A DNA stretch of 26,988 bases from a virus. Lineage: Duplodnaviria > Caudoviricetes. Below, in pieces: positions 1 to 26,988 of the stretch (the first letter of the stretch is position 1; every line of letters starts with the position of its first letter). The stretch spans positions 1 through 26,988 of the IMG/VR virus record IMGVR_UViG_3300047545_001071; one strand, written 5' to 3'. The translations under genes were made by a program, and so were the position numbers. Under the pieces are notes generated by a model. That model had not been told where the DNA came from. It saw only the letters and a program-made list of their open reading frames with translations, and ran no database searches.

Positions 1-1045
1 TAAAAGTATAATAATTAAAATCTCTTAAAAGACCTAAGCTATTATCTATAGAAGTAATTTCAGTTTTAATTCGTTCATCTGAAGGACAGGACGGATAAGG
101 GGATGGAGGTCCAGGAGGGCCTGTTGGACCAGGAGGTCCAGCTGGTCCAGGAGGACCGCCAGGTCCAGGAGGACCGCTAGGTCCAGGACCACCGGCCGGG
201 CCAGGACCACCGGATCCGGCCGGGCCGGGACCACCGGCCGGACCAGCTGGTCCGGAACCAGGTGGACCAGGGGGGCCAGGCGGGCCTTGACCACCGGCTC
301 CGCCAGGGGGTCCAGTAGGTCCAGGCGGTCCTTGACCACCAGGAGGACCCGGAGGGCCAGGAGGAGAAGAACCACCCGGGCCGGTCGGACCAGGCGGGCC
401 TGGAGGGCCTCCACTACCACTAGGACCGCGCGGGCCAGCGCCACCGGGAGGACCGAGTGGACCTGAAGGACCTGGAGGACCGGGTGGACCGGGTGGACCT
501 GGAGGAGCGGCTCCTTGAAAGCCTTGCGGACCTTGGGGTCCGGTTGAACCTTGAAAACCTTGTGGACCTTGCGGTCCTCCCGGGCCAGGCGGTCCAGCAG
601 TACCTGCAGGGCCAGTTGTGCCTTGAAAACCTTGCGGTCCTTGTACTAAAGAACCTTGCGGGCCCTGGCCACCTTGTGGGCCTTGACCTCCTTGCGGGCC
701 TGTAGGTCCAGCAGATCCTTGTCTACCGGTAGGACCCGTAGGTCCTGCTACCCCTTGCGGTCCTGTAGGGCCTTGTGGTCCATTACTTCCATTTGTACCA
801 GCTGTGCCTTGTGGCCCTGTAGGGCCTTGTGGTCCTGTTGTGCCTACTGTACCTGCAGGTCCTTGAGGTCCGGTATATCCGGTACTACCTTGCGGGCCAG
901 TGTAGCCTGAAAATCCGGATATACCACTAAAGCCGGATATACCTGAAAATCCACTAGCACCACTATAGCCTGAGTTTCCAGCATAACCAGATCTGCCAGA
1001 AACACCAGAAACACCGGAAGAAGCTGTATAAGTAGATTGAGCCAT
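1..1045 (-). CDS. Collagen-like tail fibre/spike protein with the start of a probable peptidase S74 intramolecular chaperone domain (3'-partial, >=348 aa)
   Basis: Manually translated open frame from ATG 1045 to the window edge: [23 protein letters not shown]... (SGX)n, then (GPQ/GPT/GPP)n, then [29 protein letters not shown], matching the S74 opening motif SDxRLKxxI. TAAATA at 1053-1058. Absent from the ORF track because its stop lies outside the window. Confidence 0.88.
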
Positions 1046-1093
1046 TCAGTAATATTTATCTTTAATATTTACTTCTACAAGTGGTAGGGTAAA

Positions 1094-1990
1094 TTAAAAT
1101 GCTGATGAAATAGCTACTCTACGCCACGCACTTGTAGTAGTGTCATATACATAGAAATGAGTACTGTTTACAGCCCAATACCCTGCTGCTCCTGCAGAAG
1201 CAGATGTGGCTGGAACGGATACTAAAAATGTATTAGTTTGTGAACCGTTTAGTATACCACGCATATTAAGCACAACCCCAGTGGTTGTGCTTGTTGCAAC
1301 TAATACCGGCTTATATACTGAACCGAGCGTGGTAGGTTCAGTAATAGTAGCTGAACCTGCAACAGTATTAGACAAGAAATAAACTTCTCCATCTACTAAA
1401 CCGCTTAAACCAGTAATTGCTCCAACGTAAACAACGGTAAACTCGGAACCAGTAGCAGATTGTACTATTCCAATCACTTCTGCATTAGCTACTGTATCTG
1501 CTTGAGCTAATGCGTAACCTCCTGAGGTTTTTTTAATAACATTACCTGGTGAAAAAGAATTCGAATAGGTAATAGTTTGTGCACCGGCTATACCAGATGC
1601 GCCTGAATAACCGCTTATACCCGAATAACCAGAGATACCTGAGTATCCTGAAATACCTGAATACCCAGAGAAACCAGAGTAACCTGAAGTACCAGAGTAA
1701 CCTGAATAACCAGAAAAGCCGGAAGTACTAGCGCCTGAATAACCAGAAAAGCCGGATGTGCTATCGCCACTATATCCGCTATATCCGGATGTACCTATTC
1801 CAGAGTATCCCGATTCGCCTGAATAACCAGAAAAGCCGGAAGCAGCTGCAGCACCAGCACCAGAGTAACCTGAATACCCTGAAAAACCAGATGTACTATC
1901 GCCTGAATAGCCTGAGTAACCTGAAGTGCTGTTACCTGAATAGCCTGAGTAACCAGAGGCTGCATTAGGATTTGTTCCGAGATATGGCAT
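1094..1990 (-). CDS. Virion/fibre-associated protein: MPYLG N-terminus, SGX repeats, C-terminal beta-rich domain
   Basis: 298 aa ORF; about 130 aa of SG(Y/F/I/T) repeats, then ALAQAD...EVIGIV...GLVDGEVYFLS...G motif seen in phage structural proteins. Confidence 0.75.
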   Translation of the reverse strand: MPYLGTNPNAASGYSGYSGNSTSGYSGYSGDSTSGFSGYSGYSGAGAAAASGFSGYSGESGYSGIGTSGYSGYSGDSTSGFSGYSGASTSGFSGYSGYSGTSGYSGFSGYSGISGYSGISGYSGISGYSGASGIAGAQTITYSNSFSPGNVIKKTSGGYALAQADTVANAEVIGIVQSATGSEFTVVYVGAITGLSGLVDGEVYFLSNTVAGSATITEPTTLGSVYKPVLVATSTTTGVVLNMRGILNGSQTNTFLVSVPATSASAGAAGYWAVNSTHFYVYDTTTSAWRRVAISSAF

Positions 1991-1996
1991 ATTGTG

Positions 1997-2347
1997 TTAG
2001 GTTAATTCTAAAATAGACATTACTACATCAGCTGAGCTAGCTAAGCTGCTTTTTACTTTAATTGAATAACCTGTATTGAGAACTACTTTTTGATCTCCAC
2101 CTACAAGTACAATAGTAGAACCGCCTGGTACTAGTACTTCTCTTATAATATATGTATCATTAGTACCGTCGTTTACTACAGCATCAATATAAATTTGAGC
2201 TGCACTTAAAGAACCACCTGAAAGAGAATTAGATATGGCTAACCCGATTACGGTTGTTTGTGTTGCAGCTGCAACTGTATAGCTACCTACAGCTTCAAAT
2301 GTAGTGCCTATGTTGCGAGATGTTTTTACGTAAAAATTAGATGCCAT
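1997..2347 (-). CDS. Small virion structural protein (MAxxF...SILExT type) that follows fibre genes
   Basis: 116 aa beta-rich ORF; TAAATA at 2358-2363. The gene order ...AVALG / MASNF...SILELT / MPYLG is a module I recall from aquatic phage fibre regions. Confidence 0.7.
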   Translation of the reverse strand: MASNFYVKTSRNIGTTFEAVGSYTVAAATQTTVIGLAISNSLSGGSLSAAQIYIDAVVNDGTNDTYIIREVLVPGGSTIVLVGGDQKVVLNTGYSIKVKSSLASSADVVMSILELT

Positions 2348-2400
2348 ACGCTATAATTATTTATGAATTTATATATCATTTTGTGATATACATTTGTTAT

Positions 2401-5400
2401 TTATCCAAGAGCAACGGCATACGCTATAGCAAGTTGGGAATCTCCGCTATATCCTGAAATGCCTGAGTTACCGCTATAACCGCTTATACCCGAATAACCG
2501 GATGTACTATCCCCACTATATCCGCTTATACCAGAATAACCGCTATCACCGCTATAACCGCTTATGCCTGAATAACCTGAGTATCCACTGTAGCCGGATG
2601 TACCGCTGTAACCGCTTATACCAGAGTATCCTGATTGAGCTGGAGCAGTTGCAGATACCCATTGAGCAGAATCTCCATCATTATAATAAACGTTAAGTTG
2701 ACCATCATCACTATCCCACCATAAAGCACCTTGTGTTGGATTGTCCGGAGGGGATGCAGAAATGGTAGCGCCACTTGTAAACGGTTGCCCATTCACTCTA
2801 TAGTTGCCGGTGATATCAACATCACCAGAAACAAAAATAGCTGAAGTAGCTGAAACAGTTGCAAATGTTACATTACTATAGGTATTTAATTCTTGGTTTG
2901 CACCAGGGCCGCTATAACCGCTTATACCGGAATACCCGCTATCTCCAGAGTATCCACTATAACCAGACTCGCCACTATAACCAGAGTACCCGCTATAGCC
3001 TGACTCTCCATAACCGCTATAACCGCTTATACCAGAATAGCCTGAGTAGCCGCTAAAGCCAGATATACCGGAGTACCCAGACCAGCCTGATATACCAGAA
3101 TAGCCAGAGTACCCTGATATACCACTAAAGCCGCTAATACCACTAAAGCCAGATTGACCGCTATAGCCAGACTCTCCAGACCAGCCTGAATAACCGGACT
3201 CGCCACTAAAGCCAGAATAACCAGAAGCAGCAGCGGCGCCAGATATACCACTATAACCAGAGATACCACTATAGCCGGAAATGCCTGAATAACCTGATAT
3301 ACCACTAAAACCAGAGTAACCTGAAATACCACTAAAGCCGCTTATGCCTGAATAACCAGATTCCCCGCTATAGCCGGAGAAGCCAGAAGCAGCAGCTGCC
3401 CCAGAAATACCACTATAACCAGAAATACCGCTATAGCCAGAATAACCAGACTCGCCACTAAAGCCACTCAAGCCTGAATAACCACTTATACCAGAATAAC
3501 CAGAGTAACCTGAAATACCACTAAAGCCGCTTATACCAGAATAACCTGAGTAGCCGCTGTAACCAGATTCGCCACTGTAACCTGAAGTACCGCTATAGCC
3601 AGACTCTCCGCTAAAACCGCTTATACCACTATAGCCGGAAATACCTGAAAAACCAGACCAGCCAGATATACCGCTAAAGCCAGAAATACCGGAATAGCCA
3701 CTGTAACCGCTAATACCAGAGTCTCCTGAATAACCTGATATACCACTATAACCGCTTATACCTGAGTAGCCAGAGTAACCAGATTCCCCAGACCAGCCTG
3801 ATGTGCCGCTAAAACCACTTATACCGGAATAACCTGAATAACCAGATTCACCACTAAAGCCAGATTCTCCGCTAAAGCCGCTAATACCTGAGTAACCGCT
3901 TATACCGGAATAACCTGATATACCGCTAAAGCCAGATATACCACTGTAACCGCTTATACCAGAATAGCCGGACCACCCTGAGGTGCCACTAAAGCCAGAA
4001 ATACCTGAGTAACCAGACTCACCTATAGCACCAGAATAACCGCTTATACCTGAGTAGCCAGAGTAGCCTGAAATACCAGAGTAACCTGAAATGCCGGAAT
4101 AGCCACTAATACCACTATAACCACTATAGCCTGACTCTCCTGAGTAGCCACTGAACCCAGATTCTCCACTGTAGCCAGACCAACCTGAAATACCTGAATA
4201 ACCAGATATACCGCTAAAGCCACTTATACCGGAATAACCAGAGTACCCAGATATACCACTAAAGCCAGATTGTCCTGAAAAACCAGATTCTCCAGAGTAA
4301 CCACTGTAACCAGATTCTCCTGACCAGCCTGATATACCACTAAAGCCGGACTGACCGGAATAACCGCTAAAGCCGGACCAACCAGAGATGCCTGAATCAC
4401 CGCTAAAGCCGGACTGACCGGAATAACCGCTGTAACCTGACCATCCTGAAATACCCGAATAACCACTGTACCCGGACCAACCAGAGATGCCGGAATCTCC
4501 GCTAAAGCCGCTTACCCCAGAGTAACCTGAGGTACCACTAAACCCAGACTCACCGCTATAGCCAGATTCCCCGGACCAACCTGAAACACCAGAATAACCT
4601 GAATAGCCAGAATAACCAGAATAGCCAGACCAACCGGAAATGCCGGAATAGCCTGAATAACCAGACCAACCGGAAACACCACTGTAGCCAGAATAGCCAC
4701 TATAGCCAGAATAGCCACTATAGCCAGATTCACCGCTGAAGCCAGATTCTCCAGACCAACCGCTAAAGCCAGATTGACCGGAATAACCACTGTAACCAGA
4801 CCAACCAGATATACCAGAGTCTCCTGAATAACCGGAGTAGCCAGATTCACCGCTGTACCCGGACCAGCCAGAGATACCTGAATAACCAGATTCCCCGCTG
4901 AAGCCGCTTATACCAGATTCTCCAGACCAACCTGAAATACCACTAAAGCCGGATTGACCAGAATAGCCACTAAAGCCAGACCAACCAGAGATACCAGAAC
5001 CAGAGTAGCCAGATTCGCCACTATAACCAGAGAAACCAGAGGTACTTGCACCACTATAACCTGATGTACCGCTGAAGCCAGAATAACCAGAAGTACCTAC
5101 TGCACCTCTATATAAGCCAGTTTCAATAAAACTATACGTATTGTCCCCGATGTAGTAGTTAATAACTACGTTGTTACGATTAGTTGCATCAGTAGCTGCT
5201 CTTGCTTGTACTATGAGTCGATCTGTAACACTAAGACTAATTGGGGTGGTGATATTGTAATCAGTTTCTAGATATGCCGGAGGACCACCCACAGGAACAT
5301 TATCCGTAATAAATTGAGAATAAGCTGTAAAGAGAGGGGTAGTTGTTGACCCGTTGTATTTTTCAACAACGTAAGCGAGTCTTACGTATGAACCATTACC

Positions 5401-7989
5401 AGTATTAACAGTGTAGTATTGACCAATAACCCATGTACCTTGCGGTATAACCGTTATTCCCGGCTCCCCAATTGGAGTCATGGAATTACCAAAATTTACA
5501 TAACCATCTGTATCTCTAAAACCAGTTAAGCCTAGATATGTACTAGTTGGAAGTGTTGGTATAGTATCAAATAAAAAATAACCTGAAAGATCAGAAGCAC
5601 TAGTAGTTGGATAATAAGTTACACCAACTGCTGGAGCGCCAGACCAACCTGAGAAACCGGAAACACCGGAACCACTATAACCGGAATAACCACTATAACC
5701 TGATTCCCCGGACCAACCAGAGATACCAGAATAGCCACTTATACCGCTATAACCAGATATACCGCTATAGCCAGATTCTCCAGAAAAACCGCTTATGCCT
5801 GAAAACCCAGACCAACCAGATATACCGCTAAAGCCGGACTGACCAGAATAGCCACTATACCCTGAAAAACCTGATTCCCCACTAAAGCCTGAATAACCAG
5901 ACCAACCAGATATACCGCTAAAGCCAGATTCCCCGGAATAACCAGAGAAGCCACTTTCTCCGCTAAAGCCGCTTATGCCTGAATAGCCGGACCAGCCTGA
6001 TATACCGCTAAAGCCTGATTGACCACTGAAACCAGAATAACCACTTTCACCGCTAAAGCCTGACTCTCCGCTAAAGCCTGATTCGCCTGAATAGCCTGAT
6101 TCACCAGAGTAACCAGAAAAACCAGAAGATGCTGATTGTCCACCTGCACCACTGTAGCCGGAATAACCTGAATGACCAGAAATACCACTAAAGCCAGATT
6201 GTCCGCTATAGCCGGAGTAGCCACTAATACCGGACCAGCCTGATATACCCGAGTAGCCACTATATCCAGATTCTCCGGAATAACCCGATTCCCCAGAATA
6301 ACCTGACCATCCAGAAGTACCGCTAAAGCCAGACTGACCAGAAAAGCCTGAATAACCAGAGTAACCTGACCAACCGCTTACACCGCTAAAGCCGGATTGA
6401 CCGCTAAAGCCAGATTCCCCAGAATAGCCAGAAATGCCTGATGCGCCACTGAAACCGCTATAGCCACTAATACCACTGTAGCCAGATTCTCCAGAGTAAC
6501 CTGATTGTCCACTAAAGCCTGATTGTCCAGAGTAGCCACTAAAACCAGAATAACCAGAAACACCGGATCCGGAGTAACCAGAAATACCGCTAAAACCAGA
6601 AAGACCGCTGTGACCGCTATAGCCGCTTTCTCCACTATAGCCTGACTCTCCGGAGTAGCCACTATAGCCTGACCAGCCGCTTGTACCGCTAAAACCAGAC
6701 TGACCAGAAAAGCCGCTAAGCCCTGTACCACTAAAGCCAGATTGACCGCTATAGCCTGAGTAACCAGAAACAGTTTCACCGCTATAACCAGAAAAACCGG
6801 AAGTACCTACTTCACCAGAATAGCCTGATGTACCTATGCCACTAAAGCCAGATTGCCCTGAGTAACCACTTTGACCAGAGTAACCAGACCAACCGGATGT
6901 ACCGCTAAAGCCTGATTGACCAGAAAAACCAGAGTAACCTGAATAACCACTATAGCCTGACTCTCCACTGAAACCTGATTGACCTATTTCTCCGGAATAA
7001 CCTGACCAGCCGGAAATACCACTACTACCGCTAAAGCCTGATTGTCCGGATTGACCAGACCAACCGGATGTACCGCTAAAGCCTGATTGACCAGAAAAAC
7101 CTGAAGTGCTTGTGCCGCTATAACCAGAAAAACCGGAAGTACCTACTTCACCAGAATAGCCTGATGTTCCTATACCGCTAAAGCCGGATTGACCTGAATA
7201 ACCACTAAAGCCTGAATCTCCAGAATAACCTGACAAGCCGCTAAAGCCGGATTGACCGCTGTAGCCGCTAAAACCTGAGAAACCTGATGCAGCGACTGCA
7301 GCATTACCACTATAACCTGAAAAGCCAGAAGTACCGGAGTAACCTGAAGTGCCGGAACCACTAAACCCAGATTGGCCAGAATAACCACTATAACCAGATA
7401 CACCAGAGTAGCCGCTAATACCGGAAAAACCGGAAGCTGCAGCCGAGCCTGAAAGACCGGAATAACCTGAAAAACCTGAATCACCGGTTAAACCTACCTG
7501 GCCAGAAAAACCTGAAGTGCCGGACCAGCCTGAATAGCCTGATATACCGCTAAATCCAGATATACCTGAAGTACCAGACCAACCAGATATACCACTAAAG
7601 CCAGAAATACCTGAGTACCCTGAATTACCAGAAAAGCCTGAAGTACCAGAAAACCCTGAAGTACTTGCTCCACTAAAACCTGAAAAACCAGAAATACCTA
7701 CTTCACCAGAATAACCTGAGGTACCGAATCCACTATAACCTGAATAACCGCTTGTTCCTGAATAACCAGAAAAGCCTGAAGCAGTAGAACTACCAGCTGC
7801 ACCACTATAACCACTTGTACCAGAATAACCGGAATAACCAGACGCAGAGGCCGAAAATGCTGATACTGCGGTAGAGTAAGAAGTATAAGTTCCGTCCCCG
7901 TTATTGTGCTCAACGAAAATTAAGTCGTTAGCACTTAATGTGGTTATACGAGGTAACTCGTGTGGGAATATAAGAGTAGGATCGGCCAT
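2401..7989 (-). CDS. Giant Ser-Gly-X repeat fibre-like protein (1862 aa)
   Basis: Two long (SGX)n tracts around a globular insert (about aa 785-960), then PPDNPTQGALWWDSDDGQLNVYYNDGDSAQWV and a C-terminal LAIAYAVALG; TAAGTA at 8002-8007. Confidence 0.85.
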   Translation of the reverse strand: MADPTLIFPHELPRITTLSANDLIFVEHNNGDGTYTSYSTAVSAFSASASGYSGYSGTSGYSGAAGSSTASGFSGYSGTSGYSGYSGFGTSGYSGEVGISGFSGFSGASTSGFSGTSGFSGNSGYSGISGFSGISGWSGTSGISGFSGISGYSGWSGTSGFSGQVGLTGDSGFSGYSGLSGSAAASGFSGISGYSGVSGYSGYSGQSGFSGSGTSGYSGTSGFSGYSGNAAVAASGFSGFSGYSGQSGFSGLSGYSGDSGFSGYSGQSGFSGIGTSGYSGEVGTSGFSGYSGTSTSGFSGQSGFSGTSGWSGQSGQSGFSGSSGISGWSGYSGEIGQSGFSGESGYSGYSGYSGFSGQSGFSGTSGWSGYSGQSGYSGQSGFSGIGTSGYSGEVGTSGFSGYSGETVSGYSGYSGQSGFSGTGLSGFSGQSGFSGTSGWSGYSGYSGESGYSGESGYSGHSGLSGFSGISGYSGSGVSGYSGFSGYSGQSGFSGQSGYSGESGYSGISGYSGFSGASGISGYSGESGFSGQSGFSGVSGWSGYSGYSGFSGQSGFSGTSGWSGYSGESGYSGESGYSGYSGISGWSGISGYSGYSGQSGFSGISGHSGYSGYSGAGGQSASSGFSGYSGESGYSGESGFSGESGFSGESGYSGFSGQSGFSGISGWSGYSGISGFSGESGFSGYSGESGFSGISGWSGYSGFSGESGFSGYSGYSGQSGFSGISGWSGFSGISGFSGESGYSGISGYSGISGYSGISGWSGESGYSGYSGYSGSGVSGFSGWSGAPAVGVTYYPTTSASDLSGYFLFDTIPTLPTSTYLGLTGFRDTDGYVNFGNSMTPIGEPGITVIPQGTWVIGQYYTVNTGNGSYVRLAYVVEKYNGSTTTPLFTAYSQFITDNVPVGGPPAYLETDYNITTPISLSVTDRLIVQARAATDATNRNNVVINYYIGDNTYSFIETGLYRGAVGTSGYSGFSGTSGYSGASTSGFSGYSGESGYSGSGISGWSGFSGYSGQSGFSGISGWSGESGISGFSGESGYSGISGWSGYSGESGYSGYSGDSGISGWSGYSGYSGQSGFSGWSGESGFSGESGYSGYSGYSGYSGYSGVSGWSGYSGYSGISGWSGYSGYSGYSGYSGVSGWSGESGYSGESGFSGTSGYSGVSGFSGDSGISGWSGYSGYSGISGWSGYSGYSGQSGFSGDSGISGWSGFSGYSGQSGFSGISGWSGESGYSGYSGESGFSGQSGFSGISGYSGYSGISGFSGISGYSGISGWSGYSGESGFSGYSGESGYSGYSGISGYSGISGYSGISGYSGYSGISGYSGAIGESGYSGISGFSGTSGWSGYSGISGYSGISGFSGISGYSGISGYSGISGFSGESGFSGESGYSGYSGISGFSGTSGWSGESGYSGYSGISGYSGISGYSGDSGISGYSGYSGISGFSGISGWSGFSGISGYSGISGFSGESGYSGTSGYSGESGYSGYSGYSGISGFSGISGYSGYSGISGYSGLSGFSGESGYSGYSGISGYSGISGAAAASGFSGYSGESGYSGISGFSGISGYSGFSGISGYSGISGYSGISGYSGISGAAAASGYSGFSGESGYSGWSGESGYSGQSGFSGISGFSGISGYSGYSGISGWSGYSGISGFSGYSGYSGISGYSGYGESGYSGYSGYSGESGYSGYSGDSGYSGISGYSGPGANQELNTYSNVTFATVSATSAIFVSGDVDITGNYRVNGQPFTSGATISASPPDNPTQGALWWDSDDGQLNVYYNDGDSAQWVSATAPAQSGYSGISGYSGTSGYSGYSGYSGISGYSGDSGYSGISGYSGDSTSGYSGISGYSGNSGISGYSGDSQLAIAYAVALG

Positions 7990-8019
7990 TGCGCGTTTAA
8001 TTACTTATGGGACACCATA

Positions 8020-8940
8020 TTAATTATCAGGGCTCTGTACAACAACATATGTAGTCGCGGATGCTCCGAGCGCACCTGTAGTTTGCCCCTGCGCTCCTGC
8101 TACACCGACATAATTTACCCAAGTTGCGTTTTCGTCATAATCTCCGTACACACTAGTGTTAGCTTGTGTGTTATCCTTGTAATTAAATACTTCTTTAGAA
8201 TCTTTATCAACAAACTGGGTATATGCTTTAGTTTCTAAAACTTTAGGTAAGTTATTAACCTGGCCTTCAACCTTGTTATCATACACTTGATCACTAAGAG
8301 CTTCTCTTGGAGCATCCAATTCGAAGTTATAATCAAAGCGTTTCGCCTTTATCATCCAAACGTAATGGCCCATGAGTTGGTTATTTTCACCACCCATTTC
8401 GTCAACTCGTTCAGTTATTTCAAATATGCGCCCGTTTCTTCCTCCCGGTCTAGTTGAACCGTATTCAGTAAGCTGTAATAAATCCCCGGCTTTCGGTTCA
8501 TAATTTGACGCAGACAACACTCCACTAATTGCAGTAACTGTTGCATAAAAAGTGTCTATAGGAATAATTGCAGTTAAATCTGCCTGTCCTTCTAAACCAA
8601 ACTTACTAAGAATGATATTATCATTGCTAAGTTGAATAGCCATTACTATTGGAAACGGTACTGAATACCTTACCAATGGTTGCTCACCATAAAAATAATC
8701 ATGAGCAGATAAATTATAACCATTAATATAGTAGCTAACTTGCATACCATATTGGCCGATTTGTTCTTTCCACCAATTGTTCCAAAGCTGTTGCTCGGAT
8801 TCATTATTACCAACATCTAAGTATCTCACCCCGCTTGTACCATACACACAATTGTACCCACCACTTAATTGATAACCAACTTGGGAGGTTCCGGGCGGTA
8901 CATAAGGTCCTGTATTAATACAGTATTGTGCAATGGACAT
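8020..8940 (-). CDS. T4 gp14-like neck/head-closure protein
   Basis: Motifs EQIGQYGMQVSYY, DYFYGE, LSKFGL, PKAGDLL and IFEITE match the gp14 pattern. Start re-called to ATG 8940 (TAAATA 5 nt upstream), which removes the overlap with the + strand gene. Confidence 0.75.
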   Translation of the reverse strand: MSIAQYCINTGPYVPPGTSQVGYQLSGGYNCVYGTSGVRYLDVGNNESEQQLWNNWWKEQIGQYGMQVSYYINGYNLSAHDYFYGEQPLVRYSVPFPIVMAIQLSNDNIILSKFGLEGQADLTAIIPIDTFYATVTAISGVLSASNYEPKAGDLLQLTEYGSTRPGGRNGRIFEITERVDEMGGENNQLMGHYVWMIKAKRFDYNFELDAPREALSDQVYDNKVEGQVNNLPKVLETKAYTQFVDKDSKEVFNYKDNTQANTSVYGDYDENATWVNYVGVAGAQGQTTGALGASATTYVVVQSPDN

Positions 8941-8945
8941 AAAAA

Positions 8946-8988
8946 TATTTACTATATTGTATAGAATTAACATTAGATATACTAAATA
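8946..8988. promoter_or_regulatory. Divergent pair of late-type promoters (TAAATA on each strand)
   Basis: Minus-strand TAAATA at 8946-8951, 5 nt from ATG 8940; plus-strand TAAATA at 8983-8988, 9 nt from ATG 8998. Confidence 0.7.
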
Positions 8989-8997
8989 ATATTGATA

Positions 8998-9978
8998 ATG
9001 AAGCTTAAAAATCTTTCCGACCTTAGCGAAGCATATTCCAAAGTTGCCGCGATTTCTGTAGAGCAGCAAGAAGTTGTTACAGAAAATAAAGCAGACTTTA
9101 TTCTTAATACTGATGTTACTCAGTACCTATCCGAAAATGTTAACAAACCAGGTCAAGCACTTGGTGGTGGTCCAGGTACCGGCAAGGGTGGAATGATTGA
9201 ACCACTTGCAAAGAAGACTGGCCCGGTAGGTCTTAAAGGAAATAACTTTAACGAAGTGGATCACAAGGCTGATCCAGGTTCAGATGCTAAAGTAATGAAG
9301 AAAGAAGAAGAGCATGATGAACCAGCATCCGAAAACGAACATGAGGATGAAGCCGCAAAAATTACAACTCCTGTAGAAAAAGTTAAGGAATCTGCACAGG
9401 AGAACAATAAATATAATTACAAACCAAAGTTTACTATGTCAAAACCAAAATTCGATCAATTATACGAGGAAGCACTTAAGCGCGTTCCTTTCACTGAAGA
9501 TGCTGATGCAGAAATGGCTGATGAAGGCGATATGCATCACGAAGACGATATGGGCGTACCAGGCGCTGATGATGCAGCAGCTGATGCTCCAGAAGTTGAT
9601 ATGGGTGGGGATGAAGTAACCATTACTCTTCCAAAAGATCTCGCACAAAAGCTTCATGACCTTTTAATGGCAAAGCTCGGTGGTGAAGAAGAAGTAATTG
9701 GTGCTGAAGAGCCAATCGGTGACGTTGCTGCAGAAGCAATCGTAAACGAACCAACACCTAAGGAAGAAAAGGGCAATAATGCTGCTCTCCAAGGTAAGAA
9801 CAATAAGGTTGGCGATCTTCATGCAGTAAAGCACGCTGTAGAAAAGGGTGCTGCTAAGGAAGCTCCAACACCTAAGGATGCAGAACATTTCGATTCAAAG
9901 CTTCAAAACACCAAGGGTGGCGCTAACAAGACCGGTTCCGGTACTGTAGCAACTCCTGGTAAGAAGATGTTTGAATAA
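8998..9978 (+). CDS. Acidic low-complexity protein, probable prohead core/internal head protein
   Basis: 326 aa from ATG 8998; rich in E/D/A/K/G; late motif upstream; strong terminator downstream; possible second in-frame start at 9436. Function is inferred. Confidence 0.65.
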   Translation: MKLKNLSDLSEAYSKVAAISVEQQEVVTENKADFILNTDVTQYLSENVNKPGQALGGGPGTGKGGMIEPLAKKTGPVGLKGNNFNEVDHKADPGSDAKVMKKEEEHDEPASENEHEDEAAKITTPVEKVKESAQENNKYNYKPKFTMSKPKFDQLYEEALKRVPFTEDADAEMADEGDMHHEDDMGVPGADDAAADAPEVDMGGDEVTITLPKDLAQKLHDLLMAKLGGEEEVIGAEEPIGDVAAEAIVNEPTPKEEKGNNAALQGKNNKVGDLHAVKHAVEKGAAKEAPTPKDAEHFDSKLQNTKGGANKTGSGTVATPGKKMFE

Positions 9979-10001
9979 GACATAGTAATCTTATAAATTG
10001 C

Positions 10002-10026
10002 AAAGCCCGCTTCGGCGGGCTTTTTT
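10002..10026. terminator. Rho-independent terminator, probably bidirectional
   Basis: AAAGCCCGC-TTCG-GCGGGCTTTTTT (cUUCGg loop) between convergent genes. Confidence 0.9.
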
Positions 10027-10032
10027 ATTGTC

Positions 10033-11802
10033 TTAAAACAACATACCACCAGCATATCCGGTGGTTGCTTGACCAGTACCTAAAGGCTTCCAACCTTCAG
10101 CTGCTAACTCGTCTATTTCAGAATTACCTGAAGAGTCTCCACTACCTATATAGGCTGGGTTGCGAGTTTGTATATCTTCTTTTTTCTTACCCTTTGAAAT
10201 TTTGTTATATACTGCATCAAGTTTAGGTATACTACCTTGATGTGGGTCAAAATTAAATGGCATTACCTTTAGTGGTTTACCGTTACCATCTTTCTCTATT
10301 ACTTCATAGTACTGTTCAATAACTTTACTATCTAATACAAATATAGCCCAAATTAATGCTTCTACTCTATCGTCAAGATAATTATCAGTTTGTTTTTTCC
10401 ATACACCGTTTGCTTGACGCACATAAGTTTTAAACTCATTTAAAGTTTGTTTATCGTGTATAGTAACACAGCGCAACACGTTCATCCAATATCTAAAATT
10501 AGCCATCGAGTTGTACTTGCTATTGACATGAGCAAATACCCCTAAGCGGTTTTCTTTATCAACCTTTTCAGTATACTGACCCATACTTGGAGTGTACTTT
10601 ATAATACCCTCGTAGTTGTGAGTATGAACTAATGAATCGACAACTTGAGCACCACAATTGTTGCGTTCAATTAATAGAGGCGGGGAACCCCATTCGCGGG
10701 CAATATCTAATAACTTTGCTGCAAAGTTGAACGGGTCTAATTTATTATTAGCATATACAGCTACCTGTTCAATATTAGTTAAGTCAGTTATATCTACTAT
10801 CTGTATAACACTATTTGCTCTACCAATACCTTCTCCTACGTCTACCCCGATAGTATAGAAATGATACTCTTGTCTATCTTTATAAATCTTGTAGTTACCT
10901 TCATCGTCTTCAAGTATAGGTTCAATAGCATTTCTTTCCATCAAGTCAAGTTGATCTTTATCTAAAGCATTTTCACCTGCTGATCTAAAAGTATTGCCGT
11001 ATTCTTGATCGAACGCTTCTTGAGAACCGAGTGCTTTACTCATTTGTTCTCTCCATTTTTCGTCTCTACCCGGCACCTCATGCCAATCAACTCTTTCGTG
11101 ATGCCAGCCATTAGTACCTTCTACCGCACCGGTATAAATATTGTAGAACAAATTACCAACACCATTAGGGGTTGATAACATAAAAATTTTAGACTTCTTG
11201 GATGAGGAAATAACTGGAAATACCGATTCCCAAAAGTCATCCATAAACCCTGCATCAATAAATGCAGCTTCGTCAATAAGAAGACAATTAATAGATTCAC
11301 CTCTAGCTGCATCGGATGTAGTAGTACTAATGCCAATTGATGAACCATTTGCAAGAGACAAACCAGTTTTTGCATATTCGATTACACCCGGCTTAAGAAA
11401 GTTAGGTAACATCTCATACGCTAGACGAATACGTTTAAAGATATTGATTGCCGTGGATTCTTTGTTCGCTATTAGGAGTACTCTATAGTCATCAGTAAAG
11501 CATACCATCCATAAAGCAAAAATGGTTAAAATAGTGGTTTTACCAATCTGACGGCTTGCAAGTACCACATTAAATCTATTTTCAACTAATGCCTTTAGAA
11601 TGCGTTTTTGGTAAGGATAAAGCTTAATTGGTTGCTTACCTTCATCTAAGTTAACGATGTAAAAGAAACGAGTAAAGTGTAAGATAGACTTTCTAGCTCT
11701 TTCTAAATCTTCTACCATCTCTTGAGTCCATTGGAACTCAGTTTCTGGTTGCGGTAAATTTTTATTACCGAGATAAAACGTTTGATCTTTAGGCTTTGCC
11801 AT
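10033..11802 (-). CDS. terL: Terminase large subunit (T4 gp17-like)
   Basis: Walker A ASRQIGKTT, Walker B CLLIDEAAF, coupling motif STP, and RNase H-like nuclease residues GVDVGEG...ERN...DDRVEA. Confidence 0.95.
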   Translation of the reverse strand: MAKPKDQTFYLGNKNLPQPETEFQWTQEMVEDLERARKSILHFTRFFYIVNLDEGKQPIKLYPYQKRILKALVENRFNVVLASRQIGKTTILTIFALWMVCFTDDYRVLLIANKESTAINIFKRIRLAYEMLPNFLKPGVIEYAKTGLSLANGSSIGISTTTSDAARGESINCLLIDEAAFIDAGFMDDFWESVFPVISSSKKSKIFMLSTPNGVGNLFYNIYTGAVEGTNGWHHERVDWHEVPGRDEKWREQMSKALGSQEAFDQEYGNTFRSAGENALDKDQLDLMERNAIEPILEDDEGNYKIYKDRQEYHFYTIGVDVGEGIGRANSVIQIVDITDLTNIEQVAVYANNKLDPFNFAAKLLDIAREWGSPPLLIERNNCGAQVVDSLVHTHNYEGIIKYTPSMGQYTEKVDKENRLGVFAHVNSKYNSMANFRYWMNVLRCVTIHDKQTLNEFKTYVRQANGVWKKQTDNYLDDRVEALIWAIFVLDSKVIEQYYEVIEKDGNGKPLKVMPFNFDPHQGSIPKLDAVYNKISKGKKKEDIQTRNPAYIGSGDSSGNSEIDELAAEGWKPLGTGQATTGYAGGMLF

Positions 11803-12863
11803 TAATATATTTCAACTTGAGGTCCAAGGCGACTGGTTTGCTTGCTGTTAGCATCGCATAGATTGCCTTGATTTGATTTCTTTGCATAGAGTGCAAAATC
11901 TTCACCTGTTATAACATACTGATAAGTCTTTACGCCTAAGAGTAACATACCTACCCAGCCTCCTTCGCTCTTGTATTGGTCGAATAACATCTTTTGCCAA
12001 ACCACTCTAAAGTTTGGCGACCCAAAAGATTCTATTATTTCTGGAATCTGTGCACCAAACCAAGCATTACAAGCTGCCATTATAAACTCTCTTCCCTTTT
12101 CCGGTCCTCCAAAAAATGGCTTAGTACCTTGCATTACTGTAAAGCTAGCCCGTCCTGGTTCTAATGCAGTTAATAAACGTACCATTTCATCTTGATTGAT
12201 ATGTGTATCTCCTATTCTACCGCCTTTACCAGAGCCACTTGCAGAAGCCTTAATTTCTACTTTACCTACACCTTGTATAACAATGTCGCCGGGCATACCG
12301 TAATCGATTTTCGAGCTTAATAAAGTAAGAGCATCTTCTCCGGGGCCTGCATCTGGTTTACCTCTATATTCTTTAAAGAGACGAGTAAAGAGTTTTGCAG
12401 CAAATTTATCCTCAATAAAATTAGTTACGGGGAGAGGACGTTGCATGGCCTGGCCCGGTATAAGCTCTTCAATATTAATAAAGCCTACTTCCGGGTTTTT
12501 ATACTTCTCAACAAAGTCGGTAATTTCTGCAACACTACCTAAGCCCATAATAGCTTGAATAAGCCAGTTACCCGCTCTCATTACCGCTGGATCAATAGAT
12601 CCTCGAGTTGAAATTGCTTCTTGTATACGCGGTATTAGAGTCTTTCTATGTAGTATAACATCGATATTGTTTAAAGTATCAGTATCTACTTCATATTCTT
12701 CTGTATCCTTATTATCGTCTCTTTGAATAAGAATGGTACCGTTTTCAACAACAGGAAATAGATTAATGGCGGGCTGACCAAAAATAGACTCTTTGTAAAG
12801 CTCACTTAAATTTTTGTATGGCAAAAATTTTTTCTTTTTCTTTGTTAAATTTTTATGTAACAT
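11802..12863 (-). CDS. Hypothetical protein with a PD-(D/E)XK-like nuclease motif
   Basis: 353 aa; GPGE...GDIVI...VEIKA...GGR pattern; stop overlaps the terminase start (TAATG); TAAATA at 12870-12875. Confidence 0.65.
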   Translation of the reverse strand: MLHKNLTKKKKKFLPYKNLSELYKESIFGQPAINLFPVVENGTILIQRDDNKDTEEYEVDTDTLNNIDVILHRKTLIPRIQEAISTRGSIDPAVMRAGNWLIQAIMGLGSVAEITDFVEKYKNPEVGFINIEELIPGQAMQRPLPVTNFIEDKFAAKLFTRLFKEYRGKPDAGPGEDALTLLSSKIDYGMPGDIVIQGVGKVEIKASASGSGKGGRIGDTHINQDEMVRLLTALEPGRASFTVMQGTKPFFGGPEKGREFIMAACNAWFGAQIPEIIESFGSPNFRVVWQKMLFDQYKSEGGWVGMLLLGVKTYQYVITGEDFALYAKKSNQGNLCDANSKQTSRLGPQVEIY

Positions 12864-12869
12864 TAGATA

Positions 12870-12904
12870 TATTTACTTTAAAATATCAATAATATACGTA
12901 AGTA
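12870..12904. promoter_or_regulatory. Second divergent pair of late-type promoters
   Basis: Minus-strand TAAATA at 12870-12875 (6 nt to ATG 12863); plus-strand TAAGTA at 12899-12904 (8 nt to ATG 12913). Confidence 0.65.
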
Positions 12905-12912
12905 TTGTTTTA

Positions 12913-13164
12913 ATGCCTCCGGTACCGTTAACTAACTTCTCGCCTGGTCAACAGGTAACGGTACATACTATGCCAGCACAACCAGACTTAAGTTTAAGAT
13001 TAAGAGAGTTAGGCATGGTAGAAGGAAGCAATTACGAGGTTACTCTTAAGAAGGGTAATATGACAGCATTAAAAATTGGTAATGCAGTATATGCTTTGAA
13101 TAGTAATATTACCAATCAGATATTGGTTGAACAATACAAAGCTTTAAGTGCAACAGCCATATAG
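12913..13164 (+). CDS. feoA: FeoA-like SH3-fold protein (83 aa)
   Basis: LTNFSPGQQVTV...LRLRELGMVEG...ALKIGNAVYAL...ILVE follows the FeoA pattern; start re-called to ATG 12913. Confidence 0.75.
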   Translation: MPPVPLTNFSPGQQVTVHTMPAQPDLSLRLRELGMVEGSNYEVTLKKGNMTALKIGNAVYALNSNITNQILVEQYKALSATAI

Positions 13165-13207
13165 TAGTTGATTTAAAATCTATATCTACTAATATTATTT
13201 AAAACAT

Positions 13208-13447
13208 ATGAATAACAGACGCGGTAACTTTGCACTTAAGTTCCCTAATAACAAGACCGTTAAGTTTCGCACCCGCGAGGCTTACTCCTATGCCTTTGAG
13301 GTAATGTCTCGAGGCCGCTTTACGAGTGTTGGAGACATGTATAGTAGAGTGAAGAAGTTGTCAACTGGTTTCGAGATTGCTGAACCTTCTTCGCGTAAGG
13401 TTAGAGAGTTCGAGACCAAGTTCAATGGTATTGATTTCGAGGATTAA
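13208..13447 (+). CDS. Hypothetical protein (79 aa)
   Basis: Clean ORF; TTGATT-N16-TAATAT-like sequence upstream; first gene of a 3-gene unit ending at a terminator. Confidence 0.7.
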   Translation: MNNRRGNFALKFPNNKTVKFRTREAYSYAFEVMSRGRFTSVGDMYSRVKKLSTGFEIAEPSSRKVREFETKFNGIDFED

Positions 13448-13450
13448 AAT

Positions 13451-13588
13451 ATGGCTACAAACAAACACGGGGTTATTATTCCCATTGGTAAGATCACGCG
13501 CGAGAGTGCAGCAGCTATTCGCGCTCGAGGTGGAGTAGCACGTACCATTCGCGCTACCCGATCAGATAAAGGAAAGAAGAGGAAGTAA
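13451..13588 (+). CDS. Small basic protein (45 aa) ending RSDKGKKRK
   Basis: Manual translation MATNKHGVIIPIGKITRESAAAIRARGGVARTIRATRSDKGKKRK; packed 3 nt after the previous stop. Confidence 0.75.
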   Translation: MATNKHGVIIPIGKITRESAAAIRARGGVARTIRATRSDKGKKRK

Positions 13589-13589
13589 T

Positions 13590-13721
13590 ATGGCTAAGAA
13601 CAGAGTTATAAAGAACAGACCAAGCTATGCTGAAAGTGCTGGCGATAAGGCCGCGTACCTTAGACGTCTAGGGTATAGTGCTCGTAAGCAGCGCTCAGAC
13701 GCAGGTAAGAAGAGAAAGTAA
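13590..13721 (+). CDS. Small basic protein (43 aa) ending RSDAGKKRK
   Basis: Manual translation MAKNRVIKNRPSYAESAGDKAAYLRRLGYSARKQRSDAGKKRK; begins 1 nt after the previous stop. Confidence 0.75.
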   Translation: MAKNRVIKNRPSYAESAGDKAAYLRRLGYSARKQRSDAGKKRK

Positions 13722-13725
13722 AATT

Positions 13726-13751
13726 AAAGCCGACCTAAGTCGGCTTTTTTT
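13726..13751. terminator. Rho-independent terminator between convergent units
   Basis: AAAGCCGAC-CTAA-GTCGGCTTTTTTT. Confidence 0.88.
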
Positions 13752-13758
13752 ATGTTAA

Positions 13759-14058
13759 TTACTTATTACTAAAATCAATTCCTTTAAAATCGTTTGCCAT
13801 TGCACCAGCTACCGATACAAGGTAGTCATCGGCTAAAGTGAGCTTGGATTGGATCCAGGCCTCAATATCGGCATTAGGAGACAATTGAGTCATCATATCT
13901 TTAATGCGTTCGGCATTACGAATAATTTCATCAATTTGTGAGCCCGCCATTTCGACTTCATGGTCTTCCATGGCTTGTGCTTGAGGAGGAAATTCGTTGA
14001 TTGTAGGCTCAACGGTTTCGAGTAATTGTACGAGTTTGTTAAAGCTGCGGTCTTTCAT
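13759..14058 (-). CDS. Conserved phage hypothetical protein (possible internal head protein)
   Basis: 99 aa; EVEMAxxQI...EAWIQSKLTLAxDYL helical motif recalled from T4-like phage proteins. Confidence 0.7.
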   Translation of the reverse strand: MKDRSFNKLVQLLETVEPTINEFPPQAQAMEDHEVEMAGSQIDEIIRNAERIKDMMTQLSPNADIEAWIQSKLTLADDYLVSVAGAMANDFKGIDFSNK

Positions 14059-14061
14059 AAA

Positions 14062-14457
14062 TTACATATACTCTCCGTATTCGATTTCTTCGGTGTCTTG
14101 AATAGCTTCATCACGTGCTAGTTCAAGTGCTACCCTTTTAATCTTTTCAAGAGTCTTTGGATCAGTTACCTCTACTCCATTACCTTCAGGGTCGGACACA
14201 TAGGCCTTAATATCGAGCACGGCTACTGGTACCATAGCATAAATATCACGACCACGGTCTTGACGAGCGTCGAATTGATAATCGATAGCTTCTCTTTTAC
14301 GTTCGAAGTTACAAAGTACGTCGTAAACTTGACCATCGATTTCAAGATTATCCTTTTGCCACTCATATTGAGTAGAATCAGCTTGTTCGAGTACATCGGC
14401 AATCTGTTCGACTGCGTCGTACTTTTCAGCTAAGATCTTATAAACATCTCGTTTCAT
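14062..14457 (-). CDS. Acidic hypothetical protein (131 aa)
   Basis: Clean ORF; TAAGTA at 14466-14471; N-terminal ILAEKY motif. Confidence 0.75.
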   Translation of the reverse strand: MKRDVYKILAEKYDAVEQIADVLEQADSTQYEWQKDNLEIDGQVYDVLCNFERKREAIDYQFDARQDRGRDIYAMVPVAVLDIKAYVSDPEGNGVEVTDPKTLEKIKRVALELARDEAIQDTEEIEYGEYM

Positions 14458-14468
14458 ATAGTATATAC

Positions 14469-14702
14469 TTACTTGTCTCCGTCGTTACCAATAGCATTTA
14501 CTGGACAAACAGTTATGGCTTCTTCAGCACGTTCAATTTCTTTTTCCGTAACCGGTTGTACGGCTACGTAACTAAATCCCTCATCATCGTTACGTTTAAA
14601 GCTCTCAGACGTCTGCCTACATGCATCACAATCAATACAGGTATCATCGACGTAGTATTTGCCAGGAGTATTAAAAGAGAGTCTAAAGTTTTTATCAGCC
14701 AT
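14469..14702 (-). CDS. Single-cluster [4Fe-4S] ferredoxin
   Basis: CIDCDAC (CxxCxxC) plus a distal CPVNAI; 77 aa; TAAATA at 14708-14713. Confidence 0.9.
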   Translation of the reverse strand: MADKNFRLSFNTPGKYYVDDTCIDCDACRQTSESFKRNDDEGFSYVAVQPVTEKEIERAEEAITVCPVNAIGNDGDK

Positions 14703-14772
14703 ATAGTTATTTAGTAACTACAAAACAACAATCCCGCCCCAAAGCGTTGCCGAAGGCAACCACCCAAGGTGT

Positions 14773-15006
14773 TTATTTTTCCTCGTCCGAAGACTTACCC
14801 ACACAATAGAGAATGAACAAGACGGCGGGAATAGCAATAAACCAGTACGTAACAACTAAGTTCCAAAGCCAAACAATTACACTGAAAATAAGACCGATAA
14901 TAAACAAGAACACCAAGGCCAATATCCCTAAACCGTTATTGTTATTATTATCACCTCCGGAATCGTTCTTACCGTGGTAGTAGTGGTGGTATTCTTTACG
15001 CGACAT
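14773..15006 (-). CDS. Small membrane protein (two hydrophobic segments, His/Tyr-rich N-terminus)
   Basis: MSRKEYHHYYHGKND, then LGILALVFLFIIGLIFSVIVWLW and WFIAIPAVLFILYCV. Confidence 0.75.
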   Translation of the reverse strand: MSRKEYHHYYHGKNDSGGDNNNNNGLGILALVFLFIIGLIFSVIVWLWNLVVTYWFIAIPAVLFILYCVGKSSDEEK

Positions 15007-15011
15007 ATATA

Positions 15012-15365
15012 TTAATTGAGCCCGGGTTTATTACGTCCAAGACCGGCTTTCATTATCTTCGCCGTATCCCTAATACGTTGTATTACATCCATACGGTTGT
15101 TGGCAATTGCCATTTTACCGATTCCATTGATCACCGTATCATAGTACATATCAGCTTCTGCCTTATCCTGAGCTATCATCATGATAACTTGAATGAGTTC
15201 TCTTATAATGTCAGCGACTTCGGCATAAGAGGTACTCGCTAAACGTTGGTAAAATAGAGTAATCAGTTTCTGCAGATTATTAGAACTGTACCCTTCCTCG
15301 GCTACGGCCTCAGTAATAACCACACCTTGGTACTTAGCAGCGAGTATATTATCGGTATTCTTCAC
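15012..15365 (-). CDS. Helical hypothetical protein (117 aa, GTG start)
   Basis: TAAGTA at 15371-15376, 5 nt before GTG; N-terminal ILAAKY motif. Confidence 0.7.
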   Translation of the reverse strand: MKNTDNILAAKYQGVVITEAVAEEGYSSNNLQKLITLFYQRLASTSYAEVADIIRELIQVIMMIAQDKAEADMYYDTVINGIGKMAIANNRMDVIQRIRDTAKIMKAGLGRNKPGLN

Positions 15366-15415
15366 AATGGTACTTACACGGATGTACTCTAGTTCTAGGG
15401 CGGATTACTCGAGAA

Positions 15416-15580
15416 CCCCTATATAGGAAATTTACCTAAAAAATTTTGCGCAAAAAAAATTCCGAGTTCCGAGTTAACGGGATATTTGGAGAAAGGGCTA
15501 ATATAGGAAACTAGGGTAAAAAATCCGTTAAAAAGTTGCATGCACGTTTCCGCACCTATTTTCTCCCCCTATATATAAAA
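15416..15580. other. Non-coding A-tract/palindrome element (left border of the early island)
   Basis: CCTATATAGG palindrome, AAAAAATTTTGCGCAAAAAAAATT, TTCCGAG x2 and GGGCTAATATAGGAAA; a related element lies at 24120-24220. Confidence 0.55.
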
Positions 15581-15629
15581 CTAATTTCCGCGCTTAGGTA
15601 TGGATTTCGCCACCAGGTTCTATTAAACC

Positions 15630-16040
15630 TTATGTCGCATTCGTGTACTTAATCGAATCGACAATGACAGGCTCAACGCATACTGTCGTAACGACCTCAC
15701 CGTTCTTATTAGCATACGTCCGTTCAATGCGCGGATACTTCTTAGCATACTCTTCAGAGGTCATCTCACCGAGCGCCTTGCCCTGAAGTAAGATCGGCTT
15801 AATCATCTTAGCCTTCACTACCGTCTTCTTCTGTGCACCCTTAGCGGTGTCAGTAGAGACATCCGCACTCGCGCTCGACCGCTTCGCAGATGCGACCGCG
15901 CGTGGCGAAGTAAAGTTATTCACAAATGCCTCAACACTACCAGCCTCTTCACACTTCTTCTTAATGATAGCAGCGTTGGTGTACTTGACGGTGACGCCTG
16001 TGACCTTACAGACGAGGGTGAGTGACTTAGGAGTAATCAT
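15630..16040 (-). CDS. Hypothetical protein (136 aa), paralog of 19813..20073
   Basis: Start re-called to ATG 16040, downstream of its promoter; shares the LxCxVTGxTxKxT...I.K...GSxE motif. Confidence 0.75.
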   Translation of the reverse strand: MITPKSLTLVCKVTGVTVKYTNAAIIKKKCEEAGSVEAFVNNFTSPRAVASAKRSSASADVSTDTAKGAQKKTVVKAKMIKPILLQGKALGEMTSEEYAKKYPRIERTYANKNGEVVTTVCVEPVIVDSIKYTNAT

Positions 16041-16064
16041 AATTGGTTGATTGATTATGCGATC

Positions 16065-16093
16065 ATTATGTGAACAATAAGGACAAATGGCAA
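16065..16093 (-). promoter_or_regulatory. Early sigma70-type promoter
   Basis: gagcTTGCCA-N17-CATAAT. Confidence 0.75.
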
Positions 16094-16282
16094 GCTCTTT
16101 CTTGAATGTTCTTCTACGTAGCTCATTCACTGACGTTCATCAGCTGCTCTTCAGACAAAAATACTCCTGCAGGCGTCAGTTGTAACATTTGCGACAATGA
16201 ACAATTTACTGAACATTTCTTGCAACAAAGTTGAACAGAGTGCACAGGAATTGACCTACAGGAGCATAAGTATTTATGCGAC

Positions 16283-16894
16283 ATGAACAACAGAATCAAC
16301 TACTTGATTCCTGATGATGCTTCATCAGGCATTTACAAGATAACTACGTCCGATGGGCATTACTACATCGGATCGACTAACAGCTTCAAAGATCGATTCA
16401 AAGAGCACGAATGTACTCTTCGATTGAGGACGCACAGCAATCCGCACATGACGAACCGGTACCATGCTTCTGCTGACGTATGGGTGTACGAAAGAGTTGA
16501 AGAGGTGCCTGTCGATCGTCTGCTGATCGTTGAACAGATGTACCTTGACAAGCATTGTGGCAATCCTCTATGCATGAACATCAACCGCAGTGCAATCAAG
16601 CCGCCGAGTCGTAAGGGAGTAAAACTAACAGACGAGCAGCGGTGTCAGCTGAAGAAGAGAGTGATAAGAGATCGAGCGGCTTGGATTGAGAAGCTAAGAA
16701 AAGCTAATACCGGAAGAGTGCATTCCTCTGAAGCCAAAGCTAAGATGCGTGCTGCTCGTTTAGGAAAGAAAGGTAAGGCTACTCCAACAACCTTTCAGAA
16801 AGGCCGTGTGCCTTGGAATAAGGGTAAGAGTACTGCTGTACAGTATGTTAGAGGCTGTTACGAAAGGCAACTAGTTTGTCAACCATCTCGTTGA
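16283..16894 (+). CDS. Free-standing GIY-YIG homing endonuclease with NUMOD3-like C-terminal motifs
   Basis: SGIYKIT...YYIGST...RFKEH...HSNPHM...E..YL; HSSEAKAKMR repeat-type motif; TAAGTA at 16267-16272. Confidence 0.9.
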   Translation: MNNRINYLIPDDASSGIYKITTSDGHYYIGSTNSFKDRFKEHECTLRLRTHSNPHMTNRYHASADVWVYERVEEVPVDRLLIVEQMYLDKHCGNPLCMNINRSAIKPPSRKGVKLTDEQRCQLKKRVIRDRAAWIEKLRKANTGRVHSSEAKAKMRAARLGKKGKATPTTFQKGRVPWNKGKSTAVQYVRGCYERQLVCQPSR

Positions 16895-17048
16895 ATTGTT
16901 CTTTAGTCCAAACTTGTTGGTACGTCTGCATACCACCATTAGTGGAGTAGCTAGTAATGATCTTACCTTCATCCGTCGACCAGTCCTTATCGGCGTCGTA
17001 GCTACGAACTTCGTAGATGAACTTCGTGTAATCGTTAATGTTCTTCAT
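16848..17048 (-). CDS. Hypothetical early protein (66 aa)
   Basis: Start re-called to ATG 17048 (MKNIND...), 9 nt after the -10 box of the repeated promoter. Confidence 0.75.
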   Translation of the reverse strand: MKNINDYTKFIYEVRSYDADKDWSTDEGKIITSYSTNGGMQTYQQVWTKEQFNEMVDKLVAFRNSL

Positions 17049-17086
17049 TGTCCGTACAGTATGGTGACCCTTATCGGATATGTCAA
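17044..17086 (-). repeat. Promoter/start cassette repeat, copy 1
   Basis: TTGACA-N17-CATACT-gtacggaca-ATG; 22-nt core ttcattgtccgtacagtatggt (+ strand 17044-17065) is identical in 4 copies. Confidence 0.9.
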
Positions 17087-17088
17087 GC

Positions 17089-17367
17089 TCAATCGCCAAC
17101 GATGATGTAATCGAATTCAGCGTCGTGGATGAGGTACTTGCGAAGGGCTTCGAACTCCTCCTTAACCTTATCGTCGAGGGTGATGTAATCCTCGATGTGC
17201 TCTTCGAGGAAGTAAAGCCAATCTTGCGTCTTCCATACCGGCCAGCTGGGGTCGAGCAACTCGTTAAAGTCCTGGATGATAAGCACTTGTAACGGCTTCG
17301 ATAGGTGCTTGACTAGCTGGTGATCAAAAACGAACTTCTCGGGCTCAAGCTTAATGATGTCCTTCAT
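17089..17367 (-). CDS. Acidic hypothetical early protein (92 aa), tandem paralog of 17410..17736
   Basis: Shared FVFDHxLxKHLSKPL...KTxDW...LEExIE...EFxALRKYLxHxAEFDYI. Confidence 0.85.
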   Translation of the reverse strand: MKDIIKLEPEKFVFDHQLVKHLSKPLQVLIIQDFNELLDPSWPVWKTQDWLYFLEEHIEDYITLDDKVKEEFEALRKYLIHDAEFDYIIVGD

Positions 17368-17405
17368 TGTCCGTACAGTATGGTAACAGTTATGGGATAT
17401 GGCAA
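17363..17405 (-). repeat. Promoter/start cassette repeat, copy 2
   Basis: TTGCCA-N17-CATACT-gtacggaca-ATG; core at 17363-17384. Confidence 0.9.
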
Positions 17406-17409
17406 GCTT

Positions 17410-17736
17410 TTAATCGTTAATGCTGATGAAGATGTAATCAAATTCAGCTTCGTGAGTGAGGTACTTCCGAAGGGCTTTGAACTCATTCGTAACCTGCACT
17501 TTGTACTCCTTCGTAACATTATCGTCAAGAACGACGCACTCTTCGATGTACTCTTCGAGGTAGCGAGACCAATCTGCGGTCTTTACCAATGCGTCAAAAG
17601 GATATGCCGTCTTGTCGCTGTACCAGTAGTCTTCGTTGTGGCCTTTGATGATATCTCGCAACGGCTTCGATAGGTGCTTGGCTAGCTCATGATCGAAGAC
17701 AAACGTCTTGGGCTTAAGCTTATTGATATTCTTCAT
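17410..17736 (-). CDS. Hypothetical early protein (108 aa), paralog of 17089..17367
   Basis: Same shared motifs as the paralog; has its own promoter cassette. Confidence 0.85.
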   Translation of the reverse strand: MKNINKLKPKTFVFDHELAKHLSKPLRDIIKGHNEDYWYSDKTAYPFDALVKTADWSRYLEEYIEECVVLDDNVTKEYKVQVTNEFKALRKYLTHEAEFDYIFISIND

Positions 17737-17774
17737 TGTCCGTACAGTATGGTGACGATTGTTGGATAGGTCAA
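17732..17774 (-). repeat. Promoter/start cassette repeat, copy 3
   Basis: TTGACC-N17-CATACT-gtacggaca-ATG; core at 17732-17753. Confidence 0.9.
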
Positions 17775-17775
17775 G

Positions 17776-18015
17776 CTAGAAATTGCTCTCGAGAAGACTC
17801 TTCAGATCCTTGTAATAATCAAACACTTCCTCATACTCCTGCATATCATCATCCCAGCGCCAGTGACAAAGAGCATACTCCTTAAACCCTTTATCGAAAA
17901 AGATACGATACGTACCTTCGTACTCGTCACTGAACCACTCACAGTCTTTCTCGTTCCAATGAAAGCCGAGCTCGTGGAGTTTGTTCTGTTGTTCCGGTGT
18001 AGCGTCGTTATTCAT
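17776..18015 (-). CDS. Acidic, aromatic-rich hypothetical early protein (79 aa)
   Basis: Start re-called to ATG 18015 (MNNDATPEQ...) within the cassette repeat. Confidence 0.8.
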   Translation of the reverse strand: MNNDATPEQQNKLHELGFHWNEKDCEWFSDEYEGTYRIFFDKGFKEYALCHWRWDDDMQEYEEVFDYYKDLKSLLESNF

Positions 18016-18053
18016 TGTCCGTACAGTATGGTGACAGTTACGGGATAAGTCAA
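18011..18053 (-). repeat. Promoter/start cassette repeat, copy 4
   Basis: TTGACT-N17-CATACT-gtacggaca-ATG; core at 18011-18032. Confidence 0.9.
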
Positions 18054-18056
18054 GCC

Positions 18057-18251
18057 TTATTTCCAACCAATTGCCATTGAGGCAGCTACACCTCCATCAT
18101 TTTCCTGACTACGCTTAGCAGCCATTACCTTGGCGTAGTACTCCCCAGTATCTCCGATGAAGTACGAATCACCAGCAGGAGCGAATCGCCACTTCCTCAA
18201 GAGGTCCATGTAGCTTGCTTGATCAATCCAATTTTTTTGTTCGGGTGTCAT
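18057..18251 (-). CDS. Conserved phage hypothetical protein (64 aa)
   Basis: KNWIDQASYxDLLRKWRFAPAG...F.GDTGEY...SxxIGW; tightly packed between its neighbours. Confidence 0.8.
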   Translation of the reverse strand: MTPEQKNWIDQASYMDLLRKWRFAPAGDSYFIGDTGEYYAKVMAAKRSQENDGGVAASMAIGWK

Positions 18252-18253
18252 GT

Positions 18254-18469
18254 TTAGAAAGAGTCGACTAGTTCCAAGTCATCGTGAACGGCCCAGAAGC
18301 TGTACGAACGACCCGTCGACAAATCCAGGAGCGTGTAGCGAGGTTCGGTCGGATCGGTATCGTCAACATCATCGATGCAGAAGGTCCGATCGGGACGGTT
18401 GCGAACAAGCTGTCCATCGAGGACAACTTGAGCATCGTGGAACTTAACAAAATCTCCTTGTACAAACAT
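18254..18469 (-). CDS. Small beta-rich (SH3-like) hypothetical protein (71 aa)
   Basis: MFVQGDFVKF...DLELV pattern; A/C-rich leader. Confidence 0.7.
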   Translation of the reverse strand: MFVQGDFVKFHDAQVVLDGQLVRNRPDRTFCIDDVDDTDPTEPRYTLLDLSTGRSYSFWAVHDDLELVDSF

Positions 18470-18544
18470 AATTGTGTGTGTTGGGTATGGGTTGGTTGTT
18501 ATCTCTTGTGTAATAGGGATACTCTTAAGAGCTCCCTATTACTC

Positions 18545-18640
18545 TTACTCAAACTTAACGCTCTCTACTTCAGCAATCTCATCAATAAGAATCTCGCGAA
18601 TCATATCAGAATTGTCGTAAGCGTAGATGTTATCGTTCAT
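18545..18640 (-). CDS. Acidic microprotein (31 aa) MNDNIYAYDNSDMIREILIDEIAEVESVKFE
   Basis: ATG lies 9 nt after TTGCAA-N17-CATTAT (18650-18678), the same geometry as the cassette repeats. Confidence 0.6.
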   Translation of the reverse strand: MNDNIYAYDNSDMIREILIDEIAEVESVKFE

Positions 18641-18681
18641 TGTTCAGATATAATGGCGTAACTGTTACCAAATTGCAAGCT

Positions 18682-19194
18682 TTAATTGTCATAGGCCAGT
18701 AAAAAACGGACATCGTAGTCGTCCTTCTCGAATGCACGAGCAGCTGCGAGGAGTGCCTTCCAATGTGTGCAGTTAGTCTTGGACTTACGGAGAGCCTTGG
18801 CTAGCGTCTCCACACTACAATGCCCATGCGAGTGCCAATCCGGGTGCGTTACACCCATCGGATTGCCATCCTCGTCGTAAACAACTTGAGACACCCCTCG
18901 GCGAGGGGTGACCCCTCGCAGGACCCATTGCGCCGCTGTCACTTCTGCAGCTGATGCTTCGTTCGGATTTTCTGTCTTAGAGACCCGAACCAGGTTCCAG
19001 TTATTCGCTGACCACGAGGCATCCTTAGGCCATCCTGGAGTAGCCATCGGCTCATCGCACTGGCCCCGGACGTTGGAGAGGGCAGTGAACAGTTCGTAGC
19101 TACGTCCTGGACACAGCGGCTCGTGCGTGAAGCTGTGCCAATGATTGAAGTTCTTGTGCTTGGTTTCGAGAAAGATATGAATATCGCAGCCCAT
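18682..19194 (-). CDS. Conserved phage protein of the MGCDIH...xDN type (170 aa)
   Basis: MGCDIH, RSYELFxxLxxVR, PDWHSH and a C-terminal RFLLAYDN; promoter TTGCCT-N17-CATAAT at 19217-19245. Confidence 0.85.
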   Translation of the reverse strand: MGCDIHIFLETKHKNFNHWHSFTHEPLCPGRSYELFTALSNVRGQCDEPMATPGWPKDASWSANNWNLVRVSKTENPNEASAAEVTAAQWVLRGVTPRRGVSQVVYDEDGNPMGVTHPDWHSHGHCSVETLAKALRKSKTNCTHWKALLAAARAFEKDDYDVRFLLAYDN

Positions 19195-19246
19195 ATGTGT
19201 TATTGATTGTTAGAAGATTATGGTTACTCTCTTGGCTTAAGGCAAT

Positions 19247-19272
19247 AAAAAAAGGCCCTTAACGGGCCTTTT
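19247..19272. terminator. Rho-independent terminator abutting a -35 box
   Basis: AAAAAAAGGCCC-TTAAC-GGGCCTTTT. Confidence 0.85.
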
Positions 19273-19295
19273 AAATTTATTAAGCAAGTTAAAAC

Positions 19296-19595
19296 TTACC
19301 AATTACTCTTACACAATTCTTCCCACTTCTTATTCATCTCTTCATCCCAATTCTCCCAATTCTTCACCCAATAAAACCATTCACTCTTCTCGCTAAAAAC
19401 AAACTTTAAACTCTCCTCATCAATCCCAATACTTCCTACCCCACTCTCTTCATCAATCTTAACAATACTATCCTCATCACCTTCATCAAAGCTATACACA
19501 ACACTACTCAAATCATTACCCTCAACATCCTTAAACTTACCTAGCACATCACACTCTCCATAGCCCATGTAAACGTCAATGGTTCTGAATTTCAT
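19296..19595 (-). CDS. Highly acidic protein (99 aa) on a cytosine-depleted mRNA
   Basis: 25 D/E; no Ala, Pro, Gln or His; promoter TTGCCA-N16-CATTAT-N7-ATG (19603-19630). Confidence 0.8.
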   Translation of the reverse strand: MKFRTIDVYMGYGECDVLGKFKDVEGNDLSSVVYSFDEGDEDSIVKIDEESGVGSIGIDEESLKFVFSEKSEWFYWVKNWENWDEEMNKKWEELCKSNW

Positions 19596-19643
19596 AATGT
19601 TAATAATGTTAGCTTTTTATAAAATGGCAATAAAAAAAATAAC

Positions 19644-19715
19644 TCACTCCTTCACTTCAACAATCTCACCCAAATACTTCTCACCACAAACCAAAACATC
19701 ATTCTTAATTTTCAT
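19644..19715 (-). CDS. Microprotein (23 aa) MKIKNDVLVCGEKYLGEIVEVKE
   Basis: TTGCAA-N17-CATAAT-N6-ATG (19722-19750), leaderless geometry; the coding strand has no C. Confidence 0.65.
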   Translation of the reverse strand: MKIKNDVLVCGEKYLGEIVEVKE

Positions 19716-19751
19716 ACCATTATTATGTGAACGTTTTTGCAATATTGCAAT

Positions 19752-19782
19752 AAAAAAAAGCTCACCCAGATCTGGGTGAGCT
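19752..19782 (-). terminator. Rho-independent terminator abutting a -35 box
   Basis: Perfect 24-bp palindrome AGCTCACCCAGATCTGGGTGAGCT (19759-19782) followed by a T run on the minus strand. Confidence 0.85.
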
Positions 19783-19812
19783 ATTGGACCTAGCGTTGGC
19801 CTTGGTCAGTAC

Positions 19813-20073
19813 TTAGGCCTTCTTCTCAGCCTGAAGGCGCTTCCCCTCGCGGGAGAGGTACGTGGTCTGGAGCTTTTCCAGAGAGCCGTACTTTTGAATC
19901 ACCTTATCGATGTAAGTCGGTGAGGTGAGCTTGATGGTCTTACCCGTCACAACGCACTGCAGGCAGAGCGGTAGAGCATAACCACGTTCGGCAATCCGCT
20001 TAGCGCGGTTAGAAGCAACGGTAGCGGCACGCTTTGCAGCGGTAGTATTAGCAGTAGCAGTATTCTCAGTCAT
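19813..20073 (-). CDS. Basic hypothetical protein (86 aa), paralog of 15630..16040
   Basis: LQCVVTGKTIKLT...IDK...YGSLE; promoter TTGACT-N16-TAGAAT at 20124-20151; AAGGA upstream of the start. Confidence 0.8.
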   Translation of the reverse strand: MTENTATANTTAAKRAATVASNRAKRIAERGYALPLCLQCVVTGKTIKLTSPTYIDKVIQKYGSLEKLQTTYLSREGKRLQAEKKA

Positions 20074-20173
20074 GTTAGTTATCCTTAGTTTAGTTTTAGT
20101 TAGTACCTTATTGGTATGTTATTATTCTAGTCCCTTTTTGTATTAAGTCAAGTAAAAAGTATCGATAGAAAGA

Positions 20174-20356
20174 TTAGTAATTGTCGCTCGTAAGATCCTT
20201 GCAAATGAAGGCAAGATATTCTTTTACTAGTTCGTCACGATAAGCTTCCTTCTGGTCTTCGTTCTCGAATACGAGCTCGTCGTCCATGATCTTGTCGTTG
20301 AAGATCTCGTCGATCTCGCTGCTAATAAGGCGTTTGATTTCTTCGTAGGTGTCCAT
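20174..20356 (-). CDS. Acidic hypothetical protein (60 aa)
   Basis: Start re-called to ATG 20356 (MDTYEEIK...), 1 nt after the upstream stop. Confidence 0.75.
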   Translation of the reverse strand: MDTYEEIKRLISSEIDEIFNDKIMDDELVFENEDQKEAYRDELVKEYLAFICKDLTSDNY

Positions 20357-20357
20357 G

Positions 20358-20606
20358 TTAGTCTTGAAAGGCGTAGTAAACGTTATCGGGAATCTCATCT
20401 CGTACACAAGTATCGAGCCGGCGCATGGCCTGGGCAACTACATTTCGCGGTGCATCTGATTGAATCAGATTAGCGATGGAGATCAGATCCTCGTAGTCGC
20501 GTTGGACGAAGTCCCCTAGATGCAGGTACTTGTTGAGGTAACGGTAAGCAGAGTTAGCCACGTTTTCGGCGAGGCGATTGGTGTAGTTAACGTTCTCAAT
20601 TGTCAT
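20358..20606 (-). CDS. Hypothetical early protein (82 aa)
   Basis: TTGCCA-N17-CATAAT-N6-ATG (20613-20641); LDTxVRDxIP motif. Confidence 0.8.
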   Translation of the reverse strand: MTIENVNYTNRLAENVANSAYRYLNKYLHLGDFVQRDYEDLISIANLIQSDAPRNVVAQAMRRLDTCVRDEIPDNVYYAFQD

Positions 20607-20788
20607 ACAAGTATTATGGTAACGTTTGCTTAAAATGGCAAGCTAATTGTGCGTTGGAAGTATGCGCACCCCACTCTGGGAGCTTCTGCTCCTCCACCAT
20701 TAAAACTCTCAGGCTCACAAGAGCTGCTATGCAGCTTATTTTGTTTTGCTTATGAACGAGAATAAGAGCCTGAGAGTCGTAAGTATTT

Positions 20789-21481
20789 ATGCTTATGAAA
20801 GAGAATACAACGGTTCCATCTAAACCTAACTTTAAAGGGCTGAAAGAAGGTACAAAAGAGTTCAAAGCACGTTCGAGAGAAATCCGTAATTGGCGGCTTT
20901 TGTATGAACCTGGCTACAAAGAACGTGTCCGTAATTATACTAAAACTTACAGTACCAATAATGCAGCTCGCATAAAAGAAATCAATAACAAACTTGAAAA
21001 TCGAGTGAGACGTAACATGCTTCAAACTCAACGACGTCTAAAAAACTATGAAAAGCATCGAGCATACCATAAAGCTTACTTTGACAAAAACTATCAAACT
21101 AGTCCTTACTTCAGACTTAACCACATTCTTAGAGTCGGTTTGAGGGACAGTCTCCGGGATGGATATGACAAATGCGACTGCTTCGGTTGTAGTATCGTGG
21201 ATCTAAAAGCACATCTTGAGCAACAATTTATGGATGGAATGAACTGGACCAATCACGGTAAAGCCTGGCACATAGATCATATCATCTCTTTATCACAGGG
21301 GATTAAACTAGGGCTATCCAGTGATAGCGTGTGGAACTACGTTAATTTGCAGCCGTTACCAATACATGTGAATCTTTCGAAGAAAGATCACTTACAGAAA
21401 CAATACATGAACAAAATACTAGCTCACCCAGATGCACCAGATGAGCTAGTGGATATTGCGCTGGCGTTGCTTAGCTATTAA
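20789..21481 (+). CDS. Free-standing HNH endonuclease
   Basis: GCS..DLKAHLEQQF..GMNW.NHG..WHIDHI...NY.NLQPL...NLSK; TAAGTA at 20780-20785 (the start may be ATG 20795). Confidence 0.88.
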   Translation: MLMKENTTVPSKPNFKGLKEGTKEFKARSREIRNWRLLYEPGYKERVRNYTKTYSTNNAARIKEINNKLENRVRRNMLQTQRRLKNYEKHRAYHKAYFDKNYQTSPYFRLNHILRVGLRDSLRDGYDKCDCFGCSIVDLKAHLEQQFMDGMNWTNHGKAWHIDHIISLSQGIKLGLSSDSVWNYVNLQPLPIHVNLSKKDHLQKQYMNKILAHPDAPDELVDIALALLSY

Positions 21482-22481
21482 CGTATTCCTTGATAGCCTT
21501 CTTACCGGTAGCAATCAAGCTATCAACCATCTTATCGTCGCGAATACTGGACCAGAGCCGGGTCTTAGCCATCTTACCCAGCCCGAATTGGGAGCTAAAG
21601 GCCTGACGAGCTTGGTTTTTACCTTCGTTACGAGTGCTAAAGTGGGTGTAATACTCAGTGCCACCCTGGAAGCAGTCAGCTCGATCGTCTCCATTGTTGC
21701 CACGTCCTGAGGCAAACAGCTCAGTCAAACGCTCAACCTTTGCAAAGGTCTTAGGTCCGAGCTCACGGACCGAGTGCTCAGCGTTGTCATTACGAAGAAG
21801 GAACCCGGCATAAAAGTTACGAGCTTGCTCTTCGTTCATCGGCTCATTCATCAAGCGAGTGAATTCTGCCTTCCACTTAGCCTGTTGACCTGCGTACGCA
21901 TCAACAATTTCAACAATATTGTCCAGACGCACTACGACATCCTTGGAATGCTTAACCTTGCAACGGAGCTCGCTATTATTAGAATGAAGGTTGTAGTCGT
22001 AGGTATTGTTACAAACAACGCACGTATTGCTACCATTCACCCAGACTGCAGAGGACATATCATGCGAGTTACCAAATGAAAGATAATCGTAAAATTCGCG
22101 CTTCCCGAGAACATACTTATCCATCCCCTTGATGCTGATGGAGACAAACACCCGGCCACGATTGTTAACCGAGCCGACGGACTCAACCACCGCACCCTTA
22201 ACCCCGGAGATGGCCTCGCCGATCATGTCAAGGAACTGCTTATTGGTCACCGGAGTATAGGTCCCGGCGAACGGCTTGCCGATGAACTGCTTATCGTCAG
22301 ATCCGACGAGGATCTTGAACGGCACCTGCTCGCCATCGGTCGTCTGGAGCTGAACCTCCTCGATATCCCAATTGGTGAGCCAGTTATCCTTGAGGCCGAG
22401 ATCGGCGTTGATCTCGGTGAGTCCGTGCCAGCCCATGTGACGGGCCTGCTGACGATCGCGATTAGTGATTCCGTGTGACAT
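21471..22481 (-). CDS. DUF932/DUF945 (LGT_TIGR03299-like) family protein
   Basis: MSH...WHGL, YTPVTN...F, ESVGS...GRVF, NSHD.S, VVCNNT, KH and TEYYTH motifs; promoter TTGCAC-N17-GATAAT at 22504-22532. Confidence 0.85.
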   Translation of the reverse strand: MSHGITNRDRQQARHMGWHGLTEINADLGLKDNWLTNWDIEEVQLQTTDGEQVPFKILVGSDDKQFIGKPFAGTYTPVTNKQFLDMIGEAISGVKGAVVESVGSVNNRGRVFVSISIKGMDKYVLGKREFYDYLSFGNSHDMSSAVWVNGSNTCVVCNNTYDYNLHSNNSELRCKVKHSKDVVVRLDNIVEIVDAYAGQQAKWKAEFTRLMNEPMNEEQARNFYAGFLLRNDNAEHSVRELGPKTFAKVERLTELFASGRGNNGDDRADCFQGGTEYYTHFSTRNEGKNQARQAFSSQFGLGKMAKTRLWSSIRDDKMVDSLIATGKKAIKEYVNS

Positions 22482-22540
22482 AATGTTCCTTTATTGTGTT
22501 AATATTATCGGTTCAGAACCGATGAAGTGCAAGCTTAATT

Positions 22541-23164
22541 TCAGATAAGAGAGTTCAGATTGAGTTCGACATCTTTACCACCTTCAGTATACGTATTATC
22601 AACTTTCATTTCGCTTTCGCAATAATCGATAAGCTCTTTCTTCTTCATATTCAAGAACTCTTGAAAGTCTTTAGCGAACTTATTACGAAATTCGCTAGGT
22701 ACAATTTCATACGTATTGGGGAAATTCGTAAAATTGTAATTGTTCATAGTGAACGCTTTAATCTCTTGAATAGCAGCTGGTATGGTAACCGATCGATCAT
22801 TCATATCGATCAACTCGTTCTTATGAATCAAACGCGTTTGCGCATATGCAGCCGGTCGACCAGACGTCTTTTCGTAGATCGTAATATTACGATCGTGTGA
22901 ATGACGAGAAGAATCGTATGCACGAGAAGTCTTAATCTTGTAAGCACCTTTCGTCTTGTAATAGAGCTTACCCAAAAGAAACTTACGAGCAGTTTCAGTA
23001 TCCGTCCACCCCACATACTTGCCGTCTTTATCGAACCATACAGAAATGAATACAGACGGGTTATTACCAAAATCAGGATCACCCGAATTGAATTGGGGAT
23101 AGATCGGCAACGAAGCAGATGCGGGGACTGAATCGGGGCGGATGTTCTGTTGGTAACGTTTCAT
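22541..23164 (-). CDS. Hypothetical protein (207 aa) ending in the conserved C-terminal tag YTEGGKDVELNLNSLI
   Basis: Clean ORF; promoter TTGCCG-N17-CATAAT at 23182-23210. Confidence 0.8.
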   Translation of the reverse strand: MKRYQQNIRPDSVPASASLPIYPQFNSGDPDFGNNPSVFISVWFDKDGKYVGWTDTETARKFLLGKLYYKTKGAYKIKTSRAYDSSRHSHDRNITIYEKTSGRPAAYAQTRLIHKNELIDMNDRSVTIPAAIQEIKAFTMNNYNFTNFPNTYEIVPSEFRNKFAKDFQEFLNMKKKELIDYCESEMKVDNTYTEGGKDVELNLNSLI

Positions 23165-23212
23165 GTCTTAATTGTACGATGATTATGGTACCATTTTGGG
23201 CAAACGGCAAGG

Positions 23213-23272
23213 TTAATCTGACTTCTTTACGGATTTGATTCGCTTACTGTCTGGCTGTTGGGTGTGCTTCAT
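23213..23272 (-). CDS. Possible micropeptide (19 aa) MKHTQQPDSKRIKSVKKSD
   Basis: TTGCTA-N17-TACATT-N9-ATG (23282-23310) with the ggacaATG junction of the cassette repeats; the stop lies 2 nt before the next -35. Confidence 0.45.
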   Translation of the reverse strand: MKHTQQPDSKRIKSVKKSD

Positions 23273-23419
23273 TGTCCCATTAATGTAGCGGATATATCCC
23301 ATTCTAGCAAGCTAAAAAGGCAGAACAATGTAATCATTAAGCTTGCAGGTCCCCTTAAGAGTACTACAATTACAATAACAAATCGGGAATTCAGTGCATT
23401 CCCGCCTAAGTATGGCTAT

Positions 23420-23854
23420 ATGACTAAAGAACAGCATAAAGCGTACTATCAATATCGCCTAGGTAAAAACCCGAGCTACAAAGCAGCTGCAATTACAGAA
23501 AAAGAAGTCGAAGAATATCAGAGACGTTACCACCTTAACGCAGTTCGCTCAAGAGCACGACGCGGCGGTTTGCCGTTTAACTTAACAATTGAAGATATTG
23601 TTATTCCCACGGTATGTCCTGTCCTCGGGATAACTCTTTCCCGAGGTAGCGGTTACCGATCAGGCTGCTCGCCTTCGATTGATCGCATTAACCCGAGCCT
23701 CGGTTACGTTAAAGGTAACATTATTGTAGTTTCCATGCGCGCTAATGAAATAAAAAGGGATAGCACCTGGCCGGAAATAATGAAAGTTGCAGAGTTTTAC
23801 CGTAACTTAGAGCTTGCCAAGAACCATAACAGTGCCGATAATGTAGCACAATAA
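23420..23854 (+). CDS. Free-standing His-Me finger (HNH-like) endonuclease (144 aa)
   Basis: RARR.GLPFNLT.EDI.IP..CPVLG...SPSIDRI...GYVKGNI.VVS..AN..K; start re-called to ATG 23420, 7 nt after TAAGTA (23407-23412). Confidence 0.82.
   Translation: MTKEQHKAYYQYRLGKNPSYKAAAITEKEVEEYQRRYHLNAVRSRARRGGLPFNLTIEDIVIPTVCPVLGITLSRGSGYRSGCSPSIDRINPSLGYVKGNIIVVSMRANEIKRDSTWPEIMKVAEFYRNLELAKNHNSADNVAQ
23814..23842 (+). promoter_or_regulatory. Early-type promoter pointing rightwards into non-coding DNA
   Basis: gagcTTGCCA-N17-GATAAT, the same consensus as the minus-strand promoters. Confidence 0.6.
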
Positions 23855-24119
23855 GGGACCTCGTTTAACCGGGATGACCCAGCCACCGCGGTAACGCGGA
23901 TTCGATATGGGAACTCCTTGATCTTGGGAGTCAAGCTTAAAAGGGGGAGCCCGGGTACCTTTTGTTCTTTCCTTGCTACATGGATGTACCTATTATTGAC
24001 GTCTATTCGCTATGCACCGAAATAAGTTGCCGTTATGTAACCACCAGTTCCCATTAGTTTAGGTTATCTGAGGTACCTTACCAAACATAGTAGGGATATG
24101 GATTTCTTATGTTCGGTTC

Positions 24120-24220
24120 CCCACCTATATAACCGCACATTAGGGGGGCTAATATGGGGATTTTGGGAGAAATTTTTAGAAAAAAAATTGGGGGAAACCT
24201 TAGGTTTATACGGATATATT
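24120..24220. other. Non-coding A-tract element (right border of the early island)
   Basis: CCTATATA, GGGCTAATATGGGGATTTT, AAATTTTTAGAAAAAAAATT, AAACCT-T-AGGTTT and ACGGATATATT; parallels 15416-15510. Confidence 0.55.
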
Positions 24221-24251
24221 ATCCACTTTACCTAATCCGTTCCGTTCTCTC

Positions 24252-24425
24252 TTATTCCCCAATCTCTCTCCTCTCCGTCTCGAGTACCTGCATTAGGGTT
24301 GGCCATCTATCTTCGTCTACTCCATAGGCCTTGCCTGATCGACACATAACAATCATCTCATCATCATCTATGTATTCAATCTCTTCTATACGGATTCTCT
24401 CCGTTGGGTTTATCTTTACAAACAT
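24252..24425 (-). CDS. Small acidic protein (57 aa)
   Basis: Manual translation MFVKINPTERIRIEEIEYIDDDEMIVMCRSGKAYGVDEDRWPTLMQVLETERREIGE; begins 1 nt after the upstream stop. Confidence 0.7.
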   Translation of the reverse strand: MFVKINPTERIRIEEIEYIDDDEMIVMCRSGKAYGVDEDRWPTLMQVLETERREIGE

Positions 24426-24426
24426 A

Positions 24427-24591
24427 TTATTTCCTTTTATAACTCATTAGCTTCTCATAAAAGCTATCCCAGTGCTCATCATCACACCATACTACCCCTT
24501 GGTTGATTAGGTGTATTTGTGCTCCATTAAAGTCTACGTACTCTATTTGTTCTAGGTTTACTACCATAGTTTCTGATATCTGTGCAAACAT
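24427..24591 (-). CDS. Small protein (54 aa), paralog of 24252..24425
   Basis: Manual translation MFAQISETMVVNLEQIEYVDFNGAQIHLINQGVVWCDDEHWDSFYEKLMSYKRK; begins 1 nt after the upstream stop. Confidence 0.7.
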   Translation of the reverse strand: MFAQISETMVVNLEQIEYVDFNGAQIHLINQGVVWCDDEHWDSFYEKLMSYKRK

Positions 24592-24592
24592 A

Positions 24593-24799
24593 TTAGTTCC
24601 TCATTGATTCTACCAACGCTTCGTATACATAGTCTTCAATCTCTTTACGAGATAATCCATGATCAGGTATAATACTATCCATCTGTTCGTGAGTGATATC
24701 AATTACATGTCTGGTATTGATCTCACCGTAATTAAATAATCCCCTTGCCGAATCCTTCACGGCTGCTTTAGTGATGTAGTTGTTTTTGTTCCACTTCAT
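24593..24799 (-). CDS. Hypothetical protein (68 aa)
   Basis: Clean ORF, tightly packed with the downstream genes. Confidence 0.7.
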   Translation of the reverse strand: MKWNKNNYITKAAVKDSARGLFNYGEINTRHVIDITHEQMDSIIPDHGLSRKEIEDYVYEALVESMRN

Positions 24800-24890
24800 T
24801 TTTAGTTCTGCCTCTGTCTCTAGTTACACTTCTGGATTTGGTTGTTTGAATTTCTCAGACCGGAAGTATGCCCTTTAGTGTATGGGTACA

Positions 24891-25190
24891 TTATGAGGTA
24901 CGCTCATACACATGTATAGGTAAATTATGAGGTACGTAATCCTTTACTGACGGCCTCCACGAGTAAACGTCTCCTTCTACGTAATCCTTTACTGCCGGCA
25001 TGCCTGAGTACTCATCCCAATCTCTGAATACCATATACGGCTTAATATCATTATCGAATATCTGTGCCATCGTCTTATACAATTGCTCTCTTTCTTCTTT
25101 AGTCATACCTGTATACTCGGACTTATCCAATCCATAATCATGTCGAAATGTATAGCACATTCCGGTAATGATCTCTTCTCTGGTCTTCAT
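24891..25190 (-). CDS. Conserved phage hypothetical protein (99 aa)
   Basis: REEIITxMCYTxRHDYGL...GMT..ER..L...MAQIFDNDI.P motif; promoter TTGATT-N16-TACTAT-N7-ATG (25198-25225). Confidence 0.8.
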   Translation of the reverse strand: MKTREEIITGMCYTFRHDYGLDKSEYTGMTKEEREQLYKTMAQIFDNDIKPYMVFRDWDEYSGMPAVKDYVEGDVYSWRPSVKDYVPHNLPIHVYERTS

Positions 25191-25234
25191 AACTGATATA
25201 GTAATATCAGCTCTTAGGAAATCAAGTACGAACT

Positions 25235-25540
25235 TTAACTACCGATGTATACTTCGAAGGTATGATCACCTGGAGCACCTTGTACCTCATACCACGAACG
25301 AATATCATCTACATCTCCGTACATATCTCTAACATCTTCACCTTGCATCACTGTAGCCTTCTTCCAATTAGATGCCATTGTCATGATCATGCCTTGAGGT
25401 TGGATCATCTTGTATGGATTCAATTGATAGAGCTCATCATCTTTAATGAAGTAAATGTACTTGCCGGTTACTTTAACCGGAGCACTTGCTCCTTTGATTT
25501 CAGAATACATCTCTGAGAGTACTTTATATGGTTTACGCAT
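25235..25540 (-). CDS. Hypothetical late protein (101 aa)
   Basis: TAAATA at 25546-25551, 5 nt before ATG; N-terminal VLSEMY motif. Confidence 0.75.
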   Translation of the reverse strand: MRKPYKVLSEMYSEIKGASAPVKVTGKYIYFIKDDELYQLNPYKMIQPQGMIMTMASNWKKATVMQGEDVRDMYGDVDDIRSWYEVQGAPGDHTFEVYIGS

Positions 25541-25551
25541 AGTATTATTTA

Positions 25552-25827
25552 TTACAATCCTTTTAAATTTAGATCTACTTCTTTACCTTTACCATATATG
25601 GTATCTAAATTCTTTCGGTGTTCAACTTCTTTTTTCCAATCTTCGTAACTGTATTCCTTTCCATCTATATGCCATTGTTTAAATCCATCTTCATATTCAA
25701 TAGCAGGACCATCTAAACGGTGATAATGCCCTTGTTTATCGCGCCAAATTTTATTATCAAAAAAATCTATAGTTAAAGTAGACTCATCTTCTGGACTTAC
25801 ATCTCCGGTCTTTTCATTATTATGCAT
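25552..25827 (-). CDS. HRxDGPA-motif protein (91 aa) with the C-terminal tag; duplicate of the last module of the upstream polyprotein
   Basis: GHYHRLDGPAIE; 258-nt direct repeat 25558-25815 vs 25832-26089; start overlaps the upstream stop (ATGCATAA). Confidence 0.75.
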   Translation of the reverse strand: MHNNEKTGDVSPEDESTLTIDFFDNKIWRDKQGHYHRLDGPAIEYEDGFKQWHIDGKEYSYEDWKKEVEHRKNLDTIYGKGKEVDLNLKGL

Positions 25828-26988
25828 TGAAACCTTTTAAATTTAGATCTACCTCTGAACCTTTACTATAGATAGTATCTAAATTCTTTCGGTGTTCAAC
25901 TTCTTTTTTCCAGTTTTCGTAACTATAATGTATTCCATTTATCCACCATTGTTTATCTCCATCAGCCCATTCAATAGCAGGGCCATCTAAACGGTGATAA
26001 TGCCCTTGTTTATTACGCCAAAATTTATTACCATTAATATACATCTTTAAAGTAGACTCACCATCTGGACTTACACCCCCGGTCTTTTCTTCTTGTTCAG
26101 TTAAAGCACTTATATTTAAACCAGATTGTTCAGAACCTTTCTTATGAATATTAGCTATGTTTAAACTCGAACGCCAATTCTCCATTTTATCTTTTAACTG
26201 AGAAGTTATATACTCTTTCATGCCTGCTTCTTTTTTACTACCAGCGTAAGCCCAAGGTCTTATATATTGACCATAAATTGTAAAGGCTAGGTTTAATACA
26301 GGTACTAGGGCTTTATCGTTTTTGGTAAGATCGATAAAATCATATAAACTTCTTACATACCCTATACCTATAGGTTCTCTGTTTATTCTTTTAGTTTCAT
26401 ATTCATCGTTATGATGTTTGTATATTTGTTCAGCAACACTTAACATTTGTTCAACGTCAGTTGCTTTTAAGATAGAATTATATACTGTTTCTAAAGAGGT
26501 AAAGTCTACCTTAATAGGTATTTGCTGCTCCAAAAGACCGGTCATCTTTAAACCAGTTTCTTCTTCGCCTTTCTTATATACCGGTCTTGCAGCAGTGTCT
26601 GTTACCCATTCAATATGTTCAGGTGAAGAGGTGTCTTTTAAGAAATCATTATAAAACCCAAAAAAGCGGTCGCGTACCATATCATCAACAACACTCTCTT
26701 TATAACTTAGATCTTTTAAATCTTCTGGTTCTGCATTATTATCAAATACTTCATCATATATATCTCTCCAAGAAAAATACCAATCTTCAATTGAAGCATA
26801 CACGTCATCATCTAGTGTATCGTCAGTACGTTGAAGCCATTTAAAAAAGTATTTAAAGCCGGGCTTGTCTTTTATGTACTGCACTTTCTTTTTAATCTCA
26901 TTATATTCCTCATCAGTCTCTATCAGACTAGTCATCTTTAACCCGCTTTCATCTTCCCCTTTCTTATATTCTGGCTCTACATTTTTCC
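25820..26988 (-). CDS. Modular polyprotein, 5'-partial (frame stays open to the right edge); modules separated by a repeated linker
   Basis: Upstream of Met 26935 the frame reads KNVEPEYKKGEDESGLK-MTSLIE with no stop, so the annotated Met lies inside a linker copy; linkers recur at 130-, 144- and 92-aa intervals. Confidence 0.85.
   Translation of the reverse strand, partial: KNVEPEYKKGEDESGLKMTSLIETDEEYNEIKKKVQYIKDKPGFKYFFKWLQRTDDTLDDDVYASIEDWYFSWRDIYDEVFDNNAEPEDLKDLSYKESVVDDMVRDRFFGFYNDFLKDTSSPEHIEWVTDTAARPVYKKGEEETGLKMTGLLEQQIPIKVDFTSLETVYNSILKATDVEQMLSVAEQIYKHHNDEYETKRINREPIGIGYVRSLYDFIDLTKNDKALVPVLNLAFTIYGQYIRPWAYAGSKKEAGMKEYITSQLKDKMENWRSSLNIANIHKKGSEQSGLNISALTEQEEKTGGVSPDGESTLKMYINGNKFWRNKQGHYHRLDGPAIEWADGDKQWWINGIHYSYENWKKEVEHRKNLDTIYSKGSEVDLNLKGFNA

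Follow-up and report, generated by a model that had tools for sequence, protein, structure and literature searches.

Genes from which one base or motif was removed to escape a block are known as engineered constructs, the G-less cassettes and ACA-less genes. Host-takeover or pre-early modules are reportedly carried by SPO1, K-like phages and T5. These modules consist of small genes in arrays, with a host-type promoter for every gene, and are said to be shuffled via promoter repeats; to our knowledge, no base is excluded from any of them. Phages with DpdA3 replace all guanine after replication, and the available text of PMC10516641 gives fdPreQ1 for immuto_2-6A, dADG for CP220 and dDG for phiST. 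According to the same text, no dG was detected in immuto_2-6A and its DNA resists G-site enzymes. The subject of that paper is restriction protection, and its main text contains neither ‘transcription’ nor ‘RNA polymerase’. In the sequence-specific dPreQ0 phage iggy of Pseudomonas, the DpdA target is GA (PMC10484667, available text). The gene islands described here resemble the modules of SPO1, K-like phages and T5 in being small-gene arrays with own promoters and shuffled content. They differ from the engineered cassettes in being natural, protein-coding and kept through divergence.

A viral DNA stretch of 26,988 nt (the window) was analyzed. Its genes for terminase, head closure and collagen-like fibres identify it as part of the genome of a large T4-like phage. 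The first-pass annotation had singled out a two-gene unit with mRNAs almost free of cytosine, and all of its C counts and its protein composition were exact on recount. The coding strand of a 99-aa gene (19296..19595, minus strand) contains 9 C in 300 nt at gene positions 9, 14, 15, 21, 27, 33, 52, 105 and 204, leaving 3 in the last 265 nt, and a 23-aa ORF (19644..19715, minus strand) contains 0 C in 72 nt. The 99-aa product has no Ala, Pro, Gln or His, one Thr, and 25 D/E versus 11 K/R. A per-gene check bore out that the bias is unlike the neighbouring genes: the coding C fraction of the 99-aa gene is 0.030, the next lowest among the 43 window ORFs 0.101 and the median 0.185, which makes this gene the sole C outlier. 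The probability of at most 9 C in 300 nt is 3e-6 even with 10% C assumed. Seven of the nine C in the window copy lie within the first 52 nt (p = 1.2e-4). The unit lies directly downstream of a conserved 86-aa gene with normal C content (19813..20073, minus strand), which was used as a marker.

Some other features of the window were recorded. Positions 1-1000 have a GC content of 0.57-0.64 versus about 0.42 elsewhere and are possibly foreign or mis-joined DNA. Two collagen-like Gly-Tyr-Ser repeat proteins of 1,862 aa and 298 aa (2401-7989 and 1094-1990, minus strand) are tail-fibre-like. A phage-borne 4Fe-4S ferredoxin is encoded at 14469-14702 (minus strand), with a similar ORF at 3760-3993 of the relative G001. 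Three endonuclease genes (16283-16894, 20789-21481 and 23258-23854, plus strand) are inserted opposite to the early-region strand. Two tiny basic paralogues (13451-13588 and 13590-13721, plus strand) share a C-terminal RSD-x-GKKRK and are followed by a two-way terminator.

A metagenome scan gave two loci. L001 has the window's arrangement, including that of the 23-aa ORF. In L002, a homologue of the 99-aa gene (85%) lies inside a run of 2,726 nt without C (882 G), which is preceded by 111 further C-free bases. This run comprises about ten genes of 47-99 aa, each with its own C-free promoter, and its palindromes consist of A/T only. The first C's reappear in the 3’ arm of the terminator, and the four genes after the island have 5-14% C. 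The 23-aa ORF of the window is the 47-aa last gene of this island minus 24 internal residues and, thus, a deletion remnant. Since the L002 island was found in 16 DNA runs with 14 study codes (some codes may be one campaign) and a contig of 1,029 nt spans the junction from the island into C-containing DNA, a sequencing artefact is unlikely. Across four runs, 11 of the 213 differences listed for the whole L002 locus create a C and T>C was found 10 times versus 40 for A>G, the sites being shared between runs and not independent. Contigs from RNA runs (X17) cover most of the island and are silent on transcription or its level. At the DNA level, neither cultured phages nor five related contigs matched the L002 island, and scanning viral contigs with the 99-aa protein, with one gene of L002 or with the marker gene by itself gave no match.

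The window unit reads as a reduced island copy, partly relaxed, with some C regained. Alleles of the window gene with fewer C were found, and a gene of the related phage G002, compared to its C-free twin in G009, has a C pattern like the 5’ clustering in the window gene. A mosaic origin of the window allele, with its 5’ part diverged and its 3’ part derived from an island, was considered as an alternative and is unproven (non-C differences 9/80 versus 12/220, p = 0.12). Of the terminator-insulated unit originally proposed, it holds that the bias follows the transcription unit; the unit itself is a piece of a larger island.

Two 140-kb relatives were identified by their terminase (G001, 74%; G002, 80%); the close family is represented by contigs, none of them a complete genome. 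Near the marker homologue, G001 has a C-free coding run of 745 nt with one C, which runs off the contig, and G002 one of 466 nt; neither has DNA likeness to L002. A marker scan yielded 11 loci, with islands within about 2.3 kb of the homologue in four (G001, G002, L132 with 1,487 nt and L136 with 255 nt) and none in seven. As in the window, the islands of G001 and L132 lie directly downstream of the marker gene. A C-free run of 776 nt is found in G009, which also encodes DpdA3. Island size ranges from one to about ten genes between promoter and terminator, and arrays of small genes with own host-type promoters are present in L002, L132, G001 and G009. Islands near the same marker have mostly different genes, and joints located at promoter repeats demonstrate a shuffling of gene content. 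No island was found in the family fragments G003-G007 and G019 (0/6), or in G021:C44 and G020:C17, all of them fragments in which absence is not demonstrable. The 466-nt island of G002 has a direct repeat of roughly 100 nt, a C-containing promoter-leader, on both sides (L038, 17630-18370), which suggests movement by recombination. Island-gene homologues with C (L134, 1867-2022, 9 C in 156 nt; protein P0069, six A/P/Q/H/T residues) are natural relaxed controls.

The bias is kept by homologues, a point that the first-pass annotation had named as a check. A profile search gave 70 proteins of the 99-aa family. Ala, Pro, Gln, His and Thr are all absent from 57 of them, and 67 contain at most two such residues; a biased query may favour biased matches, although most E-values are < 1e-15. 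Motifs are conserved in the family, the products of these C-free genes remain conserved to about 25-35% identity, and L132 encodes a homologue with 38%. From an alignment of 57 rows, a confident model was obtained (pLDDT 92; an earlier one from seven sequences was unusable at pLDDT 38), predicting a compact alpha/beta fold, rich in beta structure, to which no named fold corresponds. Due to the conserved motifs and sequences and the confident fold, the 99-aa gene looks like a working, conserved gene. Foldseek found no PDB match at E ≤ 0.001, and the one structural match is an uncharacterized phage protein (A0A6J5M8E1, E 6e-4, TM 0.64). The 99-aa protein has no match in Pfam, PHROG or a language-model atlas and no PDB sequence match under E 0.25; 23 island proteins have no PHROG match at E < 0.001. 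DNA-mimic anti-restriction proteins of the Ocr, ArdA and Arn type share its acidity and have no sequence or fold match to it in Pfam, PHROG, PDB and Foldseek PDB; the acidity is in part forced by the C-free code, and the DNA-mimic role offered in the first-pass annotation may apply.

Promoters and terminators delimit the stretch that is free of C. The σ70-like promoter of the 23-aa ORF (19722..19750, minus strand) keeps C, with 6 C in the 45 nt upstream of the ATG, and that of the 99-aa gene (19603..19630, minus strand), a 70% copy of the former, has 5 C in 45 nt. Hairpin prediction gave terminator-like structures closing the upstream marker gene (19759..19782, minus strand) and the unit (19250..19272, scored on both strands). 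The ATG of both genes lies 6-7 nt past the -10 box, and both starts are, thus, probably leaderless. Promoters and hairpins are present as first annotated, but promoters with a T-tract and leaderless starts do not set the C-poor unit apart, because normal-C neighbours have the same (window 19245-19217, and the four genes that follow the island of L002). In the 45 nt before the start, L136 has 3 C, immuto 2, G026 11 and G002 6. For single or first island genes, C is often retained upstream of the start, spacers inside island arrays are C-free, and C-freedom extends from about the inferred start site to the 3’ arm of the terminator. Accordingly, the constraint acts on the transcribed stretch, in which an mRNA without C equals a template without G. 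A set of 24 island genes, selected as C-poor, uses 641 NNT versus 3 NNC codons in the six boxes read by one tRNA. The first island promoters of G001 and G009 lie in A/T-only runs of 88 and 83 nt, the longest such runs of each contig; the next-longest in G001 outside the island-promoter region is 26 nt. About 150-200 nt before the first gene of these islands are almost purely A/T (G001, 657-806; G009, 75562-75759). A promoter-leader repeat of the window (17040-18067, 20615-20644, 23184-23213 and 16067-16096; four copies of 61 nt and seven of 30 nt) heads small genes including the tandem paralogues 17089-17367 and 17410-17736.

The relative G002 encodes FolE2, QueD, QueF, a formyltransferase and DpdA3 (FolE2 and QueD from 30 ORFs scanned) and has these pathway genes and its 466-nt C-free run on one contig. 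Its genes dpdA3, a small gene, dpdN, a kinase gene and queF follow each other as in immuto_2-6A, at identities of 51% for DpdA3, 43% for DpdN and 41% for QueF. DpdA3 was found at 53 viral loci with 83-100% identity to that of G002, with QueF in 38 and DpdN in 42 of the 53 within 4-kb flanks. Among the 37 ORFs scanned in the window's 27-kb contig there is no dpd gene; from its kin, the window's own phage probably modifies G. The complete 221-kb phage G023 (147477-149665) has DpdA3, QueF and QueC and no formyltransferase and is a candidate phage for another kind of complete G replacement.

Islands had been predicted beforehand for phages with full G replacement, and gene 128 of immuto_2-6A contains 5 C in 357 nt (median C fraction 0.146). 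Its product is not homologous to the 99-aa protein. The immuto terminase is 29% identical to that of the window's family, and immuto has the polymerase PolA and one near-C-free gene, whereas the window's family has PolB and islands of up to about ten genes. There were 15 large DpdN contigs, all with DpdA3, of which nine were examined (all but G031, G033 and G036-G039). Five of the nine are at least 90% complete: in G026, one gene contains 2 C in 321 nt and the genes on either side or nearby, two in number, are partly depleted, and G025, G027, G028 and G029 have no near-C-free gene. Hence, four of the six genomes at least 90% complete with DpdA3, QueF and DpdN are without a C-free gene, among them two phages related to immuto (terminase 89% and 95%). 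DpdN-bearing fragments gave 0/4 at the strict cut (G032, 14 C in 291 nt). Such genes were found in 0/7 complete genomes for which the search gave no DpdN (CP220, phiST, BSP7 with 12 C in 180 nt, MA9V-3, pf16, KVP40 and G023), and the background rate rests on these seven controls. With 2/6 versus 0/7 (Fisher's exact test, p = 0.19), the census is no more than suggestive of a link to the fdPreQ1 pathway. C-free genes as a required unlock step for the modified genome were rejected, given the four of six pathway genomes without them; the genes are clearly accessory.

The best explanation, which we hold with reserve and rate somewhat below an even chance, is that a G-free template, as follows from a C-free mRNA, lets the host RNA polymerase read incoming DNA fully modified with fdPreQ1. 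Every G of the incoming DNA is predicted to be replaced, in the window's phage by analogy to its kin, and fdPreQ1 in the template would slow or stall the host polymerase. Cytosine alone can be dispensed with entirely in an mRNA, because AUG needs A, U and G. Small, likely early genes would lose coding-strand C under selection and be the first expressed, and their acidic products may act on the host. The wider reading is slightly more tentative still: a three-letter mRNA code (A, G, U) for first genes in at least two unrelated phage lineages, with stable folds from 15 amino acids and a modification that doubles as a transcription timer. In favour of the G-free template, G002 and G009 combine DpdA3 with C-free runs. 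In phage iggy, stretches depleted of the modifiable site occur, too: GA/TC alone of six dinucleotide pairs has gaps ≥ 150 nt (four seen, 0.0014 expected; L363/L364, MN029011, at 27694, 39300, 42700 and 60074, lengths 152-171 nt). Against this parallel, the iggy gaps concern both strands and not whole genes, whereas islands are whole genes depleted on one strand. The words ‘promoter’, ‘transcription’ and ‘depleted’ have 0 occurrences in the available text of PMC10484667. Also in favour, bulky 7-substituted deazaG blocked both bacterial polymerases tested and unsubstituted deazaG was tolerated (PMC4838386, available text, in which fdPreQ1 is not among the modifications covered), and phiST with its dDG lacks an island. 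Against it, the block in PMC4838386 was mainly at initiation without elongation pausing, and E. coli polymerase passes 5-carboxylcytosine without pausing (PMC8989532, likewise without fdPreQ1 among the modifications covered in the available text). A pure initiation model as a general rule was rejected, since 2-11 C per 45 nt are left in the promoters of five units (window, L136, G002, G026 and immuto). Further points against the favoured explanation are the four pathway genomes without such a gene, the absence of a dpd gene among the ORFs scanned on the window's contig, CP220, which has 100% dADG and no near-C-free gene, and the normal C content of adjacent small genes whose promoters are similar.

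An escape at the RNA level, by which C-free messages survive a CTP drain, ddhCTP, or RNA cutting or modification at C, imposed by host defence or phage, is the nearest competitor and in our judgement unlikely. The extent of the C-free stretch from about the inferred start site to the terminator 3’ arm and the C retained in promoters of single-gene units fit it, and a patchy presence would be expected of a defence carried by some hosts only. It predicts neither the A/T-only first promoters, which a G-free template would accommodate, nor such genes in two fdPreQ1-pathway genomes, and no such defence was identified in this analysis. Viperin products reportedly act on phage rather than host polymerase. 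We think it rather improbable that a cytosine deaminase acts on the single-stranded non-template strand during heavy transcription, with C lost by mutation, by selection for immunity, or by both. Allele differences at C are mostly C/T (8/9 for window versus L002, 3/3 for G002 versus G009), which is the usual synonymous change anyway, and the crowding of C at the 5’ end of the window gene resembles a process starting downstream of the promoter. However, genes just beyond the terminator keep their 5-14% C with similar promoters, and no deaminase is among the ORFs scanned.

The first-pass annotation had also offered explanations at the level of DNA sites, tRNA and mRNases. An evasion at the duplex level, either by having no G/C palindromes or by modified G in one strand defeating nucleases that need both, agrees with the A/T-only palindromes of L002 and is very improbable. 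The rule tracks single mid-genome transcription units (L136, immuto, G026) and stops at promoter and terminator, 250 protected nt cannot save a genome, and G-replaced DNA such as that of immuto already resists G-site enzymes (PMC10516641, available text); restriction-site avoidance was therefore dropped. The near absence of five amino acids and of all C-containing codons is what would be left if the genes evaded either the loss of certain tRNAs or a single mRNase with sequence specificity, e.g. MazF. This is hardly credible and largely refuted by the synonymous and intergenic pattern: NNC codons are avoided where one tRNA reads both, which speaks against tRNA loss together with the C-free spacers, and every C is gone rather than one triplet such as ACA, so that MazF alone does not suffice.

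In the literature searched, which covers few subscription journals, no description of C-free phage genes was found. Such genes raise the question how host RNA polymerase transcribes a phage genome with all G modified, transcription not being mentioned in the available text of the fdPreQ1 paper (PMC10516641). Gene 128 of the cultured phage immuto_2-6A makes this question accessible to a direct test, since a single gene has to be recoded. Irrespective of the cause, the genes are natural and written in a code of three bases, 24 codons and 15 amino acids, and the absence of C would be a simple means to flag, from sequence, candidates for first-expressed genes of host takeover or counter-defence.
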